A stretch of DNA of 63,087 nucleotides, the filler included, from Aduncisulcus paluster (taxonomy: Eukaryota), in NCBI GenBank assembly GCA_024181965.1. It is 30 parts of 30 records of this genome, joined end to end, with 100 filler letters (N's around TTAATTAATTAA, not from the genome) between each part and the next. Parts side by side here need not be neighbours in the genome. Positions count along the whole stretch, not along the records: positions 60,796 to 63,087 come from BQXS01009937.1; 29 more parts are not named here. One strand, written 5' to 3'. Each line of letters starts with the position of its first letter. The stretch's first letter is position 1. Of this stretch, positions 1 to 63,087 are shown one piece after another. Below the pieces are notes generated by a model, which saw only the letters and a list, made by a program, of their open reading frames with translations, had not been told where the DNA came from and did not search any database. A program made the translations under genes and the position numbers.

Positions 1-564
1 TTTAATTATCAACTTCCATTTGATAGTGAGAGTTATGTTCATAGAATTGGTAGAACAGGTCGTGGTGGAATGGAAGGTAAAGCTGTATCTATTGTTACTC
101 CTGCTGAATTTAGAAGTTTACATAAAATTCAAAAAGATGTTGGTGCTAAAATAGAAAGTAGAATCATACCAAATAAAGAAGCTGTAAAATTTAAAGCAAT
201 TGATGGTATCAAGGCTGATATAGCTTCTCAAGATATTGATGAATCTGTAATTGAAATTGTTGAGTCTTTAAAAGAACAATTCGATTTATCAACTATTACA
301 TACAAACTTGCTTCGATATTATTGAAACAAAATAGTGTTAAAGGTAAAGACAATATTGGTAAAACAAAAAAAGATATTGAATTCTTACTAGAGCGTGCAC
401 TCAAAGGTGGCGGTGGTTCTAGAGGTGGTCGTGGTGGTCACTCTAGAAGTAGAAATCGATCAAGTGGAAACAGAGATAGAAATCGATCTGCTGGTGGAGA
501 TAGTAGAGGTCGATCAGGAAGCAGATCTGGTTCTAGATCTGGTGGAGATAGAGGAAGAAGATAG
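1..564 (+). CDS. DEAD-box RNA helicase, C-terminal part (5' truncated)
   Basis: Frame open from base 1: YVHRIGRTGR (helicase motif VI), followed by an R/G/S-rich tail. Confidence 0.9.
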   Translation, partial: FNYQLPFDSESYVHRIGRTGRGGMEGKAVSIVTPAEFRSLHKIQKDVGAKIESRIIPNKEAVKFKAIDGIKADIASQDIDESVIEIVESLKEQFDLSTITYKLASILLKQNSVKGKDNIGKTKKDIEFLLERALKGGGGSRGGRGGHSRSRNRSSGNRDRNRSAGGDSRGRSGSRSGSRSGGDRGRR

Positions 565-569
565 TCATT

Positions 570-1307
570 ATGACTTTACAAAAAAAGGCAACCATAGTTT
601 CAAGTAGTGTTGCTGCTTTTTTAACTCTTTTAAAACTAGCAATAGGAATCATAAGTGGTTCTGTTGCTGTTTTAGCTTCTGCTATTGACTCTGTTTTGGA
701 TATGTTTGTATCACTATTCAATTATTTTGCAATTTCAAATGCCGAAAAACCAGCAGATAAATACTTCAACTATGGGCGAGGTAAAACTGAAGCCCTAGCA
801 AGTGTTATAGAGGGTGTTATTATAACCATCTCTGGTTTATTTTTACTATACACTGCAATAAATAAATATTTTTCAAACGAAATTTCAACTTATGTTAACA
901 TATCACTTATAGTTATGGTTATATCGTTATTTATAACTATAAGTTTAGTTGCATATTTAAATGCTGTTGCTAAAAAAACAAATAATATGGTCATCAAAGC
1001 TGATGCCTTACATTATAAAACTGATGTGTGGGTTAATATAGCTGTACTTCTTTCTTTAGTTATTGTCTATTTTACAGGATATGAAATCGTTGATATCATT
1101 ATAGGTGCAAGTATCTCTTTATATATAATATATAGTGCTTATGAGTTAATAGAGGATGGTATTTTAGTTTTATTAGATAGAGCTTTGCCTCAAAATCAAG
1201 CACAAAAAATTGAAGAAATTTTACACAGTTGTAAAGATATAAATGATTTTCATGATTTAAAAACCAGAACTGCTGCAAATATAAATTATTTGGATGTGCA
1301 TTTAGTA
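570..1307 (+). CDS. Cation diffusion facilitator (FieF-like), 3' truncated
   Basis: SVAVLASAIDSVLD, YGRGKTEAL and ADALHYKTD motifs; multiple TM segments. Confidence 0.9.
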
Positions 1308-1407
1308 NNNNNNNNNNNNNNNNNNNNNNNNNNNNNNNNNNNNNNNNNNNNTTAATTAATTAANNNNNNNNNNNNNNNNNNNNNNNNNNNNNNNNNNNNN
1401 NNNNNNN
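1308..1407. other. Artificial contig spacer N44-TTAATTAATTAA-N44 (first of 29)
   Basis: Identical 100-nt linker with stops in all six frames recurs through the window; base composition often changes abruptly across it. Confidence 0.98.
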
Positions 1408-1408
1408 G

Positions 1409-2281
1409 AAGAACATCGGTGGGGCCCTGGCCGAAGGGTCCGCAGTCGCGGTAACCGGACCGCTGGCAGGGGAGGCAGCCGCCGGAGCACGGGGACTGCT
1501 CGGCGATGCCACCATTGCCGGTCGCGGAGGCCTTCTTGACATGCCTGGCATTCACCACGACGGGCCTCCGGTCGCGGGTCACACACCGGTGGAGCCTCCG
1601 AGCGTCCACCCTGGGCCCGTTGCCGATCACCCCGTGCCGACAGTCGACCACCCGGCCCCAGCGGTTGTCGGGGACCACTCGATGCCCAGCACACCGCACG
1701 ACGCAGTCCCGCTGGTGACCGACCACCCAGTGCCTACAGCGGGTGATCATTGGTCACCACAGTTCGACCCAAATGGCGGCCAGCACTACGCCTCTGGCGA
1801 CCCGCACCACCCGGGCGGATGGCCACCGCACACCCCGGAAGCTACATGGAGCAAGGGGGACTCGAACCCCGGGTGGGAACACATCAACCGCGGTCCGGTC
1901 AAAGACTGGATGGACTATCAGGCGCAGATCTCAGGTGTCGAGCGCACACCCGATGGACGCATACCTGAGTATGTGCGGATCGACCCCGAGACGGGTGACC
2001 CGGTCAAGTTCGATGGCCACACCTTCCGGGGCGGCCAAGAGGTGTACCTCGATGCAAAACAGGGATACTCGGCGCTTGCAACCGACGTCGGGAAACCGTG
2101 GGCGAATGGAATGGCCGACGGACTCCTGAAAGAGATCCCGCGGCAGCTCGACGCGATGCCACCAGGCGCCATCCTCGAAGTACACGTCTCAGACCCCATT
2201 GGCGCTCAAGCGATACGCAACCTGCTGGATAACGCAGATCTGTACGACGTGAACGTGATCTACACACCGAAGGCGCCATGA
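1409..2281 (+). CDS. Polymorphic toxin C-terminal part with Tox-REase-5-like nuclease domain (5' truncated)
   Basis: Frame open from the contig start; Pro/His-rich linker, then YQAQISG...FDG...LDAK.GY restriction-endonuclease-fold signature; GC-rich actinobacterial codon usage. Confidence 0.75.
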   Translation, partial: KNIGGALAEGSAVAVTGPLAGEAAAGARGLLGDATIAGRGGLLDMPGIHHDGPPVAGHTPVEPPSVHPGPVADHPVPTVDHPAPAVVGDHSMPSTPHDAVPLVTDHPVPTAGDHWSPQFDPNGGQHYASGDPHHPGGWPPHTPEATWSKGDSNPGWEHINRGPVKDWMDYQAQISGVERTPDGRIPEYVRIDPETGDPVKFDGHTFRGGQEVYLDAKQGYSALATDVGKPWANGMADGLLKEIPRQLDAMPPGAILEVHVSDPIGAQAIRNLLDNADLYDVNVIYTPKAP

Positions 2282-3144
2282 AACTACAATCCGAAGCAAT
2301 GACTGCCGTGTCCACAGCGCCGCCCGTCTGGGCTCAGTCCGCGTTTCTGAGCGCGGTCTGGGTAGCTACTGGCGAGTCAGCGGAATGGATCGCAGCCCGG
2401 ACTGACGCCCTGCTAGGTGAATTGCAATCCATCCTTGGCGTGTCCTCTTGGCAGACGTACAAGGGTGACCTTTGNNNNNNNNNNNNNNNNNNNNNNNNNN
2501 NNNNNNNNNNNNNNNNNNNNNNNNNNNNNNNNNNNNNNNNNNNNNNNNNNNNNNNNNNNNNNNNNNNNNNNNNNNNNNNNNNNNNNNNNNNNNNNNNNNN
2601 NNNNNCAGCGGACGAACTGGCGGCCATCGTGCGCAGGTTCGTTGTGCGGGAAGCTCCGACCGCCGACGATCCCGACGGCGAGGCGTTGCCAAAGGAGGGC
2701 TATTCGTTCATCGTCTCAGGGTCGGGGACAGGCGTTGACGTGGATGTGCGGGTCGCTGCGGGCAGCGTTGCGCTCGGTCGCCGAGTCCCACGTCACACGC
2801 TCTCGATAGACTTACGAGAGACACAATCCGGATCTGTCACTGGCGAGCACGGGACCGCCGTGTGCGCAGCCGTTGCACGGATCTGGGCGCCATCGAGCTT
2901 CAAGCTGACTGACTCGCTGACGAATAGCGCAGCCCGTCGAGGTGGCTGGAAAATCGGCGTCGGCTACCGCACATGGATCAGCGCCGAGGTTGGGGCAATC
3001 AACCACCTTGTAGACCGGCTGACCGCAACCGAAATCGCCGGTGGCACACTGATCTCCGCACCCGATGACTGGCCAGCGCCCCGTGTCGTCGAGGCTATGA
3101 CGGCGACTCTGCGTGAGAACGGCCTCGACGAGGTGCCCCACTAG
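2278..3144 (+). CDS. Cognate immunity protein, Imm52-like (internal N gap 2475-2605)
   Basis: ATGA overlap with the toxin stop; C-terminal VGYRTW...GGTLI pattern resembles Imm52, the usual partner of Tox-REase-5. Confidence 0.65.
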   Translation: MKLQSEAMTAVSTAPPVWAQSAFLSAVWVATGESAEWIAARTDALLGELQSILGVSSWQTYKGDLXXXXXXXXXXXXXXXXXXXXXXXXXXXXXXXXXXXXXXXXXXXXXADELAAIVRRFVVREAPTADDPDGEALPKEGYSFIVSGSGTGVDVDVRVAAGSVALGRRVPRHTLSIDLRETQSGSVTGEHGTAVCAAVARIWAPSSFKLTDSLTNSAARRGGWKIGVGYRTWISAEVGAINHLVDRLTATEIAGGTLISAPDDWPAPRVVEAMTATLRENGLDEVPH

Positions 3145-3413
3145 GGGCTCGATTGTTCACTAAGGATCTCAACGGCTCTCGTCAAGTCCCTTAGTGATTT
3201 GCCGATATCGCCGACTGCTACCGCTGGCTTATCGAGCATTTCATGAAGCCCTTGAATGATGGTTGGTAAATCGCGCCCATCGGCCATCTCAACCCTCCAG
3301 GAATCATCGTTCGCAAGTAGGACGCCGAAAGTATCGCGCCACCTCGCTAATCCTGTTGCCCTTTCGGGAAAGCCGAAGCTGTAAACGCCGAGAACACCCC
3401 CAACTCCCGTATT
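3141..3413 (-). CDS. Hypothetical protein, C-terminal 90 aa (5' truncated)
   Basis: Open frame from the contig end (NTGVGGVLGVYSFGF...EILSEQSSP*); its stop overlaps the immunity gene stop in CTAG. Confidence 0.5.
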   Translation of the reverse strand, partial: NTGVGGVLGVYSFGFPERATGLARWRDTFGVLLANDDSWRVEMADGRDLPTIIQGLHEMLDKPAVAVGDIGKSLRDLTRAVEILSEQSSP

Positions 3414-3515
3414 CGNNNNNNNNNNNNNNNNNNNNNNNNNNNNNNNNNNNNNNNNNNNNTTAATTAATTAANNNNNNNNNNNNNNNNNNNNNNNNNNNNN
3501 NNNNNNNNNNNNNNN

Positions 3516-4116
3516 GAGGATTCATAACTCCACTTAATTCAACAGTTACTTTTTGCCCTTTTATAACAATGTTTTTCTCACCCTCTATAAAATAATTTCC
3601 ATTTTGAAAAGGTTGGGTAATAACAGTAGAAATATTATTTACAAGTTGGTCTGTGGCTGTTGTTTCAGATTCTGTTTCAAATTTACTTTGACCGTTCCCT
3701 GTGTCGATACTTAGTCCAATAAGACCATTTATCCCATTAATAATCTTTGAAAGTACACCCGGAGTGTCTTTATTGTCACCTATTCCTACGGGGTTGATTG
3801 TTCGAGTATTTTCTTTTTGCTCTTGTTTTAATCCTCCACCTGTTTCTGTCTTTCTTCCACTTCCTGTTGTCCCTTCATTAATAATAACAAATACAATGTC
3901 TCCAATTTGTAGGTTTTTACGATCTGAAAAAAGAGATTGTGAACGACTTGAAAATAAAGAACCTTTTGCATTTGCTTTTGGAGGTTGTACAACTTTTGGT
4001 ACCTGATGTTTCGGAAATTGATCGAGTTTAACTGTTTTGTTTACTTTTTCTACACTATTTGAGCAGCCTGAAAAAATAAGTAAAAGAGATAGAAAAGAGA
4101 ATATTTTATACATCAT
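3516..4116 (-). CDS. flgH: Flagellar L-ring protein (3' truncated)
   Basis: Lipobox LLLIFSGC; GSLF...LFSDRK..IGDIV and NGNYFIEGEK motifs. Confidence 0.88.
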
Positions 4117-4528
4117 ATTTATTTTCCACTATTGTTTTTAAGTCTATTGCTATTTTTATATTTGTTGTTGTATGTTTAATCATTGCATTTACTCCGTATC
4201 TTACTAGCAAAGGTTCTATGTCTGTTGTAAAATCACATACTAAATAGAGTTTATCTTTTACTATTTTAATTGATTGTATATGTCTTTGTTCTAGTAGGTT
4301 AACTATAATGACAGATTCTTTGTAGATTGTTTTTTCTAAGTTAATTGACTTGTCAATTCTTTTTTTTACTATAGTTTGATCAAGTTTAGTAGCTAGTTGA
4401 TTATTTTGTTCTTGAAATTTTGAACTCATATGTCCATAATATAACCAAAACATCAAAAGAAGAGAAAGCATTGATACTGTTTTAATTAACAGCTGATTTC
4501 TATTTCTTGTTTTTAGAATTATTATCAT
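4106..4528 (-). CDS. Hypothetical membrane-anchored protein in flagellar cluster
   Basis: 140-aa ORF with one N-terminal TM, AGAGG-type RBS, overlaps the flgH start. Confidence 0.7.
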   Translation of the reverse strand: MIIILKTRNRNQLLIKTVSMLSLLLMFWLYYGHMSSKFQEQNNQLATKLDQTIVKKRIDKSINLEKTIYKESVIIVNLLEQRHIQSIKIVKDKLYLVCDFTTDIEPLLVRYGVNAMIKHTTTNIKIAIDLKTIVENKYDV

Positions 4529-4547
4529 TTTACTTCCTCTTTTTTGG

Positions 4548-5090
4548 CTATTTAATTACGAATGATGTAAAAAATATATCTAAAATCATATTCTTTTTAA
4601 TATCTTCATTTCCATCTGTTGCATCATTAAGAATATTGTTTAATTCATCAATCATCTCTTCTTTTAGCATTGCTTTTCCACCTACAGTTAAAAGCTCTTC
4701 ACTACTTCTAGCACTGATTTGTCTTATAACAGAATCTACCATCTCTGCTTTGTTTGCTTCTATAAGTGCTTCAATTGTTGGTTCTGCTGCTTTCATAGTA
4801 AATGAAAGTTTCATCAATTTTGCTCGACCTTTTGCATCAGTGATGTTTAAAACAAGACTATCAATTTTCCCTTGAAATGTTTCACCTATCATCTCTTTTT
4901 CACTTTCAACTACTTTTTCACTTGTTGGTGCTGCGGCATTTACTGGTTGATCACTAAATAAACCTTTTGAATACATAAAATACCCAATTCCCCCAACTGC
5001 TAATAATAATACAACAATAAGTATTATTAAGACTAACATCATTGGATTTTTACCACTTTTTGTTGTTTCTTCTTTATTTTCTTCAGCCAT
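4548..5090 (-). CDS. fliL: Flagellar basal body-associated protein FliL
   Basis: N-terminal TM; LLTVGGKAMLKEE and terminal IFFTSFVIK. Confidence 0.9.
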   Translation of the reverse strand: MAEENKEETTKSGKNPMMLVLIILIVVLLLAVGGIGYFMYSKGLFSDQPVNAAAPTSEKVVESEKEMIGETFQGKIDSLVLNITDAKGRAKLMKLSFTMKAAEPTIEALIEANKAEMVDSVIRQISARSSEELLTVGGKAMLKEEMIDELNNILNDATDGNEDIKKNMILDIFFTSFVIK

Positions 5091-5099
5091 CTTTTTCTC

Positions 5100-5298
5100 C
5101 TATTTTTGATTTTTTTCTTTAATTATTCTCATTTTTTTCATTATGAGTGTAGATGTTTTTGTATCAAGTTTTTTAAGAATTTTCATAACTCTTTTTTCTT
5201 TCATTCTAATCATTATATCAAATACTTCATCAAGTTCACCATTTTCTATCATCTCATTAAAAACATTGATAACTATTTTTAGTTTCATTTTATCATAC
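5100..5298 (-). CDS. Flagellar-cluster protein C-terminus, possibly MotE/MgtE-N-like (5' truncated)
   Basis: Helical MKEKRVMKILKKLD segment directly upstream of fliL. Confidence 0.4.
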
Positions 5299-5398
5299 NN
5301 NNNNNNNNNNNNNNNNNNNNNNNNNNNNNNNNNNNNNNNNNNTTAATTAATTAANNNNNNNNNNNNNNNNNNNNNNNNNNNNNNNNNNNNNNNNNNNN

Positions 5399-5851
5399 TT
5401 TCTCTTTATATTGAGAAAGGTTGATATTTATAAGTGTATATCCAAAGGTGTAATTTTCAGCTTCTAGATTATTTTTAATCAGTAAATTTGTATCAGTAAA
5501 TATAGTTTTTGCATTTAAGATGTTAGTTTGTTTTCTTTCTAACTCCTCTATGTTCCCATATTTAAAAATAGGATTTTTTTGAGTATCAAAAAGGATAAGA
5601 CCATCTATTTTTTTTAGTGCAGATAATCTATACGAAATATCTGCAAGTACATCGGCATTTGGATTTAAAATCGCTTTTAGTAAGTCATTGTTTAGAGACT
5701 TTGATATGGTATCTGCATCTAATATAGAGTTATTTCTACTATCTTTCTCTTGAATATTTAAGATTACTAGTAGTGTACTAATTTCAACAATAGATATAAC
5801 TAAAGTCATAAAAAGAATAAGTTGAATTTTAATACTGAAACGGTTCCACAT
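5399..5851 (-). CDS. Membrane sensor N-terminus (histidine kinase or diguanylate cyclase type), 3' truncated
   Basis: SIKIQLIL plus a TM helix, then a periplasmic Cache/CHASE-like segment; output domain missing. Confidence 0.6.
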
Positions 5852-5854
5852 AAT

Positions 5855-6718
5855 TTATTCTTTTGATAAATTAACGATTGGAAGATTCAGGTCATTCCCC
5901 CACTCTTTCCATGAAGCATCATAGTTTGATACATCATAGTCTAACTCCCTAAGTGCAAAATAGTTTGTAGCTGAAATTCTCCCCACAGCACAGTAAAGAA
6001 CAATTTTTTTAGTTTTATCGATATCTTTATACACATCTTTTAATGTATCAATAGCTTTTAATTTTGTATTTTCTTGTGTATAGTTAATATTATGTGATGC
6101 TGGAAAATTAAGTGCTTTTGGAATATGACCATATCTACTTGCTGATGAAACATGACCTAAATATGCTTTTTTGGGTCTAGCATCAATAATAATTTGATTT
6201 GGATTTTTAGTGGCAATTTGAGTACTGAATTTTGTTGCTAATCTTTTTCTATTTATCTCTGCAATATAATTACTTGGTGTTGGTTCTTCTATTTTTGTGC
6301 TAGTTGGTAAATCTGATTGGTTCCAATCGTTATATCCTAAATTTAAAAGTTTTACATTTGTAAATCCATATACTTCAAGTGCCCAAAATAATCGTGCCGA
6401 ATCAAAAAATGTTCCCTCATCGTATACTACAATTTTAGATTTTAGATCTAAACCTAGTTTTCTAAGTATATTTTGCATTTTTACAGGACTCGTTAATTTT
6501 CCATCTTGTTTTTTATCTTCATATGTTAAATCTATTGGGAAATTCAAAGCACCTTTAATATGTCCCTCTTTATAAAGCTTAGGAGTTCTTGTGTCAAGTA
6601 TTTTATAACTATTTAGGTTTTTCACTAAATCTGAAGATTCAATACGAAGCGATTCAGCAGTTAAATTAAGAGAAATTATAATTAATAATGAAAAAGCTAC
6701 TAATATATTTTTTAACAT
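5855..6718 (-). CDS. Tandem-domain rhodanese/sulfurtransferase with N-terminal signal peptide
   Basis: GHIKGA, ARLFWAL, GHIPKA, active-site YCAVGRIS and YDASWKEW motifs; hydrophobic N-terminus. Confidence 0.88.
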   Translation of the reverse strand: MLKNILVAFSLLIIISLNLTAESLRIESSDLVKNLNSYKILDTRTPKLYKEGHIKGALNFPIDLTYEDKKQDGKLTSPVKMQNILRKLGLDLKSKIVVYDEGTFFDSARLFWALEVYGFTNVKLLNLGYNDWNQSDLPTSTKIEEPTPSNYIAEINRKRLATKFSTQIATKNPNQIIIDARPKKAYLGHVSSASRYGHIPKALNFPASHNINYTQENTKLKAIDTLKDVYKDIDKTKKIVLYCAVGRISATNYFALRELDYDVSNYDASWKEWGNDLNLPIVNLSKE

Positions 6719-6728
6719 AAAGATTCCT

Positions 6729-6890
6729 TTACTTTTGTTTTTTTGTTTTCATATTTATATGGAGATGAATAATATCCACAGCTGACGGGGTTACTCCTGA
6801 AATTTGAGAAGCATTAAAAAGTGTTGGAGGATTAAATTGTTTTAGTTTTTCTATAACTTCTGTTGAAAGTCCAGGTAGATTATCATAAAC
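6729..6890 (-). CDS. mnmG: tRNA uridine-5-carboxymethylaminomethyl modification enzyme, C-terminus
   Basis: Own translation: VYDNLPGLSTEVIEKL...PPTLFNASQISGVTPSAV. Confidence 0.88.
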   Translation of the reverse strand, partial: VYDNLPGLSTEVIEKLKQFNPPTLFNASQISGVTPSAVDIIHLHINMKTKKQK

Positions 6891-6991
6891 NNNNNNNNNN
6901 NNNNNNNNNNNNNNNNNNNNNNNNNNNNNNNNNNTTAATTAATTAANNNNNNNNNNNNNNNNNNNNNNNNNNNNNNNNNNNNNNNNNNNNA

Positions 6992-7504
6992 GCTATTAAT
7001 AGTCTTACTGATTTTCATCCTATTCAAAATCTTTATTATTATGTAATGATACCTATTCACACTAAAAGTATTAAATTTAACTACTACAATACAGTTACAA
7101 AAGATTTTGTGATGATTACTATTCCAATTATTTTAGATGAAGAATTAGTAAGTACACAAACAGAACTAAACCCTTACAATAGTAGTATCTTGATTTACAA
7201 ACAAGTTGCTAGTGGAATATTACTTTTTATTAGTATATTGTTGTTTCTATTTACACGAAATAATATCTATCTTATTTTTGTTACATTATTTATAATTATT
7301 ATGGCATATTTGTTTATTCCAAATAAAAAAATACTCATAGGTAAAGGGTTACATGTATATATATTACCAACAAATAACTCAACAATTTTCAAAAGATTAG
7401 AGAAAAAGAATATTGTCGAGATAGTAAATGAAAAAGATGGATTTGTAAAAATTTTATTTGACAATGAAAGTATAGGATGGATAAAGAAAAATGATATTAG
7501 GTAA
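6992..7504 (+). CDS. Membrane protein with C-terminal SH3-like domain (5' truncated)
   Basis: ILPTNNSTIF...IGWIKK; precedes plsC-crcB, an arrangement typical of Campylobacterota. Confidence 0.65.
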   Translation, partial: AINSLTDFHPIQNLYYYVMIPIHTKSIKFNYYNTVTKDFVMITIPIILDEELVSTQTELNPYNSSILIYKQVASGILLFISILLFLFTRNNIYLIFVTLFIIIMAYLFIPNKKILIGKGLHVYILPTNNSTIFKRLEKKNIVEIVNEKDGFVKILFDNESIGWIKKNDIR

Positions 7505-8183
7505 AATACGAGCAATCTTCACAATAATACAAATAGCTATAACTATTACAGTTCTAATTATTTTGATGTATCTATTTAGAAGTAATACGAAACCAATTAG
7601 ACAAAAGTGGGCTGCTTTACAGATGAAACTTTTAGGTATTTCACTGAAAATAGAGGGTAAAGAAGATCCAAATGCACAGATGCAAGTGATGAACCATCAG
7701 TCTGTTCTTGATATTATTCTTTTTGAGTATTTACATTCAAAGGATCTTGCGTGGATCTCAAAAATAGAGATTGCTAAAATCCCATGGTTTGGGCATATTG
7801 TAAAAGCTCCAAGAATGATTTTGGTTGAAAGAGAAAGTAAAAAAAGTCTTATCAAATTATTAAAAGACTCTAAAGAACGACTAAGTCATCAAAGACCTTT
7901 AGCCATTTTTCCAGAGGGAACTCGATCAGATGGCTTACGACTAACAAAGTTTAAAGCTGGCACAAGAATTATTGCAGAAAAATTTGACCTCGTAGTACAA
8001 CCTGTACTTATAATAGGAACAAGAAAAATACTTGATTCTCAGAATTTAAAACAACAAGGTGGAATTGTTAAAGTGATATATCTTCCTAGTATCAAAGCTG
8101 AAAAAAATAGTTCATGGTATAAAGATATGGAAGAGACTATGAAAAAAAGATTAGAGCTAGAACTAAGTAATAATGCTGTTTAA
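7491..8183 (+). CDS. plsC: 1-acyl-sn-glycerol-3-phosphate acyltransferase
   Basis: NHQSVLD and FPEGTRS motifs. Confidence 0.92.
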   Translation: MILGKIRAIFTIIQIAITITVLIILMYLFRSNTKPIRQKWAALQMKLLGISLKIEGKEDPNAQMQVMNHQSVLDIILFEYLHSKDLAWISKIEIAKIPWFGHIVKAPRMILVERESKKSLIKLLKDSKERLSHQRPLAIFPEGTRSDGLRLTKFKAGTRIIAEKFDLVVQPVLIIGTRKILDSQNLKQQGGIVKVIYLPSIKAEKNSSWYKDMEETMKKRLELELSNNAV

Positions 8184-8329
8184 TATAACAAATGTTATTG
8201 CAGTAGGCTTGGGTGGATTTTTAGGAGCTATTTTAAGGTTTTATATAAACACAGAGATAGTCAAACACTTTCCCTCTCAAATACCCTATGCTACACTTAG
8301 TGTAAATGTCATAGGAAGTTTTCTGATCG
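8173..8329 (+). CDS. crcB: Fluoride efflux channel (3' truncated)
   Basis: GGFLGAILR and PYATLSVNVIGSF motifs. Confidence 0.9.
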
Positions 8330-8776
8330 NNNNNNNNNNNNNNNNNNNNNNNNNNNNNNNNNNNNNNNNNNNNTTAATTAATTAANNNNNNNNNNNNNNN
8401 NNNNNNNNNNNNNNNNNNNNNNNNNNNNNGAGTTTCGACTGACCCGTTTGAAGGCCAGTGGGAAGGCCTCGATCGCGGTGCGCCCGCAAGGCTATCGGTC
8501 TGAGACGGCTTGGGGGTCCTGTGACCCGATCCATGCGATCCGAGCCGGGGCAGGGGGCGCGGCCTCTTCGTCGTAGAATTCCGACAAGATATCGTAATCA
8601 GAGGTGGGCGCCCCTGAGCTTCCGTCATCTGTCGAACGTGCAGAGGGTGTTTGACGGCACGTCTGGCCGCGGCCGACCTCTGGATGTACGCAGACACGCT
8701 TTGCGACGCTGCGAGACGAAAGTTCTGCCCTCTAGGGTGACCCTCGTCCCTTGGGCTTCATGCGCGAGCTTGTCGC

Positions 8777-9472
8777 TCAGGGCACAAGGACGTTCTCGGA
8801 CGCCGCCAAATCTGGGTGCTCCGTCCTGAGTGCGGCGCGCCTTTCGCTGGCTTTGCGGCGCGCGGCTGTCAGCTCCGCCATCGCCTGTTCGTCGTCGATA
8901 CGTCCAAGGTCGGCACCGCCAAATTCGTAATCGAACGGGACGTCGTGCAGCTCAGGGTCGATCTGGAAAATAATATCGTTAACCGCAAAGCTGTTTTTAC
9001 GATAACCCTCTTCGATTGAAAGAGACAGGGAAATCAGATGTCGACTGTTGAAGGGCGACATGAAGAAATTTCGCGTAAGCGCCGGGAAAATGAGCCCGAT
9101 CGTCGAACTGTAGTATATTTCGAGGAACATGAGATCGACTTGGCGTTTCGCAGCGTTTTCCGGAAGCGTTTCGACCCAGTTCTTATACTCGGGTAGAAAC
9201 GTCTTGTATGTCTTGCGGTCGAACGCCTTGCCCGGAACGATCAGCAGGCGTTTGACTTGCCAGCGTAGCTTATTTCGTCCCTCCTCGCCCAACTTGTCGA
9301 TGAACACGGCACGCAACAGGTCGGTTTGATGGCCACGCAGGATCACCATCCCATCCTCGAGGCATTCATGAAGTCCGTGAGCGACGTCTCGGGTCAGCTT
9401 TTTCTTGAACCCGAGCGCGGCATGGAATTCGGCTTCGAACCGCGAAACATCTTCTTTTGAGACCTTGATATT
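8777..9472 (-). CDS. Hypothetical protein, possibly asparagine-synthase-like C-terminal region (5' truncated)
   Basis: Frame open to the contig end; ILRGH..LLRA and SPFNSR.LI.L.LS patterns; GC content unlike neighbouring contigs. Confidence 0.45.
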   Translation of the reverse strand, partial: NIKVSKEDVSRFEAEFHAALGFKKKLTRDVAHGLHECLEDGMVILRGHQTDLLRAVFIDKLGEEGRNKLRWQVKRLLIVPGKAFDRKTYKTFLPEYKNWVETLPENAAKRQVDLMFLEIYYSSTIGLIFPALTRNFFMSPFNSRHLISLSLSIEEGYRKNSFAVNDIIFQIDPELHDVPFDYEFGGADLGRIDDEQAMAELTAARRKASERRAALRTEHPDLAASENVLVP

Positions 9473-9572
9473 NNNNNNNNNNNNNNNNNNNNNNNNNNNN
9501 NNNNNNNNNNNNNNNNTTAATTAATTAANNNNNNNNNNNNNNNNNNNNNNNNNNNNNNNNNNNNNNNNNNNN

Positions 9573-10070
9573 CATACTATAGATGACTTTAGAAATTTTT
9601 TTATGCCAAAAAAAGAAAAAGAGGAATTTACTTTACTCAATATGATAAATTCAGTTATGAGTATTGCTTCAAGAGGTTTAGAAAATAATAATATTAAAGT
9701 GATTATTGATATAGATGAAAATATAAAAATTCATACTTATCTAAACGAATACCAACAAGTTGTGCTCAATATTATTAAAAATGCAAAAGATGCACTGCTT
9801 GAAAACAACACTATAAATGCAACAATAATAATCAAAGCAATAAAAGATAACAAAAATACTATTTTGACTATTGAAGATAATGGTGGAGGAATTATTACAA
9901 AACCTAAAAATAAGATATTTGAACCATATTTTACTACAAAATCGCAAGCTAATGGAACAGGTATAGGACTTTATATGTCAAAAATAATTATTGATAAAAA
10001 TATGAATGGTAAGTTAAAAGCGATAAATACAAAAAAAGGTGCAAAATTTTTAATATCTATTTCACAATAA
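9573..10070 (+). CDS. Sensor histidine kinase, HATPase domain (5' truncated)
   Basis: TIDDFRNFF, NIIKNAKDA, EDNGGG, FEPYFTTK and GTGIGL boxes. Confidence 0.93.
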   Translation, partial: HTIDDFRNFFMPKKEKEEFTLLNMINSVMSIASRGLENNNIKVIIDIDENIKIHTYLNEYQQVVLNIIKNAKDALLENNTINATIIIKAIKDNKNTILTIEDNGGGIITKPKNKIFEPYFTTKSQANGTGIGLYMSKIIIDKNMNGKLKAINTKKGAKFLISISQ

Positions 10071-10127
10071 AAATAACAAAATGCAATACTTATTACAAAA
10101 AAGATATAAATTGGTTAAAATACAATT

Positions 10128-10678
10128 ATGAATATTACAAAACAACAACAAGAGATTTTAGAATCAGTTCAAAAGTACAAAAGTATTAAAATAAATGCGT
10201 TTGCAGGTACTGGCAAAACAACAACATTGAAATTGATCTCGCAAACTTACCCTACAAAGAAGATATTGTATTTAGCATTTAATAGTGCTATAAAAAATGA
10301 AGCTACATCGATTTTTCCTTCTAATACACATGTAAAAACTACACATGGTTTAGCTTTTGGTGCAATCAAAAAAAATACAAATATAGACTTAAATAAACTT
10401 ACTAATTATAGGGCTATAGATATATCAAAAGAGTTTGAAATATCATATAATCAAGCGATTTCGGCAATTAAGATTTTTGATAAGTTTTGTAATTCAACAC
10501 AAAAAGAGATAGAAACAACAGATATTGAACATAAAACAGCAAAAAATATGTTTGATAGAATGCTTATATCTAAGATGAAGCCTACTCATTCTTTTTATTT
10601 AAAATATTATTATTTACTTATATCGCAAGGGCAGATACAGCAATTTAATTATGATATCATTATGTTAGATGAAGCACA
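10128..10678 (+). CDS. UvrD-like superfamily 1 helicase (3' truncated)
   Basis: AFAGTGKTTT Walker A, YLAFN, TTHGLA and LDEA Walker B. Confidence 0.85.
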
Positions 10679-10779
10679 NNNNNNNNNNNNNNNNNNNNNN
10701 NNNNNNNNNNNNNNNNNNNNNNTTAATTAATTAANNNNNNNNNNNNNNNNNNNNNNNNNNNNNNNNNNNNNNNNNNNNT

Positions 10780-11583
10780 ATTCTTATGGCAAAAGCTTTA
10801 GAGCTACAATTGGAAGCTGAAAGAATTGATGTAACAAAATTTACACCAAATTTAAATCATGCAGCAACACATCCTGTTGCAGACACAATGGCACAAATCA
10901 CAAGCTATTTTCAAAACTTGAATTTTAGCGTTGAAGAGGGTCCTTTAGTTGAAGATGATTTTCATAACTTTGAAGCATTAAATTTACCTAAGTATCACCC
11001 TGCACGAGATATGCAAGATACTTTTTATTGTAACGATGGTGCAGTTTTAAGAACACACACAAGCCCCGTTCAAATTAGAACTATGATGAGTCAAAAACCA
11101 CCTATTAGAATGATAGCTCCAGGTACAGTATTCAGAAAAGATTTTGATATTACACATACTCCTATGTTTCATCAAATAGAAGGACTTGTAGTAGAAAAAG
11201 AAGGTGTTGTATCTTTTGCAAATTTAAAATTTGTAATGGAAGAGTTTTTAACACATATGTTTGGAGATGTTGAAGTTAGATTTAGACCTTCATTTTTTCC
11301 ATTTACTGAACCATCTGCTGAAGTAGATATCTCATGTATCTTCTGTAAAGATGAATCTACAGGAAAAAGCTCTGGCTGTCGAGTATGTTCACATACAGGA
11401 TGGTTAGAAGTTTTAGGATGTGGAATCGTAGATGAAAATGTATTTAAAGCTGTAGGTTACGAAAAAGTAAGTGGTTATGCATTTGGTTTAGGAATTGAGC
11501 GTTTTGCTATGCTTATACATAAAATAGGTGATTTGAGATCTCTTTTTGAGAGTGATATTAGACTTTTAGGACAATTTAGATGA
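10780..11583 (+). CDS. pheS: Phenylalanine-tRNA ligase alpha subunit (5' truncated)
   Basis: [26 protein letters not shown] and AFGLGIER motifs. Confidence 0.97.
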
Positions 11584-12188
11584 TAGTTACAAGACAATGG
11601 TTACAAGAATATATTGACATTTCAAAAATAAGTACACAATCACTGTGTAAAGCTTTAAATTCAATTGGTCTAGAAGTTGATAGTACACAAAGAACCCTTA
11701 TTCCAAATAATGTAGTAGTTGGATATATAGAAGCCTGTGAGAAACATCCTGATGCTGATAAACTTAATATTTGTCAGGTAAACATAGGAAATAAAACTGA
11801 ACAAATTGTTTGTGGTGCCAAAAATGTACAAAAAGGACAATTTGTTGCTGTTGCAACTGTGGGTGCAATTTTAGGTGAAGATTTTAAAATCAAAAAAGCA
11901 AAACTCAGAGGTGTGGAATCAAATGGTATGATTTGTAGTTCTACTGAAATTGGATTACCTAAATTATTTGATGGAATCATGGAGTTAGATAATTCAATTG
12001 GAGAGTTAATTATAGGGAAAGAGCTCAATGAATATTCACTTATAAATGATGAAATCATTGAGATAGAACTTACTGCAAATAGAGGTGATTGCCTTAGTAT
12101 CAATGGAGTTGCAAGAGAACTTAGTACTTATTTTAATATCGCATTAAACAACATTGAAGTTATAGTAAATACAAACAATAAAGGTATT
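11580..12188 (+). CDS. pheT: Phenylalanine-tRNA ligase beta subunit (3' truncated)
   Basis: [23 protein letters not shown] and TANRGDCLS motifs; ATGA overlap with pheS. Confidence 0.97.
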
Positions 12189-12289
12189 NNNNNNNNNNNN
12201 NNNNNNNNNNNNNNNNNNNNNNNNNNNNNNNNTTAATTAATTAANNNNNNNNNNNNNNNNNNNNNNNNNNNNNNNNNNNNNNNNNNNNA

Positions 12290-12565
12290 TGGATAGAAAT
12301 ACATCTAAATGATGAAAACCCAATGTTTGCAAATCAAGCTATAAGAGAATTTGCAGATGAACTTAACTTAATCATCTTAGCAATTAAAATAGATAGAACA
12401 CAAAAGAAATTAGAAGCAAAAGAATTAAAAGTAACAAGCTTAGATGAACTCACTCCTAATGATGTATTTACAAGAAGACTAGAATTAGAAAAAATAGAAG
12501 ATAAAGAGTTTGTTGAAGAGATAAACTTAAATTTCAGAAAAATTGTAGAGAAGGTAACAATTTAA
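12290..12565 (+). CDS. sbcD: Exonuclease SbcD C-terminus (5' truncated)
   Basis: Coupled to sbcC through TAATG; SLDELTPNDVF tail. Confidence 0.7.
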   Translation, partial: WIEIHLNDENPMFANQAIREFADELNLIILAIKIDRTQKKLEAKELKVTSLDELTPNDVFTRRLELEKIEDKEFVEEINLNFRKIVEKVTI

Positions 12566-13331
12566 TGAAAATATTAAAAGTCAAATCACTAAATATTAAC
12601 TCACTTAAAGGTGAATTCGAAATAGATTTCACAACTTTTCTAAATGACAATGCTCTTTTTGCAATCACTGGGCCAACAGGTTCAGGGAAGAGTACAATCC
12701 TAGATATTATCACTTGTGCTTTATATGGAAGAACTCCTAGACTTAAAACCCCACCAAATGAACTAATGTCAAGACATACAGGAGAATGTTTGTGTGAGGT
12801 TGAGTTTGAAATAAAAGGAAAAATCTATCGTTCTTCTTGGAGCCAAAAAAGAGCTAGAAAAAATGCCGAGGGGAAGTTTCAAAGTGCGAAAATGGAAATA
12901 TCTGATGTATTAACATCTAAGGTCATAAAATCAAGCTTACGAGATGTACCTAAATATGTAGAAGAATTATCAGGCTTAGACTTTGATAGATTTAAACAAT
13001 CAATGGTTTTAGCCCAAGGTGGATTTGATGCCTTTTTAAAAGCAGATGAAAAAGAGAGGTCAACTCTTTTAGAAAAAATGACTGGTACTCAAATCTATGC
13101 AAAAATATCAAAAGAGATATATGATACACATAAGTTTTTTGAATCTGAAATAAATACAGATAAAAAAATATTAGACTCCACGCAACTTTTAGAAATTACT
13201 GAAGTAGAAGAAAAATCAAAAGCTTTAGATGAAAATAGAAAACAAAAACTAGAGTTAGATAAAAAAGAAAAAAAATTAATAAAAATCAAAACATGGATAG
13301 AAACACTAGCTAAGTTAGAATCAGACAATAT
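12565..13331 (+). CDS. sbcC: SbcC SMC-like ATPase (3' truncated)
   Basis: NINSL, GPTGSGKSTILD, LAQGGFDAFL motifs. Confidence 0.92.
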
Positions 13332-13431
13332 NNNNNNNNNNNNNNNNNNNNNNNNNNNNNNNNNNNNNNNNNNNNTTAATTAATTAANNNNNNNNNNNNN
13401 NNNNNNNNNNNNNNNNNNNNNNNNNNNNNNN

Positions 13432-13595
13432 ATGATCTCTTTATCTTTATTTTCAATAGTGTTTTTTTTGTCGGCATCATCTACTCTTATCAATAACTCT
13501 TCATTGAGTTGTTTTGATAATATATGATTAAATAGGGCAACTCTTAAGTCTTCTAGTGTAATATCTTGAGTTGGATTGAGAGCAAATCTTATCAA
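13432..13595 (-). CDS. Glutamate-tRNA ligase-like protein N-terminus with degenerate HIGH motif (3' truncated)
   Basis: TTG start with AAGGA RBS; RFALNPTQDITLEDLRVALFN...IRVDDAD aligns with canonical RFAPSPTGxxHIGxxR...IRIEDTD. Confidence 0.75.
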
Positions 13596-13682
13596 TTAAA
13601 ATCCTTTTATCTAATTGGCGTAAGTATATCTAATTTGTATTTAAAAATAAAGAATTTGAGAGTACTATATAACTAAGTAATA

Positions 13683-14542
13683 TTACTTAGTTACAGATTG
13701 TGTTACAATTGAAAAAGACAATTGATTTAACTCTTTATGTTTTTTGATAAAGTTATTTACCTCTTCTACTGAAAGTTTATTTATTTTGTCTAATTCTTGT
13801 TTTGGATAATCAAAGGCAAGACCTCTATAATACAAATGAAATGCTCTGTTTAATCGTTGAGAAAATGTTTCTGTTCTTAAAGGCTCACTTCCTGTTAAAA
13901 AGTTTTTAGCAGCTTCAAGTTCCTCTTCTGTTATACCTGATTTAACAAATTTATTGACTATTTTACTTACCATCTTTTTTGCTTTTTTTGTGTTGTCCAG
14001 TTTTGTTTGTAAGTATCCAGTAAAATGAGAATGTGATTTATTATTGACAATATTTCCATACGCACTATAAGCAAGGCCATGTTTAACTCGAATCTCTTCC
14101 ATTAAACGGCTCCCAAAACCACTTCCTCCTAAGATAAATGAAGCAACTTTTGCTTTATAACTCTCTTTTGAGTCATAGTCAATATTAAACGGACTAGAAA
14201 AATATATATATGATTGTTCTGTTTCTTTGAGTATTGTTTCCTCTTTAGCTTCTTTTGAACTTTTGATTTTATTAAAAACTGTTTTTCCATTATTTTTCAA
14301 TTGTTGTAATGTTTTTTCTAAATCTGTTTCTATCTCCGAAAACTTTAAATCACCACCTGCAACAATGATCAAATTATCTAAATTTAAAATAGTATCTAGG
14401 TGTTTTTTTATATCTTTTAATTTTATGTTTTCAATATGTTTGATATTTCCACTACTAGGAAACTCAAGAGCTGTGTTTTTATATTGAATTTTTTTTAAAT
14501 GTTTTGAAGCTATATAGTCAAAATCATTTTCTTTTTGTTTAA
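13683..14542 (-). CDS. M16 family (pitrilysin-like) peptidase subunit, C-terminal part (5' truncated)
   Basis: ILGGSGFGSRLMEEIRVKHGLAYS motif; frame open to the contig end. Confidence 0.9.
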
Positions 14543-14643
14543 NNNNNNNNNNNNNNNNNNNNNNNNNNNNNNNNNNNNNNNNNNNNTTAATTAATTAANN
14601 NNNNNNNNNNNNNNNNNNNNNNNNNNNNNNNNNNNNNNNNNNA

Positions 14644-14955
14644 ACATTTGTTGCTCAGGTATATGGTAAAGATACACAATTAGATTTTGAAAAAATAGAA
14701 AAAGAACAATCTAAGGAAATGGCCAGGACAATACAACCAACAGTAGCGACTCCTGAGATAAATGAAATAAATGATGACATTGAGTTACCTATTGAACAAC
14801 CATCAAGTTGTGTTGCTAGTATGAGTGCAGTTAAAAACCCTACTTTATCTCAAAGTGATGTCAATATTGATGATGTACTAAATTCAAAGATGACAAGTAC
14901 AGCAATGAAGTTATTTCAGTCTCCTAACTCTCCAAGAGTAAAAAGTAAACTATAA
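14644..14955 (+). CDS. Probable DNA polymerase III gamma/tau C-terminus (5' truncated)
   Basis: Open frame from the contig start; acidic linker and A.KLF...RVKSKL ending resemble Campylobacterota DnaX tails. Confidence 0.5.
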   Translation, partial: TFVAQVYGKDTQLDFEKIEKEQSKEMARTIQPTVATPEINEINDDIELPIEQPSSCVASMSAVKNPTLSQSDVNIDDVLNSKMTSTAMKLFQSPNSPRVKSKL

Positions 14956-15023
14956 GTTTACTCTTTACAAACCACACCTAAAAAAAGAATTCAAAAATTT
15001 AAACTTATTTTAAGAAAAAACCC

Positions 15024-15052
15024 TTGACAATAAAGAAAAAACCTATTATAAT
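15024..15052 (+). promoter_or_regulatory. sigma70 promoter of the rRNA operon
   Basis: Perfect TTGACA-N17-TATAAT with an upstream A-tract. Confidence 0.9.
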
Positions 15053-15115
15053 CCCATCCACAAAACAAGCAGACAAACGCAAAGAGATTTGAAGTTAAAA
15101 AGCTTAAAAAATGTA

Positions 15116-15127
15116 TGATCTTTAAAA
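15116..15127 (+). promoter_or_regulatory. boxA-like antitermination element
   Basis: TGATCTTTAAAA in the rrn leader versus consensus TGCTCTTTAACA. Confidence 0.6.
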
Positions 15128-15375
15128 AATATAATGTTGATAAATAAATCAAGTTTAAAAGAATTACGAAGTAATTTTTATAAACTAGATACAAGAAGAA
15201 TAAGAATATTTATAGTTTACTATAGATATACAATCTTCGTCTATAAACTTAGAGTTTTAATTTTAAAACACTAATAATATAATTAGAATCTTTAAAAGAT
15301 TCTAGTGATTTTTAGGTAAATACTTAAAAGTCAAGATTAAACACCAAAATATAAAAGCGTAAGTTTTTATATTTA

Positions 15376-15380
15376 TTTAT

Positions 15381-15443
<63 letters not shown>

Positions 15444-15711
15444 AGAACGGATATTAGCTTGCTAATATTGTCAGCTAAGTGGCGCACGGGTGAGTAATAT
15501 ATAGTTAATCTGCCCCAAAGAAGAGAATAATTGTTGGAAACGACTTGTAATGCTCTATATGCCTTTATCACATAAGTGAGCAAGGGAAATATTTATAGCT
15601 TTGGGATGAGACTGTACGGTATCAGTTAGTTGGTGAGGTAATGGCTCACCAAGACAATGACGCCTAACTGGTTTGAGAGGATGATCAGTCACACTGGAAC
15701 TGAGACACGGT

Positions 15712-15747
<36 letters not shown>

Positions 15748-15850
15748 CACAATGGAGGAAACTCTGATGCAGCAACGCCGCGTGGAGGATGACACATTTC
15801 GGTGCGTAAACTCCTTTTATATGAGAAGATAATGACGGTATCATATGAAT

Positions 15851-15895
<45 letters not shown>

Positions 15896-16114
15896 TGCAA
15901 GCGTTACTCGGAATCACTGGGCGTAAAGAGCATGTAGGCTGGTTTGTAAGTTGGAAGTGAAATCCTATGGCTTAACCATAGAACTGCTTCCAAAACTGCA
16001 GACCTAGAATATGGGAGAGGTAGATGGAATTTCTGGTGTAGGGGTAAAATCCGTAGAGATCAGAAGGAATACCGATTGCGAAGGCGATCTACTGGAACAT
16101 TATTGACGCTGAGA

Positions 16115-16164
<50 letters not shown>

Positions 16165-16274
16165 CTAAACGATGCACACTAGTTGTTGCTATGCTAGACA
16201 TAGCAGTAATGCAGTTAACACAGTAAGTGTGCCGCCTGGGGAGTACGGTCGCAAGATTAAAACTCAAAGGAATA

Positions 16275-16319
<45 letters not shown>

Positions 16320-16413
16320 ATACGCGAAGAACCTTACCTGGCCTTGACATAATAAGAACTTACTAGAGATAGTTTGGTGCTAGTTTACTAGAGCTTATAT
16401 ACAGGTGCTGCAC

Positions 16414-16473
<60 letters not shown>

Positions 16474-16893
16474 GTGTTTAGTTACTAACAGTTCGGCTGA
16501 GGACTCTAGACAGACTGCCTGGGTAACCAGGAGGAAGGTGAGGACGACGTCAAGTCATCATGGCCCTTACGGCCAGGGCTACACACGTGCTACAATGGGG
16601 TATACAAAGAGCAGCGATACGGTGACGTGGAGCAAATCTCATAAAATATCTCCCAGTTCGGATAGTAGTCTGCAACTCGACTACTTGAAGTTGGAATCGC
16701 TAGTAATCGTAGATCAGCAATGCTACGGTGAATACGTTCCCGGGTCTTGTACTCACCGCCCGTCACACCATGGGAATTGAATTCATTCGAAGCGGGGATG
16801 CTAAAATAGCTACCTTCCACAGTGGATTTAGTAACTAGGGTGAAGTCGTAACAAGGTAACCGTAGGAGAACCTGCGGTTGGATCACCTCCTTT
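15376..16893 (+). rRNA. rrs: 16S rRNA, Campylobacterota (Arcobacteraceae-like)
   Basis: AGAGTTTGATCCTGGCTCAG at 15383, GTGCCAGCAGCCGCGGTAA, terminal GATCACCTCCTTT; ends approximate. Confidence 0.98.
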
Positions 16894-17077
16894 CAAAGAT
16901 ATATGTTAAAGATTCGTTTTTTTAACTATTAGAAAATAATAGATGGCTCAAAACCATCAAATTCAAGTAAACAAAGTTTACTTGGAGACGAAGAGTACTT
17001 CTTGATATCTAGTTTATAAAGATTATAATAATCTTTAAATTATAAATATTTATTAACAAACAAATAGGTCACTACAT

Positions 17078-17153
17078 GGGGAATTAGCTCAGCTGGGAGA
17101 GCGCCTGCCTTGCACGTAGGAGGTCAGCGGTTCGATCCCGCTATTCTCCACCA
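17078..17153 (+). tRNA. tRNA-Ala(TGC)
   Basis: 76-nt cloverleaf GGGGAAT...TTCGA...CCA with anticodon loop CTTGCAC. Confidence 0.97.
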
Positions 17154-17410
17154 TGTTTTATTAAACTTAAATATAAGTACTTAAAAGAAGTATTTATATT
17201 TGATTTTAATTAATCAAAAGTTATTTTACAATTTACTGTTAAAGTCTTTATTTTTTCTAAGAAAGAAAATAAAAATACAATTTTATAATACTATTTAATT
17301 ATATATAAATTATTATATTTAATAAGATAGTAGCTAAAGAATAATCATAACAACATAAGTGTTAAATCATATATTACTTGTAATATATGAATTTGAACTT
17401 TAATTTATCA

Positions 17411-20299
<2,889 letters not shown>

Positions 20300-20411
20300 T
20301 ATATGAACTTCTTTAGTTTACTATCTTATTAAGTATAATAACTGATAAGTATTATAATCGTATTTTTATACAAAGACTTTAACTTTAATATTCTCAAATC
20401 AACATCTTAGA

Positions 20412-20528
20412 TGTTGGTGGTTATTGAGAGGAGGTCATACCCAGTTCCATTTCGAACCTGGCAGTCAAGCTCCTCATCGCCGATAATACTGCAGGGTCCC
20501 CTTGTGGAAACGTAGGTCGCCGCCAACT
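20412..20528 (+). rRNA. rrf: 5S rRNA
   Basis: GTTGGTGG...CCGCCAAC terminal helix, CCATTTCGAAC loop, ~117 nt. Confidence 0.95.
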
Positions 20529-20819
20529 TCTAAGATGTTTTTTTTTGCCCTTTTTTTCTATCTTCCTATCTTTTATTACTTTTTATTTTTATTCCTCTCT
20601 TTTCTTTTGTAGTTTGTTTTATTATTACTATTTCTTTATTATTATTTCTTTTTAGTGATGTTCTATTGCTCTTTTAAGGTATTTGGAAGGTCTTTGGCTT
20701 GTTTGTTTAATGCTTTTGTGTTATAATCCTTTTAATGTGTAAAATTCTTTTTTACAGTAAGATTTTCAATTACTGAATATTTAAAATAGTATTTAGTTAA
20801 TATTTCAAGGATTATATTT

Positions 20820-21693
20820 ATGTTTGATTATAACACTATCAAAAAGTTTATGTTTAATTTTGAACCAGAAACAGCACATCATATAGCATCATATGGATTC
20901 AAAACATTACCTTATTTACGAATGTTAAATAATATGATGGTTGAAAGAAATTTTATAGATGATGATATCCTATCACAAAAAGTTTTTAATAGAACATTTC
21001 GAAACCCTATGGGGTTAGCAGCAGGATTTGACAAGAATGCTGATATGATTGAATCGATGCAAGCAATGGGATTTGGTTATACAGAAATAGGAACTATGAC
21101 ACCTAAAGCTCAATCTGGAAATGCAAAACCTAGACTGTTTCGGTATCCTGAATATGAAGCTGTACAAAATGCAATGGGTTTTAACAATGAAGGTTCATAT
21201 GAAATTATCAAAAACCTTGCAAGTGTATACCCATATTCTATTCCTATTGGAGCTAGTATTGGTAAAAATAAAACTACTACTGAGTCTGATACGTTAAGTG
21301 ATTATGAAAAGTTAGTAATAGGGTGTAAAGATATTTGTGATTATATGGTGGTGAATATTTCTAGCCCCAATACTCCAAACTTGAGGGATCTTCAAAATGA
21401 AGAGTTTATTAAATCAGTATTTGGGATGGCAAAAGAGATAACTGATACACCTATATTATTAAAAATTGCACCGGATATGGAACATGAAACAGCTATTACT
21501 TTATGTCAAACTGCAATTAACTCTGGTGCAGATGGTATTGTTGCGACAAATACTACACAAGATTATTCTTTAGTACCAAATTCACAAAACTTTGGTGGAA
21601 TTAGTGGTAAAGTGATGAGTGAGAAGTCTTATGAAATTTTTAAAGCAATTGGTCGAGAACTCCATAAAAAAACGACCTTAATAAGTGTAGGTG
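20820..21693 (+). CDS. pyrD: Quinone-dependent dihydroorotate dehydrogenase (3' truncated)
   Basis: GLAAGFDKN, NAMGFNN, VNISSPNTPNLR, KIAPD and GGISG motifs. Confidence 0.96.
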
Positions 21694-21793
21694 NNNNNNN
21701 NNNNNNNNNNNNNNNNNNNNNNNNNNNNNNNNNNNNNTTAATTAATTAANNNNNNNNNNNNNNNNNNNNNNNNNNNNNNNNNNNNNNNNNNNN

Positions 21794-22124
21794 AATGTGG
21801 ATATTTTTCATTTAAAATTTTTAAAATCTCTACCATACTTTCACCACTATCCACAATATCGTCAATAAGGACTATTTTATGTTTTCGTGTCAAATCAGGG
21901 ATATTAAAAATTTCAAAAGTTTCTAACTTTTTTGTTCCATCATAATGGATAGAGTTCAAACTATATATCTCTCGTGTTTCTAAGGCTTCACTAAGAAGAT
22001 GTCCTAAAAGTAATCCTCCTCGCGCTATTGCAATCAATGCATCTGGATTATACTCTTTAATTTGTGGTATTAAAACTTTACAGTCTTCTATACAATCTTC
22101 ATAACTATAATAAACTTTTTTCAA
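21794..22124 (-). CDS. Purine phosphoribosyltransferase-like protein (3' truncated)
   Basis: AIARGG and PRPP-binding VLIDDIVDSGES motifs. Confidence 0.85.
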
Positions 22125-22134
22125 TCTTTTTCCT

Positions 22135-22905
22135 CTAATGTAAAATAAATACTAATAATGATATCAATGTAATTGTGATTAAACCTAAATTAATATCTTT
22201 AAACTCACCTTTTAATAATTTTAATGCAGTATAAACAATAAAACCAGCTGCAAAACCATTTGTAATTGAATATGTCAAAGGCATTAAAATAACCATCAAA
22301 AACGATGCGCTTGTAACTGCCAAATCGTTTTGTTTAAAATTAATATTTCCAAGTTCTGAAAACATTAATATTCCTACAACTACTAAAACTGGATAAATTG
22401 CATTTGCAGGAATTGATTTAAATAATGGCAATAAAAACAGTGTTAAAATAAAAAACAAACCTGTAAATACAGCAGTTAATCCAGTTCTTCCACCCTCTTC
22501 AACACCACTTGAACTTTCTACAAATGATGTTGTAGTTGAAACACCAATTAAACTTCCAGCAACTGTAGATATTGCATCAGCTTCTAAAGTTTTCTCTAAT
22601 GCTTTGTCATTTTTATCTTGTGTTTGAAATAAATTTGCTCGTGTTCCTACACCTGTTAATGTTCCTATGGTATCAAACATATCTGTAACTAAAAATGTAA
22701 TTATGACAGGTAATAATGCTAAAGATAATGCACTTAAAATATCAAGTTGCATATAAATAGGGGCAATCGATTCAGGTAATCCCACTATTGATTCAGGAGC
22801 TGATCCTATCCCAAGACTCCATCCAATAATCGAAGTTATTAAAATTGCGATAATAAATGCACCTTTAACTCTAAAAGCATAAAATGCCAATGTCACAAAT
22901 AACCC
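22135..22905 (-). CDS. NCS2/AzgA-type purine permease (5' truncated)
   Basis: DMFDTIGTL, ESSSGVEEGGRTGLTA and MPLTYSITNG motifs. Confidence 0.92.
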   Translation of the reverse strand, partial: GLFVTLAFYAFRVKGAFIIAILITSIIGWSLGIGSAPESIVGLPESIAPIYMQLDILSALSLALLPVIITFLVTDMFDTIGTLTGVGTRANLFQTQDKNDKALEKTLEADAISTVAGSLIGVSTTTSFVESSSGVEEGGRTGLTAVFTGLFFILTLFLLPLFKSIPANAIYPVLVVVGILMFSELGNINFKQNDLAVTSASFLMVILMPLTYSITNGFAAGFIVYTALKLLKGEFKDINLGLITITLISLLVFILH

Positions 22906-23005
22906 NNNNNNNNNNNNNNNNNNNNNNNNNNNNNNNNNNNNNNNNNNNNTTAATTAATTAANNNNNNNNNNNNNNNNNNNNNNNNNNNNNNNNNNNNNNN
23001 NNNNN

Positions 23006-24004
23006 CAGCAACTGCAAAAGCGCCCGCTCGTTTCCGTGTTCGAAGGGTCCGCCAAGACCTATCCGGGCGGCAACGGTAAAATCTCCGTCGCCGTGCAGGG
23101 TAAGTATGGCGCTGGTGGCGTGAACGATAGCCTCAAGGGCTACTCGTTCGATGATACCGTGGCGTTCTTCAACCCGGCGAACCTCGACCGCCTGTCCTTC
23201 GACTGGAAGGAACACCACATCGGTATTTCGGTGACGCACACCGAACTCAAGATGGACGGTCTGTCGGTCACGAACGAAACCGGCGCGACGTCGGCCCACT
23301 CGGGCCGCGACAAGACCATGCTCATCAACATGTGGGAATCGAAGCTGTTCGATTTCGGGGAACGCTACGCGCGCTCGCTGAACGAATTGCTTTGGGGCGA
23401 CGGCACCGGCGACGCGAAGGCGCTGCACGGCCTGATGCACTTCCTCGTGGAAGACCCGACGGCGGGCACGATTGGCGGCATGGACCGCTCGGTCGCGGCC
23501 AACGCGTATATCCGCAACCGTGCTCGCACGGCGGCGGCTGCGGCTGCGGGCGGCACCGGCGCGGTCACGTCCAGCGCGGCCAATGGCGGCGCGCTGATCG
23601 AAGTCCTGCAAGCGGAGAAGCGTCAGCTCACCCGCTACGGCGGCAACCCGACCAAGATGCTCGCCGGTTCGGACTTCATCGCGGCCTATGAGCGTGAACT
23701 GAAAGCCAACGGCAACTACACCATGACCGGCTTCAAGGGCGGTCAGGACGGTGCCATCGGCCCGGTCATGTTCGACGGCACGGTGATCGAATACGATCCG
23801 ACGCTGGACGACATGGGCCTGACCAAACGGGCCTACTGGTTCGACCCGCGCCACATCTTCCTGATGAAGATGCAGGGCGAGTGGCGCAAGACGCACAACC
23901 CGTCGCGCCCGGTTGACCAGTTCGTGCTGCACCGCTCGATCACTTCGACCGGCCAGATGGTCGCCAAGCAGCTTAACTCGGCTCTCGTAATCGACATTGC
24001 CTAA
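23006..24004 (+). CDS. Major capsid protein (5' truncated)
   Basis: Frame open from the contig start; LWGDGT...L.GL and T.GG.DR patterns of podoviral HK97-fold capsids; followed by a hairpin. Confidence 0.8.
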   Translation, partial: QQLQKRPLVSVFEGSAKTYPGGNGKISVAVQGKYGAGGVNDSLKGYSFDDTVAFFNPANLDRLSFDWKEHHIGISVTHTELKMDGLSVTNETGATSAHSGRDKTMLINMWESKLFDFGERYARSLNELLWGDGTGDAKALHGLMHFLVEDPTAGTIGGMDRSVAANAYIRNRARTAAAAAAGGTGAVTSSAANGGALIEVLQAEKRQLTRYGGNPTKMLAGSDFIAAYERELKANGNYTMTGFKGGQDGAIGPVMFDGTVIEYDPTLDDMGLTKRAYWFDPRHIFLMKMQGEWRKTHNPSRPVDQFVLHRSITSTGQMVAKQLNSALVIDIA

Positions 24005-24020
24005 GCGGCTCTAAGCCAAC

Positions 24021-24048
24021 GTCCGGGGCCTCACGGCCCCGGACTTCT
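24021..24048 (+). terminator. Hairpin after capsid gene (weak U tract)
   Basis: GTCCGGGGCC-TCAC-GGCCCCGGAC followed by TTCT. Confidence 0.65.
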
Positions 24049-24068
24049 GAAATTCAGGAGCAAACCCA

Positions 24069-24506
24069 ATGGCGAAATTCCAACTCGTTTCCTGCACCGT
24101 GAACCTCGCGGGCGACCGAAACAACGCAGTCTTCCGGGGCCAGCACAACCCCGTCACCTTCCCCGAAGCCCTCGTTCTGCAAGCCGTCCACGGCGGGCAA
24201 GAGCACGTTCATACGATGGTGGACGTCGGCACGGTCGAACGCGACACCCACGAAGAACTCGAACGGCTGACGGTGAAGTATGGCGCAATCGTGCGCGAAC
24301 TGTTCCCGGCAGTCGGGGGCCGCGCGAGCCTGCCCCAAGGCGACGACAACCTGCCGACGCTGGACGACGTGAAAGCGGCCAACGAAGCGGCAGCCGAAGC
24401 CATGTCCAAGTCCAAGTCCAAGGGCAAGTCCGGCAAGGCCAAGCCCAAGGCAGACGCGGACGCAGACGCCGTGCCGGACCTGAACGACCTCCCCGGCGAC
24501 AACTGA
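24069..24506 (+). CDS. Phage hypothetical protein
   Basis: CAGGAG RBS, 145 aa, codon usage matches neighbours. Confidence 0.8.
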   Translation: MAKFQLVSCTVNLAGDRNNAVFRGQHNPVTFPEALVLQAVHGGQEHVHTMVDVGTVERDTHEELERLTVKYGAIVRELFPAVGGRASLPQGDDNLPTLDDVKAANEAAAEAMSKSKSKGKSGKAKPKADADADAVPDLNDLPGDN

Positions 24507-24535
24507 TCGCCTGACACACTCAAAGGGCGCGCCCC

Positions 24536-25243
24536 ATGCAGATCATGACCCTGAACGACATGCTGGCCCAGCTTCGCGCGGAGGCCCGCATCAGCCCGAA
24601 CGTGGCGCACGGGGCGCACCTGACCGACGGTCACATTGCGATGCTCGCCCGCGTCCAAAGCGACCTCTACTCGGCCTATGACTGGCCGATGCTCAAGCTG
24701 ACCGAGACGACGACCGTGCTCGGCGGTGAACGCTATCGGACCTACCCCGAGAACTTCGACTTCGAAGGGATCGAAGACGTCTACGCCCACGGCCCGAACG
24801 GCTGGCACACGCTGGCCTACGGGATCGGGATCGAGCAACTGAACCACACGGACAGCGACGCAGGCGAGCGTGGCGACACGATCCACAAGTGGCAGCACTA
24901 CCTTTCGCCGCAGGCGGAGACGCTGAACCAGAACATGTTCGAAGTCTGGCCCGTGCCGAAGGAGAACGTGAACCTGCGCTTCTACGGCAAGCGCAAGCTC
25001 TACCCGCTCTCGAACCCGGACACGGACCGCTCGACCATCGACGGCCCCCTCGTCGTCCTCTACGCGGCGGCGGAAATCCTCGCCGGTCAGAAGGCCGAAG
25101 ACGCCACGCTCAAGCTGCAAAAGGCGCAGCAGCGCATGGACTTCATCAAACGCCGCCAGAACGCAGCGGGCGACACCCGCGTCAACATGGCGCGGCCCCG
25201 CGCGCGGGCCGTTCCGCGTCCGGGCATCGACTATATTCCGTGA
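24536..25243 (+). CDS. Putative head-tail adaptor (tail tubular protein A-like)
   Basis: Position after capsid; YDWP.L and FEVWPVP motifs typical of podoviral adaptors. Confidence 0.6.
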   Translation: MQIMTLNDMLAQLRAEARISPNVAHGAHLTDGHIAMLARVQSDLYSAYDWPMLKLTETTTVLGGERYRTYPENFDFEGIEDVYAHGPNGWHTLAYGIGIEQLNHTDSDAGERGDTIHKWQHYLSPQAETLNQNMFEVWPVPKENVNLRFYGKRKLYPLSNPDTDRSTIDGPLVVLYAAAEILAGQKAEDATLKLQKAQQRMDFIKRRQNAAGDTRVNMARPRARAVPRPGIDYIP

Positions 25244-25251
25244 GGTAATCC

Positions 25252-26688
25252 GTGCCCTATCTTCTGATCGAAGACTTCAAGCTAGGGATGGACCTGCGCA
25301 AGTCCGCGACCGCAGCCGAACCCGGCTCGCTTCGCGTGCTCAAGAACGCCTACATCACGGCGGGCGGCGAAATCGAAAAGCGCAAGACCATGACCAGCAT
25401 CGGCGTCTTGCCGCAGGGGATCACGAAGGGGCTTGCCTTCCAAGGCACGAACCTTGTGGTGTTCGGCACGGTGACGACGCAAGAGGCGTCGCCCCTGCCC
25501 GCCAACGTGGCCTACCACCAGCTTATCCCGGTGGATAGCGCGCAGCTTGTGGACGTCCTCGACGTGCAGAACTACGGCGCGAGCCTCTACGTCGTCGCCA
25601 AGATGAACGACGGCAGCGTCCGGCATTTCTTCAACAACAACGAAGTGACCGACGCCAACGCCAAGGGCACCAACGTCCGGGCGCACAAGCGCAAGATTTA
25701 CGCCGTCGATGGGGTCAACCTGCGCTTCTCGGGCATCAGCACCCCGACCGATTGGACCAACGGCACCGGCGCGGGCGTTATCGACGCCTCGACCGAAGAC
25801 GCGACCTCGACCGACCTCGTGGGGCTGGAACAGTATTATTCCTATCTCGCGGTCATGGCCCGGACCTTCATTCAGATTTGGGGGATCGACCCGGACCCGG
25901 CGCAGAACACCCAACTTCAAACCCTGAACAACATCGGACTTGTCGCGCCCAACGCAGCGGCCAGCTACGGCAACGGCGACGTGCTGTTCCTGTCGGACAC
26001 GGGCATCCGCTCGATCCGCGCCCGCGACGCATCGAACGCCGCCGTGCTGAATGACATTGGCTCGCCGGTGGACGCCTACATTCAGGCCAAGCGCGCGACC
26101 CTCACCCCGGACGAAGCCCAAAAGATCAAGGCCCTCGTGGACCCGCTGACCGGCCACTTCTGGATGATCTGGGGGCACGAAGCCTTTGTGCTGTCGCTCT
26201 ACCCGAACGCCAAAGTGACCGCTTGGTCGATCTTCGATTTCAGCACGGACGTTGAGGAAATCGTCAACGCGAACTCGCGCCTCGCGATCCGGCGCGGCGA
26301 CGAACTGTTCGTCTACGGGTCCGTGGCTCCGACCGGCAGCCCGTTCGACCCGAACACCCCCATCGGCACGTCCGCCGCGCTCTACGACAACACCAGCGTT
26401 GAAATCGAAACGCCGTTTCTGGACGCGCAGCGCCCGGCCACGAAGAAGCGGTGGACCGGGCTGGACCTGACCTGCCAAGGGAATTGGGAGGTTTACGTCA
26501 ACCCGGACCCGACCGTGCCCGGCACGTGGGTCAAGGTCGCGACCGTGACGCGGGACACTTGGAACGAGGGGCGCATCCCCCTCGACTTCACCAGCACCCA
26601 CCTTGCGGTCCGGCTTGTGAGCCAAGGCACCGGGATCGCCAAGCTGGCGACGATGGCGCTGCACTTCGACGGCGGCGAGGAAAGCTGA
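25252..26688 (+). CDS. Putative tail nozzle/DNA stabilization protein
   Basis: GTG start with GAGG RBS; beta-rich 478 aa following the adaptor. Confidence 0.6.
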   Translation: MPYLLIEDFKLGMDLRKSATAAEPGSLRVLKNAYITAGGEIEKRKTMTSIGVLPQGITKGLAFQGTNLVVFGTVTTQEASPLPANVAYHQLIPVDSAQLVDVLDVQNYGASLYVVAKMNDGSVRHFFNNNEVTDANAKGTNVRAHKRKIYAVDGVNLRFSGISTPTDWTNGTGAGVIDASTEDATSTDLVGLEQYYSYLAVMARTFIQIWGIDPDPAQNTQLQTLNNIGLVAPNAAASYGNGDVLFLSDTGIRSIRARDASNAAVLNDIGSPVDAYIQAKRATLTPDEAQKIKALVDPLTGHFWMIWGHEAFVLSLYPNAKVTAWSIFDFSTDVEEIVNANSRLAIRRGDELFVYGSVAPTGSPFDPNTPIGTSAALYDNTSVEIETPFLDAQRPATKKRWTGLDLTCQGNWEVYVNPDPTVPGTWVKVATVTRDTWNEGRIPLDFTSTHLAVRLVSQGTGIAKLATMALHFDGGEES

Positions 26689-27200
26689 TGGCGGTCGAAC
26701 TCGCAGCCGAACCCCCGCCCGAAGACGTCCTGCACGTCGCCCGGAACATGCGCGAGCGTGACCGGGAGGAAATTTTCGCGACCCGCTGGGAAGACGACCC
26801 GGACGCCGTGGCGCGCGACGCGTCCGCCACCGGCGCGATGCACTGGTGCGCGTATCGGGACAGCAAGCCCGTCGCCGTCTTCGGCGTCCAGCCGCGTTGG
26901 CCGAAGGTCTGGACGGCGTGGGCCTTTGCTACGGACGAATGGCGCGGCGTGATCGGGGCCGTCACCCGGCACTCCCGCCGGTTCGTCCTGCCCGCGCTCT
27001 ACAACGCAGGCGCGATCCGTGTTGACTGTTTGTCTATGGCAACCCACACGGACGCCCGCAACTGGCTGGAATACCTCGGCGCAACCCCCGAGAAAACCTT
27101 TGCCAATTGGGGCAAAAACGGCGAAGACTTTGTAAGCTATTGTTGGACGCGACAAACAATGGAGCGGATCATCGCGAAAGCGCGCATTGATCTGACCTGA
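26688..27200 (+). CDS. Phage GNAT-like protein (T7 gp13-like)
   Basis: True start is the ATG in TGATG at 26688; MRERDREEI, WAFATD and WLEYLGA motifs. Confidence 0.7.
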   Translation: MAVELAAEPPPEDVLHVARNMRERDREEIFATRWEDDPDAVARDASATGAMHWCAYRDSKPVAVFGVQPRWPKVWTAWAFATDEWRGVIGAVTRHSRRFVLPALYNAGAIRVDCLSMATHTDARNWLEYLGATPEKTFANWGKNGEDFVSYCWTRQTMERIIAKARIDLT

Positions 27201-27265
27201 CCCGGAAACTGCACGCCCCGCGTCCGCGTGAAGTTTGGTCAACACACTGAGCGAAAGAAACTCTC

Positions 27266-28261
27266 GTGTGCGGTTCCAAACCCAAAGTTGATAATTCCGC
27301 CGCCGAAGCGGCAGCCGCCGAAGCGAAAGCCGCGCGGCAGAAGGAAGAACAGCGCCAAGCCCGCATCAACGCGGGCATGTCCAACATTGACGCCGTGTTC
27401 GGCTCGGGCGGCAGCGTTGTCGATCCGTCGAAACTCGTCGGCAGCGGCGCGGCCTACGACCCCAACGCCACCTACTACCTCGCGGACGGCACCCAATGGT
27501 CGCCCACGAAATACGCCGCGACGCAGCCCGCGCCGAACGCAGGCGGCACGACCGGCGGCTTCGGCAACATCTTCAATGGCGGCCTGAACATTCCGCAGGG
27601 CGACAACGTGGGCCAAGCGGCGGGCAACGTCCTCGGCTCTGTCCTCGGTTCGATCTTCTCGGGCTTCGGTCAGAAGAAGGACAACAAGGCCGCGACGGGC
27701 GCGTGGAACAAGGAATGGCAAGACGCCATCGGCAAGGGCCTGTTCACGGGCACCAAGACCGTGAGCGGCTTCGATCAGTCCTATTTCGACAACGTGAAGT
27801 CCGACTACATGGACTACTACCAGCCGCAACTGGACAAGCAGTTCGGCACCGCGACCGACAACCTGACCTTCGCGCTCGCCCGCGCCGGGACGCTGAACTC
27901 GTCCATCGCCGGGCAGAAGCAGGCGGACCTGACCACGCGATACACCGACAACCTCGCCTCGCTCCTGTCGCAAGCGAGCGGCGCGGCGGACGACGCACGC
28001 AACAAGCTGAACAGCGAAAAGTCGTCCATGATTTCGCTTCTGAACTCGACCGGCAACGCGGACATGGTGGGCAACGAAGCCCTTGCCCGGACGCAGATGC
28101 TGCAAAACCAGCGCCCGACCTACAACCCCATTGGGGACGTGTTCGGCGGCGCTGCGATGGGCGTCGGCCAGTATCTCCAAAACCAACAGAACCGCAGCAT
28201 GTATGACGCCTATATGGGCGGCGGCAGCGGCTCGCGCGCTTCGGCGCGCGTCGTGAATTGA
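27266..28261 (+). CDS. Putative internal virion/ejection protein
   Basis: MCGSKPK start; Ala/Gly/Gln-rich and helical; position after GNAT. Confidence 0.6.
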   Translation: MCGSKPKVDNSAAEAAAAEAKAARQKEEQRQARINAGMSNIDAVFGSGGSVVDPSKLVGSGAAYDPNATYYLADGTQWSPTKYAATQPAPNAGGTTGGFGNIFNGGLNIPQGDNVGQAAGNVLGSVLGSIFSGFGQKKDNKAATGAWNKEWQDAIGKGLFTGTKTVSGFDQSYFDNVKSDYMDYYQPQLDKQFGTATDNLTFALARAGTLNSSIAGQKQADLTTRYTDNLASLLSQASGAADDARNKLNSEKSSMISLLNSTGNADMVGNEALARTQMLQNQRPTYNPIGDVFGGAAMGVGQYLQNQQNRSMYDAYMGGGSGSRASARVVN

Positions 28262-28271
28262 GGGCCTGACA

Positions 28272-29000
28272 ATGTGTGATCCTCTCTCCATCGCAGCGGT
28301 CGCCCTCAGCGCAGGCGGAGCCTACTATCAGGGCCAGACGCAGGCGAACTACGTGGACGCGGTGAACAAGGCCAACCGCCAAGCCTACGACGTTTCGAAG
28401 GCTGCGCGCGAAGCTGAGCAGGCCCGGCAGGACCAGTTTTCGCAGCGGTCGCAGCAGTCCTTCGGGGACGCGCTCAACAACATGTCCAGCGACAAGGCGA
28501 CCGCCGATCAGAACCAAGGCGCGGACCAGTTCGCCGCCGACCTCGTGGCCGCTGAAAAGCCCACGGCGGGCGAGCAGGGTTTCCTTCTGCCCGGCCAAGG
28601 CGAAAGCTCGGTCGCGGTCAAGGATTGGATCGCACGCGAGGCGAACACTCAGGCGCAGGACGCGAGCCGCCGGATCAAGGCCCTCGCCAACATGACCGGG
28701 CGCGGCAGCGCGCAGGATCAGCGCCTCGGCAACATGATGGGCGCACAGGACCAGATCAATGTGACCAACAACCTGCGGCGCGGCTCGCTTGGCGCTTCGC
28801 AGTTAGAGCAGAACATTCCGGCGGCGCAAGTCACCCCCGGCTCGGGCACGCTCGGCGCGCTCCTGTCCGGCGCGGGCATGTTGCTGGGGTCCGGCGCGCT
28901 CGGCGGCGCGTCCGTGATGGGTCCGGCGGGCATGGCGCAAACCGCCTCGATCTTCGACATTAACCCGCTCGCGTCTTCCTTCAAGTTTGGACCGATCTGA
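28272..29000 (+). CDS. Putative internal virion/ejection protein (T7 gp14-like N-terminus)
   Basis: MCDPLSIAAVALSAGG start, GAGG RBS, Gly-rich hydrophobic C-terminus. Confidence 0.65.
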   Translation: MCDPLSIAAVALSAGGAYYQGQTQANYVDAVNKANRQAYDVSKAAREAEQARQDQFSQRSQQSFGDALNNMSSDKATADQNQGADQFAADLVAAEKPTAGEQGFLLPGQGESSVAVKDWIAREANTQAQDASRRIKALANMTGRGSAQDQRLGNMMGAQDQINVTNNLRRGSLGASQLEQNIPAAQVTPGSGTLGALLSGAGMLLGSGALGGASVMGPAGMAQTASIFDINPLASSFKFGPI

Positions 29001-30058
29001 TGAACTCGACCGTGAACACCAACGCAATCGCCCAAGGTTTCGGTGCGCTCGCCAAGGCGCTCGCCCCGGACTACAACGGCATGATCCAAGCGGACCTTGC
29101 GGGCTACCGGCGCGACAACATCGCGGCGGACACCGGCTATCGCAACGCCCTGACCGGCAAGGTCGGGCTGGAAAGCGACCGGCTCAAGGCCGACAACACG
29201 GCGGTCGCAGCGGCCCGCGCGGCTATCGCGTCCGGGCTGACCGACCCCCAATCCCTCGGCGCGATCTTCGCGGGCGCTTACGGTGACGCGGGCACGATGA
29301 ACGCCGCCGGTGGCTTCTCGACGGCCTACCAAAGCAGCGTCAACCCGGACTTCGTGAACAGCCCGAACTTCTCGGGCGTGCTCGCAGGCACCGGCGTCCA
29401 GACCTACCAGAACACCCCGCAAGGCCAAGCCAACAGCCTCGCGTCCACGCTCGCCGTCCAGCAGTCCGCGAACGACGGCGCGGTGGCGACGCAGGAAAGC
29501 CGCAACGCGGGCGCGCTCGGTCTGCAACAGGACCAACAGCAGTTCGCACTGGAACACCCCGGCGTCGCCCTGCCGGGCAAGTCCGGGGCTAACCCCGGCA
29601 AAGTGTCCGTGCTGGACGTCAAGCGGATGGCGGAAGACCCGACCACCAAGAACATCATCGACAAGGCAGCCCCCGGCCCGCTCTCCGAAGCGGCGCGCTC
29701 GGCTGTCCTCACCCGCGCGTCTCAGATTTACCAGCAGACGAACAACTGGCTCGCGGCGGTCCAGCAGGCGACCGACGAATTTACCTACACCGAGGGCAGC
29801 ACCGACGCCCCCGGATGGTTTACCGGGAACCTCTACGAAGCGACCCCCGGCGCGCCTACGGGCGCTACCCTCCCGGCGGGGTCTAATCCCCCCGCTGATA
29901 ACCCCGCCCCTGCGAACCCCGTTGCTCCTGCGGGCGCGAGCGGGGGCGGGTCCAACGTCGCCTACGAAGGCCAGCGCGCCCGCGCGCCCGATGGCTCGAT
30001 CTACGTCGTCCGCAATGGTCAGTGGGTGCCTGACACGCAGGGGGCACCTGCGCCGTGA
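29000..30058 (+). CDS. Putative internal virion/ejection protein
   Basis: TGATG coupling; Ala/Gly-rich; C-terminal YEGQRARAPDGSIYVVRNGQWVP. Confidence 0.6.
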   Translation: MNSTVNTNAIAQGFGALAKALAPDYNGMIQADLAGYRRDNIAADTGYRNALTGKVGLESDRLKADNTAVAAARAAIASGLTDPQSLGAIFAGAYGDAGTMNAAGGFSTAYQSSVNPDFVNSPNFSGVLAGTGVQTYQNTPQGQANSLASTLAVQQSANDGAVATQESRNAGALGLQQDQQQFALEHPGVALPGKSGANPGKVSVLDVKRMAEDPTTKNIIDKAAPGPLSEAARSAVLTRASQIYQQTNNWLAAVQQATDEFTYTEGSTDAPGWFTGNLYEATPGAPTGATLPAGSNPPADNPAPANPVAPAGASGGGSNVAYEGQRARAPDGSIYVVRNGQWVPDTQGAPAP

Positions 30059-30678
30059 ACCTCGACTTCCCGACCCTGATCGCCCGGCAAATCCAGCAGG
30101 AAAGCGGTGGCAACCCCAACGCCGTCTCGCCGGTGGGGGCGGTCGGCCTCATGCAGATCATGCCCGCGACCGCAGCCAACCCCGGCTTCGGCGTCGCGCC
30201 GCTGTCTGCCGATCAGCTTCGCGACCCGGCGGCGAACCGCGCCTTCGGGGAAAGCTACATGCAGGCCATGCTGAACCGCTACGGCGGCGATCAGGCAAAG
30301 GCGCTCGCGGCCTATAATTGGGGCGCGGGGAACGCGGACAACTGGAACGGCAACATGGCCGCCCTGCCCGCCGAAACGCGCGGCTACATCAATGCGATCC
30401 TTGGCGGCACCGGCGGCGCACCCGTCGCTTCGGCCCCCGGCGCACCGGCCCCGCAGCAGGGCCAGCCCGCGCCGCAGATCGGTGACTTGCTCGGCCCGCC
30501 GCCGGGAATGGGTCAGATGGCCCCCGGAATGGGTCAGATGGCCCCGATGGGCCGCGCGTCCGCGTCCGCAGCCCCGAACAGCTTCGCAGCTCTCATCGCG
30601 GACGTGGAACGCGAGCAACAAGCCCAACAGCTACAGTCCGTCCGTGGCGGACTTCTCCCGATGCTCGGGAACTTCTAA
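30055..30678 (+). CDS. Virion-associated lytic transglycosylase (SLT domain)
   Basis: QESGGNPNAVS..GAVGLMQIMP and ALAAYNWG motifs; GMGQMAP tandem repeat in the tail. Confidence 0.92.
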   Translation: MNLDFPTLIARQIQQESGGNPNAVSPVGAVGLMQIMPATAANPGFGVAPLSADQLRDPAANRAFGESYMQAMLNRYGGDQAKALAAYNWGAGNADNWNGNMAALPAETRGYINAILGGTGGAPVASAPGAPAPQQGQPAPQIGDLLGPPPGMGQMAPGMGQMAPMGRASASAAPNSFAALIADVEREQQAQQLQSVRGGLLPMLGNF

Positions 30679-30690
30679 GGAGCGAACCCC

Positions 30691-33683
30691 ATGACCAACC
30701 TGCCCGGCGTCCCTCTCCCCGACGGCTTTCAGATGTTGGACGCACCCGGCGGCGTTCCGCTCCCCGACGGCTTTCAGATGATCGACGCCCCGCAGCCCGG
30801 CGGCGTTCCGCTCCCCGACGGCTTCCAGATGCTGGACGCGCCCGCTCCCGTTGCGCCTGCGGCTCCCGCCGTGCCTGCCCCTGCGGAGGGGCCGGGGTTC
30901 TTCGACACGCTCGGCAACGCCGTCGTGCGCGGCAAGAACAACTATCTCGACCAGACCGCGAACATCGCGGGCTACATGACCGGGGCGATGGACCCAGCGC
31001 AGACGGCCCGTGCGATCCTGAAAGACCTCAGCGAAGCGCAAGCCCACCCCATGTCCGACGGCGGGGCGCGGGCCATGCAGTCCATGCAGGAGCGCGGGCA
31101 GTCCGAAGGCTGGCGCGGCACGTTGAGCGCCGCGCTCGAACACCCGCTGGACACCGCGTCCGGCGTTGGTCAGGTCGCGGTTGAAGCCCTCACGGCCCTC
31201 CCCGCGCAGATGGCCGCCATGACCGCAGGCGCGGCAGGCGGCAGCGCGGTTGGCGGCCCCGTCGGCGGCGTCCTCGGCGGCGCGGCGGGCATGGGCCTCA
31301 CGTCCGGGGCGATGGAATTTGCCTCGGGGATCGTGGGCGGCCTGCAACAAGCTGGCGTCCCGCTCACTGAGGAAAACGTGACGGCGCTCCTGTCCGACCC
31401 GGAGTTCATGGCCGAAGTGAAGAAGCGCGCGGCCACCGGCGGCGCTATCGTCGGCGGCTTCGACGCCCTCACGGCAGGCGTGGCTGGCCGTCTTTTCGGC
31501 CCCGTCCGCCGCATGGCCGAACCGGCCACCGGCAAGATTGTCTCGGGCGTCCTCGGCGCGGGCGCNNNNNNNNNNNNNNNNNNNNNNNNNNNNNNNNNNN
31601 NNNNNNNNNNNNNNNNNCAAGCAGCTTGCGAATGATGGGCAGATCACCAACCCGGCGGACGTTCTGGTCGAAGCCTTGGCCGAAGTCCCCGGCGCAGCCG
31701 TCGAAGTGCCCGGCACCTACGCCGCGATCAAGGCGGGCGAAGGTTCGAAGGCGGACGTGCAGGGTAAGAAGGTGGCGAGCGCAATCGACCAGCAGGTCAA
31801 CGCAAACCCCCTGCCTGACGCGCCCGCGCTCGTGCCTGAAACGGCCCAAACCCAACCGCTCCCGCAAAGCGGCGTCCAGCTTCCCGACGGCTTTACGCTC
31901 ATGCCTGAACCGGCACAGCCGACGCCGCAGGAAGCCGTCAAGCCGGTGGAGCAACCGGCCCCGGCCCCGGTCGAACCTGCATCCGGCAAAGAGCAGGTAG
32001 CATCTACTGCGCCGCAGCCCGAACCGCAGCCCGCCGAAGGCGACCTGCCCGATCCGGCCATGCCGCCGCTCGGACAGGAAGACACGCCCGCGCCGCAAGC
32101 TGAAACCCCGGCAACCCCGGACGCGCCGCCGATGGACGCAGGCCACGCGACCCCCGACTTCGCGGACGCGAACGGCCTCGACGTGCCGAAGGACAACCGC
32201 GACCGTGGCGTGACCGACGGCACCTATACCGTCAACGGCCATTGGGCGCTGCGCAATGACCTCGTGCCCGACACGAGCCAACGGCGCATGACGCACGTTG
32301 CCAACGAAGGCGACGCAGGCGCGCCCTCGGCTGGCGCTATCGGGCGCATTATGAACAACGTCCCTGACCGGCTCGACCGGGCGCAGCCGATTTCGTGGCG
32401 CATCGCGGCCACCGACCCCGAAGCGAACTCGACGGACGCGCAGCGCGTCGTCGGCGTCCTGCCCGACGGCAAACCCGTCGCGGTCCGGGGGTCCGACTTC
32501 GGCTATCTGGTGAACCGCGCAGGCTTCACCCTCGCCGCGAACGCGGACGGCAAAGCCGTCGGCGTCTACGACAGCAACGGCGAGCGCGTCGGCCTCGTGC
32601 AGCCGGTCCGCACGGGCCGCGAAGAACGCCCCGGCTACCTCGCGAACCTGCCCGAATACGACGCCACGGTCCGCCCGAGCCGGGGGCCGCAGAACCCCAC
32701 CGGCACTTTCGCAGGCGGGCCGAAAGCCCCTGCGCTCAAACCCGGCGAAGGCAAGGCCATCGACGCCAAGCGCGCCGAAAGCGTGAAGACCTTGGACGAG
32801 GCGAAAGCCGAAATCGAGCGGCGCATCGCGGCGGGTGACGAAACCCCCGTGCGCGCCGAACTCTCGACCCCGAGCGGGCGCAAGACGGCCTTCACCTTCC
32901 CGGCCACTGAAAAGGGGCTGGAAAACATCAAGCGCGTCCAGCGCGAATGGAAGTCCAAGCCTCGCGCGGTGCTGGCGGACGCCGCCCCCGGCGGCCTGTC
33001 TGCGGACGTGGCGACGGCAACCCCGGACGCGACCGAACAAGTCACCGAACAAGTCTCCAAGTCCAAGGGCACCCGTGGGCCGCGCGGCGGCATGACGCCC
33101 CGGACCCGCGAAGTCTCGTTCTCGACCAAGGCGGCCACCGACCGCGCCGCGTTTGTGGACGCAGGCATGACCCCCGAAGAAGGGATTTTGGCAAAGCCGC
33201 CGCGCAAGCGCGACGAACTGGCACACGTCCTCTGGAACCGCTTCCGCATTTTGGTCAACTTCCCCGGCGGCAAGGACAAGATCGCCGTCCTTGACGCCGT
33301 GGATCAGATGCTGGACGCGCACCGCAATATCCGCTTCATGCTGCACGCGCTGCAACTGCCGGAGAAGGCCATCAGCCTCGGCGGCACGCTCTCGCTTTCG
33401 CTCGAACGCTTCCGTGGCAAATACCTCGGGGCCTACGCTCACGGCACCCAAACGATCCACATGCCGGGGCGCTCGAATTCGTTCGCCCATGAATGGATGC
33501 ACGCGCTGGACCACTACCTGCGCGACAAGCTGACGCCGAACGCCACGGGCGACCTTCTGTCGCAGGTCGCCCGTGGCGAGGGTCTGGACGTGAACGGCTC
33601 GGTCGAAGCGGCCTATGTCGATCTGATCCACACCATGTTCTTCGATGAAGACGCGCTGGCCGTGAAGATGCTGGACCTCGAAA
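30691..33683 (+). CDS. Large polyvalent virion protein with zincin-like HExxH domain (internal gap 31566-31617; 3' truncated)
   Basis: AAGGAG RBS; two ORF-track pieces separated only by an N gap; N-terminal LPDGF repeats, glycine zipper, and SFAHEWMHALDHYL motif. Confidence 0.7.
30706..30843 (+). repeat. Three tandem GVPLPDGFQMxDAP coding repeats
   Basis: CTCCCCGACGGCTT(T/C)CAGATG three times; a related GVQLPDGF copy near 31871. Confidence 0.9.
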
Positions 33684-33789
33684 NNNNNNNNNNNNNNNNN
33701 NNNNNNNNNNNNNNNNNNNNNNNNNNNTTAATTAATTAANNNNNNNNNNNNNNNNNNNNNNNNNNNNNNNNNNNNNNNNNNNNGCTTTT

Positions 33790-34242
33790 TTAGTATCTGG
33801 CTTTGTCCTTAATCTCCCGGTAATACTCCTCTACACCAATGGTTTTCATTCTTTTGTTGGTGTTTACGGAGCGTTGGTTTAGGTGTTCATCGAATCCGGT
33901 GTTGCCACAAGGAAAATCAGTACACTCAAAGCAGTAGTCAACTCCTTTTGCTTCGGAGCAAGAGCGTACCATGCAATTTGCGAACAGTTTGCATTTTTCG
34001 TTTCGGCAACCCGAACATTCTGCCAGAGAGAAATAATCCAGCATCTCTTTAAAATCGGGATACTTCTCGAATACTGGTTTGTTCAGTAAATCCACAAATC
34101 GCTCGGCATAAACCGAGAATTCTCCCAAGTCATTTTGCAGGGCCTGGCTCTTTTTGGCTATGTCACCATCCTTAAAAGCAAAGCATTTTCCGCAGTGCAA
34201 TCCGCATGGTGCTAATCGGGTTTTAATATATTCGTAGTTCAT
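33790..34242 (-). CDS. DUF3795-like Cys-rich (Fe-S/Zn) protein
   Basis: APCGLHCGKC, CSGCR, C.VRSC and YCFECTDFPC motifs. Confidence 0.8.
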   Translation of the reverse strand: MNYEYIKTRLAPCGLHCGKCFAFKDGDIAKKSQALQNDLGEFSVYAERFVDLLNKPVFEKYPDFKEMLDYFSLAECSGCRNEKCKLFANCMVRSCSEAKGVDYCFECTDFPCGNTGFDEHLNQRSVNTNKRMKTIGVEEYYREIKDKARY

Positions 34243-34271
34243 GATTAGTTAGTTATCTTATCTATCCAAAA

Positions 34272-34802
34272 TTAAAAAGGTAAAAATTTTCTTTTCACTC
34301 TATAATGCAAATTAAGTGCTTCAATAATCAGTTCAGGTTCAACTATTAAATTTGTAATAATAAAGTTCCGTTCATTTTTTTGTTCTATTGATAAATAACG
34401 AAATGAGTGTACAAATCTTCTTGATGATCGGGTTTCAATCAGTGAACAATCACAAATGTCAGCACGATTAAGCTTAATTCTTGTCCCATCTTTTTCATAA
34501 GTAATGGTTTTTAACTCTCGATCAATAAGGATGGAAGTGTTCTCATTTTTAAGCCAATAGCTAAAGTAAAGTAGCAGTGATGGTAACCAATACATACTAA
34601 AGAACAAATAAATCTTCCATGCAATATCAAAATCTCTTCCTTCTAAAAAGAAAGAAAAAATAAGGGTAGAGATAAGGCAGATAATTAGCCAGGTAAAATG
34701 TTTGAATTTCTTCTTTTCTTTAAATTTATAGATTTTCAGTTGATCATCATTACTAATTCTCAGCTTCTTGCTTAAAGCGGCAAGTCGATCGGCATTTTTC
34801 TT
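34272..34802 (-). CDS. Hypothetical membrane protein (start uncertain)
   Basis: Frame stays open to the contig end; two TM segments followed by a soluble domain. Confidence 0.55.
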   Translation of the reverse strand, partial: KKNADRLAALSKKLRISNDDQLKIYKFKEKKKFKHFTWLIICLISTLIFSFFLEGRDFDIAWKIYLFFSMYWLPSLLLYFSYWLKNENTSILIDRELKTITYEKDGTRIKLNRADICDCSLIETRSSRRFVHSFRYLSIEQKNERNFIITNLIVEPELIIEALNLHYRVKRKFLPF

Positions 34803-34902
34803 NNNNNNNNNNNNNNNNNNNNNNNNNNNNNNNNNNNNNNNNNNNNTTAATTAATTAANNNNNNNNNNNNNNNNNNNNNNNNNNNNNNNNNNNNNNNNNN
34901 NN

Positions 34903-36569
34903 AACATGGCCGAGCACACGGCGGACGGGCGCGCGGAATCGGGCTTCGCGTTCTTGGGCGACGGGCTTATGCAATGCTCGCACGGCCACTGTCAGCACCT
35001 GTCCACGCCGGGCTTCAAGCAAATGATGCTGGATCAGTTCGATGAATGGGCCAAGGGGCGGCGCGCGCTGGGGCTGGACGTGCCGTTGGGCGCGAAGGAC
35101 GGGCGGCACTTCCTGACCCTGACCGACCTCAAGGCGCAGGGCGCGCTTGGCGGCGACGGGATCGAGGCGGCGCTGAGCGAGGCCGAGGGCGTGGCGCAAC
35201 GTCAGGCGGACGCGCAGGCCGAGAAGGAACAGACGTTCGAGGACGGCTTGGCGGCGCTCGCCTATCGTTTCGTGTGGGTGCAGTCGCAGAACCTGTTCGT
35301 GGACACGAAGCTGCGCGAGTTTGTGACGACCGTGGGTCTGGGCCAGCACAAGGACGTGGTGAAACTCATTCCGGCGGGCACGACCGGCAAGAAAGCTGCG
35401 GCGAACGTGCTCCTGAACCGCGACGACCGGGGCGACGCGCTGGGGCTGGTCTATCGTCCGGGGGACAATAGCGTGCTGGTCGAGGCCGTGAACGGACAGG
35501 GCTTTGTCGGTCCGCATGTCAACATGTGGGTGCCGGGGAACATCGGGCGGCGTCCGGGGAACCCGTCGAAGTGGCTGGAAGTGGTCGAGCATGTCGTGCC
35601 GGACACGGATTTCCGTGAGTGGCTTCTGAACTGGCTCGCATGGGTGTTGCAGAACCCCTCGCAGCGCACGCCCGTCATCCCCTTCATCGTGTCCGGGCAA
35701 GGGACCGGCAAGGATACGTTCTTGGCTCCTGTCCTGCGCATCTTGGGCGAGCAGAACGTGACGAAGGTGAACCAAGAGGAATTCGCCTCCCCCTTCAACG
35801 AATGGGTGCGCCGTCGCTTCCTGCATCTGGACGAAGTGAAGCTGGACGCGGGCGGGCGGGCCTACAACAAGATCAAGTCGCTGACCGGGACCGGGGCCGG
35901 GTGCATGGTCACTGTGAACGAGAAGAACCGCCAACAGTATCGGATCNNNNNNNNNNNNNNNNNNNNCACGACGACCGGCGCTTTGCGGTCTATGTCTCGC
36001 CCGCGACCAAGATCGACAGCGTGTGGGCGCTGGACGATTTCGAGGCGCTGAACAAGATCGAGGAAGTCGAGCGCATCCACGATTTCCTCATGTCCCGCGA
36101 CCTGACCGGCTTCAACGCGCACACGCCGCCCGAGGACACGACGGGATCGAAGGCGGACGTGATCGCGGCGGCGCTGCCCGAGGGCGCGAGGGCTGCGTTC
36201 GCTCTGGTCGCATCGGGCGCGATGAAAGACCGCGTGCTGTTCACGACGCAGGAAGTCGTGGAGGCGTTGCAGGGCCATCCCAACCCGAACGTGCGCAATC
36301 ACCTGACGGCGAACATCGTGGCGAGGGGCATCCAAGTCGCGGGGTGTATCCAAGCCTCCAACGGCTTGCAGGTCCGCATCGACGGCCAGCGTCAGCGCCT
36401 GTGGGTGGGGGTGAACGTGGACATGAAGGAGCGCGCGCGGCTCGCCGGGCGGGGCGTAACGGCTCCGCCGAGCATGGTCGAATTGCGCGATCTGTATGCC
36501 GCCGACCTCAAAGCAGAGGCCGAGCGCGCCGCGAAAGCGGTCGAAGATGCGCTGGGGGTGGGTGCCTGA
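34903..36569 (+). CDS. Phage primase-associated SF3 helicase (DUF5906/D5-like), 5' truncated, internal gap 35947-35966
   Basis: CSHGHC, Walker A GQGTGKDT, Walker B LHLDEV, VNEK and DDRRF motifs across the gap. Confidence 0.85.
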
Positions 36570-36599
36570 AAAATACGGAAAATACCTCGTAATTAATTT

Positions 36600-36637
36600 A
36601 ATTCCCCGGACGCGAGCCACGTCCGGGGAATTTTTTT
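36600..36637 (+). terminator. Rho-independent terminator after primase-helicase
   Basis: AATTCCCCGGACG-7nt-CGTCCGGGGAATT followed by a T run. Confidence 0.85.
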
Positions 36638-36663
36638 ATTTTCTGGGAATTTTCTGAGCGGCG

Positions 36664-36830
36664 TGTCACACTTATCGGGCGTTTGTCACACTAGGGGGGT
36701 GTGACACTTTCGAAAAATAAAAACCCAACAAAACAAGGGCTTTCAGGGCCGCCTGTCACACTGTCACGGACTTTGAAAACCCTATATACTATTCTAGTAA
36801 TAATATATATATATAATATATATAGGGATA
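36664..36830. promoter_or_regulatory. Putative phage replication origin
   Basis: Five TGTCAC/GTGACA copies followed by an almost pure TA tract within GC-rich DNA, directly downstream of the primase-helicase. Confidence 0.5.
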
Positions 36831-37633
36831 GTATAGGCGGTATAGGGGTATCATTCGCGCGGGTATACCCCCCCCCTTTTCGTGAGCAAGTGAGTTACGC
36901 ACCACATCAAGCCGTTGTTTTTGTTGGATTTTCCGGCGTTTTGTCGTGTCTCACCGCTTTTTCCGGCCTGTGCAGGCCCGAGCCAAAAAGGCTCAAGCCT
37001 TTGTTTTTGTTGGGTTTTGACTACAGAACCCCATCACGACCGCGAAATCAGCCCAAAAGCCCCAACTCGCGGCCCTTTCCAATGGCAGCGGCCCACGGCC
37101 CGGCGTCGCCGCTGTCGGCCATGACGCACCAAGCCCGGACCAGTTCAAGGCGCAGCATCTTGAGCGCCGTCAGCCGGTCCGTCTCGCCGAGCGCGCCGCG
37201 AAAGCGGTCGAAGATGCGCTGGGGGTGGGTGCCTGAAAAATACGGAAAATACCTCGTAATTAATTTAATTCCCCGGACGCGAGCCACGTCCGGGGAATTT
37301 TTTTATTTTCTGGGAATTTTCTGAGCGGCGTGTCACACTTATCGGGCGTTTGTCACACTAGGGGGGTGTGACACTTTCGAAAAATAAAAACCCAACAAAA
37401 CAAGGGCTTTCAGGGCCGCCTGTCACACTGTCACGGACTTTGAAAACCCTATATACTATTCTAGTAATAATATATATATATAATATATATAGGGATAGTA
37501 TAGGCGGTATAGGGGTATCATTCGCGCGGGTATNNNNNNNNNNNNNNNNNNNNNNNNNNNNNNNNNNNNNNNNNNNNTTAATTAATTAANNNNNNNNNNN
37601 NNNNNNNNNNNNNNNNNNNNNNNNNNNNNNNNN

Positions 37634-38121
37634 ATACAGAACACATTGCTTTAAAAAAAGTTGCCAGTGAACTAAAACTATCAAAATTATCAAAATTTTT
37701 AATTGATTTTGTGAATGATATTTCAATAGAAAAAAATACGACAATAGGAGTATTAGGACTAAATCCTCATGCTGGAGATAATGGTGTGTTAGGTAAAGAA
37801 GAAGATATCATCAAAAAAGCAATCAAAAAAGCAACTAAAGTTACAAATCAAAAATTTGATCTACTCGTACCTGACATAGCATTTACACCTAATGTAAGAA
37901 AAAAATATAAGTACTTCTGCGCTATGTATCATGACCAAGGTCTGGCACCTTTGAAAGCTTTACATTTTGAAGAGAGCATAAATGTTTCTTTAAATCTGCC
38001 AATTATTAGAACATCAGTAGATCATGGAACTGCTTTTGACATAGCCTATAAAAAACAAAATAAACTATCAAATAAAAGCTATATCAATGCTATAAAAGAA
38101 GCTATTAAATTAGCTAAATAG
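37634..38121 (+). CDS. pdxA: 4-hydroxythreonine-4-phosphate dehydrogenase (5' truncated)
   Basis: GLNPHAG, AMYHDQGL and RTSVDHGTAFDIA motifs. Confidence 0.95.
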
Positions 38122-38127
38122 AGAAGA

Positions 38128-38649
38128 TTAACCGTCTTGGTTTATCTTTTCTATTAACTCTTCTAATACCTCTTCTGCTTTATCATTATCAATTTGACAA
38201 GTTCCTGCAGCGTGATGTCCACCACCACCATATTTTAAACACAACTCACCAATATTAGTATTAGAATTTCTATTTACTATAGATTTTCCTATAGCAAATA
38301 CTGTATTTTGATTTTGAAAACCATTTAGAACATGAATAGAGATATTTATTTCTGGATTTACAGCATACATAATAAATCTATTTCCAGGATAAATAATCTC
38401 TTCATCTCTTAAATCTAATACAATTAAATTATTATACATTACAGAACACTCTTCTAATTGCATTCTAAATTTATCTTCATACGATTTGTATAATTCAGTT
38501 CTTTCAACAACATCAGGGAGCTTCATAATATCTTCAATTTCATGATCAATACAATAATCAATAAGATCCATCATTAATTGATAATTTGAAATTCGGAAAT
38601 CTCTAAATCGTCCAAGACCTGTTCTTGAATCCATGATAAAACTTAAAAG
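38128..38649 (-). CDS. DHH/DHHA1-family phosphoesterase (exopolyphosphatase-like), 5' truncated
   Basis: MDSRTGLGRFRDFRISNY and YGGGGHHAAGTCQ motifs. Confidence 0.8.
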   Translation of the reverse strand, partial: LLSFIMDSRTGLGRFRDFRISNYQLMMDLIDYCIDHEIEDIMKLPDVVERTELYKSYEDKFRMQLEECSVMYNNLIVLDLRDEEIIYPGNRFIMYAVNPEINISIHVLNGFQNQNTVFAIGKSIVNRNSNTNIGELCLKYGGGGHHAAGTCQIDNDKAEEVLEELIEKINQDG

Positions 38650-38749
38650 NNNNNNNNNNNNNNNNNNNNNNNNNNNNNNNNNNNNNNNNNNNNTTAATTA
38701 ATTAANNNNNNNNNNNNNNNNNNNNNNNNNNNNNNNNNNNNNNNNNNNN

Positions 38750-39785
38750 AAGTAATTTTATCTCTTTGTGCTACAGAAGCTCTTATTGTAGCTCGTTTTG
38801 CATCAGGTAATGCAATTAATCCGATCTCTCCTAGTATACCATCATGACCAATCATATCTTCAGACATAAACATATTTACAAAATCAGACATTGCAGGTAC
38901 TTTAGAAGCATGAGAGTTTTTTATGTAAAAAAATAAACTTCTTGAAATAGGATATTTTCCACTTGAAATTGTATTTGGTGTTGGTAATACACCATTTACT
39001 TTTGCACCTTGAACTTTATCATCATTTTCCATTAAGAATGAGTATCCAAAGATACCGAATGCTGCTTTATTTTTGTTAAGTTTAGAAACGATTAAATTAT
39101 CATTTTCTCCACTTGGTACATAAACACCATCAGTTCTTATTTTTTTGTATTTTTTGTATGCTTTATTTTTTATTTTATCAGCTTTGTATAAAGATGTATA
39201 AACAGGCATTTTTTTAGTTTGACCTTTTAAAATCATATCTTCAAAAGCATCTCTTGTACCAGATGATTTAGGAGGACCATAAATAATTATTTCTCTATTT
39301 GGTAAAGAAGAATCAATTTGAGACCACTTTGTATATGGATTAGTAACTAAACTCTTACCATCTTTAGAAGGAACTTCAGCAGCAACAGCTAAAAGTAATT
39401 GTTTTTTAGTTACTGTAAAAGGTGCATTTGATTTTGCTTGAGCAAAAGCAATACCATCAAAACCTATTACTGCTTCAGTAATATCATTTACACCATTTTT
39501 TTCACATAATTTAAATTCTTTTGCTTTCATTCTTCTTGAGGCATTTGTAATATCTGGAGTATTCATACCGTTACCAGCACAGAATAGTTTCATCCCTCCA
39601 CCTGAACCTGTTGATTCTACAACAGGAGTTGGATAGTTTGTTGTTGCTCCTAATTCTTCAGCAACGGCAGAAGAGAATGGATATACTGTAGATGAACCAA
39701 CAATTTTAATTTGATCTCTAGCACTTAAAGATACTGTTAATGCAGAAGCAGTTAAAAGTGCGATAGCTGTTTTTTTTATAGTCAT
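38750..39785 (-). CDS. pstS: Phosphate ABC transporter substrate-binding protein (3' truncated)
   Basis: Signal peptide; GSSTVYPF, STGSGGG, SGTRDAF and YPISRSLFFY motifs. Confidence 0.93.
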
Positions 39786-39903
39786 TTGATAACTTCCTTT
39801 TTTNNNNNNNNNNNNNNNNNNNNNNNNNNNNNNNNNNNNNNNNNNNNTTAATTAATTAANNNNNNNNNNNNNNNNNNNNNNNNNNNNNNNNNNNNNNNNN
39901 NNN

Positions 39904-40434
39904 AACATTTTCAAGTAAAATATCTCTACTCAATAAAATATCTACATTTTTGATAAATTCCAATAACAAATCATGTTCTAAATGGGTCAAATTCATATTT
40001 TCACCATCAATGATAAACTTCTTTTGAGTTGAGATGTAAGTTATATCTCTTACTTTAATTATATCAAGTTTCTTTTGAGAACGGTTTATTACAGATTTGA
40101 TTCTAGCTTTTAAAATATCAATATTGAAAGGTTTTGTTATATAATCATCAGCTCCTCTATCAAAACCTTCTATAATATTTTCATCAGCATCTTTTGCTGT
40201 TAGGTATATTACGCTTTGGTTATATCCTTTTGATCGTAACTCCTGAATAAAGATACTTCCCTCAACATTTGGTAAATTTCTATCCATCAAAATCAAATCA
40301 ATTTTTTCTTCATCAAGAATATCTAATACATTTGAGGTATCTAAACATCCAATTACCTCATAATCTTTATCTAGTGTATATTCAAGAAGTTCTAAAATAT
40401 CTGGCTCATCTTCTACTATTAAAATTGTATTCAT
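39904..40434 (-). CDS. OmpR/PhoB-family response regulator (3' truncated)
   Basis: VEDE, LMDRNLP, GADDYITKPF and start of a winged helix; downstream of phoU. Confidence 0.9.
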
Positions 40435-40454
40435 AATTAATTATACCAAAATAT

Positions 40455-40944
40455 TTAAACTCTGTGTATCTCTCCACCATTATTTGCATATAAAAGTAAA
40501 CTTGCTATACTCATTGCTCTATCTGCAACTTTTTCACTTCTTCGTAATACTACTAAAATTTTATGAAATCTATTAAAATCACTATCTTTAGGGTTTTGTT
40601 TAAACAACTCGGACTCAATCATCTCATATAAATCATCAGTTTTATTCTCAGCAATAACAACTTTATTGAAACACTCTTGTGTTTCATCAACACAATCTAT
40701 ACTTAACATATCTACACTATATTTTATAGCATCAACTGTTGATTTTTGCATAGGTATTGCATAATCTTTGATTATTTTTTTATCAACATTTTTACACTCT
40801 TCTGTAAAACCTTTAATAAAGTTTCTAGTATTTGCTGATGCTCTTAAAAGTTCATTGGTGATTTTTAAATACGATACCATCCCTCTTAAATCTTTTGCTT
40901 CTGGAGAATGTAATGCCAAAGTCGTGATAATATTATTGTCAATA
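40455..40944 (-). CDS. phoU: Phosphate signalling protein PhoU (5' truncated)
   Basis: ALHSPEAKDLR and EKVADRA motifs. Confidence 0.85.
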
Positions 40945-41044
40945 NNNNNNNNNNNNNNNNNNNNNNNNNNNNNNNNNNNNNNNNNNNNTTAATTAATTAA
41001 NNNNNNNNNNNNNNNNNNNNNNNNNNNNNNNNNNNNNNNNNNNN

Positions 41045-42465
41045 ACAGTAAAATATTCAGTTGGTGATAAAATCACAGTGATGATTATTGGTACAAGAGG
41101 TGAAAACTTATCATTATCATACAAAAAAGTTTTACAAAAAGCTAAGTTTGACGAATTTTTCGCACAACATGGTGAAGATCCAGAAAATGTAATTGTAGAA
41201 GGTGTTGTAACATCTGTTAAACCAAGAGCTGGATTTATCGTTCAAGATGAAGAAGGTATGGAATACTTCATGCCAATGGCACAAGGTTTCTTAAAAGCAG
41301 TTGGAGCAGTTGGTAAAAAAATCAAAGCTGTTGTATTAAAAGCAAAACCAGAAACATCAAGCATCGTTATCTCTAGAAGAAAACTAATCGAAGAAGCTCA
41401 AAAACACAAAGAAGAAAAAATAGCTGAATTAATGGAAAATAACGAACCTAAAACAGGTATTGTTAAAAAAATTACTTCTTATGGTATGTTCGTAGACTTA
41501 GGTGGAATTGATGGTTTAGTAAACTACAATGAGATCTCTTACAAAGGTCCAGTTAATCCATCAGCTTACTATAAAGAGGGTGATGAAGTTATTGCTGTTA
41601 TGAAATCTTATGACAAAGAAAAAGGTCACTTATCTTTATCAATTAAAGAAGCATTAGCAAATCCATGGGAAGAGATGAGAGATGCTCTTGAAACTGGTGA
41701 TACAATTACTGTAACTGTTTCTAACTTTGAATCATATGGTGCATTTGTAGATTTAGGAAATGACATTGAAGGTTTATTACATATCTCTGAAATCAGCCAC
41801 AATAAAAATGTAAAAAATCCAAAAGATTACTTAGAGATTGGTCAAGAAATCAATGTTGAAGTTATCGATTTAGATTGTGATAAAAGAAGATTAAGAGTTT
41901 CTTTAAAATCATTACAACCAAAACCATTCCAAACATTTATTAAAGAAAATAAAGTTGGTGATGTAGTTACTGGTACAGTTGCAACACTAACAGACTTTGG
42001 TGCATTTGTTAACTTAGGAACAGTAGATGGTCTTTTACATAATGAAGAAGCTAACTGGGAATCAACAGCTAAATGTAAAGATATTTACAAAAAAGGTGAT
42101 GAGATTGAAGTGAAAATTATCAAAATTGATACTGAAAAAGAAAACATCTCTTTAAGTGTAAGAGCACTACAAGATTCTCCAGCACAAAAATTTGAAAAAG
42201 AACACAACACAGGTGATATTATCAAGTCTACAGTAAAAGATATCAAAGATTTTGGTGTATTTGTTAAACTTGAAAATAACCTTGATGGGCTTATCCGAAA
42301 AGAAGATATGATGAAACCTGAAGAGGGTGAAGAGGAAGTTAAAATTGGTGATGAGATCGAAGCTGTAGTTGTTAATATTGATAAGCAACGAAACAGAGTA
42401 AGATTATCAGTAAGAAGATTAGCATCTCAAAAAGACAGAGATATGTTAAAATCAGTTAATGACAC
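41045..42465 (+). CDS. rpsA: 30S ribosomal protein S1 (truncated at both ends)
   Basis: Tandem S1 domains: YGMFVDL, YGAFVDL, FGAFVNL, FGVFVKL. Confidence 0.96.
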
Positions 42466-42565
42466 NNNNNNNNNNNNNNNNNNNNNNNNNNNNNNNNNNN
42501 NNNNNNNNNTTAATTAATTAANNNNNNNNNNNNNNNNNNNNNNNNNNNNNNNNNNNNNNNNNNNN

Positions 42566-42822
42566 ATATTTTAAAATATCTTATGAGTGATTTAGAATTT
42601 GCACAAGATAAAGCAGATACACCAATCTCTGAATTATCAACAAAAAAAATCATCACTACTGACCCTATTTCAGATATTAGAAGAGTTGCTCAAGTTATGG
42701 TTGATTTAAACCTCAATGCAATCCCTGTAGTAACAGAAGAGGATATTTTAGTAGGTATTGTTTCACGAAATGATATCATGAAAGCAGTAGGATCTCTACC
42801 ACATTTACAATTATGGGCATAA
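42566..42822 (+). CDS. CBS-domain protein C-terminus (5' truncated)
   Basis: AIPVV....LVGIVSRNDI motif. Confidence 0.85.
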
Positions 42823-43598
42823 CAATGAAAAACCTTGATAACACATACAAAGAACTTTCAAACGCAAACAATAAGATTTTAGATATAGCATACAAAATAA
42901 CATCACAAAAAAATTTTAGTATGATTTTGGAAACGATACTTTTAGGAGCAAAAGAGTTATCTAATTCAGATGGAGGAACACTCTATTTATATAACCAAAA
43001 AGAAAATACCTTAGACTTCAAAATCGCTTCAAATGATACTTTAAAGATTCATTACAATAGTGAAAACAGTGAACTAAACTGGAATCCTTTAAATATATAC
43101 AACGAAGACAAATCACCAAACATAAAAAATGTTGCTGTAGTATCTGCTATGCAAGATAAACTTGTCAATATACCTGATATTTACAAATCAAAAGAGTTCG
43201 ACTTTTCAGGTGCTATGGCATTTGATAAAAGTCAAAATTATCATACAAAATCAATGCTTGTGATTCCATTGAAAAATAAAGATGATGATCTTGTTGGTGT
43301 TATTCAACTGATAAATAAAAAAGTTGCTAATGAAACAGTAAATTTTGTAGAACATGATGAACTTCTTATAAAAGCAATGGCATCTCTTGCTACAATGATT
43401 ATAGAAAATAATCAGTTAGTAATAGACCTTGAAGCTCTTTTATATGGTCTTATAGATTCTGTAAACAAAGCCTTAAGTGAAAAATCAAAATATACACAAC
43501 AACACAATGACAATGTAGCTGTTTTAACAAAAATAATTGCAGACGGAATCAACAACAACAAAACTCTTTTTGAAGATGTACACTATACAAGTACAGAT
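42813..43598 (+). CDS. GAF plus HD-GYP phosphodiesterase (3' truncated)
   Basis: DGGTLYL, FD....Y.TKSMLVIPL, GVIQLINK GAF motifs, then KSKYTQQH at the HD start. Confidence 0.82.
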
Positions 43599-43809
43599 NN
43601 NNNNNNNNNNNNNNNNNNNNNNNNNNNNNNNNNNNNNNNNNNTTAATTAATTAANNNNNNNNNNNNNNNNNNNNNNNNNNNNNNNNNNNNNNNNNNNNTA
43701 TAGATTCATCCTGTTTCAATGGCATATTTATTGATATTCTATGTTCCGAAATGATAAAACATTTATCATTTTTTGTCGTTATACAACTATCAATTAATAA
43801 TTACATACT

Positions 43810-44607
43810 ATGAAAAATTTAAGACCGTTAGGTTTTCTTACCCTTTTGATTTTGGCATTTGCATTTATTCAATGCTCGGATGATGACGTAAAATTAACTA
43901 CCCCTGTAAAGATACGATTGACTGATGCTCCTGCTCAATACGATAAAGTCAATATCGATATCCAGCAAATTCAGTTTCATTCCTCAAATAATGAAAACGA
44001 AGAAAATGGATGGAAAGAAATGAATTTAATTAATCCAGGAGTTTATGATCTATTACAATTCAATAATGGCATAGATACACTTTTGGTTGATCAGGAATTG
44101 CCAAGTGGTAATGTCTCTCAAATGCGTTTGATTCTTGGTGAAAACAATACTGTTGTTATTGATGGTGTGAGTTATGATTTAGATACACCATCAGCTCAAA
44201 CATCGGGTCTTAAGTTTCAAATTCATGATGATTTTCTTGCTGGTATAGAATACAAGCTTTGGATTGATTTTGATGCTGCACGATCTATTGTTGAAACTGG
44301 AAATGGCAATTACAAATTAAAGCCTGTTATCAGAACATTTAATGAAGCTACAACAGGAGCTATCTCTGGTATTATTTCTCCAGCAGAAGCCCTACCTGTA
44401 ATTCATGCTGTAATGGGTACGGATACCATATCAACAATAGCAGAAGAAAATGGCAATTTCTTGATTAAAGGATTAAATGCCGGAACTTATAAATTGGCGA
44501 TTGAACCAGTTGATGGATATCTTGAAAAAGAAGTGGAAGATATTACGGTGAGTATCGAAAACATTACCGATACCGGAACAATTGATATCGAAACGGTTGC
44601 TAATTAG
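43810..44607 (+). CDS. DUF4382-like lipoprotein (Bacteroidota-type)
   Basis: Lipoprotein signal FIQCSDDD; LTDAP, TPSAQTSGLK, DFDAARSIV and YKLKPVIR motifs. Confidence 0.82.
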   Translation: MKNLRPLGFLTLLILAFAFIQCSDDDVKLTTPVKIRLTDAPAQYDKVNIDIQQIQFHSSNNENEENGWKEMNLINPGVYDLLQFNNGIDTLLVDQELPSGNVSQMRLILGENNTVVIDGVSYDLDTPSAQTSGLKFQIHDDFLAGIEYKLWIDFDAARSIVETGNGNYKLKPVIRTFNEATTGAISGIISPAEALPVIHAVMGTDTISTIAEENGNFLIKGLNAGTYKLAIEPVDGYLEKEVEDITVSIENITDTGTIDIETVAN

Positions 44608-44627
44608 TTGCAAAGAAAAATACTTTT

Positions 44628-44655
44628 AAGCTGTTCCAATGGAGCAGCTTTTTTT
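44628..44655 (+). terminator. Rho-independent terminator
   Basis: AAGCTGTTCC-AAT-GGAGCAGCTT followed by a T run. Confidence 0.85.
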
Positions 44656-44735
44656 GTGCAAAAAATTAAGCTAAAGTAAACATTTAATTAGAAGATTATT
44701 TGCAACTTTATTATTGCAAACCTATCTATAGTAAA

Positions 44736-44922
44736 ATGGAATTGAAACAAGAAATAGTACCCGCCAACTGGTCCGAATTGCAAGATTTATTATTTACCGA
44801 TTCTTACAATACCAATATCAACCGTACTCGCTCCCCATATATTTACCGGGGACTTTCCAAATTCCACTATCAGTTAAAAACTTCGCTGATTCGATTGAAC
44901 GGACCTTATCCGGATTTAGAAT
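44736..44922 (+). CDS. FRG-domain protein N-terminus (3' truncated)
   Basis: RSPYIYRGLS....LKTSLIRL motif. Confidence 0.7.
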
Positions 44923-45167
44923 NNNNNNNNNNNNNNNNNNNNNNNNNNNNNNNNNNNNNNNNNNNNTTAATTAATTAANNNNNNNNNNNNNNNNNNNNNN
45001 NNNNNNNNNNNNNNNNNNNNNNGTACCACATCTATGGGATACGGAGTGTCTTCTGCAGTACATGTGCAAGTCTGTACATACGTTCAGGAAACAGCATTTC
45101 AGGCCGATATTTGGCCCGATATCCGGCCCGCTTTTCCGGGTGTGTACGGCCCTCAAGTTATTGGTAA

Positions 45168-45194
45168 CAAACCGTTGCACCAAACCGTTGCACC
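45168..45194. repeat. 13-bp tandem direct repeat CAAACCGTTGCAC x2
   Basis: Read directly; lies about 20 nt past the stop of the prophage-type gene. Confidence 0.85.
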
Positions 45195-45214
45195 CTGCCC
45201 TCAGGATTTGCCCC

Positions 45215-46333
45215 TTAACCGTGCCCCCTGGCGTTCCTCGGTCTCTCGCCCCGCACCGTACGCACGTCGCCAATGCGAACCATCTGGTGACCCTCGGCGT
45301 CCCGGCCGCGTACCGGCACCCAGCCCCGCCGTATCCACCGCTCGATGGTCGACTGCGGTACGTGCTCGTCGAGTCGGGGGAGCACCACGTCGACCAGCTC
45401 GCGCACCGTCGCGTTGCGGTCGTCGAGTTCGCCGAGGTTGTGCGCCAGCACGTCGGCCACCGGATGCGCGGTGTCGCACTGCGGGCAGACGACCGAGCCG
45501 CTGTGGCTCGGCGCCATGAGGGCGTACCCGCACCGGGTCGCGTTGTCCCCGCGCCGTCCCCGCTCGGCGAGCACCTCGTCGGGTGCCGGGTCAGTTATGC
45601 ACGGCCCGATAATCATGGGCTCGGGCGGGCGGTTGACGACGCGCGAGATTGACCGGAACACCTGCTCGATCTCGTCGCAGATCTCGGCGCCGTTCTCCTG
45701 CAGGGCCACGTTCGCGGCGTGCCGGTGCAGCCACTTGGCCATCCGTGCCGTCGTCGCGACTGAGTGCGTGTCGTCGCCGCGTCTTCCGGCGTAGATGACG
45801 CGNNNNNNNNNNNNNNNNNNNNTTTTCCGCGGAAAACTGGTCGAGTGCGCGCGTCTCCGGGGCGCCGTCGCAGTCGTCGCACAGTGGTCCGGTCGCCGAG
45901 GTGGGCAGCGCGACGAAGCAACGCCGACATGCGCCGGGCCGGGCCGGTGGCGCGGCATCGATGTCGAACGGATCTGCCGGCCGCGCGACTTCCGCCTCGA
46001 TGGCGAGAAGCGGCCTTGGCCGCGTGCGGAACTCGGGCACCTCGAGCCCGCGCGTCTCGCACATGTCGCGGATGGTCGTCGACAACGCGTTGCGGATCCG
46101 GTCGAGCTCGTCGCTGGCGCGTCCGTTGACCCCGCCGAGCGCCAGGGCATGCCACAGTGCCGCCTGGTGTCGGTCCCGGTGGTCTCTCGGTGTCGGGGTG
46201 GTGTCCTTGTCGCGCGGGAAGGGCTCGACGTGGCTCACGAGCGTGTCGTCGCCATGCAGCACGTCGCGGCGCTCGCCCTTGCGCGCTCCGTCGCCCAGGT
46301 TCGCCTGCCCGACTGCGGTTTCGGTGAGTCGAT
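45215..46333 (-). CDS. Actinobacterial prophage-type protein with Zn-binding CxxC motifs and C-terminal HTH (5' truncated, internal gap 45803-45822)
   Basis: Joins two ORF-track pieces across the gap; CRRC/CDDC, GPC...CG...CPQC and STIERWIRRG motifs. Confidence 0.65.
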
Positions 46334-46433
46334 NNNNNNNNNNNNNNNNNNNNNNNNNNNNNNNNNNNNNNNNNNNNTTAATTAATTAANNNNNNNNNNN
46401 NNNNNNNNNNNNNNNNNNNNNNNNNNNNNNNNN

Positions 46434-47514
46434 TGCAAAAATACAAGTGAAATTTTAATAAATGGTTTAAAAGAATTAGAGTACCGAGGATATGATAGTG
46501 CAGGTATTGCTATTTTAGACAATGATAAGATTGAAGTTTACAAAGCACTTGGGAAAATTAAAAACCTTGAGGAAAAAGTATCTCATAATGAATGTGTTTT
46601 AAATAAAGACAATCTTTCTATTGGTATTGGACATACAAGATGGGCGACACACGGAAAACCAACAGAACTCAATGCTCATCCACATTTAGGTGAATATTCT
46701 TATGTTGTACATAACGGAATCATTGAAAATTATAAAGAACTCAAAGTTGAGCTTTTAGAGGCTGGGCATAAGTTTGTTTCTCAAACTGACACAGAGGTTA
46801 TAGTACATCTTTTTGAATTTTATTTTAACCAATCAAATGATGCTCAAGATGCTTTTAATCAAACAATCAAAAGACTTGATGGTGCATATTCTATTCTTCT
46901 TATAACAAAATCAGAACCGACAAAAATATTTTTTATGAAACATGGCTCTCCGATGGCGATTGCTAAAAATACAACTGAAGATGGTGATGAAATTTATTTT
47001 GCTTCATCTGATGCACCACTTATTGGTCATGCAAAAGATGTGGTTTATTTAGAAGATGGGGTAAGTGGAGTTGCTACGAATTCATCTTTGAATTTTAGTG
47101 AAGAGGTTTCTTGGGACACTCTTCCTACTTCAAAACAGTATGCTCAAAAAGATGGATATAGATTTTTTATGGAAAAAGAGATATATGAACAAAGTGATGT
47201 TGTAACAGATTCTATGCTTGGTCGTATCTCTGACGAAGAGATTATTTTTGATGAGATAGATGCAAATATTATTGAAGGTATAAATGAGATTAAGATATGT
47301 GCTTGTGGTACTTCATATCATGCAGGAATAACAGCTTCATATCTATTTGAAAGACTTACGAAAGTAAGATGTAATGTTGAGATAGCAAGTGAGTTTCGAT
47401 ATAAAGAACCTCTATTAAAAAAAGATACTCTTTTTATAGTGATTTCTCAAAGTGGAGAAACAGCAGATACTTTAGAAGCTCTAAAAATGGCAAAAAAAGC
47501 AGGATTGAAAACAA
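46434..47514 (+). CDS. glmS: Glutamine-fructose-6-phosphate transaminase (truncated at both ends)
   Basis: LEYRGYDSAG, GHTRWATHG, HNGIIEN and SQSGETADT in one frame. Confidence 0.97.
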
Positions 47515-47614
47515 NNNNNNNNNNNNNNNNNNNNNNNNNNNNNNNNNNNNNNNNNNNNTTAATTAATTAANNNNNNNNNNNNNNNNNNNNNNNNNNNNNN
47601 NNNNNNNNNNNNNN

Positions 47615-48895
47615 TAACAGTACATGATAGTGATGATGAAGCGTTTGAACTTTGGACAAAGCATATTTCTAGCGATCGCATCATGAGATTTGGAGATAAA
47701 GACAACTTTTGGTCTATGGGAGATACTGGTGCTTGTGGTCCTTGTAGTGAAATTTTCTATGATCAAGGTGCCGAAAAATTTAATAGCCCTGAAGATAAAA
47801 TGGGTGGTGAAGGTGATAGATTTTTAGAAATTTGGAATCTTGTATTTATGCAATATGATAGGGATGAACAAGGGAATTTAAATCCACTACCAAAACCATC
47901 TATTGATACAGGTATGGGACTTGAAAGAGTTGTTGCAATCAAAGAAGGTGTTTCAAATAATTTTGATAGTAGCACTTTCCAACCAATCATCAAAAAAATT
48001 GAAAAGATTTGTGATACACAATTAACGCAACAAAATATCGCAAGTTTTAGAGTAATTGCAGATCATGTGAGAACTGTAACATTTATGCTTTCTCAAGGTA
48101 TTTTATTTGATAAAGTTAGTCGTGGTTATGTTGCTAGAAGAATTCTTAGAAGAGCTGTAAGACATGGTTATTTATTAGGCTTTAGAAAAGCATTTATGGC
48201 AACTATTATAGATACTCTTTGTGATATGATGGGTGATTTTTATCCTGAATTATTAGAGAAAAAAGAGTTTATTCAAGAGCAAGTAAAACTTGAAGAAGAT
48301 AGATTTTTCAAAACAATCGCAAGTGGTATGGAACTTTTTAATGAAGAGCTTGAAAATACAAAAGAGATATTTTCAGGGGAAGTTGCATTTAACCTTTATG
48401 ATACTCATGGTTTTCCTCTTGATTTAACAGAAGATATGTTAAGAGAAAAAAATTTAAAAGTAGATAATGAAACTTTTGATAAATGTATGGATGAACAAAA
48501 AGCTAAAGCAAAATCTGCATGGAAAGGAAGTGGAGATGATGCTAATGAGGGTGATTTTAAACAACTTCTTGACACTGTAGGTGTAAATGAATTTGTAGGG
48601 TATACAAATATTCGAACATCAAGTAAAATAGTTGCTCTCTTAGATGAAAACTTCAAACAAGTAGAAGTACTTTCTAGTGATTCTGTAGGTTGGATAATGC
48701 TTGATAAGACACCATTTTATGCTACAAGTGGTGGACAAAATGGTGATGTTGGAGCTTTAGAAGATGGTGATAATATTGCAATAGTAAAAGAAACAAAAAA
48801 ATTCTTTGAGATGAATATGTCAAAAGTTGAAGTTTCTAGTAAGTCATCTTTAAAAGTTGGTTCAATTACAGAAGCTGTAGTTGTAAATAGAGGAG
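47615..48895 (+). CDS. alaS: Alanine-tRNA ligase (internal fragment)
   Basis: [34 protein letters not shown] and [10 protein letters not shown] motifs. Confidence 0.97.
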
Positions 48896-49020
48896 NNNNN
48901 NNNNNNNNNNNNNNNNNNNNNNNNNNNNNNNNNNNNNNNTTAATTAATTAANNNNNNNNNNNNNNNNNNNNNNNNNNNNNNNNNNNNNNNNNNNNTTACT
49001 ATTATAAAAACGGAGCATAT

Positions 49021-49905
49021 ATGCAAAAGATGATCGATATTGAAGGTGAACAAGTATCCCTAGAGGAACTTATAGAAGCTTTCAAACATAATAAAAACAA
49101 CAACACAAGTATTAACAAAGCTATAGAAAAAAGACAAGATGAACAAGCACTCAAGCCATATCAAGCAGAACTTATAAAACTCCAACAACATCTAGAAAAA
49201 AATGATCAAAAGATGATTATACTTTTTGAGGGTCGTGATGCTGCTGGTAAGGGTGGAACTATAAGAAGAGTTACACGATATATGGATGAAAAGCATTATA
49301 GAGTAGTAGCCTTGGGTAAACCAACTCAAGAGCAAAGATCACAATGGTTCTACCAAAAATATATTCAACATTTTCCACGAGGTGGAGAGATAGTTCTGTT
49401 TGATCGAAGCTGGTACAATCGAGCTATGGTAGAATCTGTATTTAACTTTTGTACAAAAAAAGAATATGATGACTTTATGAAAAGTGTTACAGGGTTTGAA
49501 GAGGACCTCACACAACAAGGAACAATTCTTGTTAAACTCTATTATAGTGTTACAAAAGAGGAGCAAGCTAGACGATTTGAAAGACGAAAAAATGATCCTT
49601 TAAGACAATGGAAACTAAGCGAAATAGATCTACAAGCACAAGAGAGATGGGATGATTTTACCAATACAAAATATCATATGATAAAACAAACACACACTCA
49701 CAATGCCCCGTGGACAGTTATCCGTTCAGATATCAAACAAAAAGCAAGACTAGAGTCACTCAAAGTCATTTTAAATTCAGTTGACTATGAAAATAGAGAG
49801 TCTTCTCTTGATTTTACACTTGACTCTGATATTGTTATCTCAGGAGCAAGAGAGATAGAGATCATGGATGCTCAAAGATCACTCAATGGGAAATTTACAA
49901 GCTAA
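49021..49905 (+). CDS. ppk2: Polyphosphate kinase 2
   Basis: EGRDAAGKGG and FDRSWYNRA motifs; GGAG RBS; complete ORF. Confidence 0.95.
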   Translation: MQKMIDIEGEQVSLEELIEAFKHNKNNNTSINKAIEKRQDEQALKPYQAELIKLQQHLEKNDQKMIILFEGRDAAGKGGTIRRVTRYMDEKHYRVVALGKPTQEQRSQWFYQKYIQHFPRGGEIVLFDRSWYNRAMVESVFNFCTKKEYDDFMKSVTGFEEDLTQQGTILVKLYYSVTKEEQARRFERRKNDPLRQWKLSEIDLQAQERWDDFTNTKYHMIKQTHTHNAPWTVIRSDIKQKARLESLKVILNSVDYENRESSLDFTLDSDIVISGAREIEIMDAQRSLNGKFTS

Positions 49906-50100
49906 GAGAGTTTTCTCTTAGTTGAATTTTTAGTCAAAATTGACTAGCTATTTACTTTTCTATTTATCTATGTAGTTGGGTGATTATTTATTTCAAGTNN
50001 NNNNNNNNNNNNNNNNNNNNNNNNNNNNNNNNNNNNNNNNNNTTAATTAATTAANNNNNNNNNNNNNNNNNNNNNNNNNNNNNNNNNNNNNNNNNNNNGT

Positions 50101-50778
50101 GTAAAATTTGCAGATACTCCTGATGATGAGAAAAAAGAACCGCTTCTTCCATTAGATGGAAAAGAGATAGTCGTAATAGAATCAGATAACTGTCCATATT
50201 GTGAAAGATTTAAAAAAGATGTTTTAGATTCATATCAAGGTACTTTAAAAGTTCGTAAAGCGTATGCTTCACAAATGGAAAAGTTTGACATAAAAACAAA
50301 ACTATTTGCAACACCAACTATTCTTTTTATAGAAAATGGAAAAGAAGTTTTAGCGAATCGTGGATATATGGATGAAAAAAGTTTTTATAAAATGCTGGGT
50401 GACTTTAAACTTGGTCAAAATACTGAGAGTTATAATGTAGCTTTTAATCAAGGAACTGATAATAGATTTTGTAAAGAGTATGATATCTTTAAAAACACAC
50501 CTGATGGTGTATTTGTAGATAAACTATCTGGTGACATTTTATTTGATACAAGAGATAGATTTAACTCAAAAACAGGCTGGCTGAGTTTTTTCAAAGCAGT
50601 TGACGGATCAACTATTGAATTAGAAGATAACAGCTATGGTATGAATCGTATCGAAGTACGAGCTAAAAAAAGTGGCATCCATTTAGGACATGTTTTCCCT
50701 AGAATTGATGGGAAAAGACGATTTTGTATAAATGCTACGGTTTTAGAGTTTGTACCACGAGCTGATATAAAAAAATAG
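50101..50778 (+). CDS. msrB: Thioredoxin-like (CPYC) domain fused to methionine-R-sulfoxide reductase MsrB (5' truncated)
   Basis: Frame open from the contig start; CPYC and TPT, then GWLSF, HLGHVF and RFCIN motifs. Confidence 0.85.
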   Translation, partial: VKFADTPDDEKKEPLLPLDGKEIVVIESDNCPYCERFKKDVLDSYQGTLKVRKAYASQMEKFDIKTKLFATPTILFIENGKEVLANRGYMDEKSFYKMLGDFKLGQNTESYNVAFNQGTDNRFCKEYDIFKNTPDGVFVDKLSGDILFDTRDRFNSKTGWLSFFKAVDGSTIELEDNSYGMNRIEVRAKKSGIHLGHVFPRIDGKRRFCINATVLEFVPRADIKK

Positions 50779-50786
50779 AACTTATT

Positions 50787-51200
50787 TTATACTAAGAGTA
50801 GGCTACTTAAATATGCTTGCTCTTGGTATTTATTCAGTTCTGATGGAAATAACACTTCATTGTTTTTTGTATATTTACCTATAGCTTGTGAAGTTACAAA
50901 AGTCACTTCACACACAGTATTGAGCTGAATAATAGTTTCAGATTTAAAAGTAACTGCCCCACCAGCAAAGTTTCCTTTTTTTGCCCTTTTTTTTAATGCT
51001 ATTTTCGAAATATTATTTTCATGAAGATAGTTATCTATCTCATCTTGAAATTTTAAAATCGAGTTTTTATTCTCTTCATCTTCTAAAATAATTTTTTTTA
51101 TTTTTGTATTTAAAAATGTTGATTTTAGAGTCTCTGTATTTACTTGAATAACAGATAAAATAGCGTTATTTGATTTGAGTTCTATTCCACAAATATTCAT
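50787..51200 (-). CDS. DUF3010-like protein
   Basis: MNICGIELKSN and KRAKKGNFAGGAVTFK motifs. Confidence 0.8.
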   Translation of the reverse strand: MNICGIELKSNNAILSVIQVNTETLKSTFLNTKIKKIILEDEENKNSILKFQDEIDNYLHENNISKIALKKRAKKGNFAGGAVTFKSETIIQLNTVCEVTFVTSQAIGKYTKNNEVLFPSELNKYQEQAYLSSLLLV

Positions 51201-51352
51201 TTTTTCTCCTTGATGCCTCTATCTTTTAAGAGATCAAATTCTATTTTATTTTNNNNNNNNNNNNNNNNNNNNNNNNNNNNNNNNNNNNNNNNNNNNTTAA
51301 TTAATTAANNNNNNNNNNNNNNNNNNNNNNNNNNNNNNNNNNNNNNNNNNNN

Positions 51353-53279
51353 GTCGACCGTCGATGCGCTGACGGTGTTGTCCACCGGCGGCTACATCGG
51401 ACGTGACGACGGCGCCAATCTCACGGCGTCCTATGAGTTCTTGCGGCTGTTGGAGCACCGGCTGCAGCTGCAGCGGCTCAAGCGCACCCATACCCTGCCC
51501 GCACCGGAGGACACCGAGGCGATGCGCTGGCTGGCCCGGGCCGCGCATGTGCGTCCCGATGGGCAGAACGATGCCCTGGGGGTGCTACGCGCCGAGATCA
51601 AGCGGCAGGCGGTGCGGGTGTCTCGCCTGCACACCAAGCTGTTCTATCAACCGCTGCTGGAATCGGTCACCGAGTTCGACAAGGAAGCGCTGGGGCTGTC
51701 CAACGAGGCGGCGGTGCGTCAGCTCGCGGCCCTGGGATACCAGCAGCCGCAGCATGCCCTCAGTCACCTGTCCGCGCTGACCAAGGAGGGCGGGCGCCGC
51801 GGGCGCATCCAATCCATTCTGCTGCCAACGCTTTTGGATTGGCTTGCGGACACTCCCGATCCGGATGCCGGGCTGTTGGCCTATCGCCGGGTGAGCGAGG
51901 CGCTGGTCGACCAGACCTGGTACCTGCGCACCCTGCGTGACGAGGGTGCGGTGGCCAAGCGCCTCATGCAGATTCTGGGGACTTCGGCCTATGTGCCGGA
52001 CCTGATCATGCGTGCCCCCGAAGTGATCCAGCTGTACGCCGACGGACCGAATGGATCCAAACTCCTTGAGGCCGAACCGGTGTCGGTGGCCGGGGCGCTC
52101 GTTGCGTCCTCGGCGCGTCACGCCGACCCCGAACGCGCCATCGCGGCGGCACGATCACTGCGACGACGGGAGCTGGCGCGTGTCGCCTCGGCCGATCTGC
52201 TGGGGCTGCTGGACGTCGTCGATGTCTGCGGCGCACTCACGTCGGTGTGGGTGGCGGTGCTGCAGGCGGCCCTGGACGCGGTGATCAAGGGGAGCACTGC
52301 GGAAGACGAGGAGGCTCCCGCGGCCATCGCCGTCATCGGCATGGGGCGCCTGGGCGGCGGAGAGCTCGGCTACGGATCCGATGCGGACGTGCTGTACGTG
52401 TGCGAGCCGCGCGGCGGCGCCACCGAAGCCGAAGCGGTCCGGTGGTCGGCGAGCATCGCCGAGAAGGTGGGCAAGCTGCTCGGCGCCCCGAGCACCGACC
52501 CGCCGCTGCAGGTCGACACCGGGCTGCGGCCCGAGGGGCGCAACGGGCCGATGGTGCGCACCCTGGGCGCCTACGAGACCTACTACGCGCAATGGGCGCA
52601 GCCGTGGGAGGTGCAGGCCTTGCTGCGGGCGCACAGCGTCGCCGGCGATGCCGATCTGGGACTTCGGTTCCTGCACATGATCGACAAGACGCGGTATCCG
52701 GCCGGCGGTATCGCCCAGGATGCGGTGCGCGAAATCCGCCGGATCAAGGCGCGGGTTGATGCCGAGCGGCTACCGCGCGGCGCGGACCCGAACACCAACA
52801 CCAAACTGGGACGCGGCGGACTGGCCGATGTCGAGTGGACCGTGCAGCTGCTGCAGCTGCGCTACGCGCACGAACATCAGTCCCTGCACAGCACCTCGAC
52901 CCTGCAGACACTGCGGGCCGCGGCGGACGCCGGGCTCCTCGANNNNNNNNNNNNNNNNNNNNNNNNNNNNNNNNNNNNNNNNNNNNNNNNNNNNNNNNNN
53001 NNNNNNNNNNNNNNNNNNNNNNNNNNNNNNNNNNNNNNNNNNNNNNNNNNNNNNNNNNNNCTGCTGCGGCAGGCGTGGCTGACCGCGACCAATGCCCGTA
53101 ATGCGCTGGTGCTGGCGCGCGGCAAGCCCACCGACCAGCTGCCCGGCCCCGGACGGCTGCTCAACACGGTGGCCGCGGCCGCCGGTTGGCCGGACCACGA
53201 CGGCGGCGAGTTCCTGGACAACTATCTGCGGGTGACCAGACGCGCGAAAGCCGTCGTGCAGAGGGTGTTTGGGGAGTAG
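51353..53279 (+). CDS. glnE: Glutamine synthetase adenylyltransferase (5' truncated, internal gap 52943-53060), mycobacterial type
   Basis: [25 protein letters not shown] and [12 protein letters not shown] motifs. Confidence 0.95.
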
Positions 53280-53290
53280 CTTTCTGCTTC

Positions 53291-53626
53291 ATGCGGATAA
53301 CGGTCCAGATCGTCGTGGGTCTCGGTGTTGTCGTCGGTGCGCTTGGCGTGGCGGTACCGGCTCAGGCGAAGCCGGGTGATTGCACCGTCTCCGAGGAGGC
53401 TCGGCTCGACGCGGTGGCGGCCACCAAGCGTGCCGACTACCTCGAGCGCCATCCCGACGTCAACGCCGGGATGAGCAATGCCCTCAAGAACACCCCCGGC
53501 GACGGCGCCGCCAAACATGAGGCGGTGCAGGCCTACTTCGATGCGAATCCGGCGGCGAGGGCCGATCTGGACGCAATCCGTCAACCGGTGCAGGACTTCA
53601 AGAACCGGTGCTGGCCGGACGGTTAA
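53291..53626 (+). CDS. Secreted hemophore-related protein (Rv0203-like)
   Basis: Signal peptide ending AQA; YLERHPDVN, YFDANP and IRQP.....NRC motifs. Confidence 0.8.
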   Translation: MRITVQIVVGLGVVVGALGVAVPAQAKPGDCTVSEEARLDAVAATKRADYLERHPDVNAGMSNALKNTPGDGAAKHEAVQAYFDANPAARADLDAIRQPVQDFKNRCWPDG

Positions 53627-53629
53627 CCG

Positions 53630-53759
53630 TCAAGCGCGGTCGTGGAGAGTCACCTGGTATCCGTCGGGGTCGGCGAAGGTGAATGTCCGGCCGAAGGGGC
53701 CGTCGATGGGCGCGGAGACGATGGTGTGACCGTCGGCGACCAGAGCATCGTGAATTGCC
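53630..53759 (-). CDS. VOC/glyoxalase family protein C-terminus (5' truncated)
   Basis: Own translation: ...DGPFGRTFTFADPDGYQVTLHDRA*. Confidence 0.85.
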
Positions 53760-53859
53760 NNNNNNNNNNNNNNNNNNNNNNNNNNNNNNNNNNNNNNNNN
53801 NNNTTAATTAATTAANNNNNNNNNNNNNNNNNNNNNNNNNNNNNNNNNNNNNNNNNNNN

Positions 53860-54860
53860 TTCGCTCCTGAGTCTAGCAAAACCTCCATAATCGTCCCTTT
53901 ATCTTTTCCATCTCGGAAAATTTTCATTTCCACCGTAAAATCCTTCCCTGTGCCTATTTTTAATATCTCATAATAACAACTTTTGTCTTTACTCTTAATT
54001 ACTTCCTTCTCCTTACAAAACTTTTCGAAATGTCCCTTCTTTCCACATTTTCTACAGATAATAGTCGGATAAAATCGATTGTATCGTGGATCGGTGCTAA
54101 CAATCCATTGAGCACCCCTTTTTTCGCTGGACCCCGTCAAATTACTCTGGGTACCCGCGAATCTTCTCTTTCCTTTGGCATTCCAGCAATCCTTCGCCAA
54201 ATGTCCCACTTTTCCACACACGTGACATTTTTTCCCAGTAACTTCATCCTTGGCTTTAAAATCCATTCGATAACGCTTTTCATACATCAACGCCTTGTGT
54301 GTTAACTCTGCTTCGATTAACTTCTTCAGTTCACTGATCGCCACGCCAATAATAGTACCCAACTCGCTTGTGTCCGTTATTCTTGCCTGTACACATTGTT
54401 TCAATCTTCCGGTGAACAAACCTCTTGTGTAAAGTTCCCCAATCTGTTTTGTTTCTCCCAATTTCGGCACTCGGTTCCGGATAGCCTTAAAATCCTTCGT
54501 ATACGCCATCAATGCATCCATCTTAAGCTCCGATGTCATACGAACCTGTCGCAAGCTGTCGTATAAGTTCAAGGTCGTGCTCGCTCCGAAAATCTTGTCC
54601 ACAGCGACTCGGGCCTTCCTTCTGTTCGACGCAGATTTGAAATCTGTTACCTCAGCCAGGTCCTTAATAATATCAAGTACCGTGCTGTCGACGAGTTCGG
54701 TCCATGCTTTTGTGCCCCCCAAACTCAGGTAATGATCAAACTCGCCTACGAAAGTGCTCCAAGACTCTGTCACCAAGTCGTCCAATCTCGGCATCTTCGG
54801 GGCCGCTTCCGTTGTAAATACAGTTGGTTTCGGTTCCTTGTGGGTCTCCTTACTTGTCAT
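53860..54860 (-). mobile_element. LTR-retrotransposon Gag-protease ORF (Ty3/gypsy-like), 3' truncated
   Basis: Two CX2CX4HX4C knuckles (CHVCGKVGHLAKDC, CRKCGKKGHFEKFC), then in-frame aspartic protease VLLDSGA. Confidence 0.8.
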
Positions 54861-54966
54861 CTAATATTAATATTGTAGACGTTAGCAATTTATTGAATAA
54901 ATGTGATCGGAGTGATCAAGGTTCTATAAATAGATCTGAGAAGTTACATCTGTAAAGGAATTAAAA

Positions 54967-55311
54967 ATGGACGATAAAGTTTTCACTTTATGCAATTATT
55001 CTGACTATGCTGAAAAGTTCTATCAGCGAGTCCAGGACGCAACAGGAACGCTGCCAGACATCAAGAAGAAATTCTTATCTGGTCTAAGACCAGCTCGATT
55101 CGCGGAAAGAGTAGCGATGGCTGATCTGGTAGACGCAGCTCCAAACACTATTAAAGGTGTCAGAATCATTATGAGGGAAGCTTTAGCCACTTGGAACACC
55201 ATCTTAGAAGTCTTTGAAGAAGCTAAAGCCTGCGGAATGTTCGATTTGGAACGGAAGTCGGAACAAGTTGAAAAGCCTCTACATGACCACGAGACAGTTT
55301 TTTTAGAAGGA
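54967..55311 (+). CDS. Possible Gag-like fragment (3' truncated)
   Basis: Y...F...KKFLSGLRP pattern resembles a Gag capsid C-terminal region. Confidence 0.35.
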
Positions 55312-55411
55312 NNNNNNNNNNNNNNNNNNNNNNNNNNNNNNNNNNNNNNNNNNNNTTAATTAATTAANNNNNNNNNNNNNNNNNNNNNNNNNNNNNNNNN
55401 NNNNNNNNNNN

Positions 55412-58400
55412 CTTTCATGATTATCCTCAACAATCTTATCCCCAACAAACTCTCTCTTAACAACATCAAGAACAGGGTGGAAGAGAGGCCAAGCTTCAGA
55501 ACAGAGGGATTTGTTGGGGGTTGAATCATCACTTGAGAGGGAGATATATGATAGAATATTCATCCAATGTCCATAACACTCACTATCATTGTATATCCTC
55601 AACCAAGCTCTGATATATGGTTTGATGAGGGTGAGAATAGAGGATTTAGTGGAAGAAGAGAGAGAAATAGAGATGTTTCTGAGAGTTGTTAATAAATTTA
55701 GAGCAACATTACCTCCCAACTTCTCCTTACTTCCTCTCTCAAGAATACGTTGGAAAGTGGGGGAGATCTTTGGAAGGAAGGAATCCAATTTATCATAAAT
55801 TTTAAAAGTATAACCCATACAAATCACACAATATTCTTCATCAACATTTCCTTCCAACACTTCCTCACATCTTGATAGATGATCAATGAAAGTGTCAATG
55901 AGATCATTCAGATCAGGAATAGGGAGATAGATCTTATTTCCAGAAATAACATGTCTAACAAAACATTGTAAACACTGAACACAAAGAATAATCTCTCTCT
56001 TGGGCTCTTTAATCTCACTCTTTGATTGGAATGCAAGTAAGACAGAAAGAATTTCATCTCGATGTTCATGGTATAGTTTGGAAGTGGATTCTGAGTCAGG
56101 GCATTTCTTGATAGATTCAACCAATTCTGACCATTTTTTTAGAGAAGGATAACAGTTATCAATATATCTTGTATAATCTCTACTCCAACCCCCATTATTC
56201 TTGCACCATTCCATGTTGGTATCATATTTAGGAGATATGTAAGGAACAAGAGATGGAACAGTTGAGATCATGGAAATGAGTTTGGACCAACATATGATTC
56301 CATTTTCATGTGTTTTCTTCTTGAGTAAGGACCCGTATTTGATGCCCCATTTATGTTCTTTCCCTTTTAGAACTTTATACCACCCATCAAGAAGATCCTT
56401 AACATTATCACATATTTCAACGGCATAGGCCTGATCACGACATAAGTTTGAAAAGAAATATAAAACTCTTTCATGGTTATCCCCAACAATCTTATCCCCA
56501 ACAAACTCTCTCTTAACAACATCAAGAACCGGGTGGAAGAAATACCAAGCTTCAGAAAAGACGGATTTGTTATGGGATTTTTTATCACTTGAGAGGGTGA
56601 TTGTTGATAGAATAAACATCCATTCTCCATAACACTTACTATCATTGTATATCCTCAACCAATCTTTGATATATGGTTTGATGAGGGTGAGAATAGAGGA
56701 TCGAGTGGAAGATGAACGAAAATTAGAGATGTTTCTGAGAGTTTTTAATAAATTTAGATGAACATCACCTCTCAACTTCTCCTTGCTTCCTCTCTCAAGA
56801 ATATGTTGGAAAGTGGGGGAGATCTTTGGAAGGAAGGAATCCCATTTATCTTGAAATAAACCAGAATAATTGATACAAATCCCACAATACTTTTCATCAA
56901 CATCTCCTTCCAACACTTCCTCACATCTTGATAGATGATCAATGAAAGTGTCAATGAGATCATTCAGATCAGGAATAGGGAGAAAGATATCATTTCCAGA
57001 AATATAATGCCTAACAAACCATCTTAAACACTGAACACAAAGAATAATCTCTCTCTTGTGCTCTTCAATCTCACTCTTTGATTGGAATGCAAGAAAGACA
57101 GAAAGAATCTCATCTCGATGTTTACGGTACAGTTTGGAAGTGGATTCTGAGTCAGGGGATTTCTTGATAGCTTCAACCAATTCTGACCATTTCTTGACAA
57201 ACCGGATTATAAATTTACAGTTTTCAAGATATCTTGAATAATCTTCTTCCCAAGCACCATTCTGATAGCATGTTTTGATTAAAATATCAAATTTAGGTGA
57301 GATGAAAGGAACAAGATATGGAACAGTGGAGAACATGGAAATGAGAGAAGACCAAAATTTGATTCCCCGCTTATGTTCATTCTTATTTATAACTTCAAAC
57401 CACTCAACAAGAAGATCATTAACATTATCATAGATTTCAACAGCATGTGATGGATCACAACATAAGTGGGAGAAGAATAATAAAACCCTTTCATGATCAT
57501 CCTTAACAATTTTATCCCAAAAAAACTTTCTCTTAACAACATCAAGAACAGGGTGGAAGAGAGGCCAAGCTTCAGAACACATGGATTTGTTGGGGGTTGA
57601 ATTATCACTTGAGAGGGTGATTTGTGATAGAATAATCATCCAATGTCCATAACACTCACTATCATTGTATATCCTCAACCAATCTCTGATGTATGGTTTG
57701 ATGAGGGTGAGAATAGAGGATCGGGTGGAAGAAGAGGTACATAGGGAAACATTTCGAAGAGTTTTTAAAACATACAGAGTAAAGTCACCTCCCAACTTCT
57801 CCTTACTTCCTCTCTCAAGAATACGTTGGAAAGTGGGGGAGATCTTTTGAAGGAAGGAATCCTTTTTATCTTTAACTTTGAAAGTATAACACATACAAAT
57901 CACACAATACTCTTCATCAACATCTCCTTCCAACACTTCCTCACATCTTGATAGATGACCAATAAAAGTGTCAATGAGATCATTCAGATCAGGAATAGCG
58001 AGATAGATCTTATTTTCACAAATAACATGTCTAACAAACCATCTTAAACACTGAGCACAAAGAACAATCTCTCTCTTGTGCTCTTCAATCTCACTCTTTG
58101 ATTGGAATGCAAGGAAGACAGAAAGAATCTCATCTCGATGTTCACGATAGAGTTTGGAAATGGATTCTGAGTCAGGGGATTTTAGTATTGTTTGAGCTAA
58201 TTCTGACCATTTCTTTAGAAATGAATAACAATTACCAAGATATTTTGTATAATCTTCACTCGTTACTTCTTCCTTAATTCCATTCTTCCTACACCATTCC
58301 ACAAGAACTCCAGTATTCTTGCACCATTCCATGTCGACATCATATTTAGGAGATATGTGAGGGACAAGAGATGGAACTGTGGAGAACATGGAAATGAGTA

Positions 58401-60423
58401 TGGACCAGAATTTGATTCCCCATTCATGTTCTTCCTTCTTTATAACTGTAAACCACACATCAAGAAGATCCTTAACATTATCATAGATTTCAACAGCATG
58501 TGATGGAACATAACATAAGTGGGAGAAGAATACTAAAACCCATTCATGCCCATCCTCAACAATCTTATCCCCAACAAACTCTCTCTTAACAACATCAAGA
58601 ACAGGGTGGAAGAGAGGCCAAGCTTCAGAACAGATGGATTTGTTGGGGGTTGAATCATCACTTGAGAGGGTGATTTTTGAAAGAATAAACATCCATTGTC
58701 CATAACACTCACTATCATTGTATATCCTCAACCAATCTCTGATATATGGTTTGATGAGGGTGAGAATAGAGGATCGAGTGGAAGAAGAGGGAGAATTAGA
58801 GATGTTACACATAGTATTTAATAATTTAAGAGCAACATCACCTCCCAACTTCTCCTTACTTCCTCTCTCAAGAATATGTTGGAAAGTGGGGGAGATCTTT
58901 GGAAGGAAGGAATCCCATTTATCTTGAAATAAACCAGAATAATTGATACAAATCCCACAATACTTTTCATCAACATCTCCTTCCAACACTTCCTCACATC
59001 TTGATAGATGATCAATGAAAGTGTCAATGAGATCATTCAGATCAGGAATAGGGAGATAGATAGCATTTCCAGAAATAGAGTGTTGTACAAACCATTGTAA
59101 ACACTGAGCACAAAGAACAATCTCTCTCTTGTGCTCTTTAATCTCACTCTTTGATTGGAATGTAAGGAAGACAGAAAGAATCTCATCTCGATGGTTATGG
59201 TAGAGTTTGGAAGTGGATGCTGAGTCAGGGCATTTCTTGATAGATTCAACCAATTTTGACCATTTTTTCAGAGAAGGATAACAATTAATAAGATATCTTG
59301 TATAATCTCCACTCCAACCCCCATTATCCTTGCACCATTCCATGTTGGTATCATATTTAGGAGATATGTGAGGAACAAGAGATGGAACAGTGGAGAGCAT
59401 GGAAATGAGTCTGAACGAGTATTTGATTCCCCGATTACCATCACCTTTCCCTTCTTCACTCTTCTTCTTTATCATCTCAAACCAACCATCAAGAAGACCA
59501 TCTTTAATACAATCATGCACTTCAACAGCTTGGGAAGGAATACAACTCAAGTTAGCAAAGAACAATAAACAACGAATTACAGCAGCATCATCAAATGTAA
59601 TACCTTTGGAAGCAGTATCCTTAATCACATCCAAGACAGGATGGAAGACAAACCAGAGTTGTGAGGAACGATCTTTATGAGGACCGGTGTTATCTTTATC
59701 ATTCGTGATATTCTTCAAGATATTTGTCCACAAGAAAAAGAACTTCTTGTCAGGATACTTCTTCATCCAAGGTAAGATGTGAGGGAGAAGAAGGGATAAA
59801 AGAGAGTTCTTGGTGGGATCATCATCGGCAAATGCAATATTTCTGCATGTTTGTAGGATGTCCTCAATAAAAGAATCTTCAAATTTCTTGGATAGGCCAA
59901 GAATAAACATCTTGGAGAGGAGGGAAGAAATTTGGGGCAAAATGGTTGGAGAAAGCAATAATTCAGTCATTTCAACACATGTCGCAATACCAATTATCCT
60001 AAATAATAACATTGTAATGGAATTCACTCCAACATCATCAGTTCCAATTCCACCTTCTTCCTCCTCCTCTTCTTCTTCTTCTTTCACTCTCAGAATATTT
60101 TCAACTCGGATCATTGAAGGCAAGAAAATGTCATTAATGTTATTGATGGAATATCTATCCAGAATAACCTCAATATCATCCTCATCTTCCTTCAAAGTCC
60201 CATCTCCTTTTGTAACTTTATGCTTCACGAACAAGGACAAACATTCGAAACAAAGCTCAAAGAGATCTATATTGGATGTGATAGCAGAGGGTGAAGAAGA
60301 AGCGAATTCATCAAAGATAGCCTTGAGACGAGGATATGATTCTTTGTAAAGGGATGTGATGGCAGGTTGAGACTCAGTTCTTTTGATTGACATAATCAAG
60401 GACTTTAATTCCGATTCTTTCAT
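55412..60423 (-). CDS. Very large eukaryote-like helical repeat protein with ~350-aa units (3' truncated)
   Basis: Uninterrupted >1670-codon ORF; KKWS anchor recurs at 1053, 1020 and 1056 nt spacing; poly-Glu tract. Confidence 0.85.
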
Positions 60424-60658
60424 CTTTACAGCATCTGTTTTGAGTTCTTCTCTCTTCTTCTTTCACTCTCAGAATATTTTCAACTCGGATCATTGAAGGC
60501 AAGAAAATGTCATTAATGTTATTGATGGAATATCTATCCAGAATAACCTCAATATCATCCTCATCTTCCTTCAAAGTCCCATCTCCTTTTGTAACTTTAT
60601 GCTTCACGAACAAGGACAAACATTCGAAACAAAGCTCAAAGAGATCTATATTGGATGT
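60074..60658. repeat. 206-bp direct duplication (60074-60279 and 60453-60658)
   Basis: Identical sequence at 379-nt offset near the contig end. Confidence 0.85.
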
Positions 60659-60795
60659 TCTTCTTCAATCCTCCTCTTCTCTTCTTCAAGCTTCANNNNN
60701 NNNNNNNNNNNNNNNNNNNNNNNNNNNNNNNNNNNNNNNTTAATTAATTAANNNNNNNNNNNNNNNNNNNNNNNNNNNNNNNNNNNNNNNNNNNN

Positions 60796-61262
60796 AGAAA
60801 GAAATGGAAAGAAAGTTGCGCGAAAGAGAGGTTCGTGAACGTGAAATTAGAAGAGTCGAGAGGGAGAGGGCAGCGATGCAAGCACAGAAAGATCGTGATG
60901 AAGAGGAGAAATACCAGCTCTGGAAAAGGGAACAAGAACTCAAAGAAATGCAGAAGAAAAGAGAAGAATTGGACAGACTTGAGAAAGAAGCTGAGCTTAG
61001 AAGTCACCAACAGAAGAGTTCCGAGCGAAAACAATATGCTTCCAGTTTTGCAGTCACACCAACCCCACCAAGAAGATCTGGTTGGGATGAAGATTATTCA
61101 GCGCACAGTGGTGTTGCGAGTTCAAAAGCCCCTTCAAAGGAGAAGGAAATGACCAATCATGTTCTTTATGCGATGCTTAATTTGTTAAATGCTCTTGATA
61201 AAGATAGTTTGGAAATAATCGGATCTGAAGTAGCAATCAGATTAAAGAGTAAAAAATTGTAA
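60796..61262 (+). CDS. Hypothetical charged coiled-coil protein C-terminus (5' truncated)
   Basis: E/R/K-rich ORF followed by a Ser/Pro linker and short helical tail. Confidence 0.6.
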
Positions 61263-61266
61263 TAAT

Positions 61267-61800
61267 TGATCTCAGTTGAGATCATCAACGTAGTTTATAG
61301 TTTATATATTTAAGTCGTAAATAATGTTATGCTGTTCATGTACTATAACCGGTTGTTACCGGCATGTACCGGCTAATGCAAACCATGAGTTTGAGTAACT
61401 CAAATTGAGTCCCTGTATTGACGATATAACCAGTGGAATTTATTAAGGAGGTCTATCTTTCCAAACTCTGCTAGGAGAAAAATAAAGCGTGCCATGTAAT
61501 GGACACAGGTCCATATTGCAGGGAAAAGGGCCGGTCAGGCACCTGATCACCTGCAGGGACGTTTACGCAGGTAAACGATCCACTGAATAATTCTTATAGT
61601 AAATTTTGCTTCGCTTTAGAATATTTTTATTTCATTTCGAGGTCCTGCAGCTATTTCAAATAGCTGAAGTTCAGCCACGCTAAATCAGTGATTTAGGAAC
61701 TTCCTATCGTTGAACTAGGTAACCGGTACAGCCGGGGTGAATGCCGGTTGCCATCACATCACTTGAATGCCAGTAGATTTGGATATCCAGTGGATATCCA
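61267..61800. repeat. Cluster of short perfect palindromes, several overlapping
   Basis: e.g. TGATCTCA-GT-TGAGATCA, TTTGAGT-A-ACTCAAA, CAGCTATTT-C-AAATAGCTG, CTAAATCA-G-TGATTTAG, TGGATATCCA-G-TGGATATCCA. Confidence 0.8.
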
Positions 61801-62517
61801 TATATGATATAGCATAAAAGTTAAGACATTGAAAAAGAAAATAAATAAATTATATTGATGACCAAATGCATATCTCAGAATATTTCCAAGTCAATAAATA
61901 TGTTCATCGAAAGAATTCTTGATGGAAGTAAATAAAAATAATGCAAGACAATTTGATTGAAAAATAAAATAATTTAATTTCATATATATTAAAAATATAT
62001 ATAATATATCCATAATCATTTCAAATGTCTTAAAATTCCTTCTTTAAGAGAGCCAGCAACTTTATGAATTCGATATGTTCCATCACATCCTTTCAATTCG
62101 TGAGGAATCTCTTTGAAAAATGCTTTAATAGTTNNNNNNNNNNNNNNNNNNNNTTTCATGTAGTCCCTATCCAGTGGATATCCATATATGATATAGCATA
62201 AAAGTTAAGACATTGAAAAAGAAAATAAATAAATTATATTGATGACCAAATGCATATCTCAGAATATTTCCAAGTCAATAAATATGTTCATCGAAAGAAT
62301 TCTTGATGGAAGTAAATAAAAATAATACAAGACAATTTGATTGAAAAATAAAATAATTTAATTTCATATATATTAAAAATATATATAATATATCCATAAT
62401 CATTTCAAATGTCTTAAAATTCCTTCTTTAAGAGAGCCAGCAACTTTATGAATTCGATATGTTCCATCACATCCTTTCAATTCGTGAGGAATCTCTTTGA
62501 AAAATGCTTTAATAGTT
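61784..62517. repeat. 350-bp direct repeat flanking an N gap (61784-62133 and 62168-62517), one mismatch
   Basis: 384-nt offset; G at 61943 versus A at 62327. Confidence 0.9.
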
Positions 62518-63087
62518 TGACTTGTCACAACATCGGGTGCGGAACAAGAAGAAGAAGAAGGAAGTAAAGATCCACTCGACGGTGCATGTTGTTGTTTGCC
62601 GGCCTTGATTGAACTTTCAGTCATTGAATCCACACTAGACGGAGCTAATACCCCTGAAGAGTCTTTTCTTTCAATAGATCCGTCTTCTCCGTGCCTTCGA
62701 CTGGAGAGAGAGTGAGAAGGAGTCTTTTGTATCCATAAATCCCGATTCCAATCCTTCAAAAGATCACATTTGTTTAGAAATACAACGACACTAACCTTCT
62801 TTACATGCATTTCTTTCTTTGTAAATGAAACGATTGGCCATACGTAACCTCTCTTGGGATGAAATATTAGGGTAGAAATATGATCAGGCGTAATAATAGA
62901 TTTTGGGGGGATTTTGAGAATCCTCGCGGCAATATCATGTCTATACACTCTATCTTCAGACAATCTGGCACCCAGGGCATCGACTCCGACCATACAGACA
63001 AAACAAGATTTGTATTTCTTGGAGGATTGTGATTGATACTGGTATGAGAAGGAATGAGGAAATTTCGTAGGAATAACGGGATCTCTA
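62400..63087 (-). CDS. YqeC-like (selenium cofactor accessory) protein, C-terminal part with Ser-rich insertions (5' end beyond window)
   Basis: Frame open to the window end: RDPVIP...VGVDALGARLSEDRVYR...IITPDHISTLIFHPKRG...VVFLNKCD...AGSLKEG. Confidence 0.6.
   Translation of the reverse strand, partial: RDPVIPTKFPHSFSYQYQSQSSKKYKSCFVCMVGVDALGARLSEDRVYRHDIAARILKIPPKSIITPDHISTLIFHPKRGYVWPIVSFTKKEMHVKKVSVVVFLNKCDLLKDWNRDLWIQKTPSHSLSSRRHGEDGSIERKDSSGVLAPSSVDSMTESSIKAGKQQHAPSSGSLLPSSSSCSAPDVVTSQTIKAFFKEIPHELKGCDGTYRIHKVAGSLKEGILRHLK

Follow-up and report, generated by a model that had tools for sequence, protein, structure and literature searches.

A divergent YqeC-family gene in the genome assembly of the anaerobic protist Aduncisulcus paluster

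Introduction

Does a eukaryote keep a gene of the YqeC family, so far known from bacteria, in its own nuclear genome, and if so, what chemistry might that gene serve? The question is raised by the last contig (BQXS01009937.1, positions 60796-63087, 2292 nt) of a window of Aduncisulcus paluster DNA taken from assembly GCA_024181965.1. By the window we mean the whole stretch that was analysed, 63,087 nucleotides in 30 contigs, which proves to be a mixture of at least two bacteria and protist DNA. A first-pass annotation had read on this contig a laterally acquired, domesticated yqeC, and had seen in it a hint of a labile-selenium molybdoenzyme pathway.

In prokaryotes the selenium-cofactor trait consists of SelD, YqeB and YqeC together with an enzyme of the xanthine dehydrogenase (XDH) family (Haft and Self 2008 and Zhang 2008, as related in the accessible portions of PMC5029168 and PMC11448449). 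The labile selenium ligand of molybdenum hydroxylases is treated as a prokaryotic trait in the accessible sections of PMC5029168, PMC9312934 and PMC4989117, and those of PMC11448449 describe the chemistry of its maturation as still unknown. Our literature search returned no paper treating the trait in a eukaryote.

The best explanation of our results, to which we assign a probability of roughly 0.68, is that the gene is a real YqeC gene, nuclear and resident in the protist, of bacterial ancestry, whose product would be an NTPase aiding maturation of the molybdenum cofactor.

A YqeC-family gene split across two contigs

On the minus strand, positions 62400 to 63086 encode 228 amino acids and a stop codon. 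The 5' end is open and reaches the contig end at 63087, so that the frame does extend to the window edge as had been described, and the 687 nt contain no intron. Judged from its sequence, this is the C-terminal part of a genuine gene of the YqeC family, amounting to its 3' two-thirds. The translation holds all five motifs that had been listed, in the order given for them, and in addition three inserts specific to the protist:

63069..63083, minus strand: DPVIP, aa 2-6, the family-wide E/D-PVIP motif; P186 is invariant and V187 and P189 are at least 90% conserved in alignment A2
63009..63062, minus strand: protist-specific insert 2, FPHSFSYQYQSQSSKKYK, missing from all 13 bacterial rows of alignment A1
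62940..62990, minus strand: G-x-D-A-L-G ... V-Y-R block, VGVDALGARLSEDRVYR, aa 33-49; G218 is invariant
62847..62897, minus strand: IITPDH..LIFHP..G block, IITPDHISTLIFHPKRG, aa 64-80, from alignment A1
62814..62846, minus strand: protist-specific insert 3, YVWPIVSFTKK, from alignment A1
62763..62786, minus strand: VVFLNKCD, NKxD-like, aa 101-108; N289 and K290 are invariant and D292 is at least 90% conserved
62514..62729, minus strand: insert 4, Ser-rich and of low complexity, aa 120-191, the largest insert (72 aa, 21 of them Ser), predicted to be disordered
62430..62441, minus strand: AGSL, aa 216-219, the terminal G-S motif on the family's last strand

Taken by itself, the fragment matches the NCBIfam model of YqeC, TIGR03172, only weakly (27.5 bits, E 2.4e-6, against a cut-off of 73.05), and it has no match in Pfam. 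When it was searched against a representative library, only five proteins were returned at E ≤ 0.001, two of them the gene itself and two of them weak matches to bacterial YqeC (P0005, E 2e-4; P0006, E 5e-4). The fifth, a repeat protein of 1051 aa (P0004, E 4.7e-6), was rejected as compositional because its match is confined to the low-complexity tail, query residues 166-208 only, across its five repeats.

The window holds part of the gene only, and no Walker A motif. The 5' part sits on a 13.4-kb contig whose protein, P0002, is 100% identical to the window protein across an overlap of 138 aa and supplies the N-terminal 183 aa. The P-loop for which the first-pass annotation had suggested a search is found there, outside the window: P0002 carries GGGGKT within its Walker A (IVGGGGKTS) as well as the EADG strand (VEADGARGKPLKA), and both are also present in P0003, a second protist protein. 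P0003 is complete at 391 aa and is deposited as GKT29791.1, "YqeC like protein", from A. paluster. The TIGR03172 scores are 104.7 bits for P0002 and 104 bits for P0003; with Pfam PF19842 (cut-off 27.6) the two reach 86.7 and 87.8 bits.

With bacterial YqeC (TIGR03172, PF19842; for instance in the yqeB-yqeC-mocA region of Escherichia, our locus L014, and in Clostridioides difficile) the protist protein has in common the domain and an identical motif order: GGGGKT[ST], TTTTK, EADG, PVIP, GxDALG, V[FY]R, ITP, HPxG, FLNKxD, GS. From PVIP onwards this series is kept in order in alignments A1 and A2. Across the 75 rows of A2, which include 72 bacterial YqeC, residues P186, G218, N289 and K290 are invariant, and besides the three residues listed above V231, T250, G264, F287 and L288 are at least 90% conserved. 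All 30 of 30 ESM Atlas feature matches are YqeC clusters. The YqeC identity proposed from the fragment is thus borne out by full-length forms that exceed both curated cut-offs and by a motif series that is kept: the gene adds a member to a known family, and it is the host that is unusual. What sets it apart from its bacterial relatives is that the best of them are only 23-34% identical (among 5.8 billion proteins and 185,579 GTDB genomes), that P0003 has 391 aa rather than about 260 because of four inserts, and that the host is eukaryotic.

Predicted fold and nucleotide use

The AF2 model of P0003 has a pLDDT of 77.6 and a pTM of 0.77, with the inserts below 50. In structural comparison by VIA-align the top match is FlhF (8r9r_A, Z 11.2, rmsd 3.1 over 176 aligned residues), followed by the SRP receptor (5gad_l, Z 11.1), TRC40 (Z 9.9), ParA (Z 9.5), Npa3 (Z 9.3), UreG (5xkt_A, Z 9.2), MeaB (2www_A, Z 7.9), CooC1 (3kje_A, Z 7.8) and HypB (3vx3_A, Z 7.5). 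Foldseek against the PDB gave nothing at E ≤ 0.001, its best match being Npa3 (E 0.016); the inserts probably hurt this search. A sequence search of the PDB with P0003 gave one chance-level row (E 0.1). By its predicted fold, then, the protist YqeC is a SIMIBI-class P-loop NTPase. Its motifs are a Walker A of the form GGGGKT[ST], a Walker-B-like strand hhhhEADG and the NKxD-like FLNKCD. We take VVFLNKCD to be the likely base-specificity (G4-type) motif, and the NKxD-like form would suggest GTP as the nucleotide.

The SIMIBI class includes the metallocentre-insertion GTPases UreG, HypB, MeaB and CooC. With these, and with FlhF and the SRP GTPases, YqeC has in common a predicted fold (Z 11.2 to 7.5), a P-loop and an NKxD-like motif; nucleotide-gated delivery or insertion of a metal cofactor may be a further likeness, by analogy only. 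There is no sequence-level membership of YqeC among the SIMIBI NTPases, and the likeness speaks to a possible working mode rather than to family.

Molybdenum and selenium

How could such a protein serve the protist? We suggest that it would give nucleotide-driven help at the final stage of maturing or inserting the molybdenum cofactor of an XDH-family hydroxylase, that it would act with accessory proteins of YqeB/XdhC type, and that the chalcogen donor would be selenophosphate from SelD, or else sulfur. That the protist protein uses a nucleotide, serves a molybdenum enzyme or has to do with selenium is what we infer; its family, its fold class, the conservation of its motifs and the place of its contig in protist DNA are what the data show.

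The alternative that survives best, which we regard as a serious candidate though one with less than even odds, is that YqeC was domesticated with no selenium link and matures a molybdenum hydroxylase of sulfido type (eukaryote-type XDH with MOCOS), or serves some other cofactor or client. It departs from the best explanation solely in the chemistry served. To our knowledge, the canonical eukaryotic XDH requires neither YqeC nor selenium.

The gene neighbourhoods of bacterial relatives bear on this choice in both directions. Of 22 loci from bacteria, 19 carry YqeB, XdhC or MocA, singly or in combination. A YqeB gene lies within about 2.5 kb in 14 of them, and SelB in three, which argues for selenium; the remaining eight loci are without YqeB in the scanned stretch, which favours the selenium-free alternative. 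XdhC-family genes occur in 11 loci and MocA-type genes in eight, and seven of the 120 relatives listed are fused to a MobA/MocA-like nucleotidyltransferase. On the 2.3-kb protist contig the gene has no yqeB, xdhC or mocA beside it, the only neighbour being an unrelated ORF; in a eukaryote one would not expect genes to cluster as in an operon.

Genetics and enzyme type also lean towards the selenium-free alternative. According to the accessible portion of PMC11448449, deletion of yqeC in C. difficile has no obvious phenotype, unlike deletion of yqeB or selD, and the role of YqeC is called uncertain there; the accessible portion of PMC5029168 does not accept YqeC alone as a marker of the selenium-cofactor trait. 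Metamonad XDH looks canonical and eukaryote-type, with coral XDH as its best match and the sulfurase MOCOS alongside (PMC10703272, supplementary file 2).

Against the selenium-free alternative stand the orthogroups of a published table (PMC10703272, supplementary file 3). As table entries only, Aduncisulcus Gene.5531 is listed in q2004194 (YqeB family / XDH accessory factor; sheet B) and Gene.7912 in the SEPHS orthogroup q2009112, which includes the S. strix gene named SEPHS in that paper's manual table. The XDH orthogroup q2001227 has Gene.2169 in the Aduncisulcus column, as an entry that does not tell the bacterial from the eukaryotic type; the column was identified by counting, with the Kipferlia GCA accessions that appear elsewhere in the table as a check. 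Table entries also place Aduncisulcus members in the XdhC orthogroup q2003316 and the MOCOS orthogroup q2001600 (sheet B). According to the genome paper, the Aduncisulcus transcriptome behind these members holds many bacterial sequences (PMC9933649). None of the 11 supplements to PMC10703272 contains the string "yqec". The prokaryotic trait has two marker genes: YqeC is certainly present in the protist, and YqeB, like SelD, is listed for Aduncisulcus in the published table. The trait has so far been described in prokaryotes only.

A larger reading, which we think rather unlikely, is that A. paluster, perhaps along with further metamonads that live freely, has the full set of parts for selenium-dependent molybdenum hydroxylases of the bacterial type and uses it. 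SelD would make selenophosphate; YqeB, XdhC-type proteins and the YqeC NTPase would supply the molybdenum cofactor of an XDH-family enzyme with labile selenium; and that enzyme would feed an anaerobic, ATP-yielding route of purine or urate fermentation. In bacteria, YgeW is part of a selenium-dependent reductive urate route, as the accessible part of a preprint describes (bioRxiv 10.1101/2025.04.24.650524). One lead for the complete system is that SsnA-like amidohydrolases are listed across metamonads.

If the complete system were real, the third selenium utilisation trait would have its first eukaryotic case in A. paluster. Were two copies of YqeC kept under selection in a eukaryote, the trait would reach across domains, especially if the YqeB-like, SelD-like and XDH genes are real, and the case would be strengthened that free-living metamonads put together their anaerobic breakdown of purines from bacterial components. 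YqeC would also gain a second lineage, a very divergent one, so that the conserved residues could indicate the functional core of an uncharacterised NTPase. Should the selenium link fail, what is left is a further example of a gene moving laterally into an anaerobic protist, of modest interest.

Protist or bacterial DNA

Our best explanation requires that the gene belong to the protist, and we read its contig as protist DNA, part of the nuclear genome of a free-living, anaerobic flagellate of the fornicates, a relative of Giardia. The remainder of the contig is made up as follows:

60798..61259, plus strand: neighbour ORF of 154 aa, convergent with the gene, whose frame is open at the contig start
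61263..62399, no strand: non-coding spacer between the convergent ORFs, about 753 nt after collapsing a duplicate
61335..61720, no strand: dispersed high-copy element of chained odd perfect palindromes, from the depth and contig ends of sequencing run X2
62134..62153, no strand: 20-N scaffold gap, flanked by an artefactual duplication at an offset of 384 nt

The first-pass annotation had pointed to a long AT-rich spacer, unlike the bacterial contigs of the window. A spacer exists and is AT-rich near the gene (GC 0.24 in 61780-62133), but its GC is 0.40 in 61263-61779 and part of its length is an artefact. Positions 61784-62133 repeat positions 62168-62517, the copy covering the final 39 codons together with the stop codon and the 3' flank; because a contig of 1545 nt from run X1 reads through the gap region with a single copy, 384 nt of the supposed spacer are scaffold duplication. 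Nor does AT-richness distinguish this contig from bacterial ones: among the window's AT-rich contigs, whose GC is 0.25-0.33, most are bacterial.

Could the contig come from a food bacterium or a symbiont of the culture, so that the protist YqeC of GenBank is contamination that passed a lenient filter? The window does mix at least two bacteria with protist DNA, the published decontamination dropped only matches of >95% identity to non-metamonads (PMC9933649), and neither an intron nor a named eukaryotic neighbour nor a proven poly(A) transcript was found. We nevertheless hold bacterial provenance to be very improbable, since the contig carries the signatures of the host genome. The roughly 753 nt of non-coding DNA between convergent ORFs already speak against a bacterium. 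In 871 nt of the spacer there are eight odd perfect palindromes where 0.42 are expected, and no even ones; a count of at least eight was reached in none of 2000 simulations, and the odd-palindrome density of the contig is the highest among the window's 30. The high-copy element at 61335..61720 is dispersed: the summed contig depth of run X2 rises there up to 44,820, whereas the gene has 2,193, and at many of the contig ends the sequence continues unlike the window. The GC3 of the gene is 0.307, unlike that of either bacterium; eukaryote-like ORFs have a value of 0.341 and the low-GC bacterium has one of 0.166. Relative synonymous codon usage correlates at 0.76 with the eukaryote-like ORFs and at 0.68 with the low-GC bacterium, a measure that separates the classes poorly. 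The high-GC bacterium, G001, has no match to the contig DNA, and against TIGR03172 it gives only chance-level P-loop matches (E 0.03 and 0.16, at profile positions 1-30 and 1-52).

The protein itself points the same way. Its closest named relative is GKT29791.1, from A. paluster; the two protist copies are about 80% identical and have in common four private low-complexity inserts that occur in none of the 72 aligned bacterial YqeC; and in very deep databases bacterial identity tops out at 34%.

The neighbour ORF consists of a Glu/Arg/Lys-rich, coiled-coil-like stretch and a C-terminal tail. It matches no Pfam family at 1e-5, the only hit being TAF4 (E 0.0042, 17.3 bits, under the cut-off of 33), and none of 1952 longer candidate proteins is related to it at E ≤ 0.01; because no homologue turned up in these searches, the host is not independently named by a flanking gene. 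Neither the tRNA scan of the contig nor the Rfam scan of 53860-63087 returned anything, and by BLAST neither the contig nor its neighbour ORF has a match in the remaining window. Run X1, which is RNA by guess only, covers the gene, and its contig extends 770 nt beyond the stop into the repeat; no poly(A) end was seen in the run contigs over the gene. At 61181-61334 X1 is without cover where X2 has it, as read from contigs only, with nothing drawn from this.

Probable bacterial ancestry and the second copy

The simplest reading of the relatives is that the protist YqeC, judged from its homologues, has bacterial ancestry, because 118 of the 120 relatives listed are YqeC of the bacterial type, and a search of GTDB genomes confirmed 507 relatives. 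In an unrooted quick tree of 75 rows, the window's gene and GKT29791.1 form a 100* clade on a stem of 2.1 substitutions per site, with no supported bacterial sister. The pair falls beside two other long branches with an SH-aLRT of 82, a position that may be long-branch attraction. The tree, made by the quick method only, left out seven of 80 loci whose match was partial or cut by a contig end (L021, L036, L039, L052, L054, L071 and L082), and the surplus columns of 14 rows that are fusions or over-extended ORFs were removed by a 30% fill rule. Lateral acquisition by the protist, as first proposed, is upheld as to host, by the inserts, GC3, palindromes and repeats, and as to bacterial ancestry being the simplest account.

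In our best explanation a bacterial-type yqeC would have been resident in the protist long enough for duplication, since two copies about 80% identical exist, and would have gained four lineage-specific, mostly disordered inserts while retaining every conserved family motif. GKT29791.1 has all four inserts and the architecture in common with the window's gene. It differs in having its own locus on a 19.3-kb contig, where the window's copy is split across two contigs, and in a Ser-rich C-terminal insert that is shorter and largely unlike that of the window. Core columns are identical at 99 of 120 positions between the window and P0003 and at 204 of 237 between P0002 and P0003; the corresponding counts for insert columns are 50 of 87 (with 22 gap columns) and 52 of 80. 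The core of the pair is better conserved than the inserts.

That the window copy is a decaying duplicate of the intact P0003 is less probable still than bacterial provenance: the gene is broken over two contigs, its C-terminal insert is strongly unlike that of P0003 and it holds a microsatellite of variable length, but the split is an assembly effect because the two contigs overlap at 100%, the frame is uninterrupted over all 366 readable aa of P0002 and the window, core identity is 82-86% with all invariant family residues kept, and the length variant is in-frame.

The low-complexity inserts that had been noticed in the fragment are real, though Ser-rich and not Ser/Gln-rich. The counterparts of inserts 2 and 4 in P0003, residues 195-199 and 306-344, have pLDDT values below 50 in the AF2 model. 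Insert 4 contains the microsatellite, a (CTT)n run of Ser codons, and the sole indel between the window and the sequencing runs is an in-frame one of 3 nt: both X1 and X2 have three extra bases (AAG) behind position 62545.

Identity of the gene

Our analysis suggests that the frame at the end of the window is the 3' part of a protist nuclear gene of bacterial ancestry, encoding a molybdenum-enzyme helper; this is the best explanation we have, and we give it a probability of about 0.68. The first-pass annotation had described a frame running past its ORF start to the window edge, and it does so, with all five of the motifs listed there in the order claimed.

62400-63086, minus strand: YqeC-family frame, 228 codons, open up to the contig end
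aa 2-6 of the 228-aa frame: DPVIP
aa 33-49: VGVDALG..L....VYR
aa 64-80: IITPDH..TLIFHP..G
aa 101-108: VVFLNKCD
aa 216-219: AGSL

A 72-aa insert with 21 Ser separates VVFLNKCD from the C-terminal block. The sole indel between the window and both sequencing runs (X1 and X2, as assembled contigs) lies in this insert, where at 62545 both runs add 3 bases in frame (AAG, plus strand) within a Ser-codon microsatellite.

Family membership is secure. By itself the 228-aa fragment matches no family in Pfam and one in NCBIfam, TIGR03172 "selenium cofactor biosynthesis protein YqeC" (E 2.4e-6, 27.5 bits, profile positions 121-192 of 209); it stays under the cut-off of 73.05 bits because it lacks the first two-thirds of the domain. 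Searching 5.8 billion proteins with the fragment returned three proteins.

P0001: the studied ORF in an ATG-started version, from a 2292-nt contig
P0002: 321 aa, from a contig of 13.4 kb; the C-terminal 138 residues are the same as the first 138 in the window frame
P0003: a complete paralogue of 391 aa (GenBank GKT29791.1), from a contig of 19.3 kb

The 138-residue identity implies that P0002 supplies the 5' part of the studied gene and that two overlapping contigs were left unmerged. The N-terminal GxGGKT P-loop that a YqeC should have is found in these longer proteins, since P0002 and P0003 both begin IVGGGGKTS, and both contain VEADGARGKPLKA. Moreover, these full-length forms bear out the proposed YqeC identity, exceeding the cut-offs of TIGR03172 (104.7 bits for P0002 and 104 for P0003) and of Pfam YqeC (86.7 and 87.8 bits). 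An alignment with 72 bacterial YqeC has four invariant positions (P186, G218, N289 and K290) and 28 more that are at least 90% conserved; the nearest 30 clusters in ESM-Atlas are YqeC in 30 of 30 cases. GenBank lists the paralogue as YqeC-like, so databases already contain the identification.

Inserts, fold and possible mechanism

While bacterial YqeC is ~260 aa long, both protist proteins carry four inserts in common.

P0003 residues about 95-130: insert 1
P0003 residues 190-209: insert 2
P0003 residues 265-275: insert 3
P0003 residues 306-344: insert 4, long and rich in Ser

A 75-row alignment gave an AlphaFold model of P0003 (mean pLDDT 77.6, pTM 0.77) with a confident core and with pLDDT below 50 exactly at 99-124, 195-199, 306-327, 332-334 and 336-344. 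Between the studied gene and P0003, 99/120 and 204/237 core columns are identical, as against only 50/87 and 52/80 insert columns, a pattern that would be expected if purifying selection has acted on the YqeC core in both copies.

Foldseek alone gave no significant match of this model in the PDB, and exhaustive alignment to 48,161 PDB representatives places it among SIMIBI-class P-loop NTPases.

PDB chains aligned with the P0003 model
8r9r_A, FlhF: Z 11.2, rmsd 3.1, 176 aligned
5gad_l, SRP receptor: Z 11.1
3zq6_A, TRC40: Z 9.9
5u1g_D, ParA: Z 9.5
5hci_A, Npa3: Z 9.3
5xkt_A, UreG: Z 9.2
2www_A, MeaB: Z 7.9
3kje_A, CooC1: Z 7.8
3vx3_A, HypB: Z 7.5

The N-K-x-D of FLNKCD resembles what we take to be the guanine-specificity motif of SIMIBI-type GTPases. 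In the mechanism we propose, YqeC would be a nucleotide-gated helper at the last maturation or insertion step of the cofactor of an XDH-family enzyme. For C. difficile, the portion of the study available to us (PMC11448449) reports that yqeB deletion phenocopies selD on xanthine and urate and that yqeC deletion has no obvious phenotype, the sole hint there of a yqeC role being partial complementation of a double mutant.

Selenium or sulfur

Bacterial context ties the YqeC family to molybdenum hydroxylase maturation. We scanned 22 loci of relatives, drawn from the 43 of 80 with full flanks, using 103 hand-picked ORFs from 185 within about 2.5 kb. YqeB is a neighbour at 14 of the 22 loci, an XdhC-family protein at 11, a MocA-type cytidylyltransferase at 8 and SelB at 3, while 3 loci have none of YqeB, XdhC and MocA. 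At loci L020, L023 and L035, yqeC stands directly behind selB and ahead of an XdhC-family aldehyde-oxidoreductase maturation factor, with no yqeB in the scanned stretch. A MobA/MocA-like domain is fused in 7 of 120 relatives among the matches listed. For gut bacteria, the part of a recent preprint available to us (bioRxiv 10.1101/2025.04.24.650524) makes YgeW part of a reductive urate route and states that YqeB/C and SelD occurred in every strain with the reductive urate gene cluster.

In supplementary file 3 (sheets B and C) of a study of Preaxostyla genomes (PMC10703272), Aduncisulcus has members in several relevant orthogroups.

Aduncisulcus members of orthogroups in PMC10703272
q2004194, YqeB-family: Gene.5531
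q2009112, including a gene called selenophosphate synthase in the paper's manual table: Gene.7912
q2003316, XdhC: Gene.4935, Gene.10997
q2001227, XDH: Gene.2169
q2001600, MOCOS: Gene.2008
q2001001, SsnA / amidohydrolase: Gene.1699

These memberships are orthogroup assignments, and the transcriptome behind them is known to include reads of bacteria; for the XdhC, XDH, MOCOS and SsnA rows the Aduncisulcus column was located by column count and checked with Kipferlia GCA accessions (column 15). q2004194 also has members from Monocercomonoides, Streblomastix, Paratrimastix, Carpediemonas, Chilomastix cuspidata, Dysnectes and Ergobibamus (PMC10703272).

On these orthogroup assignments, a SelD + YqeB + YqeC signature in A. 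paluster is plausible. A selenium-pathway reading of the protist YqeC is less likely than not, but would be much more interesting than a YqeC family member in an unusual host alone. A strong rival is a role for the protist protein confined to sulfur, since the metamonad XDH looks eukaryote-type (best match: coral XDH) and is accompanied by MOCOS (PMC10703272).

The YqeB-family, XdhC and SsnA-like orthogroups include many metamonads, among them the genome-based Monocercomonoides, Paratrimastix and Trichomonas, and go undiscussed in the main text of PMC10703272, where "molybd" is absent, as is "yqec" from all 11 supplementary files. These groups may reflect a broader toolkit of bacterial-type purine or molybdenum enzymes in Metamonada. 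Our literature searches found no discussion of eukaryotic YqeC. Among the matches listed, papers on YqeB/YqeC since 2017 concern bacteria or unrelated matters, none on Aduncisulcus, judged from titles and abstracts, deals with selenium or molybdenum, and "selenium-dependent molybdenum" does not occur in those on protists. The comparative surveys, in the portions available to us, cover the selenium-dependent molybdenum hydroxylase trait in prokaryotes only (PMC5029168, PMC4989117).

Protist or bacterial origin

The window consists of 30 short contigs making up 63,087 bases, linked by N44-TTAATTAATTAA-N44 spacers, and falls into three composition classes by GC.

GC 0.25-0.33: low-GC class with plainly bacterial genes (FlgH, response regulator, ribosomal protein S1, PPK2, tRNA synthetases)
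GC 0.57-0.69: high-GC bacterium; 37% of the words in the window also occur in G001, the nearest comparison genome
GC 0.35-0.43: a few eukaryote-looking contigs, with a 1687-aa internally repeated ORF and a zinc-knuckle ORF

At least three source organisms are present, namely two bacteria, one of low GC and one of high GC that is related to G001, and the protist, so that context reasoning across contig borders is meaningless. The YqeC contig is the last (60796-63087, 2292 nt, GC 0.356).

The long AT-rich spacer claimed for this contig stands in part. The sequence 3' of the stop is AT-rich (GC 0.24 in 61780-62133), but some of it is scaffold duplication: 62168-62517 recurs as 61784-62133 on the other side of a 20-N gap, and only a single copy occurs in a 1545-nt run X1 contig spanning from beyond 63087 down to 61629. 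Given that read-through contig, the duplication, at an offset of 384 nt, is a scaffolding artefact, and once it is removed the spacer between the YqeC stop and the convergent neighbour ORF is ~753 nt. The AT-richness contrast drawn with "the bacterial contigs here" is invalid as an argument, because the majority of AT-rich contigs in the window are bacterial.

The possibility that the YqeC contig is a bacterial contaminant draws on the A. paluster culture being xenic and on a published decontamination that took out only sequences exceeding 95% identity (PMC9933649), on the neighbour ORF (60798-61259), with no homologue and a sub-threshold TAF4 match (E 0.0042) as its sole match, on the YqeC ORF having no visible intron, on run X1 being classed as RNA by guess only, and on RSCU correlations as close as 0.76 (eukaryote-like ORFs) and 0.68 (low-GC bacterium). 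We nevertheless consider it very improbable. The best bacterial relatives reach only 23-34% identity; a protein-collection search gave 156 matches, with the protist pair the top two of the best 120 listed, and a search of one genome each for 185,579 species confirmed 507 relatives, of which the best 80 were kept. In the phylogeny that had been called for, which covers 73 bacterial rows and the protist pair, this pair forms a clade (support 100*) with a stem length of 2.1 substitutions per site, where end branches have a median of 0.49. GC3 of the studied ORF is 0.307, near the 0.341 of the window's eukaryote-like ORFs and unlike the 0.166 of the low-GC bacterium (17 ORFs), and nothing in G001 matches the contig. 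The spacer (871 nt) holds 8 perfect odd-length palindromes with arms of at least 6, and 0 even ones, where a first-order Markov simulation expects 0.42 odd ones and reached 8 in 0/2000 runs; none of the other contigs among the 30 is as dense in odd palindromes as this one (4.4 per kb). Finally, summed contig depth in run X2 at 61335-61720 and 60796-61103 is 3 to 20x that of the gene, and many X2 contigs there diverge onward from the window sequence, which indicates dispersed repeats at both places.

Within 61390-61800 odd palindromes are chained, for example TTTGAGTAACTCAAA overlapping ACTCAAATTGAGT, and CAGCTATTTCAAATAGCTG being followed by GCTGAAGTTCAGC.

Of the proposed lateral acquisition of yqeC by a protist, the presence of a YqeC gene on protist-type DNA thus holds up, while the tree, built by a quick method, unrooted and without an AU test, gives the pair no supported sister that would name a donor. 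Measured along the tree, the closest rows are Desulfotomaculaceae, Dehalococcoidales and Thermodesulfobacteriota. The protist pair adjoins two further rows with long branches, one from Escherichia ruysiae and one from an Acidobacteria bin (SH-aLRT 82), a placement that long-branch attraction would give.

Other features of the window

The 1687-aa ORF (55360-60423, minus strand) consists of some four internal repeats, each around 420 aa long, reaches the contig end and is without any Pfam family; it is probably a private expanded family of the protist. The 333-aa ORF at 53862-54860 (minus strand), on a contig of GC 0.43 with 3 odd palindromes, carries a CCHC zinc knuckle and is likely a retroelement Gag-type remnant. 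At 14643-20789, ~6 kb of a GC 0.40 contig have a longest ORF of at most 128 aa, and the DHO-dehydrogenase ORF at the end of this stretch resembles the low-GC bacterium in codon usage (r 0.83). A high-GC bacterial ORF at 1409-2278 (plus strand) has a Tox-REase-5 (restriction-endonuclease-fold toxin) domain (E 5.4e-7).
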